This document shows, in pieces, positions 1 through 64,000 of a DNA stretch of 64,000 nt (the stretch's first letter is position 1; every line of letters begins with the position of its first letter). The DNA is taken from the NCBI GenBank assembly GCA_010093815.1, contig ML996565.1, one strand, 5' to 3'. The position numbers were made by a program, and so were the translations under genes. The notes under the pieces were generated by a model. The model worked only from the letters and a program-made list of their open reading frames with translations. It had not been told where the DNA came from and searched no databases. Source of the stretch: Pseudovirgaria hyperparasitica. Lineage: Eukaryota.

Positions 1-1394
1 GACCACAGAGCCAGAGGCAGAGCAGCCCACAGAGGCTTTGGCAGAGGCACTCGTGGTCTAGACGGGATGCGAAGAATGCAAAGCCGCATGGGTGGTCCAC
101 ACGGAGGCAGGAGAGACCACATACATGTCCACGACCACGTCAACGCCGAGCACGGCGACAAGGACATGTTTGGCGGGCGTCTGCGCGGAGGACGAATGGA
201 TGATGACTGGAGCACGGAGTCTAGCGATCATTTCGTCGGCAAAGGAGGAGGAGGAAGATGCCGACGAGGGAGAAACATGCGTAAACATGGAGGAGACGAG
301 GATGACTGGGATGATGACGGTGATGATGGTGAGTTCTACACTGACTACTACTGAGTGGCGCCAGCGAGTACGTTGTGATCTTTGTGAATACACCACCATA
401 CGTTTAACATTCTTTCCTCCTTTCAGCTTATGGAACGTCATCATATCAGTTCGCTTCTCACTCCAACAAACACTAACAATACAAAATAGCCGCGAAACCG
501 CCAAAACACACCAATCCACCACCAGACCCAAAGACAACAGACCCACAGCCAACTCCGCAAGCCGCACCACCACCACCACCACCAGAAGACCCATCACCAA
601 AATCTCCACCCGCAGTCAATCCCCCCACCCCAAACACCACACCCCCTCAGCACGCCCAGCAAACAAACCCATACCCCATCCCCTCCTACCCACACCCAAC
701 ACACCCCTTCCCACCAAACCCCTACAACCCCAACCCAAGACCAGGATCCTATCCCCAGCCACCACCCTACCAAACCTACCCAACCGCACCCGCAAACCCC
801 AACTATACCATACCCGCCCAACCCACAAACCTCCAACGCCCACCATACCCCCAGCAAACGCACTTCTTCGACCAACAACAAGGTGTGGCGCCCGGCACCA
901 CGCTCCGCGGCACAGCAAACCAATACCCGTATCCATATCCATATCCATACCAAACCCAATATCAAAACCAACACCAACATCAGTATCCGAACCTGTATCC
1001 GAATCCGAACCAGCATCCGAACCAGCACCCGAATCCATACCCGAATCCGAATCCAAATCTAAATCCATACCAAGCGCAAGCAACACGTCGAGAAGCCCGT
1101 ATGGACGAGGATGCAGACGCAGATCCAGATGCAGATGCGAAAATGGGACGTGAAGGGGGTGAAAATCAGCAGGATGAGTGGGATGAAGGGCGGAGCGGGG
1201 AAGGTGGTGATGGCGATGAGGGGAAAGGTGAGAGTCCAGATGGGCGGGAAGGGGGAGAGAGAAGAGGAGTTGGGCGGAATGAGAGAAGAGCTGATAGTGG
1301 CAGGGAGCAGGATGAGAGGAGAGGGTTCATGTGGGGCGGAAGAGAAGGTGAGAGAGCGAGGAAAGGGAAGGGAGGGGGTGTGAAGGATGTCTAG
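1..1394 (+). CDS. Hypothetical low-complexity protein, 5'-truncated by the window edge (Gly/Arg/Asp-rich, then Pro/Tyr/Asn/Gln-rich, then Gly/Glu/Arg-rich)
   Basis: Frame 1 is open from base 1 to a GTGAGT donor at 329. A CTAAC branch and TAG acceptor at 489 join G|CC in frame to an exon running to the stop at 1394 (frame of the 885..1394 ORF). No recognisable domain. Confidence 0.6.
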
Positions 1395-1540
1395 GCATAC
1401 ATACAAGAATTCCTGATATATTATAAGAACGCGGACCTACTCCACAGCGTACAAATCCGACATGCCGCTCATACTCTCCATCTCTGTCTCACTCAGGCTA
1501 TCTGCAAGAAAAAAAACTTTCCATATTCAGTCGGCCATCA

Positions 1541-4137
1541 TCAGATCCCACTATCATCCTGGAACGGATTCGGCGGAATCGCACACCTCTTCTCGTTTTT
1601 CTTGAACCACGCGTCCCAGTCTTTGCACACCTGTCTGTGCTGCGCCATCTGCGCAACCATCTCCGGGTCCTTGGAGGACAGCAAGGTTTTCAAGTCTTCC
1701 TTGCGCTCGATGATCTGCATGGCCAGACCGCTGCTTGCGTGCCAGGCAATATGGCAATGCTGTAAAGAAACACGGGTGCGAGTTAGCAAAGAATGATATT
1801 TTCCCTGGGGGTTAGTAATCTTTGTAGCGGAAGGAGTACGTACCACAATCCATACGCCCGGGTTGTCGGCTTTGAACGCCATCACGAGGTAGCCACCGCT
1901 TGGGAGTAGGGCCACATCTCGGCGAGGCGGATTGTCCCATTTGAGATTCACCTTGCCGAGCTCGAGGTCCGTCCAGTCCGTTCCTTGGGCAAGCAATGCA
2001 AAATCGTGGCCATGGAGATGGATCTGTGATAGTTAGTTCAGGGACCATGAGACACAAAACGCTTGAATCATACCGGATGGGCCGTTGCAATCATAAGCCG
2101 CTCTGGTTTACCAACCACCGGCATACCTGGCTTAGGAAGGGGTACTGGCAGGTACTTTGCCGGTTGAGTGACGACCAGGATAATCCACTCATCCTTCTTG
2201 GCCTGGGATTCGACAATGACCGAGTCGTCGTTCCACGTCTTGTTGCTGAGATAGTCAATGGTGGGCCTCGCGAAGTCGATCCACATGGAATGGTTGGCGA
2301 GGAACCACATGCGGAAGTCATCGTGCTCATGTGGCCGACCAGGATTCTTCTGCAAGCCGACCTCAAAGTAGTCATCAGACGCTACAATGCGTAATCAGTA
2401 TGTCTGGCTCACACATCATCGATTTCCAAGTATTATCTTACGTGGCAAGTCCATAAGCGGCACTTTCCAGCGATGCATTGGCTTCAATTTGCTGTATGGT
2501 TCGTCACGACAGGTCAGATTCCAAGTCGGTCTCCATGAGACCGGCACGCTTGTCTCCTCTTTATTGTATCGGATGACGCCCTGTCGTTCATCGGGCTGGT
2601 TGCCGTCCTCGAACGCTTTACAACCATCGGCAGGAATGGCACGCAGCCAATAGTTGCCTTTGCTGGAAACCCATCCATTTGTCGGAATTGGCTCTGCGTG
2701 CAAGATCACATGGTATCGTTGACCTGAGTTGTGTTAGATTTGTTAGACTGATGGAATGACTGCACGTACCAATGCCAACCAAGATGTGGTCCGTAGTGTA
2801 CGGCTCGATCGGGACAAAATCGGATGTGACGACGGTGAGATTGTGGTTATCGATGCTGAAGATGTAGCTAACGACTGTGAGTAGTATTCCTACATGGAGC
2901 TCGTCAACCTACGCAGTATCCACGGAGGTGTTGATGATTCTCATGAGGTATCGATTGCCCTGAAAACCTCGTTAGCGAAGGACAGCATGATGCGGGAGCA
3001 ACTTACCTGTTTAATATGTCTGGTAAACTTCGTTAGGTTAAAAGCACCAGCAAAATTTCCTGTTGCAAGATTAGGCTGGATATCCACATGTAACCAGAAA
3101 CGCACAAAGAGTTTGCATACCTTTGCCGTTAATCAGCACACTATTCATCTTCGGTATACTCGGTTTGCCAGTCAATTCCCGAACGTAGTCCTTGAACGCG
3201 CTCTGATGGCTCCAATCTGTCATCAGAATGGGATCGAGCGCCTCATCGAATTCTGATGACGACGGGCCGTATATCGTCATTGGCCCTGCGACGCCATCAC
3301 CGTACTGCAGGCTGTAATGGCTGTGGTACCAAGAGCTACCTGAGAAAGAATGAGCAGTCCACATCGAGGCTCCAGCAGGGGACATTGTGACTTACCATAT
3401 TGCATGGCTTTGAAGATATATGTGGCTTCTTTTTTGGGAGCAATCGGGCATTGCGTGATGCCATTCACGCCATCCATGTGGACAGTATTCAGCTGCCTGA
3501 TGCCATGCCAATGAATCGTTGTTCCATTACAATCGAGGTTGTTCTTGACATGGATCTTCAGCGTGTCTCCCCAGCACGCTTGGATCCAAGGCCCCGGATA
3601 AGACCCGTTGAAAACCTTTCCATCAGGATTGTTCACGCCATCGGCATTGATGGTCTTCTCGCTCAAGTCAAGCCAGTACTAGAGCCTCGTGAGCGAAGCA
3701 CTGTGAATAAGGAAGTTCCGTCATACCTCGCGAACAATTCCGGGTGGGTAGTAGTTTTCATAATCTGTCGTGATATTGTACTGTTCCTTCGTTTCTGTGT
3801 TCTCAAGCCAACACTTCCGATTCGAAGCAGTAGAGCAATTCCGCCATCCCGGACGGTCGAAGTTATACTTGCATGTGAACGGCGGTGCGGGATTATCGGA
3901 ATCGGGACCTTGAAGAAGTTATAAACCTGTGGCACATGTACACGTGACCGGCTACGACATACCACTAGGTGAATCAAAGCGTACAGGAAACTTGGCGTAG
4001 GCGTCGTGTTCAGGAGGACCATTTGATAGATACTCTACCAATGGTTGCTGCGAGTTCGAATTATCCGAGAAAGGAGAGGTAGAGAAGAGTGCAGTGAAGC
4101 TAATGACCAACGACTTGCACGCTTCGAGAAACCTCAT
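1541..4137 (-). CDS. Laccase / multicopper oxidase (ascomycete AA1 type), multi-exon
   Basis: ATG at 4137 with a signal-peptide-like start (MRFLEACKSLVISFTALF). All four copper-binding motifs occur across the exons: HWHG, WYHSH, HP..LHGH (intron-split) and HCHIAWHASSGL. C-terminal DSGI resembles the ascomycete laccase DSGL plug. First intron donor GTATGT at 3962. Confidence 0.95.
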
Positions 4138-4220
4138 CTTGACTCCTGGCGCGAGGCACAACCGGTCTAGCAGCGAGTTAGTTTGAGCAGGTTTAGAAAT
4201 AATGGGCTCAATCCAAAGAA

Positions 4221-4228
4221 TATATAAG
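4221..4228 (-). promoter_or_regulatory. Candidate TATA box of the laccase gene
   Basis: TTATATA on the minus strand about 85 nt upstream of the laccase ATG. Confidence 0.35.
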
Positions 4229-5171
4229 TGTCAGGACCCGTAGCCTCGACTCAATTCGAGCTGAGCATACACTCCATCGACAGCTCCCGTGTATTTTCGT
4301 CACCAGACCAATCGACTCCCGATAAACGCAACTACCAGCCAGCCATATGTGCATGATGATTCCGGTTTGCATCAATTGTCCTTACATAAATGGCGATAGC
4401 TGCGTTCTGGGCGAAGCCAATCGAATCCTTTGATACAAAACGGGAAAGGAATGGTTGTCAGCCATGCCGGCTAGACTGAGATGGTCGGACAGTGGCGTGC
4501 GCAGATATGCACGCTTACTACAAGACTCTACGGTGAGAATGGGTGGTGTAAGCAGGAGAAGGTGGTAAACCGACCGGAACAGGATTGATACGAGGACTTG
4601 GCTCCTTGGGTATAGAGTTACTGTGAGTATGTGTCGCTACTCACAGGTTATATTGGCAGCTAGACCGCAACATTGCTCTTCCCATATGATCGTCAGACCA
4701 CATTCAGGCGGAGTTCGCAGGAGAGCCACCAAGCCATCGGACGCACTCTTTGTCAGACCTGGATTGAGTTCGACTGTCGAAGCTGATTCGACTGCTGACC
4801 ATACCCTGGCCAGGCGATTGAGGTCCAATGAAGGATAATATGATACATTCCATCACAGTTCAAGCAAGCTAGCAACTCTATGCCACGATTGGAGGGAAGC
4901 GCTTATGCAGAACATGAAGTGATGCGGCACTAGTCTTGCGAATGAAATGGGATTGTTAAATGAGAAATGAAAGAGGTGGAGATGACTGCTGGAGGAGTAA
5001 ACAGCTGGACTTTCCAAGTGTCTGAGTCCGGGCGCCAAGTGACCGAAAGCGGTAAGGGGCGGTCGCCTTTGGACTGCAGCTCTACTAAGACTACAGGATC
5101 GGGCCGTCATGGATGGGGAAGTCCAGTAGAGTGATCGAAAACATGGACTTTACTGCATGTATAACACCATG

Positions 5172-6629
5172 CTAGTAAGAGCCGCGTATCTTTGATTCCA
5201 TATCTGATGTCGAGGATAAGGGTTCTCCTGGCGCTCTGCTCCAGAATCTCGAAACCCAGGAGCCAGTACCAACTCTCCAGCGGCCTCTATCAAAACGATG
5301 GCATATTTCAAAACAGGCAGCACTATGACTCGACGGCTGATCGACAGTAACCTCGTCAGCAGGACTGTCAGGCCTCCAATAGTAATCTTCAGAAGGGAAG
5401 TGATGCCACTTCAACTCCCCAACAAAACCCCTATTGCAACCTGGAACATTGCAGAACGTGTTATGCTTTAAGCTCTGAGGCAGATCAAGCTTCAACTCCT
5501 CCTCCCGGAGATTCCGCAGCCAGAGCGAGTGCGCCGGCCGCGCGATGGGGAAGACGCGTCTCCGATAGAGCACAAGCTCGGGTATGCCACGGCACCGATG
5601 CTTCCAAAAGTCAAAACTGGTCCAACAAATGTAGCACTCGTCCGGGGCCACCCGTCTGCCCGGCCGACAAAAGATGTCTTCGATCTCGGTATCACCCATA
5701 CAAGCACGTGGCCAAAGCTGATCGCGTTCGAAGCCCGATGCACATGCGTTCGGCGTCTGGTTCCAGGACTTCTCAAAGGTGTCCTTGAATGTAAGCCATA
5801 GCTTCAACGCCCCGATATGGGGGCAAATAGGAGCCGCTACGCATGCTTCCAACAGGGTATCTAGCAGAGTGTCTTTGAACGACGATCTCGCCGCCCGGGT
5901 GTCGGATTCTAGTGTCGCCACCCGGTCCACGTTGATGATGGAAGCGTATCCGTCCTCCTCGAAGAACAGCGTAGGCTGTTTCCCGTGCCTGTGATCCGGG
6001 GCCTCGCACAGTACCAGCCCGGCAGATGGCGTTGAAATATCATTTTGACGACGAATGTCCTTCAGGTCGTTATACGATAAGTCGCGGTGCGGACATACTC
6101 GGATGCTACCACGACGCCCTATACAAGTGCGTTTCTTGTCCTCCATCTCTCGCTGTTCGTCCGAAAAGTAGTGCCACCAGTGATGCACGCCGCATCCGCT
6201 ACACCAGAGACTTGAGCGAAGTCTGTAGCTGCGAGGCCCTGTTGCCTGGTCATGTGCTCTACACCGCTCGCATGAGAACAATTGGCGATATATTCTTGCG
6301 CCTCGTCCTCTGATACACTTTGTCCTATCATTTTTAAACTTGTCGGTATGAAGAAGACGAAAGAGCTGTACACATGTCCTCGCAACGCTACCCTTATCCG
6401 ACTCCGACAAATAGCTTGTTATTTGGAACAATAACTCATTCGGAAGTCTTGTAAGACGGTCCTTAAAGGGATCTGGAAGGTGGGGAGCTGTTTGGGCTGA
6501 CATTTTTCCACCAGGTCTAGGGACGACGTCGTGGAAATCTTCACCTTCATTGGGGTGATCTTTGGTGCGTCGCAGTATGCGTTTGAGCTGTTCAGACACC
6601 GACGCGAACGACATCCAATGTTGAGGCAT
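5172..6629 (-). CDS. F-box domain protein with Cys/His-rich C-terminal region
   Basis: Long intronless ORF; first ATG is at 6629. F-box signature LTRLPNELLFQITSYLSESDKGSVARTCVQLFRLL, followed by several CxxC motifs (CERC, CSGC, CYIC). Confidence 0.8.
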   Translation of the reverse strand: MPQHWMSFASVSEQLKRILRRTKDHPNEGEDFHDVVPRPGGKMSAQTAPHLPDPFKDRLTRLPNELLFQITSYLSESDKGSVARTCVQLFRLLHTDKFKNDRTKCIRGRGARIYRQLFSCERCRAHDQATGPRSYRLRSSLWCSGCGVHHWWHYFSDEQREMEDKKRTCIGRRGSIRVCPHRDLSYNDLKDIRRQNDISTPSAGLVLCEAPDHRHGKQPTLFFEEDGYASIINVDRVATLESDTRAARSSFKDTLLDTLLEACVAAPICPHIGALKLWLTFKDTFEKSWNQTPNACASGFERDQLWPRACMGDTEIEDIFCRPGRRVAPDECYICWTSFDFWKHRCRGIPELVLYRRRVFPIARPAHSLWLRNLREEELKLDLPQSLKHNTFCNVPGCNRGFVGELKWHHFPSEDYYWRPDSPADEVTVDQPSSHSAACFEICHRFDRGRWRVGTGSWVSRFWSRAPGEPLSSTSDMESKIRGSY

Positions 6630-8115
6630 TGTGAGAAGTTTTGAGCAATGAGTTTTCGAAGTGATTGGATCCGTTCGGGGGCAGTGATATTTCAATGTGA
6701 CCAAGAGCGATATACTACCCGGGTCGGTCCGCTGCGGACTTCTTCAGTAGTATGGTTACTTTCGATTTCGGTCCCAAGTTCATGCATGCTACTGCAATCA
6801 GAGCTCATCACTTACTCAAAAGGTTGCCAGTCGTATACTCTTGATTTGAAGACTAGGTACATGAGACTATGGATGTTGGACTACAGGATACATGCATGCA
6901 AGCTCACTAGCTTCGCCTCTGATGGGTACTCGCCTCATCACAACAACATCCGAGACAGAGATATGCGCATAACTTATGATAGGTCGCTGTTGGACGACCG
7001 TCAGTATCAGAGATCAGTGCGCCAATGGATGGAGCTGGACCGTTGAGAGTCGCTGAATGTTTTGGCGTTCAAGATCGACTGCTCGACCAGACTGTTTGAG
7101 ATCGCAATTCATGTGGAGGGGTTTTGGCGTACCCTGCAGGGTGTCGGTCTGACGTGAATCGTTGTGGAAAGACTGCTAGTGGTGTATCGGTATCGAATTG
7201 AAGAATTTCCCATTATGAAGCGAACGAAGCATTTTTTGTGATATCTGCTTCGGGAAAATCTGGTCTCCCCTCTGTTGATATAGGATCTCAAAGAAACTTG
7301 CCTGGATGCAGAGAAGCTGGGATCCTGTCGGACTGAAACTTCCACCCTATAGCCTGCAGAGATCAAAGCTTTTGTCCCTTGGTATCAGAATGTTAAACTG
7401 AACAACCTCGAAATAGTGTGTTGTGGTGTTTTGTCGCATCTAGGATCCCACCTCATCGAAACCTGAAATCGCTTGTCTTGTTTTATGGTGTGTGACCAAA
7501 GTCGGAAAGCCAGCTTGGACTCACGTAACTTGAAGTCCCATTGCATCAGAATCCACAAACAACTAGCTTGCATCCAAAGAACTTGTTGTTTCAATGCATC
7601 AGAGTTTCGACAGAGCCAGTCTTGAACCGTGCAAATCAGTCTTCTATTGCCACATACCGTCGAAACAGCTGACCCAGACTTATTAGATCGGAATGTCCAT
7701 CGCATGGAGATTCGGATTTAGTCAACTTGGATCCTCGGAGTCTCTATGTCGACTTCATAGAATCCTCGAGACTGTCAGCCTGGAAGCACCAAAAATGCCA
7801 GCCTGTAGCATCGAAAGTCGATCGTGGTCGGTAGGTAAGTTTGTTTGGGGTTTGTCTTGGTTTCCCAATCCGGGTTTATGTCCGGAAAGGTACTCGTCCT
7901 CAGCACTGCGTAAAAGTGCAAACCCTCGCTGAGGTCACAGGACACGTCTGAGCCGTGTACGACTGTGCTTGTCATCCTAGGTTGGTGCTGCGCCGTATCG
8001 CACCTAGGATTCGGTTGGCGGCCTAGAGAACCACGGTATTCGGTTCTCTATGAGGCCCGGCTGGCTCTCCTGACTGCTCACCAGGAGCAGTCTCCAACCC
8101 CCCTCCCCCTTCTCC

Positions 8116-8436
8116 TCACCTCCCTCTCCCTCTCCTCCTCCCTCCCCTCCCTCTCCTCCTCCTCTCCTCCTCCCCCCGCAGCCACACCCACAACCTCTCC
8201 TCCTCTCTCCCCCTCCTCTCCTCCTCCCTCCGCAGCCACACCCTCACCCTCTCCTCCATCTCCTCCATTCTCCTCCGCACCTCTCTCTCCACCGCCTCCT
8301 CAATCCTCCTCTCACTTCCATCCCCTTGCCCGAACCATGCTCGCTGGATGCAAGCCCAGCTGAGAACGAAGGCGACGCACGTCGCCCAGGTGCCAAGGAT
8401 GCCAGCCTTGTCCCACCAGGAGGACATGTCCGCCAT
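8116..8436 (-). CDS. Possible small membrane-anchored, charged-helix protein (orphan)
   Basis: ATG at 8436 (MADMSSWWDKAG...), one hydrophobic segment (ILGTWATCVAFVLSWACI), then an E/R-rich helix. The 3' part lies in purine-rich low-complexity DNA. Confidence 0.35.
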   Translation of the reverse strand: MADMSSWWDKAGILGTWATCVAFVLSWACIQRAWFGQGDGSERRIEEAVEREVRRRMEEMEERVRVWLRREEERRGREEERLWVWLRGEEERRRRGRGGRRRGRGR

Positions 8437-9796
8437 CGTCTCTGCTGGCGGCTCGGGGTTCGGGGGGAGGTCGAAGATAGGAGGTCGAGGGAGTGGTGGA
8501 GAGGGCTGAGGCAACGGAAGATGCGGAAGGGATGGGCACCAAAGAATGAATTTGTATAAAAAATATACAAAGGGTAAGAACGAAAGAAGATAGTAATAGC
8601 TCTGTGAAAAGAGCAAAGAATGGATGTTCTGGCGGATTGTGTTATGATGCCAGCTGAAGAGAGGAAGAGAAGAGTAAGGGAATGGAAACTGGCTTTTATA
8701 TTCAGATCATAACAGCCTTCTCATCTCTTCCTTCCCCCCTGAGTTCTGATCGAGGAAGAGCTTATACCAGACGAAACTTCTACGGTTGAAATTTGGAAAG
8801 ACCTACGGCTACCGTCTCCGTCAGTAACGACTGATCTCTTCGTCCATGGTCCGTGTTGGAAAGGAGTACCCGGTATAGATGGAGGGCCATATGCCTCTGC
8901 ACCAGGTGTATATAGGTACACGTCCGTGAAAGCAAAAACAATACGTCTCACACAGAAATCTCTAGAGTGCTACATACACACACGCACACACGTTCGGCCT
9001 GACCCAGGGCATTTTAAACATATGTAGAATTTTCCTCTATCAAAACATATGTAACACTGACTTTGAATTTCCCCCGTGACTCGCCCGCGATACAGAATGC
9101 CGCCTCGCCACGATGTGACACTATAAAATAAAAACCCAATAACACAAGCTCCCTGAAGTCCTCATTTTCACCTCCCCCCTCCAACAAAAGCCAACAACCC
9201 ACCACCTTCCAGCCTGCCAACCTACCAACCATTCACCGGCCAGCCGGCCAGCCTGAAAAGCCACAAAGGTAGAGGGCAGGTAGAGGAGGAGGGGGCTCAT
9301 CGCTTGCTTGCTTGCTAAAAAAGAAGATTGATGAAAAGATACCAAAGCGAAGTCAACGCCAAAATCAATGCATTTTAGTCCAGTATGCATGCAACTAGCT
9401 GTTTCTAGTATGTCTCTCCACAGCAATGGTTGGGAGTTGGGCTTTTATAGTGACACAACTCAGAGGAGAAAAGCCCTTAATGACTGGACATGGACGATCA
9501 ATGCCTCGGCGTCGATGTGCGTCCCTGTTCCAAGACGGTATATACAGAAAAACGCGCTGAGATTCTGTCGCAAGTTGAGTTCGGTAGAGTCCTGGACTCC
9601 AGTCTGAACCAAGGACTTCAGGTACGTCTGCTGATGATGACCAGATCCTGACGCCTCTTTTCGCTGTGAGTAGGCGGGATGTCTGATCTATCGTAGTGCT
9701 TTTCAAATCGCGGATGGCCAAGCTCCGCATGACACCATGTAGACTGTGGTATCAAATGTCGATCTGATGGCGACAGTCTGTCGATTCAGTTCGAGA

Positions 9797-12700
9797 CTAC
9801 CCTCCTTTTCTATCTGCTTCATTGACGGGAAGTGGCTCCCCATAGCCCTTACTTGCCTCTCCATTTGCTTTTGCACCACCATTCTTCTTCTTCAGTCTCT
9901 TCTTAGAACCCGTCTTCTGCCATACTCCAGATTGTGGTGTACTGGCGCTATTGGGCAGACCGTTTGTTTCAAATTGATTCGTATCCGTAGTGATCCTAGG
10001 AAGAGCTGCCTTTTGTGACTGTTTGGAGTCCGTTGATGACTTTGGTGGCAGAGCAATAGGACGATGTTCGCTATTAGTCTTCCCGTTTGGTACGGCATGT
10101 AAGAGAGGCTTGACCTGACTAGAGCTTCGAGTCTCAAGAGCACGGCTGGCTGTTGGAGATGGTGTCCGGGTTTCCAGCACGGGAGATAGCAATGGACCTA
10201 GACCAGCAGATTTGGGTTCGTGCAGGAAGCTCTCCCGACTTTTAGGAATTTCGATAGCCTGAATGCCTTCGGTAGGTTGGTGGTGTCGTTGTGATTGAAC
10301 CTCGCGAGTTCCCGATCTGTTCATGGTCTCAGCATCGCCATTCGAGTCTTTCCAACGAGGGGACGCCATGGAGTTCGCAGACGCTGAAGAATATGAGCTG
10401 ACAATGGTCGGACCCTTTGAAGGAGCAGTGACATGACCTCCATTACGTGTGGAATGATCTCCAATGTCACGCCGCTGCAAAAGCTCATTGGCTTGAAGTT
10501 GTTTCTGGCGTGGCTCAGGAAGTTCCAGCGGGAAGACACTATCGGACGGCGACGTGTCTGATAATGTCGTGGCACTCCTGGAGCTTTCAACCTCATCTCG
10601 CGAAGGTATGACCCTGCCTGGATCGTATGATCCATTCACAATGAGTAGCCCGTTCTCTGGATTTGGTTGTACTGAGCCTAATCTGTCTGCTTTGCCAGGA
10701 CGCGCAGCTCCAGTTGGAGTCAAGCCAAGACCTTCGCTGGTGGAAAAGCTTCGAAAATGACTGCCAAGTGGAGAGGGCGATCTTGAGTACTTCAGCGAGC
10801 TCGGGAACAGTGAGCTTGTGTGGTGTTCTGGTATGATTCTTCGCTGGCGCTGGCGTCCTTCGATCTCGCTCCAGGAAGGAATAGGCTGGACTGTGAAGTC
10901 TTGTGGCTTGGGTGACTCGCCTATATAATAGCCCAGATACTCTTTTGGGATCCCACGATCAGCTGGCTGAACCGGCTGCGGCAGATTCGTACTAGTGTTT
11001 AAGGGCTGGTGAGGGAGCTCGGCGCTTGTGGGTTGCTGGGGTGCTGCCTCTTGCAATGGATGTTGCATCTGATGTAGGTCGTAACGGGGCTGTGACAGAT
11101 ACTCTGGTGGTATCGCCGGGATTGGATAGCCCGGAATGGCGTGTGAAGGAGGGAAGACGCGAGCAGGCTGAGAGTGTGATCTTACCGATGCAGCTGGAGT
11201 GTCACTTGCCGCAGAGCTGCGATGGACCGTCCGCCGAAGATATGGCATTGTTGCTGCTAGGGATGGCGACGAAGGATTTGTCCGACTGCTGCCGTCCGGT
11301 GATGCCGCAGACGCCATTTGCTCCAAGGTTCGCGGATAGTGGTATAAGTATCCATGGAACAGAGGCGCTGTCGCGGGACCATTGTCCGACATCCTTGGGC
11401 TTGTCATCCCAGACGTGTAGCCGGACATTTGGGGTGATCCACTGACACTATGAGTTCGCCCCTGAGATTGAGCCATGATCTGCGCATGAGCCTGTGCCTG
11501 AGCTTGTAGATGTGCTTGCAGCTGAGCATGATGCGCGCCTGCGTGTGTCTGCGCGTACAGCTGTGCCTTTTGTTGCTCCAGGAGCTGATATTGGTGATAG
11601 AGCTGTTTGTGAAGATCATTCACGTATTCCTGTGGACCTAGCGATGGACTTTGTAAGAATGGAGGGCGATTGTTGCCGAAACTTGCAGCGCTTGACGCCC
11701 TTCGGCCATACATGTGCGTACCTTGTCGACTCGAGACACCACGCGCCTTGGAGCCAGATCCACCGCGGCCGCCTCGCGTCGAAGTGGGCGTTGTTGAGGT
11801 GAGAATTGCCTTTGTTGCACTGGGCTTCTTGAATATCCCATTTTCCTCGGTGTATTGCGGATTTTCGGTGGGATACTCATACTGCTCACAGGCCTCGGTT
11901 AAGCGGCCTCCGTTCGCGAGACAGTCGAATGCACGTCGTATCTCTTCATGAATACCACGAAACGCGGTATCGTCCGCTGAGTTGCCCAGATTTCTCGACA
12001 CATTAAAAGGTTCTTCGACGCAAAGTCTATCCCGCCCCTCTTTGACTCGATCGTCCACGTGCCACTTCTTCTCCCTGCGCGAAAGTAACCTTCCGTTCCG
12101 GACGGAGATGACCGAAGTCTCGTAATCCAGTTCATGACCATAAAGTCTGAAGAAATGGAAGAGTAATTGACCCAGAGTTTCTTTGTTCGACTTTCCAGAC
12201 CCTCTGAGAGCGTCCAGGTCGTCTGCGAATTCCGATTGGGTGCCATCGCTAGTTAGCTTTCTATGCCCTGCTATGTTATGAAGTGAAGGTAAAATGGGTG
12301 GGTCTCGCGTCTGTAGAAAGTTCAAAATCATGCAGATCCAGGTATACGAGCTAAGGGTACCGCCGAGAGCTACACCAATTAGAACAAGCACGACACTGCT
12401 GGACAGTCACATACCAGCGTCGTTCAGAATTCTCTGCTTTGTCCAATGTTTGATGATCATCGCCAGAGGTCGCACCCGCTCATCAATCTGGACGTACGTC
12501 TTGATCATGCGCGTGTTTGACAAGGCTAATGTATTATTGACATTCATATCACATGACAGCAGCAGCTCCGGATCCCAGATCTTGACGATTGGGACTTTCG
12601 CAGACGGCACACACACCACACGGTCCATCCCATCTGGTATCTCGTTAGCATCCATGCCACGCCGGACGACTGACAACGAGCAAGCATACGTCGTGCAAGG

Positions 12701-13351
12701 GCATCAGCCAAGTAGTGCATTTTCTCCAGTGCCTTCATCGGGGTTTGAATGCAAATGTCGACTAGAATTGTCAGTCTTCACGACCCTGCCGGTTCAGAAG
12801 GACATACCATCTGAGTCGCTGGTATAGAGCATGTTGCCAGAAGACCCAAAAACGTGAACTTTGAAGTCTTCTGCAGGCCATTCAGTCTTTAAAATGTGCT
12901 CTAGTTTTTGAACCAATTTTGACCTGCTCCGCTCACTCTCCTGGGTTGGAAGTAAGCGATCGTACAACTCTTTCATATCAGCAGTAAGCTTCTTGTCCTC
13001 ATCTGGACTCAAATGCTGTTTCACATTTTCGATCTTGTCTAGAGGAGCGTCGCCAATGTTGTAGGGTATCCGTCTCCGGCTAGAGACGCCACCTGTCTCG
13101 TAGCGACATCCTGACGCGCGTGGTTTTCGTAAGGAAGGTAGAGGGCCATTTGTCTCTGAGGTGACAGAACGTGGAGAGTGGCCACCGAGAGTGGCACGCG
13201 GGGATGGTGATCTTGAGCGAGCGCGAGGATGTTGGAAGGGCGTGGTAGGGACGGAGCTGGATGGTTGCGATACTTGCGCAGAGCGTCTCAGAGGCTGCAG
13301 TGGGAGCTCATTTCTCAGTGTACTCATAGCTGGACCTTCTCTTGATGTCAT
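9797..13351 (-). CDS. Non-canonical poly(A)/nucleotidyltransferase of the Cid1/Cid13 family with a long disordered C-terminus
   Basis: Spliced NTase core FGSSGNMLYTSDSD|VDICI, then KVPIVKIWDPELLLSCDMNVNN and GGTLSSY, and the PAP-associated motif LCVEEPFNVSRNLGN. Three GT-AG introns between about 12380 and 12810. First in-frame ATG at 13351; the frame stays open upstream to about 13630. Confidence 0.9.
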
Positions 13352-15486
13352 CGTAGTGATGCCACACTCTGAGATGGTAGTGCCGATATCCTTCCCATCG
13401 AGCCTCTTCCGCGGCCCTCGCGGCGTGTTTGACGCCTTGTGTGCAGAGTTTTGACCGGTTTTACTGCCTTGCGCACCAGCTTCCCTGCTTGAAGACACTG
13501 TGGCGACCGAAGCTGGAAGTAGGTAGGGAATCTTGAAGGATTGTTGGTCGAGATGGGGAGAGTGGGAGGAGGTACGGGTGGCGGAAGGCTCAAGTTCGAG
13601 CTGCAGAATCAGAAGGCAATGGTATGAGCGCTAAATCCAAGAAGAAATCGCAGAGCAAGAGAGACGCTGTTCCAGATATAATTTTGTAGTCGGTGTGGCT
13701 TTTGCAAAGCAATGGTGAGCTATATAGGCGGCGTGTCGTATATTGACGAGGATCGGTAAAATGACAGACAACAGGGGACGTTGCAGAAGTACAAAGGCCG
13801 CACCGAGCAAGCGAATGCACCACGTCAAAGGAAGGAGGAAGATCTGGTAAGAGAGTGAGTCGTCAAGTGCGTAGAAGCGTGAATGGGCGTTCTGTAGCAA
13901 ATCGTGAATCGTAGCAGATTTGAGGATGGTACGCCCCCCCTTGTCTGGAAAGACGGTGGCCGCCTATAGCGGAGCAAGGCGCAAAGAGAGAGATAAAATT
14001 AGACAGATACAAGGCCTTTGCAAGAGGCGAAGAAGAGGACGAATGTGTGAGACGAAGGGTGGAAGGGTGGAGCGGAGTGGTGACGAGTAGATGGTTGGCG
14101 AGGAGGGATGAGGTCGAGTGAATGGCAGCAGTAAGAATGATTTCAATGGATACCAAAGTTGACAGTCAGTCAGTACGATGAGGGTCTGGAGGAAGCGCAG
14201 CAAAGAGGGAAGTCGACAATTGCGGCAGGCACGCTAGAACTAACCCGCACCCACGCCCAAAACCGCCCACAGATTTCATTATTGGGCACTCGACCTACCC
14301 ACTAATACACTAACCACCCACCCAAGCACCACGCTGACCAGGATGGATATACATATGTATATGATGTATACAACAGACCTGCTTGCTATCGTTCGCCTCG
14401 TCCACACTGCTGTACTTGCTCACGAGCAATCGAAGCGGCTCGCTCTCACAGCTCGAGCAGAATGAACAAGTCAACGGCCTCAACAGTACAGTCACGGCTT
14501 CAACAGGAGGCTCATCATTGTCCTCTGTCTGAATGGAATAGAGATGCTTGTCAGATGCTCCCGAGAGATGTTCAGACCAGTATACTACCGTGGTGGCTGT
14601 ACCTTTGTGGCCAGCTCCGCTCATCCCCAGCTGAGAGCGCGAGATTGACTCAGCAGCACTCGACCCGTTAGGCCATATCTTTGATGATTGATGATGCTGA
14701 TGCTGATGCTGACTGGGTGTGTAGTACGGCGATGCGTATCCGGCTGACCAGCGGACATGAATGAGCATACGGTGTTAGCCATAGCAGCATTCGCGTTACG
14801 GGACCTGCATGGCGTTGGCAGGCGACTTGTCAATCCTCCTACAGCCATAATTACGTCCGTACAGCCATACAGCCATACAGCCATACGGCCATGTTTGAAG
14901 AGCGGCGAGGCGGGGCCTAAACCGAGCGGTAGACAGCGGCCGCCCTGGCGATGGCTCCCGCGTTTCCGAGCTGGATATTAGGTGCCACTCTCAAGCAGTC
15001 ATTTCTGCTGTCTGGTAGCCCTGCGCGTTGCGTCCCTTGAATCGAACAGGTAATTAATTATGATCAACACCAGGTCGAAACGCTATGCTGACTCGTAGAG
15101 GAAGGTCAAAATGACAGAATTGACCGGACAAGGACTACAAGACACACATGCAGCAAGACTCGAGTAAACTGAGAGCCACAAATGTCTCTCTGCCTGGTTC
15201 CCTCGGCTGTGGCTGTGATATGCCATCGCACATCATTGTCATGATACGGTGGTGGTTGTGGTGGTTATGGTGGTGATGTGCAAGTGGCTGGCGGGCTGCA
15301 TACTCGGGGACTGGACACCCCGCAATTTAGGCGCCACTTTTGACGCCTCAGGCAACAACTAAGCAGGGATCTGGTGCCGGAACAGCATGACGTGCATCCA
15401 TCCTCCCTTCGTTCCTTCCCGTCCTTCCATATCTTTGTCCATTCACTCTCCTGTACACATACTTCCGCATTGAGCCGTAAAGTACT

Positions 15487-16359
15487 ATGTCGCGAAGACT
15501 ACGTAAGTGCTGCGTTCCATTCCCTCCATTCTGCAGTGAATGCATGCTAACAGCCACCACCAACAGTAAATCCTATCATCTTGTACCTAATACCATCCCC
15601 CCTCTCTTTCCCTTCATCCGAGTCCACGCAGCCCTAACCGTCGCCCACAACAGTATCTGCGACCTACAGGAAAAGTTCCGACCGGCCATCCACGAGTTTG
15701 CAAAGGTCGTGACCACCACCCAGAAAGTTCTGCGCGCAAGTACGTTTTCAATTGCTGATTGTTCCCTCATTCTCCGCGCAGCAAATTGACAATCGCCAGG
15801 CCAAGCCCTTAATATCCCCGTCGTAGCCTCGACCCAGAACCGCGCTCGTCTCGGCGAAACCGTACCTGACCTCAAGCTCGACTCCAAAGATGCCGACGGC
15901 ATACCCACCATCGCCCACGTTGACAAGACGCTGTTCTCCATGTGGACGCCCGAGGTCCAAGCCGCCGTCTCCTCTTTGCCAAACAGCAAGTCCGGGCAGA
16001 AACACGAGGTTGTGATTGTAGGTATCGAAAGCCACATATGCGTCACCCAGACGACACTGGATCTGCTTGCTGCTGGACACAAGGTCTATGTGCTTGCGGA
16101 CGGGGTTAGTAGTGTGAACAGGGAGGAAGTCCCGATTGCGTTGGCGCGACTGAGGAGTGCCGGTGCGACGGTAACGACGAGTGAGAGCTGGATCTACGAG
16201 TGCATGGGAGACGCGGGAATTGCTGAGTATGCTGCGACGAATGGAGAGTGAGTTGTGGAATTTGCTGACTTTGGCGATAGGTTCAAGACGATTGCCAAGC
16301 TTGTCAAGGAGACCGGGACCAGCACAAAGGACGTTCTGCAGACGCTTTGCAAGTTTTGA
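15487..16359 (+). CDS. Isochorismatase-family hydrolase (ISOC/YcaC-like)
   Basis: Spliced protein MSRRLLNPIIFICDLQEKFRP...DKTLFSM...VGIESHICVTQTTLDLL...VLADGVSS. Includes a 16-nt micro-exon at 15567-15582. Stop TGA at 16357-16359. Confidence 0.9.
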
Positions 16360-16498
16360 TCGTGCTGCCCTCTTGAGGCACCATGTCTGGATAAAGTTGA
16401 TATATCCATAGCGATACCTGATGAAGCCAGACCATGCGTATGTGAACAATCACTAACATACTATGGTTGTCTACTGCTCTGTACACGCAAATTCGAGC

Positions 16499-17951
16499 CT
16501 AGACGTCCTCCTTCGTCTCCTTCGTCTCCTTCGCCTCTTTCTCCATGTACTCCAAACAACCCCTCGCCATCTCCCCCTGCTCATCCGTCCGCACGACAAG
16601 CACTCTCTTCTCGCCCTCGGTTCTCCGCCCAATATCCACCACCGCCGCATTCCCAACATCGGCATTCCGCACCTCATCAATCTCAAACCCCAAACACTCC
16701 ACCCCACGACCCACCGCCCTCCGCAACTCCACCCCCTTCTCCCCAATCCCGCCCGCAAAAACAAGCGCATCCACACGCCCGCCCAGCGCAACATAGTAAC
16801 TGCCCACAAACCCCAATATCCGATCCACAAACACGTCAAACGCCAGCCGCGCCCCCTCATCCCCCTTACCATCACCACCATCAGCCATAGCCCGCGCACT
16901 AATCACCCCAAAATCCGTCGTCCCTGCCAGCGCCGCCCACCCACTCTCCTTATTCAGCACCTCCTCCGCATACGTAACATGCATATCCCGCGCACTACTC
17001 CGACTCATCCGGCCCGCCCGATGCGTATAATGAAACACCAAGCTCGGATCCACACTGCCTGCCCTCGTCGCACCAGGCAAACCCGAAGCAGGCGTCAGCC
17101 CCATACTCGTGTCCACGCTCTTCCCGCCACGGATCGCACATGCCGACGCGCCGGAGCCGAGATGCAAGGCGATGATGTTTGTGGCTGCCGGGGAGAGGTT
17201 CAGGTGGCTGGATGTGAGGCGCAGGATGGAGGCGTAGGAGAGGCCGTGGAAGCCGTACTTGCGGAGGGCGTTGGTGTGGGCGATGGTGCGGTTTATGGGG
17301 TAGGTGGTGATGGCGCGGGGGAGGGTGGTGTGGAAGGTTGTGTCGAAGAAGGCGATTTGGCGGGTTTTTGGCGGGAGGAGGGTTGTGCAGGTGCGGATTA
17401 GGGTGAGGGCGGGGGTGTTGTGGCTGTTTTAGGGGTGTTTGTTAGGGGGTTGTGGATGTTGATTAGGATGTAGATTGGGATATGGAGAGGGTAATAGTGG
17501 AAAAGAGGGACGTGCCAGTCTGTAGGGAAGGAATATAGGAAAATGTATAAACATACAGCGGCGCCAAATCACTCAACCGCTCAATCCGCTGCACCGTCTC
17601 CTCGTCCACAACCTGCGCATCCGCAAACTCGCCCCCATGCACAACCCGATGACACACATACGCATAATCCGCCTTGCTCCCAACCTCCACCAGCCCCTCG
17701 TCCTGCTCCAGCTGCTGCATGATGGCCTTGAAAGCGTCCTCCTGTGTGGTGACGCCCTCGACCTCGCGCGAGATGGGCTTTTCGGACTGGTGGTGGTGGT
17801 ACTTGAGGGTTGCGGGCGGGGCGGTCAGGCCGTCGATGGTGCATTGGGCGATAGACTTTGGGGTGTTTGTAGATGTGAGGGTGGAGGAGTCGTAGAGGGT
17901 TACTTTGACGCTGGAGGAGCCGGCGTTTATGGCGAGGATTAGGGGTGGCAT
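16499..17951 (-). CDS. ackA: Acetate kinase
   Basis: Acetokinase motifs ILAINAGSSSVK, HRVVHGG, APL|HN (intron), FDTTFH, RKYGFHGLSY, HLGSGAS, SMGLTPASGLPGATRAGSVDP, VFAGGIGE and TDEQ. Confidence 0.95.
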
Positions 17952-19145
17952 TGTGCGTGGTTGTGGGAGATGTGTGGAGGGCTGAGGGGTGTTCAATCGG
18001 GGGATCGGTGGTATTTGTGTAGTTGGGGCAAAGGATGGAGAGAAGATAATGTCAGACTCTCGTATGATTGTGGAGTGAGTAAGTGAGTAAGCGAGTGAAT
18101 AAGTGAGTAAGTAGCATGAATATGGATCCATCCATCGATATCGTGACAATGACGCAACCTCGTCCCACGTCTAGGGCACGGCCTGGTCGGCTCGAAGCGC
18201 TCTAGTCGCATTTGAAACCAAACATCAGAACATCAACCATCAAAACCTTCTCATTCCTAGGCAATATCAGATCAGGCGTCATCTTCATCTTTTGCGTACG
18301 AATGTGATAGACCGGCTCGCGATGTTGAATTAGACTCTGCCATGCCCAGGCGCTTTTCCCAACCTGGCAGGCATCCATTAGAACTTCAGACCAACCAACC
18401 ACTCTCAGAACAATCAACATACTATAAGATCCAGCATTATCAGCTCATCTGCTAACCTATCAAGTGCAGAACACGTCGTACAGCGATAATAGATCATCCA
18501 TGGCATCCATCACAACGCCCAGCACTTCCTCACCTGTCATGCCCCATGGGCCATCTCTTCGTATGGAACCCAAGTGTGTCGCTAGCGACCGTCTCGAAGG
18601 GAATCCAGTGGAGTACAGTAGCCGAATTTGTTGATTTCTACTTTGAGTACCTGTGTCGTCCGCCATATGTTACACCCAGGTCTCGGAGGGCCTTTTGAAC
18701 CATCGTGGACTTCGACTTGTATGTTATCCTGGAATTGGAGTGGATGTATGTCTTGCCCTTTGGCGGATCGCTCTATGTCTCGGGACATGCTGGTGCTAAG
18801 CGGTAGATGACACATTGTTGTGAGGGTGTTCACGACTTTTTAAGTTGTGTTAATGCCTGCTTGGATCTTGGACGAAGGACTGGTGGATGTCTCCTCGTAG
18901 CCTGCATATCATCTGGGAGTGTCGTCAAGACTCGTGTCGTCAGCATGGCATTGTCATGCGGCTCGAAATTCTCCAGACAGAGACAATGAATGGTATTGGA
19001 AGTCCTTCTACCAATGGTCATGTTCGATGCCTTATGTCCTCCTGTCTTATCTATTAGTCTGATGTTGTCCTGACAATACTCAGCGTTACATCAACACATT
19101 CAGTCCAAGAGGCCATTATCTCCATCCTAAAGTACACGCACGCGA

Positions 19146-20173
19146 TGATATCTCCTCCCTGCCCAACGACTCCGAAGACCTTTTCAACCGGTCGCGTTGC
19201 CGCAAGTGGCTCTTGACCCCGACGACATGCCTCATCTCCATCCTGACCAGTCTTTCGGCGAGTACTTACGGTGCCGATGATGACAAGATAGCTACTCGCT
19301 TCAACATTAACTATTCCACATTACCTTAACTGTTCTTTTTGCACCGATATCTTGGGATGTGGAAGGGCGCTGACATCTTCCCGCTGCTCATCCTGTTCCT
19401 GAGATTCCTCCTACGCTCAGCCCTAGTGCCGAAGTCTGCCATACTCTTAATTACTCGCTTCTTCGATTGCGGTGACGCAAATTTCTATCGGCATAGCCAT
19501 CATCGGCGGCACCATCACGGACATCTGACAAGGCTGCTCGGGACTCAGCTCGCCCATCTCCATCTTCGGCTGCCCCCTCTGTCGTCGGCATCATGCTTGG
19601 ACCGTTCATGTGCGGCGCTGGATATACTGGCTCCAGCTCGCCATCTACACTGGCCTCCTGCCCGTCTTCTACCCGTTTCTACGTGAGACCTGCGCCGCCA
19701 CCCTCCTCGCCACCGGCCTGAGCCCCTTTTCAGATACCCCCAATCTCTCCATCACCCGCTGCATCACCGAGCGGCCCGGCACGTCCTCCCAGCAAGCCGC
19801 CTCTACTCCGCCGTGCCGGGTAGACTTTCTCTCCATAAGCGTGGCTCTTCTCGTACGGCTGGGCATCCACTACATCGTGCCCGCCTTCACAATCGCCTGC
19901 GTCGGCAGCGGCATGGCATCTACGCCACCTACATTGCCGTTCGTCAACGACGTTGCCGACGTATACGAAAACCACGCCGCAACGTCTTTAGGCGCTGTCT
20001 TGCCGTTTGCCAGCCCGGCGCTGTTTACGCAGTTCGGGGTTCCGCTGGACGGGCGGGGCAGTCTGTTGGGGTTTGTGGATTTGGTGCTCGGTGTGGCGCC
20101 TGTTGTGCTGCTGGTCATGGGGTGGGAGGTATGTGGGAGGAGTCTGTTTATGAGTCAGGCGTGTGTTGAATGA
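19146..20173 (+). pseudogene. Decayed MFS transporter (DHA1 drug:H+ antiporter-like)
   Basis: Fragments in different frames: NDSEDLFNRSRCRKWLLT (cf. DPxNWSxxRKW), RWIYWLQLAIYTGLLPVFYPFLRET, and GAVLPFASPALF...SLLGFVDLVLGVAP. The span is far too short for 12 transmembrane helices and is frameshifted. Confidence 0.7.
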
Positions 20174-20534
20174 GGGGGGTAAGTGGGTGCTGGGGATTGG
20201 CGTGGGGAGTCGGGGTGCAGATTGATGTGGGATGCCGGTGGGGGATATCTCGATAAAATAAGATTCTTGATTCTAATCCGTTTGTTTCATTCGGACTCCT
20301 CTTTCCCATACCTACCCTCTCGACCTCCCGGCTCTCCATTTGTCCATTCATCCTACAGCCCTTCCACGCCATGTATTCTGAACATATCACAGCCGAGATA
20401 CTCTGATGAATCACTTTATTAGCATGGTGTGGTATACGACAGTATAGCATCGTATCTTACGTAAACGGACGGAATGGATGAGGTGGAGCTAGGTTATGGA
20501 GTTGTAACACGGCGTAGTATAGAGTGGTGTGTTA

Positions 20535-20695
20535 CAGTACGGCACGGTAGGGCGCAGCATGGCATGGCGTAACATGGGATAGTACAGGATAGCTTAGGAC
20601 GGTATAGGATAACATAGGATAGTATAGGATAGCATAGGATAAAACAGGATAACATAGGATAGCAATCATAGCATGGTGTAGCATGGCATGGCATA
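20535..20695. repeat. Degenerate pentanucleotide repeat (GATAG/CATAG/CATGG)
   Basis: Runs such as ataggatagtataggatagcataggat and gcatggcatggcat. Confidence 0.7.
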
Positions 20696-22556
20696 AAACA
20701 ACAGCACACCCAATCAACCATCCCTACCATGTCTACCAACAACACTCTATCTTCTATTCCATCCCGGTCCTATTTCACGTCCCCTTACTTCTTACCCCAC
20801 ACCCCATTGACGCAAGGGATGCTGATACTCGCCACATACAACTCCGCCCGAGAACAAACAACCCTTCTTCTTGCCACATACAACTTTAATTGAGGGGGGA
20901 AATCGCCCTCTGTTATGACATGTCGAGACAAGATAGGAAATCACCTTACCTTACATACACATTCCGCAGATAGCACATTACACCCGGGCACAGTACAGTG
21001 CAGTATAAAACAGTAAACAAATTACATACCAGCAACATACAATCCCCGTGACCGTGTTTAGAAGTTATATCTCCGGTGGTAAGTAAGCAAAGTAACTCAA
21101 GGTAAGTAAATGCGAAGTTCGATTTCGACAAAAAACTACTCGAAAACCCCAGGAGGATTCACTATACTACGACACCCACTACGACTCGATCGATATACCA
21201 CGAACAACCGCGCGGTTCCGACGAACCACCCAATCCACCTACCTATTCTCCCCGAGATAGGACGTCTTACCAACGATCTATGCCCACGATCTAATTAACA
21301 CCCATGCTCCATCTAACACACATGCAAAATCCATCCAAACGCAATCGAAACCCATCCATGTTCCAAGAAATTCTGGAGAAACCCCCACGCTTGGGAAGTC
21401 CAAGTCCTAAACCCAAACATCCATCCCCACAAAGACTAGACTAGATCAAAGACCCTTGAGTTTCTCATGATTTGCCCCGTTCTGCCGCCCTCCACGCAGA
21501 AACATGTGTTCCATCAGAATCAACAACCCGGAACTTCCTCATCCATGATGCATTACCCACCACATAACTGCCTTTCCCACCTTTGCCCACCTTTTCCCAT
21601 CGTACACTTACGCGTATCACCAATATCGATAACGCGCGGAATCTTCCACCGGAGAATTATGCAGAGAAGGGTCGGAGAATTAGAAGAATTAAAAAGCACA
21701 CACGTACGTATGTACATGTACGCACGAGTCATGTCCCTTACACCCCCGCAATGAATTCCCAACAATGGATCCTCCCACCTTCCATCGATATCCCTCAATA
21801 CCCAATACTGTCGTGCTCAGTCAACCAAGGCATGAAGGTATCAACGCCAGAACCAAAACATCACACTCCAAGACCAGTAGATTGATCACATACTCACAAA
21901 CACAATCACCAAAAAATCAAAACAAGCACTCCTCAAATTCATAATCCAATGTCATCCCTCCCTCCTTACCCCTCTCTCCCGTAAACCTAGCCCCCTGAAC
22001 CCAACCCCCTCCCCGCAAAACCAAACAGAACTTCACAACAACACAGCACAACACAACATGTAATTAAACCCAAAATATCCATTCCATTCCACAAGCAAAT
22101 ATATATATCGGAGTGATCCAATCCCAATCTAAGTTAGCGCCCCAATACGCCATTTGCACAAACACAAACACAGACATGTATATAGGTAATGGCTTCGTTT
22201 TCTTAATCTTTCATCATTGCCACCATAGCCACCATAGCCACTTACTTACTATCTCGGGCCATCCAAGAACCAAAAAAGAAGGAAATTGATCCGTTTAGGT
22301 CTTTAGGAGAGAGAGAGAGAGTCAAGGCAAGCCAAGTCAAGCCACTGTGACGTGACGAGACGAGACAAACGTAGCCCAATGCAAAAAAAAAATACATGTC
22401 AAAAGTCCTGCTCTCAACGTTTTGCTCACTCATGGTATAATATCTCTCGTTCCAAACACAGAACGCCCGCAACCACGTCCCTTCAAGATTGCATAGCTTG
22501 CATGTGCTGCCACAGGTGCAGACCAGGCTGTCATGCCGTCGTGCAGTGCCACAGAA

Positions 22557-23573
22557 TCACAAGTGCGCCGTCATCTCGACCACCCTGCGCTCGCACGAGT
22601 CGACCTTCTCCTTGGTAGCCACCCACCACTCCCGAAACGCCTTGTCGAGCGCGCCCTCCGTCTCGAAGATCTCCACGTCGACTTTGCGGCTCGCGTGGCG
22701 CAGTCGGACCAGAGTCTCGGACTTGAGGTGGAAGAGCTCGGCGCGGAAGTAGGCGGTCATGGGTTTGGCTGGGAGCTGGAAGGAGCGCTCTGTGCTGAGA
22801 GCAGGGGAGTTGCATTCATCGGATCCCGTCTTTGTGGGCAGTGGAGAGGGCGAGGGTAGGTTGGCGCCACCGCCGAAAGCGTAGCCGGCCTTGGTGATGG
22901 GTGAGACGGGGGTTGGAGGCAGCGATGTATCGGATACGGCTGAGACAGGGGGCGAGGGCGAGGAGCCGATTGACAGAGCGGGCACGCTGCGGATCACGGA
23001 GTCAGAGCACGTACGGTCGAGGATGGTGATTGATCCGAACTTCTTCTTGATATTGGCGAACGATTCTGCTGGAGATGGTCCGAGGCCAGAATCGTCGTGA
23101 TACGGGTACGCGGGCTCAGCAAGGCTCAAGGCGCTCATCTTGGAGCTTGACAGGAGGTCTTCTTCGTCCTCGTCCTTGCCTTCCTCTATCTCGGTGATCA
23201 TCTGGCTTTTCAGGTCCTGGAGGCGTTGGAAGGACGTGGAGACTGCGGCACCGGCGTGCTGAAGCGTCGTGATGCTGTCACGGAGCGACTGGGGAAGCTG
23301 AGTCCATAGGCCAGAGGACATGTACCACTCGCGGAGGTGGTCGGTGTCGTAGCTGAACGAGTCATGGTCCTGAGCAACGAGGGTCCGACAGATGTCAGAA
23401 GGTTGGCTAGAGAGAGAAGAGTTGCGTCGTACGTTTGACGAGAACGACTGGCGGGTTGAGGAGCGTCTTGGATGATGACGCTCGCGGGAGTGGAGTGCTG
23501 GACTCGCAGAAGGGTTGGAGATACGTGGTGCAGGCACCAGTGTCGGTTTGGGAGTGGTCGACTCGAGAGGCAT
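22557..23573 (-). CDS. Hypothetical protein, 338 aa, intronless
   Basis: ATG-initiated ORF with coding-like codon usage; helical blocks (FSYDTDHLREWY...LQHAGAAV; YFRAELFHLKSETLVRLRH) flank an S/P-rich linker. No domain recognised. Confidence 0.8.
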   Translation of the reverse strand: MPLESTTPKPTLVPAPRISNPSASPALHSRERHHPRRSSTRQSFSSNVRRNSSLSSQPSDICRTLVAQDHDSFSYDTDHLREWYMSSGLWTQLPQSLRDSITTLQHAGAAVSTSFQRLQDLKSQMITEIEEGKDEDEEDLLSSSKMSALSLAEPAYPYHDDSGLGPSPAESFANIKKKFGSITILDRTCSDSVIRSVPALSIGSSPSPPVSAVSDTSLPPTPVSPITKAGYAFGGGANLPSPSPLPTKTGSDECNSPALSTERSFQLPAKPMTAYFRAELFHLKSETLVRLRHASRKVDVEIFETEGALDKAFREWWVATKEKVDSCERRVVEMTAHL

Positions 23574-25333
23574 ATTGACTGAGCCTTGGATTTTGAGGTT
23601 ATGTTCGATGAAAGGAAGGACTTTGGGTCAGTATGGATCGGTCGCCAGCTGTTCAGGCTAGCGGACTGGCGTGGGTATCACTTTTGGGGTATAGTAGGAA
23701 TGATAGAGCAAAAGGAGTCGAAGAGGATGGAGGAGAGGAGGATAGAGGAATGTAAAGGACTCGGAGGAAACTGTGGCTGGAGATGTTGATGTTTGTAATC
23801 GACGACAACAGACTGGTTGTGAAGGAGATCCGGAGCCAGATCCGGAAAGCACAAACACGGAAGTGCCAAGAAGTGTAGGGCTTGCTTGGGGACGATGGAT
23901 ATATGTCAAGCAACAGTGGACAGGTATGAGTGGATGATGGTGCTAGGCAAAGAAACAGAGAGGAAGCGGGCCTCCCTTTGTATAAAAAAAGACAGGTGGT
24001 GAAGTCAGCCAGGGGCACAGCCTGGATTTGGTTGGGGGACATGGACAACAATGGGAAACCGGGGATTTTGGCCAAGACAAGAAGACATGGATGTTACGTA
24101 GGTACCAAGTAGATGAGGATGAAGGGATGTTGCACGCGTACTGGAAGTCTGAAAGAGTGGATAATTAAATAATACAAAAAAACTCGTGGAGACGGCAACA
24201 CGGAGAGATGAGCTGATGCGTGGCCAGGATGATTTCGTACAACATTCCCGGGCCACGTGACCGGTCGTTGCGCCAATCGATTCGCCGGCCGGGGAGATGC
24301 GCTGAGGTTTCCGTACCACGGACATCTAGGAATCCCACGCTTTCTTTGCTCCCTCCGAAACATCAAGACGTCACTGGTCAACATACACTTCGAGCCGGGT
24401 TGGGATTCATGGGGGCAGAGGGGGGGGGAGGGGGTGGATTGTAAATGGTGGATGGTGGATGATCGTTATGACCGCTCGACCTCGAAACGAACGCTCCCTG
24501 GTTGCTGAAGTGCGATGTGGGCGTCGACCAGCCGGGGATTCCTGGCTCATGTCGTGCTACATTTTCTGCTCGTCATCTCGTGTCGCCCTTCCGCAAACCG
24601 CCGGATTCGTTGATGCTGTAGCTGCAGAATACCATCGCGCAACGAGATGCTAATCAAGAGAGCTTCTGTCCCGGCCGCAGCGCGTTTTGTTTGTGGCCGT
24701 GTTGTGACCATGCACTTTTGCCAAGAGAGGCTGATGAGGCATCCGTGTAACAGATTTGATCCTGGAACGTCCTGGCTGGGAGGAAGAAGAGTCCAAATTT
24801 AGTACTCGGAGACATACACAAATACACACACACGTACACACACATACACGCCACAAGTATCACGCCTCCTGTTGCTGCTGTTATAGAGAGCACAGCAATT
24901 CCTGATGGCTTCGTGCCGCTCTCACTCATTCCTCTTTAAACCCCCCCATGTCTTTACGCAACAGCAGACGGATGTCGCCTCGTCCATGGCATCAATGTTC
25001 AAGTTTATGACCGCTTCAGGGATGTTATCAGTGCAAGGCAGGGTTTCAGGTCAAAGAATAGATGAGACAGGCTACGTGCTGTCGAGCTTATGCTGTTGGT
25101 GTGGTGACCATAGCCAACACACTTTATGCAAGTAATACTCCTCGAATGATACTGCTGCTGGGGTAATGCGAGACATTTACCTTATCATCATCTTAGTCAT
25201 GCATCCTACCTATATCATTGCGCACGTCATATTGCGGTCTGCTAAAACAAGACGCTGTTTACAAACACGCTTTTCCACATAGCTCATCCCATACCGTACG
25301 CCTTGAAGCCACAATATGAGTATTACTCGTAAT

Positions 25334-26143
25334 TTACTCCAGTCTAGATCTCCAAGGTTAGTCAGGTTCGATGCAGTGCCACGTGGTTCAAATGATAGTC
25401 AGAGCTGTTGGCGACTGTATATTAAAATGCGCGAGGGGTGGGCTGCTTACCGTTCAATCAAGTGCAGTCCAGAAGCCGTCTCGATCACATCACTGACCTT
25501 GCCGGGCTCCAATGCGAACGCGGCATCTTCGAACTCCTTCTGCATATCGCCACGCCCAAAGAATCCCCTAGCCCGATAGTGTCAGCCCATAGCGCCCAAG
25601 TAATGCTACACACACAGAGTTAGGCAGCTGCCGCAATTGGCACACTCACAGGTCTCCGGACTTTCGGGCACTGCTGCAGTCTGATTCTGATATGGCCAGA
25701 TCTCCGAGGGATTTCTGTCCGGATGCAATTGTCGCCTTGTGCGCCTCGATGATAGAACGTGCCTCTTCCTTGGTGCGTGTGATCTTCGACTCCCTCCAGC
25801 TCGCTGGTCTCCTGCTACCCATGTGCTTGACCAGCAGGTGGGCGCATCGTATCTTGCCATCACTGTTGCCGTTGCCAACTTGGCTGCTTCCGGTGCTGTG
25901 GTAGCTGGCCATGTACAACTTGAGCTTTTCGGAATCGGTCCCGGCCGGCGGTTCCCATCGTGACTCTTTCTGGGCAGGGTTGAAATAGTAGGGCAGATTC
26001 TTCGAGTTGGAGTGTCGGACCTCCCAACCGGAAGGTAGACCTGAATCGCTCTTCAACTTGGTCAATACGCGTTGCTCAATGGAAAGGGATCCCAGCGTAG
26101 AAAGGGAAACAAGGGAGCTAGCTGCTGGAAAGTTGCTCACCAT
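25334..26143 (-). CDS. ESS1: Peptidyl-prolyl cis-trans isomerase Ess1/Pin1 (WW + parvulin)
   Basis: Exon 1 codes only the ATG (26143), followed by a GTGAGC intron. WW domain LPSGWEVRHSNSKNLPYYFN...SRWEPP; parvulin HLLVKHMGSRRPASWR, SDCSSARKSGDL|GFFGRGDMQKEFEDAAFAL, GLHLIER|LE*. Confidence 0.95.
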
Positions 26144-26398
26144 GATGATCTGCGAAACCTTGGGAGAGTGTAGATGCGCCAAAGTGTTTGTATGCGCCAA
26201 CGACGTTGAATGTCAGTGTTGGATTCGCAGTTGTGGAGAATAAGTGGCGGCCGACGTTATGCACAGCTGATGATGGATGGTCAACACCTCCAGCGGTTGG
26301 CGGGGTTGCCCTAAAACCGAAACCAACTGAAACTTTGTCCTTTTAAGTTTAGCTAATCCCCACAAACATGAACGTCCACTTCACATTAACAGAGTATT

Positions 26399-26984
26399 AT
26401 GAAGATTGTCATCAAGCAATACGACTCTGCATGGGCACAGGAGTTCAAGAAGCATAAATTGTCTCTCGAGTGGGCCCTGGAGAATGTTTCGTATCTCTCA
26501 ATCGAGCATGTGGGCAGTACGTCAATCCCAAGGCCTGTGCGCCAAACTGGTCATTGGAGACGTCGACATCATATTAAAGCCGTCGTCCTTCGACGCAGCT
26601 CATACAGCCCTCTGTGAGAGCTGGTTATATAGACCTGGGTGAAATGGATGTCACAGAGGGGTTCGTATGTCGACAATCTGGCGTTGGCAAAGACCAGCCT
26701 GCGACTGGAGAGTGAAGCCCGGACGGCAATCTGAGACGCAACACCTATTTAATGATTGATGGGTGTACGTCATTGCGGAACCACTTGAATCTTAGGAGAA
26801 TACTACTCCAGAATGTTACATAGAGAGAGGAGTCCGGCTCTTTCAAGCGGTCCCTGGCTGGCATAAATTCCAAAGGAGACACTGTGGGATTGACTCATAT
26901 ACGCACGCGAGGAATATGGTCATGCGCAAGATCTTGAGGCAAGCAGACTGTAAGGACCAGGGTGTGGCTGAATTTCCATCCTGA
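26399..26984 (+). pseudogene. GrpB/UPF0157-family nucleotidyltransferase-like pseudogene
   Basis: YDSAWAQEF...IEHVGSTSIP, a +1 frameshift near 26530, then GLCAKLVIGDVDI, an in-frame TGA at 26640, and later RRNTYLMIDGCTSLRNHLNLRRILL with further stops. Confidence 0.8.
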
Positions 26985-27362
26985 TGACATATATCACATA
27001 CATGCTCTATCAGGTTAGGCTGTACTTATCCCTATGGGGCATGGATTGGAACAGTCACTATCTTGTGGTTGTGTCTGAATCATAGAGTAGTGTGTGTGAC
27101 TCGTAGCAGATGTATAGTGTGCCAGGTGAGCGTCTTTTGTTAAATTTCACAGTTGTTCCTGATCACTCTGCGCATGTTCACTGTTGTTCTCCGCATACCA
27201 ATAACAGAAATAGACCCTTGAGTGCACAAACAAGGCCCCACTAAATACTTGACGCGCCACGCCAAACCACCTCTTAGCAACACCACCACTCAGCTTGCTC
27301 CCAACTGTTCAACCTGCAAATATCTTGTTCCTTCCAGCTACCGTAACCACTTCGCATACATC

Positions 27363-28361
27363 ATGTCTGACTCGCCTACAAGCAATCCCGATGAGGCCGA
27401 CCAGTCCAAGAAGATCGCATTCCGTTTCTGCTCCGAGTGGTGAGTAATTGGTCGCGGCGCAACGCGTGCTTCTTCCTCAAGATCTGCCGAATTTGCTAAC
27501 TTTCTATCCAGCTCCAACTTGCTCTACCCAAAAGAGGACAAGATAAACGCCAGGCTCATGTTCGCCTGCCGTACCTGCCAATATGCCACCGAAGCCCTCA
27601 CTCCCATGGTGACCCGCAAGGAAGTCAGCAGCTCTGCTGGCGACACTGCTGGTCTGACGGATGATATTGGTCAAGATCCAACGGTTAGTGAAGACCCTGA
27701 GTCCGACGATGAATATTTCATGAACGACGATGGCGCCACTATCCGTGGAATCTGTACCATGTGTGGCAATGTGATCTTCTGTGAGATCTGCGGGCAGCAG
27801 AGCGACTGTGGCCTTGTCCTCGAGGTTGAAGATCAAGAATGCTCTACGTCAACTCATGCTCATCCTCGTTACGAACGGGAGCTCACGCCTACGAGCATGA
27901 GTGATCGTGACACCACTGCTCTCCCGCAGGCTCCAGCTGCTGGTAAAGAGCAGGATGAGCCAGTCTGCTCTGCGAGCAGCGTCCCGAGCTGCACCTGAGC
28001 TGCAATCACTGTATCGTCCACATCCAGCAACTGCTTTATCAAGCCTACTGTCTTTGTAGTAGATGAACTCTGCTCAGAATGTTCGGCTAACATCCGGTTT
28101 TGTCTGATCTAGCTGCCCCGAGTCGAAAAGCTTTGTCCCAAATGCGGCGAGAACGAAGCTGTCTTTTTCCAATCGCAGCAGCGGTCCAGCGAAACGGGAA
28201 TGGTGAGCTCATAATTTCTTCGTATGGTTGTCATGACGAGAGATTTTTATACTATATCTACCCCCTTGATCTGCGTCTTTCGCTCACAATCATAGAAATT
28301 ATACTACGTATGTTGCACATGTGGGCAAGTATGGCAAGATGCCACGCCTGCTAAACGATAG
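27363..28361 (+). CDS. RPB9: RNA polymerase II subunit Rpb9
   Basis: Exons 27363-27439, 27512-27683, 28113-28202 and 28296-28361 give 134 aa: N-ribbon FCSECSNLLYPKE...FACRTC, linker DPT|LPR, C-ribbon CPKCGENEAVFFQSQQRSSETGM|KLYYVCCTC. Confidence 0.95.
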
Positions 28362-28660
28362 CCATATTACGAGGTTCGGTTCTAAAAACGCACATGTAAA
28401 AAGGTGTCAAGGGTTTCGAGGAACACTGGGAAATCGGCATCAACCTGGAGTTTGGAGTCAAACACATCTGCACTTTGGAGAAATCATGGGCCCTGGTTGG
28501 CTAGGAGTTAGTTTACGCTGCAAATACCCGAAAATGATGGAGATTGTTGATACAATTCTATATACAAAATGTTCTGACCCCGGTGCAAAACCAGCCGTGA
28601 TTTTGATATTGCTTGCTCGCGCCTAACAACTATGCTATCATCCCCGTGGATGTCTTCCCA

Positions 28661-29157
28661 TTATACGTGCATTGGTGCTAGCGAAAGAATCTTAGACCAC
28701 CGCGTTTTCGCCAACTCTCTTCCTACGACACCTGTTCACACGTTAGCTTTATTCTAACAAGCCCATGAGCCATGCTCTATAATTCTTCTCCACTCCACCC
28801 TATGCCCTTCAGAGAATGTTCAAACTCACCAGTAGCCCTCGAGCCAATCGGCTCCGCCGCCTTGTTGATCAGAATACACGCATTGTCATCGAACCGCACC
28901 ACACTGCCATCCGGCCGCTGCAGCTTCTTCTTCGTCCGCACCACCACGGCGTGTCTGATGTCTCCGCGCTTGACCTTGTGCGGCGCATTACTCGAGCCCT
29001 GCTTGTCTGCCTTGTAGTTCCTCTGCTCCTGCACGACAACGATTATGCGGTCTCCGATGGTTGCGCCGGCTTTGCTTGACTTGAGGGTTGCGATGCATTC
29101 TGCGATGGCGCCGCCGGAGTTGTCGAGGACGTTGAGGAGGGTTTTGAGCTGGATCAT
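28661..29157 (-). CDS. MRPL38: Mitochondrial ribosomal protein uL14m
   Basis: MIQLKTLLNVLDNSG...KRGDIRHAVVVRTKK...DGSVVRFDDNACILIN...PIGSR. One GTGAGT intron; last exon VVGRELAKTRWSKILSLAPMHV*. Confidence 0.93.
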
Positions 29158-29472
29158 GGCGAGGATGGAGGTGGAGGATCCCGGTTGAGGGATGCCCCAA
29201 GGAGGCTCAAGGGAGGAGAACGGGGAAGATGGAGAGTGAGGTCGTCGTAGGTAGGTTGTCGTCGTCGCGTTGTGGTTGAAGTTGAATGTAATTCGAAACG
29301 AACATTTGAGCACGGTTTGATACGATCTGATATCGGTGATTTCTCGGATCTCCGCCCGTCACCGAACCGAGGCCTGATTCATGGCACGATGCTCCTAAAG
29401 CTCTAATCTATATCATGCATCAGCATTGTTTTTGTTCTACTCATCCTCTTGTGCAGTCGACAGAAACACACA

Positions 29473-31772
29473 ATGCCTGCAGATAGGCTCTTGTCGACCC
29501 TCCTCAGGTCACTTCAGACCTATACCGACCAGCAAGACACACCACGGTATACACTTCCAGCTACTTTGAGAGCGCAAACACTAACACTCAGCCAGACTTC
29601 TTTCCACCGCCGCACACCTCCTGGCCACTCTTTCGAACCCTCATAACATCTCTCTCCTCACCTCACAGCTCCTGACAGCCCCAGCTCTATGGACGCACCC
29701 CACCGGTCTCGAGACCTGCCTCCGCATCCTCTCCGTCTTCCACTCGGCAGCCGGCATCCTAGTCCGACACCACAACAACATCCAAACTGGCGAAACACCG
29801 ACCTCGATCCCAGGTCAGATATCGCATTTAAGCCTTGACGACTGGGCGCGCGCAGTAGTGCGTGGTGCGGACGAGCGGAGTGCGCGATGGAAGCATCTAC
29901 TTGTGCTCGGCGGACTCTTGATAGGTCTGGGCAACGGAGACGATTTTGAGATTGCAAAGGGCATTCGGGGAACGATAGAGGGTGCCTTGGTGCGGGCTGT
30001 GAACCTATCGTTGGTGGAGCGGGATGATTTCGGGGTCTTGACGGTTGCGTTGGTGACGAATCATGCGTTTCCGCTGATAGGGGATCTCGAGAGGGCGCAG
30101 TTGGATTATGATGTGAGTGGGCCGATCTTGGCTGATGATGGGCCATGCATGAGTGTGTTTGGAGTGCTGATGATGGGCAGAAACTACTACCAGTGTTGTT
30201 GGGCGCAGCATTCTTCTCTAGTGAGGGTTACCAGTCGGCATACTTCCTAGGCCCGATCGATCCGGACGTCGTTGAGGTGCCCAATGCAAGGAGATTCAAT
30301 TGGCTGGTATGTATCAGATGTCACTACATTCGTTCATTTCTGACTATTCTAGGCTTCTTCCCCGTCTTTCGTCCAAATCGAAAAGACATTGTCCCGACCC
30401 CTGGTTTCGGCCATGGGACCATTATCACGATTGATAGCTCATGCTGTCGAAAATGTCCACAACCCATGGCTTGTTCAGACTCTGATGGAAGACTTTGTTA
30501 GATTCTCCCAAATATTGTTAAAGCAGTGGAGAAACACCAAGCTTTCACAGATTGATACTTCCGAAGAAGCTGCATTCTTGCATGAGGATGCTTTAAAGTC
30601 CACCATCCCACAGTTGTGGAAGCTACTTCGGTCGTCTCTTTTCGCTACGACGATCGTGCTCAGAAGCGTACTCGGCAGAATACTAGGTGATGGTCATTTA
30701 GCTTCAGACTCGGGTATGTTGCACGGGGCATAAGACTTGAAGAGTAAACAGGCACTAACAGCTACCAGTCGCCCCTGTCCTGGCAACACAAACCCTCCAC
30801 ATTCTCCGTAACTTGTACTTTGTCTCCTCACGCCTCGGCGCTAATTCCTTCTCGCAATATACATTCACCTACCTTACGGCCATGGACATCCTCGCCCAGT
30901 ACCCCCACGTGGCAGACTCCTTTACTAAAGAGATCCGCCCCCTAGAACTCGGCCAGATTCCCAAAAATCCTCTTGACCGCACCCTCGACCTCTTCTTCCT
31001 CAACACCTCGGAGCACTTCACACTCATCCTTCCTTCGCAAACAAACGAGGAGCTTCTGGTCGCAGCCGCAACACCTTATCTGGCGGCCGGCGGGAACCGC
31101 AACCTTCTACCTATCTTCGAAGCCGCACACAGCGTCATGCTCGCTGTGCTATCGGCCCCTCAGTCAGCGCAAATCACGGCGAAACACCTCCCGTTCTACG
31201 TTGATGCACTATTCAAAGTCTTCCCTGAATCCCTCTCACCCCGCCAATTCCGTGTTGCCTTCAAAACGCTACTACGCGTCACAGCACCACCAAGTCCTCT
31301 ATCCGCAACACAGCCAGACCTACCCGCTATCCTCCTAGAGCTCATCCACGAACGCGCGCTCCACGCACCCACACAGCCCCTGCCCGACGACATCGCATCG
31401 CCCACGCCCGAACGTGCAGACGAAGGGAACGCCATGCCCCCTCTCTCCGAACAATCAATCTTGATAATGACACTCCTGGACAGTCTCCCGTTCCTGCCCA
31501 TCCCTCTTCTCGAGGAGTGGCTCCCTCTCTGCGCCGACCTCGTCAACACAGTTGGCGACAAAGCTATGCGGGACGTCTGTCGGAACAGGTTCTGGGAAGT
31601 CTTGATTAGCGGCGAGATGGATCCTGAGCGCAGCCAGACTTGTGTTGCGTGGTGGGGCACGATGGGCGGAAGGGAGAGGCTTTTGTATGGGGATCGTGGT
31701 GGGGAGGAGAACGGGCCGTTTATGAGTGGTGCGTTGCAGGATGGGCCTGGGTCGAGGGAGAGTAAGCTTTGA
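29473..31772 (+). CDS. PEX8: Peroxin Pex8
   Basis: N-terminus MPADRLLSTLLRSLQ; LSNPHNISLLTSQLLTAPALW; RTLDLFFLNTSEHF; four GT-AG introns; C-terminal PTS1 SKL. Confidence 0.9.
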
Positions 31773-32592
31773 TGGGGATGGTGTTCTTGATGTGCATCGT
31801 CTGTCTGGGCTGGAGAGTGGTCTAGGAATGCTTGGATATGTGCGTAGGATTGGCACAGCGGCTTCGAACGGACGACATCCTCGTATCATGCTAGTCTGCG
31901 CAAGCAAACCTGCAGCGCCTCGACTGGAACCTTGCACATCGATATTCGCTTTTGCCGTTATCGAACTGCCCGAGATCTCTTCCACGCATCACTACCATTC
32001 CGGCGTTCGGAATTGGTTTTTTGTCCCACTGGCAAACGTCCCGCTCGCAATACTGGCCGATCGCATTTCTCTGGTCAACGCTCTTGTATCTGCGCTAAGA
32101 CGTACCTCCATGCAGCACCGCAGCTGTCCAACGGCAACCGTGCCAGGCACCACTAATAGCCCGCACCTAGGCCTCAATCGCCGAAGTATACCACCGCACA
32201 TCCGGATTCGAAAGGCAGTCAAACACGTACTTATAAGTACCCCAAAAGCAGCGTTGTTGGGAGAATGGCTGTTCAATAGCGCCGTCTCGACGGACGGGCA
32301 AGCAACTCGAGGACTCGACATGTCAACTCGTCTGCCTTGTCGGACTTATCTATTCGCTCCCGCTGATGCATCGTCTTTCCTCCTCGCCTGCGCGGAGAAC
32401 GTACCTGCCAGGGCACGCAACCTATAATGAACGAAGATGTTGCGCGTGTAGATCAGGTGCTGTGGTATGAACATATTATTACTGCCGCGACTAGATAAGC
32501 TGGAGTTTGAAGCCGAGGTCGAAGTCCGAAACAGGGGTTAGGCTTGATCGTGATTGATTTCTGCTGTGCTCGTTGGTGAGATGTACGGAGCT

Positions 32593-32671
32593 GGGGGAAG
32601 GGAAGGGAAGGAAAGGGAAGAGAAGGGAAGGGAAGGGAAGGGAAGGAAAGAAAAGGAAAGAAATGGAAAGG
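32593..32671. repeat. (GGGAA)n-type purine microsatellite
   Basis: ggggaagggaagggaaggaaagggaagagaagggaagggaagggaag... Confidence 0.85.
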
Positions 32672-32969
32672 CGCACTGCTACATAAATTGGCTTCTAGCT
32701 TGTTCTTGGAAATATGAACTTTGTAGCCTGTAGGCGTCGAGCCATGTCTGTTGCAATGATACACAATCCATAGCATCCAAAACCCAAGCTTTCAAAAACC
32801 CCACACGTTCCGTCCACACTCGCTTTCTCCACCCCCACTCCTTCCACCTTTCCCTTCCCGCGCATCCATCTCTCCTACACAAACAAACCCCCAAAAATTC
32901 CCCCAGAATCACATTTTCAATATGTTTCAAAGTTGATAGGCATTCTTGCGAAATTGTCACTCGTTGCCA

Positions 32970-33041
32970 AGTCCAATGGTCTAGTGGTATGACGTTCGCT
33001 TCACACGCGAAAGGTCCTGGGTTCGATCCCCTGTTGGACTA
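32970..33041 (+). tRNA. tRNA-Val(CAC), intronless
   Basis: Acceptor AGTCCAA/TTGGACT plus discriminator A; A-box TGGTCTAGTGG; anticodon arm TTCGC-TTCACAC-GCGAA; T-loop GTTCGATC; T-rich terminator downstream. Confidence 0.92.
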
Positions 33042-33515
33042 TTTGTTTTAGTTTTTGGCTTTCTATCAGTTCAATATGTGTGTGGATCGCTCGTGTAGTG
33101 TTATGTTTGAGTATTTTTTTTGGATAGTTGGTGTTATAAGATGGATGGAAAGAGTGTGCATATGGATGGCGGGGTGAGTGTTCGTTCGTGGGTGCGGGGA
33201 CGGAGGTGCGACTTGAAATGCTTATAAGCAATTGGACGCGAAGTGCATGCGAGTTGTAGCTTTCGTTCATGAACACTGCATGCTTTGAATTGTACGTCAA
33301 GACAAGTCGTGCGGATGATGGACTTCATAGAAGCATTACATGGCTGTCGCAATGATCAAATGTCCGCATGTGATATGTCATTCCTCGAGACCTTCAAAAG
33401 TTTGTCTTATATATAAGTATTGTTCGTAGATGCTACGCTACCTACAAGTCCGCTGAATCGCTGGAAATATCTCCCACCAAAAGAACATCTACAAGCATTT
33501 CCCCCCAGCACGACG

Positions 33516-34671
33516 TCAATGCCGTTTCTTTGTCCACGCCTTGACAAACTCTTCTTTCTCCTTGACGCCCAACCCAACTCTCTTCACCCGCCCCAGCCGC
33601 GCGAGGTCCTCTCCGATGCGGTCCAGCACTTTTCGTTCGTCTGCATTCAGCCCGTCGATGCCCAGCTCCTCTGAGCCGACTAATGTTTCCGAACTGCTTG
33701 CTTTGTCGCCCAGGTTAAGGCCGTCAAAGAAGTTAGTATCAATAGAATTAGGTTTCAACTGCGGAGGGCGCACACCATTTGAGGGGGATTTGGATGTGTT
33801 GTAGACACACTCTGCGATACGGGTCCGGATGCAGTGGGTTGGTTTCGAGCAGAGATTCCACAAGAATGATAAATATGTGCCAGGGAGAGGGGTCGCGACA
33901 TCGCCGGGTGTGTAGCGAAGGTTAAGTGGGAAGATCTTTGTGTTTGGTGGTGCGGTCAGGAGAGACGGACTGAAAGGGAGGATTCCGCGGCCGTTCGTTG
34001 TGGTGCATTCTGGAAAGACGACGATTGGAGAGTCGGGATTTTCCTTCAGTAGCGTGGCCAGGTCTGTAAGGCGAGCTTTGGGTGGCGGACTCATTTCTGG
34101 ACTGGAGAATGCTCGTATCATGGCTTGAGCCAAGGAAATACGCTGTACTTTGAGAGTATTCGGCCAGGACACGGTGAAGACTGGATCGAATATAGCGGCC
34201 AAGTATAGGCAGTCTAGAGGGGACGTGTACGACGATGCGATGATAGTCCGAGGACCGGGAAGTCGGTTTGCAGGTGCTTTTCCCAGTTGCCTTGAGCCGT
34301 AAGCAAACAGCCCATATATAATCAGTCCATGGTTCTTACCCTCTCCTCACTCCGTCAATCTGCAGGTCAATCCACCATATGCCTGGTATTCCAATCATGA
34401 CCCATAGTATTCCTTTCTTGAGCAGCGAGCCCAACGGGAGCCAGCTAAGGGCAAAGTAGTAGAGGATGAATGTTGCAAGCAACAGAGGCACGCGGACGAG
34501 GAAGAGGAAGATATGGAAGGGCAAGGCTATACCAGAGGACTCGGTCGGCACAGGGAAGAATGGAGCGATTCCCGAACCTGGATTCGATAAGAGTGTTAGC
34601 ATGTCTGCATGTTCCCACTGCCTCATACCCTGGCACGTACCTCTGTCGCGGTATTGTGAGAACTTCTCCAT
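33516..34671 (-). CDS. LOA1: Lysophosphatidic acid acyltransferase Loa1/Vps66-like
   Basis: MEKFSQYRDRG|SGIAPFFP, GIWWIDLQIDGVRRG, SSYTSPLDCLYLAAIFDP, and the acyltransferase motif VFPECTTTNGRGIL; two introns. Confidence 0.88.
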
Positions 34672-35158
34672 TTTTGCAAGTATAATGCGGTACGATCCTA
34701 GAAAGCCATCCACGTGGTGTTAAAGACACTACCTCATGATATTCCGCACTCAAGAGTGCCTGTTTGAGATGGTAAGCGAGTGGCTTAAAAAGGTCCGCAT
34801 GCTAACGTAGATCCGGGAAGATAAGTGAGCAGATATAAAGATGACGCCCGGGGAGGGAATAACTTGGCCCTGCATGTGATCGCTGCCAAACTGCGCCACA
34901 GATGCGTGGGATGGAGACCGCCGACGCCACTATCAACAGCCACACCCCACTAGCCACACCTTCACACTTGCAGCTAGTATGCCAAGCCACACGAGTAAAC
35001 AACCTCGTGTTTACACTCTCCAGAGCTCCATTTCACGGCGTCCCCTCCATCACGCACGACCCAACGCGGCCTTCGACTGATGATGAGGTGATACTTAATT
35101 TGCATCGCATTGTTGCCCAGCATTCCTTTCACATTGTCCTGCTCAATCTTTTGCGAAC

Positions 35159-38100
35159 ATGGAAACTAACGAGAATATGGTGAGCCGCGGACACTCCTGC
35201 CAGATCACCTATGGTCGAAACCGAACCACACCCGCGAACTTGTGTACTGACATCCTCACTCATAGCGACTCGCCGGCTCTCGGCTCCGGCAGCCAACCAC
35301 CAAGATTCCTCTGAGCCCGAATAGGAGCCTCATGGAAATGTCGTCGTCTGAATCAAATACGCGGTCTCAGATGCCGCCGCCGCAACCGCATTTCCAAGGC
35401 ACGAAACACAAGCCCCCTGGTAGTAAGATTCGAAAAAACCCGTCGCGTCATAAAGACATTCTGACCCATATAGTGGCCGAGCCACCAGCGAAACGAGAAA
35501 CATTAGCAGACCGCGCCGGTCGCCCTGTTCAAGCGAGTCATATTGCACCCCCGAGTACCAGAGGTCTGAATGACAGCATACGATCATCTGCAAACAGCTA
35601 TCGCGGCCCACCTCCCTCCGCTCACTCACGTTCGGTCTCGGCGGCATCTTCTCGCATGACTTCAGGCAGCTCGTCTTTTTCTAGCAGTGTTGGCTATGGT
35701 TCGCGGCCGCCATCTAGCCTCCGCTCCAGTCGACCCCAGAACCATTTATCACACAGCCGAAGTCAATCTCATACGTCTCATAATAACTTCAGACCAGGAA
35801 GCTCGTCAAGCAATTACACCCAGCACAATGGATCGTTCGCGCCGGCCAACAAAGGTACATATCCGATTTCACTATCTTTCAACCCGCCAGTCCTGCAGCC
35901 GAAACAACGAGCTGTCAGCGACAACCGGGAATATATCTACTATAAAAATCCACGACAAACAAGTGTTCCTTCTCAACCTCTTACGACCCAAGCACTCTTG
36001 CAATCACAGTCATGTATTTCTCTTCGTTCCGCTTTTCAGGGTCTCAAAATCGACCCATTTTCTTACGAGTCAATTCAAGAGGAGGATCTTTCTGAGCATG
36101 AAGCTCGCAATGCTGAGGCAACCCCGTCAAAGATTCCTCGTCTTCGAACTTCTATCAATTATTCTCTTTCTGGTCAATCGCCTTCACCGAAAAAGACGCC
36201 AAGTCTGAGAAAGTGTCGCTCTGCTTCGCCTCTCAAGCCAGTGTTCTTGACCAAAGATTCTAACAGACCTGTGCCAGCTTTCGAACCCGATCTCGAGATG
36301 GACTCGACGTGGACGAAGCAATTCGAACATATTAAAGATACGATATCGAAACACAACGCCGGCGAAGAGGATAGGAAGGAAGTGATCCGACTCTACAAAA
36401 CGAGAAGTAGGTTGTTGATATATTGGCGCGAATATCCGACGAATGTTGCTAGATGGTTGTGTGAGCTGACTTTCATGTTGTATAGTTGCCGAGCTGGAGA
36501 CCTCAAGGACTGAACTGTCATCGGCCAACACTAAACTCACAGAGAGCTTGCACGAACTTAAGGGTGAATTACTGACGGCGAATCACGAACTCAATGGCGC
36601 GAAGAGGAGTCACTCATTCGACATGGATGATTTACGGCGGAGAACAGAGCGTGAGGTTGAAGCTCTGAATGAGAAATTCCAACGAGAGCTGCGGCTTGAG
36701 AAGGAACGCACCGAGAAAGTTGCAGAAAAGGTGACGAAAGATTTCGAGGAGCAGCTTGAGCATATGGAGAAAGCGCACAAAGAGCTTTTGCATGACCAGG
36801 AACGCCAAATCCGCGGCGAACTCGAAGAGGAAAGAAATAAACGGAGCAGAGAAATCCAGGAGCTTGCTGCGCAAAGCACACTGCGACTGCAAGAAACCAG
36901 CCAAGATCTTGAACGAAAAGCCAGGGAAGCAGACGATGTCCGCAGAGAGCGAGATGAGACTGCTGCGGCCCTCCAGCGAGAGAAGAGTCTCCGAACAAGC
37001 CTTGAAGACAAATTGACAGAAGCATCTGCCAATAATATGACATTGGAGACAGCGAACCGGGCAATGAAGGCAAAGATTGACTTTTTAGAATCTGACAATC
37101 AGGCCCAGTCGAACTCCTTCGCAGACTTGCACCGACTGAAACAAGAAGCCGAGGAAGCCATGAATGTAGCTCTTGAAAAGCTACGAACCGAGGAAACCTT
37201 ACGTCGGAAGCTCCATAACCAAGTCCAAGAGTTGAAAGGGAACATTCGTGTAATGTGTCGAGTACGGCCAGCTTCAGATTCGGAAGCCGAAGATGCTGCT
37301 AAGATCGCATTCCCCGATGCCGAGCTGGACTGTAAGGAGGTCACAGTGCAAGGACCGGAAAAGACCAGCGCTCTCGGAGTTGTGACCACGTCCAATAATG
37401 CATTCTCCTTCGATCGAGTCTTTGCACCTGCGTCGCATAACGCTGAGATATTCGAAGAGATCAGTCAGCTGGTTCAGAGTGCCTTGGACGGATACAACGT
37501 ATGCATCTTTTGTTACGGCCAAACAGGATCCGGAAAGACGTTCACCATGTCCAGTGTCGACGGTATGATCCCACGCGCAACGGCACAGATATACTCTGAG
37601 GCTCAGCGACTGGCTGAGAAGGGCTGGACATACAAGATGGAAGGCTCATTCGTCGAAGTCTACAACGAAAACTTGAACGACCTTCTTGGCAAGGCCGAAG
37701 AACTCGACAAGAAGAAGCTTGAAATACGGCACGATCTTCAGAAGAAGACAACGACCATCACAGACATCACAACCGTAGAGCTTGATTCTGCGGACAGAGT
37801 CGAAGAGATAATGCAACGTGCAGCTGCAAACCGCACTGTAGCAGCCACCAAAGCGAACAGTCGATCTTCGCGTAGTCATTCTGTCTTCATTCTGAAGCTC
37901 ATCGGAGAGAACAGTATGACAGGTGAGAGATCCGAGGGAACGCTCAACCTCGTGGATCTTGCGGGTAGCGAACGACTTGCACACTCACAGGCCGCCGGGG
38001 ACCGACTCAAGGAAACGCAAAACATCAACAAGAGCTTGAGTTGTCTCGGAGATGTCATTGGTGCCCTAGGGCAGGGTAAAGAGGGCACGCATATTCCATA

Positions 38101-38393
38101 CCGGAACAGCAAAGTAAGTCGCTCCTCAAACCAAACCTTCAAGACCAATGCTGACTCTTCTTAGCTGACGTACCTTTTGCAAAACTCTCTTGGCGGGAAT
38201 TCCAAGACTCTTATGTTTGTAATGATATCGCCGCTTCAGGCCCATTTGTCTGAGACGCTCACGAGTCTGAAGTTTGCCACCAAGGTACGTGTAACTTGTC
38301 GACTTCTCTGTTTACGCATCACTAATCGATCTATGACAGGTACACAATACGCACATTGGTACAGCAAAGAAACAGTCCAAAGTAAAGGAATGA
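35159..38393 (+). CDS. klpA: Kinesin-14 (C-terminal motor; KlpA/Kar3 orthologue)
   Basis: S/P/R-rich tail, coiled coil, neck [18 protein letters not shown]-loop GQTGSGKT, switch I NSRSSRSH, switch [33 protein letters not shown]; ends [17 protein letters not shown]. Confidence 0.95.
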
Positions 38394-38922
38394 TGACGAC
38401 ATCTTGCAAAGCGATGCAGTGCGCCCTTTGGCTACCTTTTGTTTTTAAAGTGTACCTGATAGCTATGTCTTTGCGTTGCGTGCAAAGTCCAATCCGTTGT
38501 TTTTTCCGAGTCACGTTGCATAGAGGCGTTTTGGGGCCAGTGAATTGGCATGGAGTATGACTGTTGTCTGATATTGCATACATGAGAGTTCAACTCTCCA
38601 ATTTAGCGCATACTGCGCGTGAATCTACTCTTTGTCATAAAATGCCTGTGACCGGGACGTCTCGTCTCATCCTCGAGAGAGTAATGCCTGACTGCCTGAG
38701 GCTTCACTATGACGGGATCCGGGCTGGTTGCCTGGCAGCAACGACGCTAATTCCCAAAACAGGTAATCGTCTACACTACACTTAACTGCATTGCGCGATT
38801 CCGATTCACTCGCCATACTTACTACAAGGGGATATACCACGCCTTTATTCTGTTGTAAATACATTCTTTCTCAGATTGCTACCCACCTTATCTCATCTGG
38901 CGTATATGCGCCCGGCGGAATC

Positions 38923-40284
38923 ATGGTACTGCTCACTGGCGGGCAAGTCTCAATGGCCATTTCCAGCGCGATAGGTACAGACAGACCCATCGGCATACAT
39001 GAATCTTATACTGACGTTGAGTGTGATCCAGTTGTTCTCTTTACCGGCCTACTCTTCCTCGCTGGCTACATCCTTCAGCAGCAAACCGTACAATCGCTCC
39101 AGATCGCGGTCCGCCCACGGATACCTAAACCTCTTGCCCCTCCGGCCTCTCTCTCCATTCCTCGAACTCCTCTGGACAGGATTGCACGTGTCCCGGGCTC
39201 GTCGCAGGATATCGATAATGAGTTGCAACACTATCTCTCGATTGCGAGCAAGGGAAGCACGGATTGGTCGAAGCTGGCACACGTACAGCTGGTACGAACG
39301 CATGAGGAGGTTTGTACTGCGGTCATGTTTTTCGCCGAACTTAAGCGGTTGAAGAGTCCTGCGAGACGAGTCCTCATGTTTCCAGCAAGTTGGACTAGGG
39401 ACATGAGTGAGGACGAATCGCCAAGCCTGCCACGAACAAGGAGGCTTCTGAGAACGGCTGCGCGGCGATATAACGTTGGACTACGTGCTGTGGGCGCGCT
39501 GGGAGATGATAGTGGAAAGGTGGACGCAAACATAGCAAGCAATTACAGCTTGAGTAGTCTATGGGCCTTTGGGAAAGAGTTCGATAGAGTCCTATATATG
39601 CAGAGTCCGGGTCTACTGTTGGATTCGGAGCCCCTAGACGGACTACTGGCCTTTGCACCGACAAAGAAGCTGTCTGCGATTGGCGCTGAAAATGAAATTT
39701 CGATGGACCTGCTGCTCATTCAGCCTGATCTGGCGGTATGGAACAACCTGAAGGATATTCGCGCAGAGGAGCACATCTCGGACATCAAGCTGCTGAGAAA
39801 AACGTTCAGTGCAGATGAAGCACTTCTGCGCCCATCCTCATACTTCTCACCATCGATAGTCGCAGACACAGCGTCTCTACGGCTGCCGATCGACGAGTTC
39901 AATGCGACGGCTTTCCTGGACAAGACAGCCTACCTGAGATTTACAGATCCGGAGATTCCTGGGCCGGAATACGACATCCCATATGTCGAGAGAGCAAACT
40001 ACCGGCCAGCAGAGGATGGACCACGGCTCGTGTGGGACAGGTTGTATGAGGTATTTAGACAACGGAGGATGGATGTGTGCGGGCTAGATCTCGAACATTG
40101 GAAGGGACCGAAGGGATCAATCTTGTCGGAACCTGCGGAGACGGTGAATACGCACGATCAGCATGATGTGGTCTTATCCGAGGTTACGGTGGATGAAGAC
40201 GCTGGAGATATGGATATCATTCAGCCACAGGGAGAGCAGGATCCTGCTGAGGAGCGCAGTGATGAGCATGACGAAGAACTATAG
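38923..40284 (+). CDS. Type II membrane glycosyltransferase family 8-like protein (Gnt1-like), apparently lacking DxD
   Basis: N-terminal TM segment, DWSKLAHVQLV...CTAVMFFAELKRLKSPARRVLMFP (cf. GT8 DWSxFAYxQY), FDRVLYMQSPG; 57-nt intron at 38975-39031. Confidence 0.72.
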   Translation: MVLLTGGQVSMAISSAIGTDRPIGIHESYTDVECDPVVLFTGLLFLAGYILQQQTVQSLQIAVRPRIPKPLAPPASLSIPRTPLDRIARVPGSSQDIDNELQHYLSIASKGSTDWSKLAHVQLVRTHEEVCTAVMFFAELKRLKSPARRVLMFPASWTRDMSEDESPSLPRTRRLLRTAARRYNVGLRAVGALGDDSGKVDANIASNYSLSSLWAFGKEFDRVLYMQSPGLLLDSEPLDGLLAFAPTKKLSAIGAENEISMDLLLIQPDLAVWNNLKDIRAEEHISDIKLLRKTFSADEALLRPSSYFSPSIVADTASLRLPIDEFNATAFLDKTAYLRFTDPEIPGPEYDIPYVERANYRPAEDGPRLVWDRLYEVFRQRRMDVCGLDLEHWKGPKGSILSEPAETVNTHDQHDVVLSEVTVDEDAGDMDIIQPQGEQDPAEERSDEHDEEL

Positions 40285-41408
40285 AAGAGGGAGGTGGGAA
40301 TAATGGGTTGGGGTGCAAACTTGTGCGGCATAATTAGCGGGCTCTAGCATTGGAGAAGGCGTCTTGGAGCAGATGAGTGTAGAATTGGAGATACCATGTA
40401 CTGTATATCAATCAGAGTCGTTCACAGCCAGTACCAGACAGGCTTTTGCAAAGTGATGGTGTTGAAATTGATGATTTATACGCAATTGACGCACGTTCAC
40501 GAAGTAAGTAACTATCATTTCCATTACGGTACAATTAGCGTACTTGGTCGTCGGGATAAAAAAAGTGGATGGATAAAACCTAATTGATGGATGAGGATGG
40601 ATTGGCAATGTAGTGAATACCTTATTTCCTGCCACCACCAGCCCCGCCCAGCAAGCCAATATCATCGCGTCAGGCGTCAGTCAGGCAAGTCCTCAGGCCT
40701 CAGGCTAACAACCGCAGCATCCACTTCCATCCCTCCACCCCCCTCCCAATTCTCCAACAATCACTCAATCCCTCCCCCGATTCCCCCAATTCCCCCAATT
40801 CACATTCGCGCCAAACCTTGAATTGATACGCCCAAAGCTACCTTACCTTACCTTCTTCTACACCGTCCTTGTCCTGACTATCCTGTCTCTTCTCCCTAGC
40901 TTGTCCCACACGTTCATCATTCTTCCGCCCGCCGGTTGGGAATCTCTTTGCTCACTTTACGTTTGTCGCGGCAGCTGTGCGTGCTGTCTTCTTGGAATAT
41001 CCTTACCGCTGTAGCCATACACCCCCGGCTGACGTTGACCATATTGCCCTGTCCTGTGGGTGGTTGTGAGCTCTCCAGGCCCGACAGAGCTCCCTAGCTG
41101 CGCATCGCCCCCATCAAAGCATCCCGCAGCTCTCCGCATCATAGAGCGCGACACTCCTCGGCATTATACTAGAGACGGCAAAGGCGATACTTCTCGCAGG
41201 AAAGAAGCAGAAGAAGAACAGCAGTGTGTCTGTGTGGTAGTCTGCGCTGCCTCGCCTTGAGAACAGACGCTCCGTACCCGTATTGGCCAGAGATCTGCAG
41301 ATCCACACACATCACAGGAAGCTCGTTGCGGCATATCTAGGGAAGGTCAGGTCAGGGTCTGGGAGCATCCAGTCGCCCTGGGTTTGACCTCGCTTTACAG
41401 TAGCGTTC

Positions 41409-42961
41409 ATGCCATCCCTAGGTTTCCTGAAGAAGAAGAGGACGAAGGACTCCTCCGGTTCTGCCAAAGACTTTGAATCTCCCACAAGCCCCACCATCAC
41501 CAAGGAGCCCTCGCAATTGAGCCAGCCAAGGTCGAATCCAGACGCCTTATCTAACCCTGCGACGTCTACTACAGCCTCGGCGTCAGCGGTCACCTCGGAT
41601 ACCAACAACAGTACAGCTGCGCAGCAGAACACCGCCGAACCTATGAACACCGCCGCCACGCCTCAGCAGCAGCCGCAAACCTACTCCTCACCCGAAGCGT
41701 CGCAACAGCAAAATCAACCTTCTATACAGAATGTGATCAATCCACCGAACAATGATTCGGGGTACCGTGCGACGCCAGCCAGAGACGGCGACGCGATGCA
41801 GATTTCACCTCCGCCGCAAGTGCAAGCTCGTGTAACAAAAGGGAAATACTCGTTGGTGGATTTCCAGATACAACGTACCCTGGGGACGGGAAGTTTTGGT
41901 CGCGTGCACCTGGTGCAGTCGAAGCATAATCAACGTTTCTATGCTGTCAAGGTGTTGAAGAAAGCCCAGGTCGTCAAGATGAAGCAGGTGGAGCACACGA
42001 ATGACGAAAGAAGAATGCTTGGCAGAGTAAAGCATCCCTTTCTGATCACGTTATGGGGCACCTTCCAGGACTCGAAGAACTTGTACATGGTGATGGATTT
42101 TGTCGAAGGTGGTGAGCTTTTTAGCTTACTACGCAAGTCACAGGTAGGTTTCACCCGAACTCCATGAATGCCACTCCAGGGCTGACTGAAACATAGCGAT
42201 TTCCAAATCCTGTGGCCAAGTTTTACGCCGCCGAAGTCACATTAGCGCTCGACTATCTCCACTCCATGGACATAATCTACAGAGATTTAAAGCCTGAAAA
42301 TCTGCTTCTAGATCGACATGGGCATCTGAAGATTACTGACTTTGGGTTCGCCAAGGAGGTTCCAGACATTACATGGACCCTTTGTGGTACCCCGGATTAT
42401 CTCGCTCCAGAAGTCGTGGCGTCGAAGGGCTACAACAAGTCGGTGGATTGGTACGCGCTGCATGAAACCTTGATCGTCAAACTTTTCATACTGACTGTGT
42501 GTTCAGGTGGTCACTAGGAATCCTAATCTTTGAGATGCTGTGCGGATTCACGCCATTCTGGGATGGCGGCTCACCGATGAAGATTTACGAGAATATCCTC
42601 AAGGGGCGAGTGAAGTACCCACCGTATATTCATCACGATGCACTTGATCTGCTGCAAAAGCTGATTACGCACGACTTGACTCAACGGCTGGGTAACTTGC
42701 ATGGCGGCAGCAAGGACGTGATGAACCATCCATGGTTTGCTGAGGTTACATGGGAGCGACTCATGAAAAAGGACATTGATGCGCCATACGTGCCACCCGT
42801 GCGTGCAGGTGTTGGCGACGCGAGCCAATTCGACAAATACCCCGAAGAAACGGAGGCGTATGGACAGACGGGTGACGATCCGTAGGTTTCTTGTGGAAGC
42901 TTGTGTGAACTCCAATATGCTAATCTTTGATAGACATGAACGCCTTTTCGGGGACTTTTGA
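41409..42961 (+). CDS. pkaC1: cAMP-dependent protein kinase catalytic subunit
   Basis: [46 protein letters not shown]-terminal FGDF*; three introns. Confidence 0.97.
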
Positions 42962-43446
42962 TCAGGCCTGTCCCGTTCGTCTTGGACATATCTGGGAAGA
43001 TATAACATGGCCTTTATCGTCGTCCCCCATGCGCTTATTATTCGACAGTGATCTCACACGCAAGGTCACTCTTGGATAGTTGACTGGCGAGGTCTCATCG
43101 TGTCGCACCTCTGGGGGACAATAGGACGGTAACAGTATCGGTGAGAGACGGTGCCGATGAAGTGAAAAGTCAATGTTTACGACGTTTATGCGAGAGTCAC
43201 TTGCATGGCCGAGGGTTTATGCGCGCTCGAGAAATCGACTGATGGAGCGCGCACGATGAGAAACAACGGCGTGGGTTGGGCGACTAGCTTTCAGTACAGA
43301 AGTCATGCCAGGTGAAAGCCTGGCTGGTATACATTCATATCCATTCTACTCGGGTTCCTCCAGTGATACATATCTACTACTACTACTACTTACTGTCTTT
43401 CACCACATTCCAGGATGAGCTAGTCGGAAGACAGCTTACTAAGACT

Positions 43447-43484
43447 CATCGCATCACATCGCATCGCATCACATCGCATCGCAT
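43447..43484. repeat. (CATCG)n pentamer microsatellite
   Basis: catcgcatcacatcgcatcgcatcacatcgcatcgcat. Confidence 0.8.
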
Positions 43485-44213
43485 TGAAGGTCCGACAGCA
43501 TCCGTCAATCCGACGGGGCAAAACCGCCTACAGGCCAGCAAGCAGTGACCCGGCTGGGCAATAAACGCGATTGTGCTGTGATCGATCGTGCTGAAGGGCG
43601 CGGCGAATAGAATGTCGGGATGTTGAGGTGGCGGTGCAGATTATGAAAGTCTGCGACTGGGTATTCCTTGTGTGGGGTGCTTGGCCAACTCATTTACAGT
43701 GACCAAAATGTCAGGCTACATGTTCCGGGGTCAGTCAACATCTTCTTTCAGCACAAACTCCTAGCCTTGTTGTTCCTTTTCTCCTTTTTTACTTTTCCTT
43801 CTCTCTCGTCTTTCCCGTCCTTCTTCTTCCCTTTCCTAATTTTTCATTCTTGGTATGTAAGTTCGAGAGCAATGACCTGGTGAAGCTCAGAGGCAAAGAG
43901 CTTGGGACCAACGCGGTTGTATTATATAATTAGGTGGAATGATCTGATCCACTCTTTTTCTACCCTGCCGAGATTCTTGGAGAGCCTTGTGGGGCTGGCT
44001 GTTCGAAAGCATCGTTGGGAATCTTTTGGCTGATTCTCTGCTCCTGAGATCACCCATTCTCCCTGTGTCACCGCAAACGCGACAAGTAACAGGAACACTG
44101 GAGCATCCATTGCGAGAGATCTAGAAGGAATTCAAACAAGCTAGCCCGGCCGGTCCTCGCAAGTCGTTGACAAACAAAGAACGTTTGCGCAGCCCTACTA
44201 CCTAGACGTGACG

Positions 44214-47200
44214 ATGACGTTCTTTCACTTCAGCTACAAGAATCGTGGCAGAAAGTCGCCTACGCCGTCGTCGTCGACAGAGGGTTCCCGGGGCAGCGCT
44301 CAGACTCCGTCGTCGATGAAGAGTTTCCAGAACAACGCTCAGGCTCCGTCTTCGACGACAAAGAATTTCCAGAACATCGCTCAGGCTCCGCGCGGTCCAC
44401 CTCAGTATCAGTACAGTTCACCGTCACTGAGGCAGAATGTCCCAGTCGACGCAGCGGCTTCAATACCGCCTCCATATGCTGCACCACAGCCCGCGCCGCC
44501 CTTGAATCCATTGTGGTGTCCTCCACCAACATATCAGCAATTCCATGAACAGCAGCAGCAGTACCTTGAAGCCACCCGGCAGCAGAGGATACAGGCAGAA
44601 TGGATGGCGAGCCAGCCACAACCTCCCTTCCGAACAAACCCAACATCACGTCCCGCATCATTTCATCAGCACTTCCATCAACACCAGCAGCATCAATACA
44701 TTAACGGTATGGGACAGCAGGGGCCACATACCGATTGGACGACGAACCCGCTCAACCTTCCCATGCGACCGAGCACGGCAACACGTCCTCCATCATTTCA
44801 CCAATCCTTTCTTCAACAACATCAACATCAATACGTTGACGGTACAAGACAGCAGCGGCCACAAGCAGAATGGATGTCAAGCCCGCTGTACATGCCCGTC
44901 CGATCGAACACAGCAACACCTCCTTCGCCGTTGCAAAATCATTACGCCGCGAGTCTAGATCAGACATACCCAAATCCCATGTACCAGTCATATCCATACA
45001 ATCCTCCAAACCACCCAATGACACCCCGAGCAGCGGCGACATTCCCTCAACCTCAACTCTCACAACTCATGTACGCCTCTCCCGCACCACTGACACCACT
45101 TACACCACAACAAACCGGGCCTCTGCAGCCGCAGCCGCAGCCGTACTACGTCAAGACCAAACCCTCTGGCGCTGCCCTGTCCTCGATCTACAAGCCGATC
45201 AAGAAGGCGTCGACGACAATGCTGAATTTGCAGCACAGCGTGATGGAGAACAAGGGCGGGGGGCTTATCGAGAAGGCAGATACGTGGTACGAATCAGTCA
45301 GCACGAAGCTGGACGACATGATCACTGGCATGGACGAGGAGCAATTTGTGGCGGAAGAGGGAGAAGGTGAGATATGGAATTTCCTGTTTTCTTTCTTCTT
45401 TTGCATTGTTTACTGCGTTGCGTCGTTGTGGTTTCTTTTCTGTTTCGCTGGCCGACATGGGTCTGGCGGTCCTACCAAAGTCTTGGACGTTCACAGCTTC
45501 TCGTCTACGGTCTGGTCTGGCCTCTCTGCGGTGTCTATGTCGTCGCTATCACCACCACCACCGGCAACGCGACCTGGACTAACCGCCAAGCACGCGCACC
45601 TGCCTCACGGACGGCACATCCGCGGCTCGACCCACTCCTCCCACCTCCTGGTCATAATATTGACGTGGCCCGAGCGTCATCACGGATCACCACGCTCCAC
45701 CATTCACTCTCCACCTCCTCCACTCTCCACAGTTCACGGTTCACTCTGGCCACAAAACCCCCCCTGAGCACTATCCCATTATTCCTCATGGACAGTTTGA
45801 GTTTGAGTTTGAGATTAGTCCCTCCTCTCGCTTTCGCTTTCGATCTCTCGCTCTCTCTGTCCTGCACGAACCACATGGCCTGACGGTTCACTCTCTTCCT
45901 GGCCACTCCTGTCATCCATCCTGGTCTATTCATTCATTCGGTCACTCCTTCATTCGTCCTGGCTTGGACGAACTTTGTGAATACGACGATATCGCGGGTT
46001 CGACACAATGATGCATTGCTGAGACTAAGGCTCGACTGATGCATAGCGACATTGCGTCGCGACCATGTACGCCCTTGCACCCTCGAGACAGCTCTCGTCA
46101 GTATCGTTGGTCGACTTCTCGCGCCATGTCGATGCTACAGCCGAAGTCCCTGCCTTGCCACTTATCACGGTGCGTCCACCACTGAAGCCGCGCAACTCGA
46201 GGCTGTCACGTGCCATCTTCAACGCCTTTCTGCCCTCTGTCGTGCGTGTCGCCCATCGCTGTGGCTGTGCAGGCGTGCTGGAATTCGATGTCTCCATTTT
46301 CGAGGATGATGAACTAGCCAGAGATGTTGACTACAGTTCTGGAGAAGATGACGATTCACCGAGCATACCAAGCACGCCGACCTGCCTGGTCGAATCCGTA
46401 CAAGATGTTCTGAAGCATACAGACAGAGATGTATCGACTGCAACCACTTTAGAGGACTATGATGCCACAATATCAGCGCCAGACTTTCTGGATACCATTG
46501 GCGACTACCAAGCGACCCCCGAAAATGCACCATTTCTATTTTATCCTTTTCCTTCTTCTGCTTTGAATATGCATAGCGCTCCTGTATCCCCGTGTCTCAC
46601 ACCCTCTCTATCACGGACTTCTTCTCCATTATCCTCTGTACCTCCATCTCCTCGCTTGTCCCGGCCTGTGCCTCCATTTCCATCTACCTCGTCCAGTCGA
46701 GCCACTCTCACCGTGCCCACCGCAATACCACGTTCCCGCTCCTCTCCCTCTCTCAACACAACTAACCCGCTCTCCGTCACAGACAACACACGCGCCTCGA
46801 CGGCCAAGCACATCTACGACAAAGTATGGCGGTACCAAAACAGTCGATTGCCGCCAGACATGCCGCCATGCGAAATCCCTATTGCGTGTTGGCCGTTGAT
46901 CAATTTGGCGGCCAAGTATAGCGAAAAGGTATACACGGATCCGCAGGCACGTGCCGAGAAGAAGATGTATGTCAGCGCGGGTGCAAAACCTATGTTCATG
47001 AAGAGCGTGACAAGGGACGACCAGAAGGTTGTCATATTGGCGATTCGTGGGACGAAAAGATTCAAGGATTGGTGTGTGAATTTTCGTGATCGGGGGGTAG
47101 ACCCGAAGGGATTCTTGGTATGTTCTATTCTTTTTTTTTTCTTTTTTTTCCCCTGATCTATGAACTCGGTGCTGACATATATGCCCCAAGGATGACCCGA

Positions 47201-47853
47201 CACAGAAATGCCATGCCGGGTTTCTTGACGTTGCAAAATCCATGATCAAGCCGATTGCCGAACATCTCGACCACCTCTTGGCCGAAGATCCCTCCCGCTC
47301 GCGCTGTTCACTACTTCTTACCGGCCACTCCGCCGGTGGCGCTGTTGCGTCTCTTCTCTACGCCCATCTGGCATCCTCCGCCGCCATCTCGCCGTTTCAC
47401 ACCCTGATGAGGAAATTCAAGCGCGTCCATTGTGTCACGTTCGGCACGCCCCCGTGTACACTGTTTCCTTTGGCAAAGCCCGAGGGCGAGGAATGGGTAA
47501 GAAGCATATTCGTAACGTTTGTGAACGAAGGGGACCCTGTACCACGCGCGGATCGGAGCGTGCTAGGCAGTCTGCTCGATCTGTACAGGCAGCCGGCCCC
47601 GAAGATTGGAAGTACGATACAGTGGCGGGTACCGCCGGGGGAGATGAATCTGCCGGGGAGTTTGGTGGTGATGAGAACGAAGCCGGGGAGTGGTGGGCCA
47701 GTGCTAAGCGTTGTGAATGTAGAGGCGATTAGTGCGAGGAATCAGGACTTGCGCACCGTCATGTACGGCGATCCGTTGGCGCATCAGATGGTGTTGTACC
47801 AAAAGCGAGTGCAGGAATTGGCGACGCGGTCGGCGACGGCGCGGGATGATTGA
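44214..47853 (+). CDS. Class 3 lipase (Lipase_3) with a long Q/P/H-rich N-terminus
   Basis: Exons 44214-45366, 46273-47117 and 47191-47853. VVILAIRGT, CHAGFL, nucleophile elbow GHSAGG, CVTFGTPP, NEGDPVPR and GDPLAHQM supply the Ser-Asp-His triad. Confidence 0.85.
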
Positions 47854-47894
47854 TAGCATATTTTTTTCAGAAATAATACATTACTGCATACGTG

Positions 47895-48776
47895 TCAGAC
47901 TGGCGACTGTGACCGTGGGCTTGACTGTGGTCTTGACCGTGGTCTTGACTGTGACCGTGACCGTGACCGTGACCCTGACGAAGACGGTGATCTCGATCCC
48001 ACGGCTCCAGACCCGACGCTCCGCAAAGACCTGTCGTCGTCGTCGTCGTCGTCCATCGCATCCACCTCGCCCTGCAACGGACTCACATACGCCTCAAGCA
48101 AATCCATATCCTCCAGCTGCGAGCGCACCGGCATCTTCCACAGACTCGTCGCAAACATCCGATCCTTGCTCAGCATCTCATCCACCAGCTGGTCGACGTA
48201 CGTGAGACTGAACCCGTTGCGCGTCCGCCGCCGGATCTTGCGCGGGTCCGCGAGCAGCGCGCCGAGCGTGTTGTAGATGTCCACGGGCTCCCAGGTCAGG
48301 CGGATGTAGAAGGCCGCCAGCACGCGGAGGTACTTGAAGTGGCCTTTGCGGCGCGCCGTTTGGGTTGCGCTCTTTCCTGCGTCGTTTTCTTCTTCTTCTT
48401 TCTCTTCTCTCGCTGTATCATCATCCCCATCCCCACCATCCCCTTCATCCTCCGCATCTCCCTCAGCGAAATTCAAAAACTCAAGCACAATCTCCCGCGG
48501 CGGCATAATCTGCAGCATCTTGAACGCCAAGCACAGGAACGGCGTCGGCCGGCCCTGATCCCCGTATGTGCCGCCTACGCAGTCCAGTTCGACGGCGCGG
48601 TCGCAGAGCGTGGCGGCGTTGAGCCCGAAACATTGCTCTTTCCAGTAGAAGCTTTCGGTTATGCGGTCGCGCACGGCTTTTTCGATGAGGTGGGCGGGGT
48701 TGGCGCCGCGGATGAGGGCGCCGGTGTAGCCGCGCGTGTCGAGGAGGGCGGTTGCGTCGGGGCGGTGGGGGGGCAT
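47895..48776 (-). CDS. PRP38: Pre-mRNA splicing factor Prp38 with RS-rich tail
   Basis: NPAHLIEKAVRDRITESFYWKEQCFGLNAATLCDRA, PTPFLCLAFKMLQI, FKYLRVLAAFYIRL; ends in SRSRSR repeats. Confidence 0.95.
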   Translation of the reverse strand: MPPHRPDATALLDTRGYTGALIRGANPAHLIEKAVRDRITESFYWKEQCFGLNAATLCDRAVELDCVGGTYGDQGRPTPFLCLAFKMLQIMPPREIVLEFLNFAEGDAEDEGDGGDGDDDTAREEKEEEENDAGKSATQTARRKGHFKYLRVLAAFYIRLTWEPVDIYNTLGALLADPRKIRRRTRNGFSLTYVDQLVDEMLSKDRMFATSLWKMPVRSQLEDMDLLEAYVSPLQGEVDAMDDDDDDDRSLRSVGSGAVGSRSPSSSGSRSRSRSQSRPRSRPQSSPRSQSPV

Positions 48777-49396
48777 TTTTGGGGGTTTTGGGGGTGAGAT
48801 GGTTTGGGGGTGGTGAGAGGGTGAGAGGGTGAGGTTATGAGGTTGTGGTTGTGGTGATGGGTGGTGATGGGGGGTACGCGGTCGTGCTTGGAGATTCGCA
48901 TGCTTGCGTGTATGCTTCAATCAGCCACGCTGGGTGGCCCTGTTTGTTTTTATTCTATATCCATCGCTTACCTACGTAGGACAAGGACCCTCCTACTTGT
49001 ATTTACGACCATCGAGAGCATGTCCTGATACATCTTCAATACAAATCAACCAGTCCCCAATCTACACCCTGTCAGACATATATGTAGCACAATAATCTCG
49101 GCCCACACTATCCTGATCCACCGAGCCTTGGCCGCGCACGACGGAGAATCTTCTTCTCTTGTTTTTCTGCGCCTTCTGTCCTTCTAATTCATTATAGAGA
49201 ATACAGAAAGTACATGAAAAGGAAACATTCCGCTGCGAATAGCGAGATCCACGTACCGCTATTTTTAGGGTCTGCTATCTGCTATCTGATATCTGGATAT
49301 CTGGACATCCGGGACCGGCATTGACGAGAAGATAGATCATGGTACGATCATACTGCCATGCTTTTGATTTTCTTGTTACGAAGTGTCCTGTAGCTC

Positions 49397-50492
49397 ATGA
49401 GTGATGACCAGGCCGCGCTATACGACCAATTCATCTTGTTCGGCGACTCGCTCACGCAGCAGGGCTGGTCGCAGGAGCGTGGATTCGCGTTTTTGGCGCA
49501 GCTTGGTGATGGTAGGGACGCTTTTTTCTTGGAGATTTGTGGATGTGGATGTGCTGATTCATGGCAGATTATGTCCGGCGCTTGGATGTGGTGAATAGAG
49601 GGTTTAGGTCAGTCGTTGGTGCTGGCCTTGAGTATCTGCGATATGAATCTCATTGTTGACATGTGTATCAGTGGCTACAACACCACCCAAGCCCTCGCCA
49701 TCCTCCCCAGAATCATCCCACACCCAAACCACGCAAAGGTCAAACTCCTCGTACGTCTTATACACATATCCCTTTCCCCCCCCCCCCTTCTACTTCCCTC
49801 CCAAGCACTCCCTCTCTCACTCACTCACTCACTCACTCACTCACTCCCTCCCTCACTCACTCCCTCCCTCACTCACTCCCTCCCTCACTCACTCACTCAC
49901 TCACTCACTCACTCACTCACTCACTCACTCACACCCCTCCGTCCCAAAGACAATCTTCTTCGGCGCAAACGACGCCTCCCTCCCGCACGCCTCCAACAAC
50001 CAACACGTCCCCCTGCAAACCTACACCGCAAACCTCAGATCCATCCTCACCCACCCCTCCATCACCGCCCACGCCCCCCACATAATCCTCATCACCCCAC
50101 CGCCCATCAACGAACACCCCATGGCCCACGACCCCGGCGTCGCAGGCCCCGCCCGTCGCGCCGCGTGCACGAAGGCATACGCCGATGCCGTCATCACTCT
50201 AGGTCTGGAGATGCGGGTTGCGGTGCTTGATTTGTGGGGTGCGGTTATGGCGAGGGTGGGGTGGGATGCTGGTGGTGGTGTTGGTGGGGGTGAGGTGGTG
50301 CTGCCGGGGAGTTTGGAGAGGGCTAGAGAGCCGGTGCTGGATGGGTTGCTGCATGATGGGTTGCATTTCTCGCCGGAGGGGTATCGGGTTCTGTATGAGG
50401 AGCTTGTGGGTTTGATTGCGGAGAGATGGCCGGAGTTGAGGCCTGAGGCGCTGCCGTTTGTGTTGCCTGGGTGGACGGAGTTTCGGGTTTGA
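49397..50492 (+). CDS. IAH1: SGNH/GDSL esterase, isoamyl acetate-hydrolysing esterase Iah1-like
   Basis: Blocks LFGDSLTQ, NRGFS|GYNT, FFGANDA and DGLH; three introns. An upstream ATG-only exon at 49339 is possible. Confidence 0.9.
49815..49933. repeat. (CACT)n/(CCCT)n tetranucleotide microsatellite inside an IAH1 intron
   Basis: About 30 tandem tcac/tccc units. Confidence 0.9.
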
Positions 50493-50900
50493 GGTTGGTG
50501 GATTGGTGCGGATTAGATTGGTGGGGTAAGGGGGGGTTTATAAGGGGCAGGTATGAATGATGTTTGCGCTATGGTTATATGGTGGGAAAGCAAGGCATGT
50601 CATGAATGTGTCTCACAGTCTCAGACTTGCATTCTCTCATTCCTCTCGTCATCTTACAGCGTCGCAGCACACTCATCCATCACGTCACCAGGACAAAGAG
50701 AAAATCACATCCTCGACGTATGTCCCAAATATCCCATCCCATCCCATCCCATCCCATCCACACACAAAGACCATAAATCCCTACACTCTCCGTCCAAGCC
50801 CCTAAAACCCCCCCCAAAAGCCTACCTCTCCCCAGCCAAACCTCTCCAAAAACGAAGAAAAAAAAACCGCACAGATTTTCATGAAGACGAAAAACAAAAA

Positions 50901-51007
50901 GGCTCAAGTCCGGGAATCGAACCTACGCCTCCGCGCCCCCTGCAGATATTTGATGATCAATTTGATCTTGCTTCGGTGGTGATTCTTAACCATTGAACCA
51001 TCGCACC
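50901..51007 (-). pseudogene. Degenerate intron-containing tRNA-like element (Pol III promoter boxes intact)
   Basis: Minus strand: GGTGCGA, A-box TGGTTCAATGG with D-stem GTTC/GAAT, B-box GGTTCGATTCCC, TTGAGCC, then TTTTTGTTTTT. Anticodon and T stems are poorly paired. Confidence 0.6.
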
Positions 51008-51448
51008 GGGTTATGTCTCTTGGATGTTAATCTTTATTATATATGATGATGTTGGTTGGGGTGTGGGAAGGGAAGTGGTGGGAAGAAAGAAAGGGGGGGG
51101 GAGCGGCGGAAAACAGTGTTGTGGCGCTTGCAGTTGAACAGTGTTGTGGCGTGGGCAGGCAGGTGAACAAGCGGAACGGAACGGAATCTGGGAGATGCTG
51201 TTCTGCTGTTTTAGCTGTGTGCTGTTGTTCACCGTGGCGGGCACGTGGGTTGGATTTTTCAGTGTGAACGAAGGACTAGTGATTGCTTTGTTTTTTTTTG
51301 GCGGACTGGTAGGCTGGAGTCTTTGTCTCTTTTCCTTTCATATTGACGACTGGATTGGAAGGAATGTACGCTTTCATCTATCTATCATGTACGCTTCTGT
51401 TGGAATTATGATTTGGGTGCAGGACGAGGCATGGTTCGACATGGACCG

Positions 51449-51499
51449 CAGCACCACAGCACCACAGCACCACAGCACCACAGCACCACAGCATCACAG
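51449..51499. repeat. 8-bp tandem repeat (CAGCACCA) x about 6
   Basis: cagcaccacagcaccacagcaccacagcaccacagcaccacagcatcacag. Confidence 0.85.
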
Positions 51500-51710
51500 T
51501 CGCGTCCATGTCTGCTGGACACAAGACTACAAAGTGCAAATAGGCGAAAGGAACACACGGAAGCTCAGAGCACAAAACACCGAGGCCTGGACTAAGCTCA
51601 ACTTTCAAAACAGCATGATTTCCACGTCATATAGGTGGCTATCAAAGAATGTTGGGCCTCAAATACCTCAATCATCTCATCACACGCCAGTCTCAACCCA
51701 CCAGTCATCT

Positions 51711-53550
51711 CTAAAGATGCACCTTATGGCGCTGACTAACATGTTTTCTGCACTTTGGACACTGTCTCGGCCCATCTCTCCGCCTGACAAACGTGTTGTC
51801 GCCAGATCCATTCAGCGGCACCACTACGTCCGCACACCATTGACACATTATCATGTGCCCGCAGGGAATCAACACTACCGATGCTTTCTGCACATAGCAG
51901 ACATTGCATGCGATTGAGACGTTCATTTCCTCGTCTGACAGCGGCTCTGGACGGGCGGGATTGTCGAGCGTTTGAGACAGCTGCGAAGCCACAGGTGCCG
52001 GGTTATGAAAGTCACCTGTAAGATATGGGGGTCCATGTGCGAGTGGTCGTGTGTGCGCACGGTCGAAGATCGAGTCGTACGTCGGGGGGTCTGCCGGTGG
52101 GCTAACAATTCCTGGTGTCTGGCGGTAAAAGTCTGGATATGCATTTCGGTAAACGTTGTTGTTTGTGATATCGAGCATTCGTCTATGCCGAGGTGGGAAG
52201 TTCCACCTGTTATCGCGCTCGAAGTACTCGCTATTGTTTGAGTCAACCAAGAGAAGATCCGCGAGGTGGGATCCGAGATTATTTCTGGAAGGTTGCGTTG
52301 CGCTCCCAGGTGCCGACACAGATGCCTCTTGTCGCGTGAGCTGCTCAGCGTGCATACGGTCTTGGTCCAGCTGTCGCTGATGTCGCTCTGCATTAGCGAA
52401 CATCTGGGTGATTGGGCTTGTGTAGTCGTCTCTTTGAACGTCTTCGCGCGAGCCAAATACAGCCGCTTGGCGCCCTCGTCGACGTTGCCTGTTCGTTTCT
52501 CGTGCAGCACTCTGAGCAGTGTCAAACTCGTAAAAGTCTGGTGAGCCGTTCCGGCGCGATGGCGGCACATTCTCAGACTGGTTTAATGATGCGAAGTTGT
52601 CTCGTGCCGCTGCGGTCGCAGGCTGCGCCACTCCTCCATTCCAGGTCATTCCATCTGCCTGTACCGTCCTCTGCAACCTCGTATTGCCTTGTTGTATCGG
52701 TGGCCGAGCCGTGTAGCCATAGTGTTCCCTATAGCGCCGATTTCGCGCACCCAACTGTGTTGAGTTGTTAACGTTGGCACGTCTGGCTCGAGGCTGAGTG
52801 AGTTGAGTGATGTCTAAGTGTCCAACATTTGCTCGAGCTTGACTAGGTGAGGGCATTTCTGAGTCCCCATCATTCATGAGGCCGTCGAGTGCATCGTCAA
52901 GCGAGACGTGAGGTGGCATAGTGTCTGTAGGCCCTTCTTCTGGTAGATTTACTGGTACGACCTCTTGAAGTAATGAGAGTGACTCGGTGCCAAACTTCGT
53001 GATGAGTTCGTTAACAGTCGATGGAGGTATCTGAGGAAGTATTCCGGGAGACACGAGGCCCCAATCTTGTATGTCTATAGCGATAGTGTGTGTCGAGCCC
53101 GAGCTCGTCGGTATTGTGATAGATCCTTTATGAAATATGAACCATTTCTCAAGAAAGTCGGCTTGATCGGGTCTTTCGGGTACGCGAGATTGAGGAGGCT
53201 CGATTCCGGCAGCAGCAACTCTGTTCTTCCAGTACTCTACGACGGTCAGAAGGAGCTCTCGACAGACAGAATAAGTGCCGTTGATGGTCAGTCACTTGCC
53301 TGCACAAAACCAACAGTACTTGTCCCATCGTGTGCCTCGTTGTACGAATCCTATGCCGTCCATATACACTGAGTACGTCATCGAGTGTGCCCGAACATCT
53401 TGACATGCACAGCATATCGGCATTGCAGTCAATCGACATGATGTAGGTAGCTTATGAGGGCAATGGCTGTCCAGGCGAGGAACATTAGCCGTCAGAGTAC
53501 CCCTAGAGATGGTTAGTAAATGGACGCTAGGCGAAGCGTATGACATACAT
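51711..53550 (-). CDS. C-terminal RING-HC (C3HC4, IAP/MGRN1-like) protein, probable E3 ligase, with Cys-rich N-terminal domain
   Basis: RING CNVC...LIPCGHMIMCQWC...CPKCRK. Upstream exon (HCPHKLPTSC...CCAC...YCWFC) joins in frame through a GC-AG intron at 53237-53299. Start is either AT|G split by intron 53503-53548 or the in-frame ATG at 53546. Confidence 0.85.
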
Positions 53551-56500
53551 GTTGTTGGTCTTTTGGAGGAGGCCTCTAATGTACTTTCACTCTGGCTTCT
53601 TCGATATCACAGGAATGTGGAGGAGCAGGTTGTTGCCCTCACAAAGCTTCAGGCAACAACGAGAGCCTGGACAATGCGACGGACATATCGGGTTTTAGCT
53701 TAGGCAACAAGGCAACAAGGCACAAAATGAGCCTTAGCAGGCACGTCATGAAACAATGTTGAGCCTCAAGCACGTTTCAATGGCCCCTATTGCAGGGAGC
53801 CTCCTGCTAGGATACCTTGGTGGAAATGACTGCTACTACTTGTTCAGCTCGGTATGATGTATAACGCTTTTCTACGTCCGTCAACTGCTTCTTGATCCCG
53901 ATCATGAAACGGTTTGCTGTTTCCAGGGCAAGGTTTGCTTATAATTCCCGCAGCTGTTTGCTATATGGTCGATGCCATTAGCTGCACGTTGGGTCGATCT
54001 TCAGTTTTTATATGTTACCAAGATTAAGGACCCCCTTCTAGCTGAATGTTTGTTTGTGCCTTCGCTATCTGATGCATGAAATCATTCCAGCAAGTTCAGT
54101 TATGGAAGCATGCCACTTCATTGGTACGGCAGCCATGTGTATTAAGTAATGATCTGCTCTGTGATGAATATCTTTAGGGGCTTAGTCGTTGCTTCAAATC
54201 AAGGCCGTTGCTATTACACTCGTGAGCAAGCTGCATACGCCGCTTGACTCCTATAGGACAATTCGACATATGTCAAAGTCAACTTCGGCACTAGCCCGCC
54301 GACATCTCCCAGCAGCGATCCCATCGAATGACATATCTTCATCGGACAAACACTCCATCGTTTCCCAACGCGGCCAGGTTTGCCATGGATCACGAAAGAT
54401 GGACCCTGTCCGGTCTCTGGCAGCCTTGGCTACCTCTATCAGCCAAGTTCAACGGCAGACAATACTGGGGAACCCTTGTTCTAGGTGAGCAAGCAGGGCG
54501 CTGCATTATTGAGACTCGCACTACCGAGCACGTTCTAATTTTTCCTGCGTTTTTGCCTCCTTCGAAGGCAACCAACACTATATTTCAAACCGCGGTGAGC
54601 CTTCTCGACATACTTCTAGAAATCAGGTGCTGCCCTTTACAGCTGCATGGCTAGTTCTCGTCGTCCGTCGAGACAGGCGATGGCATTTATGGCCCCCACG
54701 ACCGTGCTCACCAACAGAGGATATGCCTGGCGCGAGATGCTAACGTGGAATTGATCCAATAGGCCGCTTACTGACTGCTCAGCTTCGTCTGCAGGTCAAC
54801 CAACATATGTAAATCGTTTTGATGTTTTGGATCCTTACGACTGACTACCGGACGTGTGCTGTTCGAGAGCCCATACACAATCATCACGAGCCTTCGTTCA
54901 TGGCATACCGCGCAAAATGAAGGGCATCTTGCAAACGCGATCGGTTAGTTGGGTCAGATTTGCAGCGCTCTTCACCTTTAGTCAAGGCATAGCTCTCGCA
55001 AAATAAAGTACAGTATAGCGCGACCAGCGTGTGCGGTATGCCTCACGCATAGGAGGAGGGCTTGCACTTACTCGAATCGCAATAGAGTGAGAATTACCCA
55101 CTCTTATTTCTTCAATCACCACTTTCTTGTAGAGCTTCAGTCCCACGCGTTGCCAACCAGGCCATACGGGATCGAGCAGAACTGGTGTGTAGCACACACA
55201 TCTCAGACTGATCGAGCGTATCGAAGACCGCTATCATTCGTCAGCTGTACAATGGACGGACCATCCATAGGACAGCTGCTCGTACTGGGAACGAAAATCA
55301 TCAGGTTGATCACCGCAGCCTGTCTATGTCGGATATCAAGCGAGCAATGGCCTAGCAGCTGCATTTGTCATGGATGCATCACTTACTGGGAAATCGGAGT
55401 GCTTCTCACTAGGCTACCGCCTCCTCGACTTTGGTGGTATTCCTCCAAGCCATGTGCCAACTCCGCGTCAGAATTTGAAGTGCCTGGCGTGACGAGATCC
55501 TAGAAGTCATCGCCACTTCTGCACGCACCCTGGTGGACCTGCCCACCTGGACATGCGGCCGGCTTTATCATGGGAGACGGGTGAGGATATAGAGAGATCC
55601 ATGGAGACGCCGCCGTCACAATAATGGTCAAGGTACTGTCTGCAATGGATGTGGATTGATACCAGAATGCTCGGGCACCTTGCGCACAATATCCTTCGCA
55701 GATTCCTTGCGGACCCACACGGCAGCCCGACGTATGGCCAATCAATGCTCGACATGCACTCGTTTCAGGTTTGAGAATCTCGAGCCGCTCCGCTCCCTCA
55801 ATGCGATCGTGATGATACCTGGAATGGTGCATAATGCGCCGTTTACCGAGTGGTTGAATAAAGCTGCGGTAGACATGCCAGGAGCGGCTCTCCGGCAGAC
55901 CTTAGTCCTCTTCAGTCCTCGGCCCTATCTGTTGATCCACCAGTCCATCCACGACAACGATTGGTTCCTTGGTCAACAGTACGGCAGTTTCCCAAGCGTT
56001 TTCATTCTAGATACTGCCAGCATGACTCGTGCTATCAGTAGGAAGAAATAGCAGGTTCAACTTAACATTCATCCATCACCAGACTTCACCATATACAATC
56101 GGATATGAGCCGACAGCCTAGATTAGGACTATACATTTAGTCACCCCAAAAGACCGGATTAAGCTTATAATTTATACTAAGGGATTACCGTTACTTGTAT
56201 TAGATTGAGATTATATCGTATTAGCAATCCCCCAATAATACAGATTAGGCTTGTGTCCTCTATTAGAATCTTGGCCCAGATTGAGCTTGAGGGGAAGGGG
56301 GGGTTAGAGGGAGCTGGAGGGGAAGGGGGGTTTGGGGGGGTACCCTGTCATCTTTCTTAGCTTATGATGCGTCGCACCGCAAGCGCCCCTTTTCCGACTT
56401 CTGACAACTGAGCCACATGGATGAACAACATACTATACAAAAACCAGACCACGGCGTCGCAATGTCCTTGGAATCCATTGTGGACATGTGTTTGCTGTAC

Positions 56501-57592
56501 ACCGCCAGACAAATCGGATCTGGAGGAAGGCGCACAGCATCCTAGTCCAAATCTGCTTGTCAAACGCTTCGGTAGCTAACGGGTGTCGCGTTCAGAATGC
56601 ACATCATTTCTTTTTCGGGTGGACCTTTATATGAAGTGGATATGGATAACGCTGTGCGCACTCTTGAGGTGGCTGTACAATCCCACTTCCCAGCCCATTT
56701 CCCCGCTTGAATGGGGATAGCTTGGGATAGCTGGCACCAGATTGATATTCCAAATATACGAAGGCTCACACTACGTGTTTGAAGTCAGCAGTAGATCTGC
56801 GTCAGTTTGTGGGCCTTCCCAGATGGATCCTCGAAGCGACTGAGGTACAACTCCTTTGTTACTGCAAATCGTCTTTCATAGGATAATGTCAGCTACGTGG
56901 CGACTGATTGCGGCTGTGGGGCGCCCCATGAGCGGTGTATTCATATGCAGCAGTCCGAAAGAAGCACGTAGTGACTTCAATTCTCTGTACAGTGAACCAT
57001 TCTTTCGTATCTTCTGTCGGTTTGTGACGATTGGACGGACAGGATATCGGGGCAGATGCCAGGACCCGGACTGATAAAACCATGAGACTAAATGGAGCCA
57101 TGGTGAAAACAGTCTTACACCATAGCTTACTTCTAGGATCGTACTGCTTAGAAGCCGCTGCTTAGGAGTGCGTATTACTATCTCTACTGTCGAGTTGACC
57201 TCAGACGCTTGAGTCAATTGTTGGCACACAGCTAGAAGCGCATACATCCAGAAGCTCTAGAGCGCTGTCCGGACGCAACTCCGCTGCTATATTGAACATA
57301 TATGGGCAGTTACAACCTAACATGGTGGTACGGCAGTTCACAATGTACTAGTGAGCCTACTAGCCTCCAATCGCTTGCCCTGGTTGCCATCAAGGAAGAC
57401 TAAAATGTTATCATAGTGGAACCACGAGACTAAAGGTGCTTTGGTGGTCACCAGCAGCGAAGTATTCAAAATTTGACCGTGCGTCAAAGAGTGTTGAGTT
57501 GTGTGCCGCCACAAGAGGGTTTTCCAGGCGACTTTCACCCCCTTATCTTCGAATGCCAACCAGGACAACTTTTCCCCTTGAGCTATCCCAAA

Positions 57593-57691
57593 GTGTACTG
57601 AGATCATGGTGGATATTGATGAGCAGCTCATCAAGCCTAGGATATAGAATTTCTGAGCTGCTCATCAATATTCACCATGATCTCCGTACAC
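57593..57691. repeat. Inverted repeat: 38-bp arms (2 mismatches), 23-nt loop
   Basis: gtgtactgagatcatggtggatattgatgagcagctca ... tgagctgctcatcaatattcaccatgatctccgtacac. Confidence 0.9.
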
Positions 57692-58731
57692 CCGATCTGT
57701 CGATAGGGTAAGCGCAGGCTTTCGCACTGGCCCAGGGTTCGCGCTGACAGCCGATCATAATGGCCCACCCCGGTAGCGCCACCATGTGCAATTTCCGCTT
57801 GTTGTCTTGATGGGATCTGCAGGTACCCTGGTCGACAACTTTTACCGCAGTATTTTGTAGCAGATCCATGCCCTAAGCCTCAATTCTGCATATCTGATGC
57901 TTCTGTGGGTACAGCAAGCCCCTTTAATTGGCGCAGGTTACGGCACCAATGCGGAGGCAAACACGCGAATTTCGAGAAACGTGGACCAAGATTTTCTAGT
58001 CAGTGACGGGTGAGTTGACAGTCAATGGCATTTACTTTTATTTAGCCCAAATCGACCAACAATGCATGTGGACCATGGAGTGCTACATCCGAGGATTCGC
58101 AAGGGAGGCTTAGAGCAGTGGCTATGAGACGAAGCGGCTCGTATGTAGGTTATGTTGTGAACTGTTGCTGGAATAATAACCGTGTCGTCCGCATCTATAA
58201 GTGGAATCATCGCTTTGACTTGAGATATCGACACAAGACTCCCCACCAACTGATCCCAAATTTTGATTCTGAGAGAGCACACACAGCTCTGGAGCTTCAA
58301 GGCCTATCTGCACACTTCCAAGAATTTCTTGCCCTTCGATATGGTCGTCTTTTCCAAGTCTAACAATGCCGTCACCGAAGGAACATTTCCGTAAGTTTCT
58401 TCAGCACATAGTATAAAGGGCAACACCTAAGGCCATCACTGATATATACGATCTGAATACAGTCACATATTAGCCCCTGATACAGTCAAGATATCTGCCA
58501 ATGACTCTCAAGAGGGCTCATCTGACATGCCTGAGCACCCATTCGATACCGAAAAAAGTGCTTCATGATAGGGCACTGTGTGCGAGCTCAGGACAGGGGT
58601 ACAGGATTCTTGTACACCCTCAACATTGACGGACCAATCACCACATGTTGTACACGATGTCATTCCATGGGGGCCAGAACTAGCTGTGTGCTTTATTCAT
58701 CTCGGTTGTAGTATTCTTTGGATATGTAATT

Positions 58732-58828
58732 GCTTCGTTCTGATATCATCGTCCACGTGTTCCGGCAGGAAACTGCAATAGCTTCGTTCTGATATCATCG
58801 TCCATGTGTTCTGGCAGGGAGTTCAATC
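58732..58828. repeat. 49-bp tandem duplication
   Basis: gcttcgttctgatatcatcgtcca(c/t)gtgttc(c/t)ggcagg at 58732 and 58781. Confidence 0.85.
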
Positions 58829-61800
58829 TATCACTTACATGATAACTCTGTCGTTCCTTACATTCCAGTTAGGAACATACACCAATCATTCCTTTCTCCT
58901 GTTTCGGCTCTAATGCATGCTCGAGGGCATCGATTGGAGCTCCATAGAGACGAAACATCCTTTTTCTCCTGACCCGGTCACACAAAGTAAGGCCCTGGAA
59001 ATCTTCATGGGTACCGGAGCAGGGTCCGTCGAGTCATATGGACAAATCAGCCTTGCAGTCGCGGGTTATCCATCGCAGCATCCGGTTCCTCCACCAGGGT
59101 GAGTTTGACTCACCTCGCAATCCTTGCATTATCCGGACGTTTAGAATTGTGAATCTTGTTCCCCCCGTGTGGCCCGTGCCGCCCGGTACATCGCTTCCTG
59201 CATATGCATATGAATCTTCCCCCAACCCAATCTGGATGTTTGGCCCTGGTGAATCTTGAACGTTGGCGAATGATTTCCCGCCGTCGACGTTGTGGGCAAT
59301 CGGGGATTACGGGCTATGTTAACGCTGCGCCCTCATTGCAGCTAGGTCATTGCTGCTCCACGAGGCGGCGGCGGCGAGCTTCCCGCACCGTGTCCTGGGT
59401 ATACCATGTTACATCGCACAGCCTTGTCAGCCATCTTTCTGATGAGCGAGGATGGAGGTCTGGCAAAGGCGTTGACAGCTGACGACATGGCGTCCTTGGT
59501 AGCATTCCTTGTCTTGTCATGCAAGCAACATTATATACCGCTAGAAGAATCTAGCAGTCTCCAGCACTCTATGCTCTAGAAGACCAGAGAGGAAAGATCA
59601 TTTCGGTACGGACACGAGGTCCGTACAGGGAGCATTTCAGCGTGGACTTCGCCAAACCGGGCTCTTGGTTAGGCCAATGGAGTGTGGAGCTTATGATGGA
59701 ACACAAATACACAGGATCTTACGTATAGTCAAGTCGCAGGATCGGTAGGGTTTTCGTGTTCTAGTTCGCCGTACAGCATGCCACGGGAGCCTTGCCGGCC
59801 ACACAACGTCTCACAGGTCTGCGATCATTGATTGTGTCAATGGCAAGATGTCTGAGACACATCATCACAGCATGTGGATGCTTAGAACGTGGGACAAGCA
59901 CATGTGAACCAACAATATAGCCACACAGGATGGGTCGTGTTTGGGATCTCGACGGGAGCTTGATCCACACTACGGCGAGTTGCAGCGACCTATCTCTCCG
60001 CACAACGAAGACTGGTGCCTTGCATAAGGCAAGAAAGGTGAAGCCGGAGGAGTATTCGACTCACGCACGAAGGTGCAGTGTGCGGCCTCACGAAAGCGCA
60101 GCCTTACGTATGGCAGGGCAGTCCCGGTATTTTCAGGCAAACTTCTTCCTTGACCACTCGAAGAGAGGCTCCGCATGAATCCTGTTCATACCTTGGCAGT
60201 TCTCTTGATCCTCAGGTTTGACCATGTCCCCATTTTCGTCCTCGCTTTTGTACCTACTCACATCCCATAAACTCATTTCGCAGATACCGCACGTCTGTGG
60301 ATCAAAAGTGTTAGCGACAGGTTGCCATACGTCGTGACTCGCAAGCCCACTTTGCCCTCAGGTCTTGTGATAAGCGGTAGTGCTCGAAGTGTGATAGGTC
60401 TATCAAGTGTCGATCAGTGGAGCTCATGAATCGTGATAGCCCTCAGGCAACATCGCTGGCACATAAGTAACAGTGGCTTTAAGTCCAGAGAAGCACAGAC
60501 TACCTGCCCATACCGTGAAGCAAAGAGCTCCCTTCCCATCTAGGAACCCCTTACTAGGGCCTGTCAACACCTTGTTTGTCATTGACACCTGGATTCTATC
60601 AACCTCACACAACATCGTGACTATCATCGAGCTTAACGGCCACCCTACTGGCACAGTACACAGTATATAAATTTTTGTGAGAGGCTCTATGATGATGAGT
60701 TGTTGCGGTACTGGATATAGTATGACAACAGACGCCTATAATCTGCTAGGTTGATACATATGATTCTTCTCATCAATTCAAGATCATCATACCTACGGCC
60801 GGTAGGATTTCCACGATCTCTAGTACGTAGTTTCAGCTGCAAGATTCATGGATCCCATGATACTCCATGTATAATCAGACGGTACGCCCCGTTCAGCATG
60901 TGTCGGGGGCGACATGCCGCCTCCGCAAAGCTGACACGGCCTACGGAGGGCGATGTGGTGCCTAATCTTCCGCCGGATTCAGTGCACTCAAGCTGCATGT
61001 GCAGCTTCCTTGGCTGACGAGACTTCTCTGCAGTTTAGCACTATATCAGTACTGCTATGTAGGGATTCTTCGTGCATATACATCGTCCCTGATGGTGGCA
61101 CAGCACGTCCATCAGTTAACATATCGTTTAATGCCAGGTCTGTACATCAATGTCAAGCCGCCTCAAGCGTTCACTGACCCGACATGTGGGTCTGCTGATG
61201 GTCACCTATGAGGAAAAGATACATCCAAGTGGCACATAATGGGATTCTACTGATTCCCGTCCCAAATGCTCACAGCTCTGCAAAAGCAATACCTGGGATC
61301 GCGCCTCCTTTGACCACAACGTCTTGGGCACACTCAACAGATTTGGTCAGTCCAGACGACTATGATTTCTTAGGTAGCACTTATCTACGTAGCAATTCTC
61401 CCAGGGGGCAGTGTCGGGCCGTCTAGACCATGACTTTCATGACGACGACAATCTGTTACCCTCGGAAGTATACGGGGTTGTGACAAAAACAAGGAATGAA
61501 TGGACACATATTTGTGGCACGTCAACCTGGCGGGCAGACTGGCCTGCCAGGATTGTTGAAGTCCACGCCCTTGAAAATGGCAGTGCCACGCTGAGGCCCT
61601 CCAGAGCCCCCAAAAAGGCAACCGAATCTCAGAAGGAAAGATCTGGACCCATTGGCACCAAAAAAATCAGCTACGATGGTTGGAGAGCAAATCAGCCATA
61701 TCCTCATCCACATCGTGCATTCTGAAGGTACTCTCGATCGAGTAATCGGGAGCCAAATGTGTGGGTATGCACGACCCATGCTCTATGTCAAAACTATCAT

Positions 61801-62585
61801 TGATTGTTTCGTACTTGCAGACTTATCGGCGGTAGCCTAGTACCAGATTTCACCAAAAATGTCAAGCAGGGGTAGGGTAATCAGTGAATCTCGTTTAGTA
61901 GATGCATCGCACGAACAGTCAAAAGTCCTCGACATTGATACTTTATTCTTTACAGAGACGCCTGCATACCCGCGCACGAGACAGTGCAATACTCATCCTT
62001 GCCACGGTCCATGACCCGCGAGGCAACCTGGAGTCGCTGAGCCAAAATGTCCGACCGCCTCCTCTGGCATGGGGCTCAGTCGTACAACTGCCATCCGGTA
62101 GCACCTCGAGTATGCAGCGCCTCTCCTTAGCAGAGTCTGTCGAGATGGGACGATTGTGCTAACAGCAATTCATTACCAGGGGCGTCGTCAATGATGAGAG
62201 AACTATATAAAGGGCGTCGTCCAGCCGGATGGCGACAGTCTGAGCATCGATTCTCGAATTCAATTCCCGACCTTTGACAGTTTCCCAGCAACTCCCCCTT
62301 TGTATCCACACTCCTCATCGTACAGGCCTAGTCGTCAGTGCAGATATGCTTGGTCAAACACCCAACACAGATAACCACGTAGCGTATCTGGGCAGCAGGC
62401 TGTCCGAATCAACTACCGAGTAAGTCATGTTGTCTCATGAACGTATTCCACAAGCTGATTTTTCGTTGTCACAGAGAGACATCAGTCCCTGAAGGCCCGC
62501 CTCTAGAGTCACTTGGGCCCGAAGAAGAACCAGTAGACGGTACATAACCGAGCTGTGATAGACAGAAGCACACATCATGGAGCTA

Positions 62586-62750
62586 CATGATACCGGAGCA
62601 CACGATACAGAAGGACACGATACAGAAGGACACGATACAGAAGGACACGATACAGAAGCACACGATACAGAAGCACACGATACAGAAGCACACGATACAG
62701 AAGGACACGATACAGAAGCACAAGATACATAAGTACACGATATAGAAGTA
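62586..62750. repeat. 15-bp minisatellite (CACGATACAGAAG[G/C]A) x about 11
   Basis: Eight near-perfect units at 62601-62720 plus degenerate flanking units. Confidence 0.92.
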
Positions 62751-63143
62751 ATGAATCATCACACACGCTGCTCAACAGGACCACCACAATAGAGACAACA
62801 AAGCTTTTCAAGAGGAGTTGCGATAGTCGATGGGATCTGACACACTCGGCGCAGAATCCAGACGACTGGATGAGCTTGGGCGATCCACCTTGTCTAGCAA
62901 TGTGGCTTTGGTCGGAGATCAGCTAGATAAGGGAGAGAATTCAGATACTACTACATCACGTATGAAGCCTTACTATGGCTGACTGAGTGTAATACTCGTA
63001 GCCACAACGCAAATTCCTGTCTGATCTCTTCCACGCTTTCGTGATATTAGACGTCTATGGCTTTGGGCTATACACATCATGCTGCCCAGATTTGAGAGAC
63101 ACACACTATGAGCCTTTAGATTCACTGAAAGTGGCCTATCGAG

Positions 63144-63929
63144 TCACTTCAAGTTCCATCTTTTTGCCATTTCGATACCTTCAGCCATCGTTCCCACACG
63201 TGCATCTATCGCGTATCCTTCCTTCGCCAGCTTTATACACTCGGCATATAGGTCTGCGAGTGGGACTGCAAAGCACTCGATGAACTCATTCGCTTCCAGC
63301 TCCGGCTTTGGGTTCTGGTTCTCCGGCCTGCTTAGATCGATCGTGACATGCACCATCTGCAGATTGGTGGTACAGAAGCCAGGGTCATTCCACATGACCG
63401 GACTCACACCAAATCCTTCGCTGACAATGTCACCAGTGTAACCCGTTTCCTCTTTGAGTTCGCGCGCCGCTGCTTCTTCTGCAGACTCGTTCGCGTCGAC
63501 CAAGCCAGCCGGGACTTCGATGCATACGGCGGCGACCGGAGGCCGGAATTGCTTCTGGAGTAGAATGCACGGTTTTCCGGATGCTTGGACTTGTTTGACG
63601 AGTGGGTGAGCGCTATCGGGAAGCGCCTCAGAAGACGGCTGGAAAATGGCTGTAATACCAACGCCATCGATAAGTGAACCTTTTGCGCGTGTGCTACGAG
63701 ATGCGGACTCCCAGACTCGTTCTTTGTTCTCCGGATCGGTGTATGTTATTCTACGAGAAGATCAGAATCATATTCCGATGGACTCGTGAAGTGAGGTGGA
63801 CTTCTCAAGTTTCAACCATTTGGCTTCGCCGGCAGTCTGTGTTGTTTGTGTCAGTGCGTGAGTACGTGCATGCGCTGGAAAACGTACCAGTGACTCGATC
63901 TTTTGGATCTTTGAACTGTGGAGGGACAT
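63144..63929 (-). CDS. YSA1: ADP-ribose pyrophosphatase (Nudix, Ysa1/NUDT5-like)
   Basis: EAKWLKLEK|ITYTDP...WESASR, QFRPP...CIEVPAGLVD, Nudix box GLVDANESAEEAAARELKEETGY, DPGFC, IDARV; two 5' introns; ATG at 63929. Confidence 0.92.
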
Positions 63930-64000
63930 GTTGAGCGGGTGTTTGAGAGAGTGAGCACTTCGAAACTCTGTATAAGTGCTATGCAAGTGAGTTGAACTGC

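Follow-up and report, generated by a model that had tools for sequence, protein, structure and literature searches.

The RPB9 gene of Pezizomycotina is best read as one gene with two products, set by splicing or retention of intron 2, and we put the probability of this reading at about three in four; that the retained form is translated and incorporated into Pol II is what we infer. We examined the gene in a 64,000-nt stretch of DNA from Pseudovirgaria hyperparasitica (hereafter the window) and compared it with metagenome loci, public protein models and RNA contigs. A preliminary description of this locus held that intron 2 encodes an alternative Cys-rich C-terminus, giving a second Rpb9 isoform by retention, and this core idea is supported by the open frame, the Cys motif, dN/dS and retained RNA. 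We found no description of an intron-encoded Rpb9 isoform in the published literature.

The gene at 27363..28361 is RPB9 of P. hyperparasitica, and its spliced form, the 134-aa P0002, is the sole annotated product; the gene and all features described here lie on the plus strand. Exon 1 (27363..27439) starts with the ATG at 27363-27365 and ends on the first two bases of a Cys codon split across the joint 27439|27512; P0002 begins MSDSPTSNPDEADQSKKIAFRFCSEC. Exon 2 (27512..27683), whose translation is 100% identical to annotated P0002, completes the N-terminal zinc ribbon (Zn1) and adds the linker, with ..GQDPT as its last residues, and on its own matches Zn_ribbon_RPB9 (PF02150; E 4e-7, 30.2 bits where the cutoff is 25.2). 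The TFIIS-type C-terminal ribbon is divided between exon 3 (28113..28202), which opens with CTG CCC CGA (LPR) and carries the first half (LPRVEKLCPKCGENEAVFFQSQQRSSETGM), and the coding part of exon 4 (28296..28361), which carries the second half and the stop TAG at 28359-28361. Exon 3 matches Zn_ribbon_TFIIS (PF01096; E 2.9e-9), a family also listed for P0002. Introns 1 (27440..27511, 72 nt, GTGAGT..AG) and 3 (28203..28295, 93 nt, GTGAGC..AG) are represented in the RNA contigs by the spliced form only.

Intron 2 (27684..28112, GTTAGT..TAG) is 429 nt long, 4.6-6 times the length of introns 1 and 3, and its unusual length, its splicing signals and its position are as first noted. The donor GTTAGT at 27684 comes right after the ACG Thr codon, a branch-site-like GCTAAC lies at 28086-28091, and the acceptor AG lies at 28111-28112. 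The intron falls in phase 0 at the DPT|LPR linker (P0002 boundary T83 | L84). With the intron out, the product is canonical Rpb9; with the intron kept, it would be the alternative isoform. The frame runs through the 5' splice site, where GTT AGT reads Val-Ser, for 104 codons to a TGA at 27996-27998, an alternative coding extension (27684..27998) that is followed by the non-coding remainder of the intron (27999..28112). The intron is 3 x 143 nt, yet this in-frame TGA precedes exon 3, and the PF01096 ribbon is present in the spliced product only. Translation of 27684-27998 bears out the 104-codon frame with its stop ending at 27998, the 187-aa length of a read-through Rpb9 (83 + 104), and the elements first noted in the tail, SEDPESDDEYF, CTMCGNVIFCEICG (27753-27794) and SDCGLVLEVED. 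The second of these is the Cys motif C-x2-C-G-x4-C-x2-C-G (27753..27794), whose four Cys make up a putative zinc knuckle. It lies in the best-conserved block of the tail, IRGICTMCGNVIFCEICGQQSDCGLVLEVED (27741..27833), which shares 48-66% identity with the Dothideomycete read-through models P0005, P0008, P0009, P0010 and P0124.

Such a frame might be open by chance in a lineage-specific long intron that was gained recently or stems from an introner-like element. Mononucleotide shuffling of the intron left at least 104 codons open from the donor in 0.99% of cases, and first-order Markov simulation did so in 0.58% (20,000 sequences each). A rate of 0.6-1% per intron is not negligible genome-wide, and the figure for one intron can only be suggestive because the case was picked after it had been seen; the cross-species evidence decides. 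The word-indexed protein search with the tail also spoke for chance in that it found no relative. It returned three candidates, none of them scored, a result that we attribute to the sensitivity limit of that search, since HMMER later found relatives. The RNA of intron 2 folds no better than shuffles (z -0.65), which counts against the chance reading. For an intron-hosted small RNA, the fold is again unremarkable, and an Rfam search of 27200-28500 gave two matches, which fall far short of their gathering scores (18.6 where 39 is required, 16.2 where 50 is). A scan for bacterial promoters and terminators, which has no bearing on a fungus, found 0.

Searching 1.84 billion representatives with the tail alone, phmmer gave seven matches at E <= 1e-3. 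Six of the seven are proteins of 153-208 aa that consist of the Rpb9 N-ribbon, DPT and the tail; among them are gene models from Macrophomina phaseolina and Trichodelitschia bisporula. P0004, a 481-aa repeat protein (E 1.5e-6), was rejected as spurious: four repeat stretches match the tail, and there is no Rpb9 part. At E <= 1e-10, a search with a profile yielded 1163 proteins, and the best 120 of the 1163 were considered; the 119 of these that were new and the six from phmmer make up the 125 proteins examined. In all 125 of these top-ranked matches, the residues past DPT are V-G, V-S, V-R or A-S and not L-P. The motif CxxCG is present in 124/125 and the four-Cys pattern in 122/125, counts that are biased upward because the profile used for ranking contains the motif. 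The named sources of the read-through models are Sordariomycetes and Dothideomycetes, two classes only; P0131, from Trichoderma atroviride, is one such model. Similar tails in the Rpb9 models of other ascomycetes had been mentioned earlier, and the phmmer and profile matches confirm that they exist.

Public RPB9 models take three mutually incompatible forms, which are the canonical protein, the read-through protein and a protein with the tail as an insert. Many entries named RPB9 lack the C-ribbon because the predictor picked the retained form. In 18/125 models (Colletotrichum, Podospora, Chaetomium and relatives), both ribbons are present and the tail is inserted before the C-ribbon, and given these models the isoform that is made may differ between lineages. 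One insert-type model, P0072, reads ..SWPTFQLA|LPRSNKEC.., and a sibling model, P0066, ends ..SWPTFQLAVSQ.

An exon-based scan identified 48 metagenome loci that encode Rpb9 relatives, and in 38 of them the DPT codon is immediately followed by a GT donor. The frame is open past the donor in 38/38. Five reach the contig end still open, and the remaining 33 stay open for 39-230 codons and have their stop inside the intron in every case; the orthologous introns thus read through with no early stops. The orthologous introns are 186-830 nt long (30 loci where exon 3 was found), and the non-coding remainder after the stop measures 14-352 nt in other species. The donor, GTTAGT in the window, is mostly GTKGGT elsewhere. 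With the window's tail included, 24 distinct tails were compared: CxxCG occurs in 24/24, and two Cys pairs in the arrangement CxxC-x3-8-CxxC occur in 16/24, the other eight being without the second pair. Acidic residues (D+E) account for 14-33% of these tails and basic residues (K+R) for 2-15%. Across 126 aligned sequences, C81 and C84 show no variation and at least 90% have G85, C90 and C93, so that the Cys spacing proposed for the window is conserved.

The expectation of a tail dN/dS below 1 also held, with a range of 0.07-0.52 for pairs with at least 13 differences. The lowest value, 0.07, belongs to L023-L029 (151 codons compared, with 67.2 synonymous against 27.8 non-synonymous differences), followed by 0.12 for L029-L030, 0.16 for L022-L029, 0.27 for L013-L017, 0.31 for L021-L027 and 0.45 for L013-L016. 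Differences in the tail at codon positions 1/2/3 numbered 21/6/68 for L023-L029, 7/2/25 for L029-L030 and 45/31/91 for L022-L029. In close pairs, indels within the ORF are of 3 nt (L029-L030, L017-L018) and indels past the stop are of 1 nt (L030-L045, L038-L039). Outside the motif the tail is fast-evolving, with a mean column identity of 16% and dN/dS up to about 0.5. Constraint on exon 2 is very strong (dN 0-0.022). Judged from these alignments, frame, motif and acidic character are kept under purifying selection across many fungi.

A chance frame is refuted by the tail-only matches, the 38 read-through loci, dN/dS and the invariant Cys, and we give it practically no probability. Position, frame and motif are common to dozens of divergent loci and more than 100 database proteins in two classes. 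Recent gain of the intron is likewise argued against, because the intron position is shared across 38 loci and two classes.

Evidence for retention in P. hyperparasitica comes from contigs of two runs, X1 and X2, both from one sample of one study. These contigs derive from RNA, because they are spliced at all three introns. The spliced joint of intron 2, GT..AG, skips exactly 429 nt (depth 516.6 in X1 and 339.8 in X2), and introns 1 and 3 and the upstream flank are without cover. In X1, an unbroken 488-nt contig over 27654-28141 keeps intron 2 at a depth of 141, beside the spliced-junction contig at 516.6; splicing in this one RNA sample is incomplete, as had been predicted. The retained contig was recovered in X1 and not in X2, contig depth being a poor measure of level and the lack in X2 being no proof of absence. 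In another species, contig L045, which is 96% identical to the genomic locus L030, is without the 55-nt intron 3 and keeps the 746-nt intron 2. The retained contigs from both species contain the full intron 2 with downstream exons attached; polyadenylation within the intron, which may also occur, was not seen. On the contigs of one sample and one contig elsewhere, both spliced and retained mRNAs exist.

Retained RNA could be unproductive or purely regulatory. A long intron with a weak donor may be spliced slowly, and the retained molecules would then be pre-mRNA, or substrates of decay by which Rpb9 dosage is tuned, with no functional protein made from the intron. The retained contig is the minority form, present in one of two runs from one sample, and the tail is mostly predicted to be disordered, both of which fit such a role. 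So does the position of the stop: a retained mRNA with its stop upstream of the intron 3 junction and a long 3' UTR is an expected target of nonsense-mediated decay, and a stop upstream of a spliced intron suggests a decay substrate. However, a regulatory intron needs no open frame, yet 33/33 loci with a visible stop are open for 39-230 codons. The third-position bias, the 3-nt indels within the ORF and the tail dN/dS of 0.07-0.5 all bespeak a constrained protein, and in the peptide the first Cys pair never varies. L045 is a processed mRNA, with intron 3 out and intron 2 kept. We consider a solely unproductive retention decidedly unlikely.

The insert-type models raise a different possibility, in which use of another donor, close to the 3' end of intron 2, places the tail between Zn1/linker and the C-ribbon of the functional long form, retention being a by-product. 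The 18/125 public models with both ribbons and the tail between them are what this proposal would predict, but they are gene predictions alone. Inspection by eye of 27684-27995 revealed no phase-0 alternative donor of the GTRNGT type before the window's TGA; the lone GTAAAG (27943) lies in phase 1. Among the RNA contigs, intron 2 is either wholly removed or wholly kept, L045 keeps the whole intron, and the intronic stop is found in 33/33 complete loci. An insertion isoform as the functional long form is very improbable on this evidence.

The tail itself has no recognizable family. Pfam assigned none to the window tail or to the tail region of eight relatives and gave no PF01096 match; zinc-finger hits were sub-threshold noise (Zn_ribbon_Nudix, E 0.04-0.38; DZR, 0.25; zf-C3HC4_3, 0.092). 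A sequence profile search of the PDB with the tail gave a best E of 0.14 (Rrp5), judged spurious, and a protein atlas search had a top score of 0.77 and no lead. Origin of the tail as a degenerate duplicate of the C-ribbon was rejected, as hhalign against the Rpb9 C-ribbon profile gave a probability of 3% over 12 columns. AlphaFold assigned pLDDT values of 84 and 77 to residues 81-100 of exon 2 plus tail and confidence of 44-64 outside residues 78-100, with most of the tail predicted to be disordered. The best match in a structure search was S. pombe Rpb9 (3h0g_I; Z 3.2, rmsd 13.5, 66 aligned), which covers the N-ribbon and linker only and barely reaches the knuckle. Zinc binding by the four-Cys motif is putative, and the idea of a universal four-Cys site is weakened by the 8/24 tails without a second pair.

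That the tail belongs to no known family would also suit a protein that is real but acts as a free factor and not as a Pol II subunit, with Zn1 and the linker, or the tail, put to another use. Against this, the isoform keeps Zn1 and the complete linker. The constraint on exon 2 does not discriminate between a free factor and a subunit, because exon 2 is common to the canonical form. We regard a free factor as unlikely.

Under the two-product reading, removal of intron 2 would yield the canonical 134-aa Rpb9 with Zn1, linker and TFIIS-type C-ribbon. Where intron 2 is kept and introns 1 and 3 are removed, the ribosome would cross the 5' splice site, reading GTT AGT as Val-Ser, and translate the 104 intron codons to the TGA, 114 nt upstream of the acceptor. 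The 187-aa product would keep Zn1 and the whole linker, and an acidic stretch, the four-Cys motif and an acidic, mostly disordered tail would replace the C-ribbon. Through Zn1 and the linker, this isoform would sit in the single Rpb9 site on Pol II, giving a sub-population of the enzyme in which the C-ribbon is missing and a new Cys/acidic tail is exposed near the jaw, where the tail could engage a partner or some basic surface. The splicing efficiency of a long intron whose donor is codon-constrained would determine the balance between the isoforms. In yeast, according to the part of the source relied on here (PMC9638876), Zn1 and the linker (residues 1-52) suffice for the autophagy/ATG1 function of Rpb9 and Zn2 is dispensable, so that an Rpb9 form without the C-ribbon can be functional.

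We advance more tentatively, as a possibility that falls short of even odds, that filamentous ascomycetes have a splicing-switched Pol II subunit, in which the C-ribbon is swapped for a Cys-knuckle/acidic tail at the jaw to give a distinct Pol II population, and that the event dates from the divergence of Sordariomycetes and Dothideomycetes or earlier. If so, the acidic-hydrophobic stretches of the tail might bring in a partner, such as a repair or initiation factor, or the tail might occupy a DNA-binding surface, and RPB9 would offer a rare domain-swapped isoform of a core Pol II subunit. Core Pol II subunits are usually treated as single invariant forms, and here a second Rpb9 form is apparently kept by purifying selection in a large and economically important group of fungi. 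The C-ribbon of yeast Rpb9 is tied to fidelity, the TFIIS response and start-site choice; should the isoform assemble with Pol II, the properties of the enzyme could be altered through splicing. For annotation, the public models of RPB9 are inconsistent for what is one gene.

The alternative form comes from the same gene as canonical Rpb9 / POLR2I (PF02150 + PF01096) and shares its first 83 residues, Zn1 and linker, but would lack the TFIIS-type C-ribbon and have in its place 104 intron-encoded residues outside Pfam. The tail occupies the same place in the protein as the PF01096 C-ribbons of TFIIS, Rpb9, A12.2 and C11 and opens with a CxxCG knuckle. It differs from those ribbons in having no detectable homology to them and in its Cys pairs, which are separated by 5 residues where the RPB9 ribbon has about 24. 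Exitrons are coding sequences that can be spliced from within an exon; without a stop, both forms share the downstream frame. Like an exitron, RPB9 intron 2 is a sequence that is both intron and coding, and its 429 nt are a multiple of 3, but unlike in an exitron a stop precedes the acceptor in 33/33 complete loci.

A close parallel is PTC7 of S. cerevisiae, in which, in the portion of the source drawn on here (PMC3597508), translation of a retained intron yields a second functional isoform, a feature conserved in Saccharomycetaceae. In both genes one intron is spliced or retained, giving two proteins (for RPB9, as proposed here), and the intron frame is conserved across species (for PTC7, PMC3597508). 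The PTC7 intron peptide alters what the protein does, as described in that portion (PMC3597508); for the Rpb9 tail, such an effect is proposed only. The PTC7 intron is 3n without a stop and adds an internal transmembrane helix, as stated there (PMC3597508), whereas the stop in the RPB9 intron would swap the C-terminal domain, and unlike the PTC7 clade the RPB9 case is in Pezizomycotina and spans at least two classes. SKI7/HBS1 is the second comparison, its alternative splicing being conserved across Ascomycota and beyond as reported in the same portion (PMC3597508). Both are ancient, conserved fungal splicing events that give, or in RPB9 would give, two proteins that differ in their domains; by that account, SKI7/HBS1 relies on alternative 3' splice sites in place of the retention found here, and it belongs to an unrelated gene family. 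RPB9 would be a deep and well-conserved addition to the few splicing events that diversify fungal proteomes, PTC7 and SKI7/HBS1 being those named in the part of the source used here (PMC3597508).

RPB9 of Pseudovirgaria hyperparasitica (Dothideomycetes, Acrospermales) lies at 27363-28361 (+), and the NCBI protein P0002 (134 aa) shows 100% identity with exon 2 of the window. Exon 2 carries the Zn_ribbon_RPB9 match and exon 3 the Zn_ribbon_TFIIS match. RNA-derived contigs set the limits of exon 1 (27363-27439), intron 1 (27440-27511, 72 nt), exon 2 (27512-27683), intron 2 (27684-28112, 429 nt), exon 3 (28113-28202), intron 3 (28203-28295, 93 nt) and exon 4 (28296-28361, stop TAG at 28359-28361), all on the plus strand. 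The preliminary description held that retention of intron 2 would give a 187-aa Rpb9 with an alternative Cys-rich C-terminus. The sequence confirmed the elements on which this was built: donor GTTAGT at 27684, immediately 3' of the DPT codons, GCTAAC at 28086 and an acceptor AG ending at 28112. Translation likewise bore out a frame that stays open through the intron for 104 codons (hereafter the tail; TGA at 27996-27998) and the Cys motif CTMCGNVIFCEICG at 27753-27794. An equally long open frame from the donor arose in 0.6-1% of randomised introns; since the case was chosen after being seen, the length by itself is suggestive only.

The RNA contigs come from two sequencing runs, X1 and X2, of one sample in one study. 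They skip all three RPB9 introns at GT..AG and leave the upstream flank uncovered, and therefore derive from RNA. In X1, the contig joining exon 2 to exon 3 has a depth of 516.6, and a second contig of 488 nt (27654-28141) runs continuously across the entire intron 2 at a depth of 141. In X1 nothing covers introns 1 and 3; the small bin values there match the exon bases within those bins. By these contig depths, a poor measure, about one fifth of molecules keep intron 2; X2 contigs show the spliced form only. Another species provides independent evidence: its metagenome contig L045, with 96% identity to the genomic locus L030, carries the 746-nt intron 2 but not the 55-nt intron 3 of that locus. 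On this structure L045 is a processed mRNA with selective retention of intron 2. It shares a contig-name prefix with three intron-free loci (L001-L003).

At the 5' side, the X1 contig over exon 1 starts at 27321, some 42 nt ahead of the ATG, and before this start it carries a 25-nt loose end resembling a sequencing adapter; 27321 may be the transcript 5' end, of which the contig alone is no proof. A convergent neighbour at 28780-29358 (-) codes for a protein with a Ribosomal_L14 domain (PF00238, E 1.4e-34), probably mitochondrial L14. RNA contigs, which give no strand, extend without a break past exon 4 of RPB9 as far as 28700 or beyond. This means either an RPB9 3' UTR of 340 nt or more, or transcripts of the two genes that abut or overlap.

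Scanning metagenome contigs with an Rpb9 alignment yielded 48 loci, sorted by tblastn and frame reading. Eight (L001-L008) are intron-free and for that reason look like cDNA, and L048 is a distant homologue without the DPT|LPR intron. L009 is a cDNA-like variant, 99.9-100% identical to the likewise cDNA-like L004, that lacks about 58-63 nt (21 residues, in frame) across the exon 2/exon 3 junction; the borders of this gap lack GT..AG and have a short GCC microhomology in common, which makes splicing a less likely origin than an artefact of assembly or template switching. The other 38 loci (L010-L047) have a GT donor immediately after the DPT codon, and in every one the frame reads on through it, reaching the contig end still open in five and running 39-230 codons to a stop within the intron in 33. 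Exon 3 was located in 30 of these loci, and there the DPT|LPR intron measures 186-830 nt, far above the length of RPB9 introns 1 and 3. Most of the 38 loci have an unbroken RFCSEC|SN junction and so lack the window's intron 1, and all 38 have the DPT|LPR intron; within this sample intron 2 is thus kept more widely than intron 1. As the set includes near-duplicates, we reduced it to 24 distinct tails, the window's included (alignment A3). All 24 contain CxxCG and are acidic (D+E 14-33%, K+R 2-15%); CxxC-x3-8-CxxC is found in 16, and eight lineages keep the first CxxCG alone.

The tail dN/dS was 0.07 for L023-L029 (67.2 synonymous and 27.8 non-synonymous differences, 151 codons), 0.12 for L029-L030 (24 and 10), 0.16 for L022-L029, 0.27 for L013-L017, 0.31 for L021-L027 and 0.45 for L013-L016. 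Very close pairs offer too few changes for a verdict: six differences give 0.57 for L038-L039, and L016-L019 shows 2 non-synonymous and 0 synonymous ones. Constraint on exon 2 is far above that on the tail (dN 0-0.022). Differences by codon position were 21/6/68 (L023-L029), 7/2/25 (L029-L030) and 45/31/91 (L022-L029). Between close pairs, indels are 3 nt within the tail frame (L029-L030, L017-L018) and 1 nt beyond the intronic stop (L030-L045, L038-L039). This is the signature of sequence translated in the sense frame; neither an RNA element nor a gene on the opposite strand has such a signature. A chance open frame is excluded. On the minus strand, opposite exon 2 and the tail, lies a 114-codon stop-to-stop frame (27504-27848); the third-position bias of the sense-frame substitutions speaks for a by-product of coding composition and against a gene.

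A phmmer search with the 104-residue tail alone against 1.84 billion representatives returned seven matches at E <= 1e-3. One, P0004, is a repeat protein and was judged spurious. The other six consist of the Rpb9 N-ribbon, DPT and a tail (153-208 aa) with a block resembling FCTMCGQEIFCEICGQE(S/T)DxG..LEVxD, 44-66% identical to the window's tail over 32-51 residues; two are public gene models, from Macrophomina phaseolina (EKG10879.1) and Trichodelitschia bisporula (KAF2400711.1). From 5225 candidates, a profile built on 30 isoform sequences (A2) picked out 1163 proteins at E <= 1e-10, and we examined 125: 119 new ones from the best 120 of the 1163, and the phmmer six. In these 125, DPT is followed by VG (104), VS (19), VR (1) or AS (1), and never by LP. 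CxxCG occurs in 124 and the four-Cys pattern in 122, fractions biased upward because the proteins top a ranking by a motif-containing profile; the exon-based metagenome figure (16/24) is less biased. C81 and C84 do not vary across the 126 aligned sequences, and G85, C90 and C93 occur in at least 90% of them. Named sources are Sordariomycetes (Colletotrichum, Diaporthe, Cytospora, Sporothrix, Podospora, Chaetomium, Trichoderma atroviride, Cordyceps, Xylariaceae) and Dothideomycetes (Lophium, Macrophomina, Trichodelitschia, Pseudovirgaria hyperparasitica).

The C-ribbon is also present in 18 of these 125 proteins, where the annotation is of an insertion isoform with the tail between both ribbons. 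Such models (228-287 aa; for example P0072, P0094, P0026, P0037 and P0134) come from Colletotrichum, Podospora, Parachaetomium and Diaporthe batatas, and sibling models from the same genera end inside the intron. Their structure implies removal of a short sub-intron from the 3' end of intron 2; in the window, however, no phase-0 donor was seen by eye, and no such RNA form is among its contigs.

The tail had no match in Pfam, gave no lead in the protein atlas, had no match among PDB sequences (best E 0.14) and did not resemble the Rpb9 C-ribbon (hhalign probability 3%). By these searches it is outside every described family. AlphaFold, run on the isoform with 126 sequences and with similar outcome with 30, gave two ordered pieces, the N-ribbon (pLDDT 82-89) and the Cys motif region (84 and 77 for residues 81-100), and values of 44-64 for the remainder; a structure search returned S. 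pombe Rpb9 only, for the N-terminal part (Z 3.2). The prediction suggests a short Cys knuckle within an acidic, probably disordered chain, for which zinc binding is plausible.

One gene gives two mRNAs, and the reading frame of the retained intron is conserved and selected. Translation of the retained mRNA would give a 187-aa protein in which the new tail follows the N-terminal ribbon (Zn1) and the complete linker. Since Zn1 and the linker are kept, this isoform would take the place of Rpb9 on Pol II, although action outside Pol II is possible, and the resulting polymerase would lack the C-ribbon (Zn2) and carry an acidic Cys-knuckle tail at the jaw. The C-ribbon is linked to fidelity, the TFIIS response and start-site choice. 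For one function of yeast Rpb9, in ATG1 transcription and autophagy, Zn1 with the linker is reported to suffice and Zn2 not to be needed (PMC9638876). Differential subunit expression is described as able to regulate polymerase errors (PMC4868539). The donor is GTTAGT in the window and GTTGGT or GTGGGT in most loci; on these sequences it is constrained to encode Val-Gly or Val-Ser, and partial retention could plausibly stem from a non-optimal donor combined with the length of the intron. The retained mRNA may be a target of nonsense-mediated decay, since its stop within the intron precedes a junction that is spliced. Retention that is regulatory or unproductive leaves the frame conservation, codon-position bias and invariant Cys residues unexplained.

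In the literature covered on Rpb9 isoforms, intron retention and alternative splicing in fungi, subscription journals lying outside that coverage, the isoform is not described. Its reading as a second Rpb9 isoform appears to be new, the sequences themselves being already public as automatic gene models. The retention event reaches across at least two Pezizomycotina classes. Its closest precedent is PTC7 of Saccharomycetaceae, for which a retained and translated intron with a conserved frame is reported to give a second isoform (PMC3597508). RPB9 intron 2 shares with it a retained intron and a conserved frame. Unlike PTC7 as described in that source, it has a conserved stop within the intron, and a core Pol II subunit would therefore have its entire C-terminal domain exchanged.
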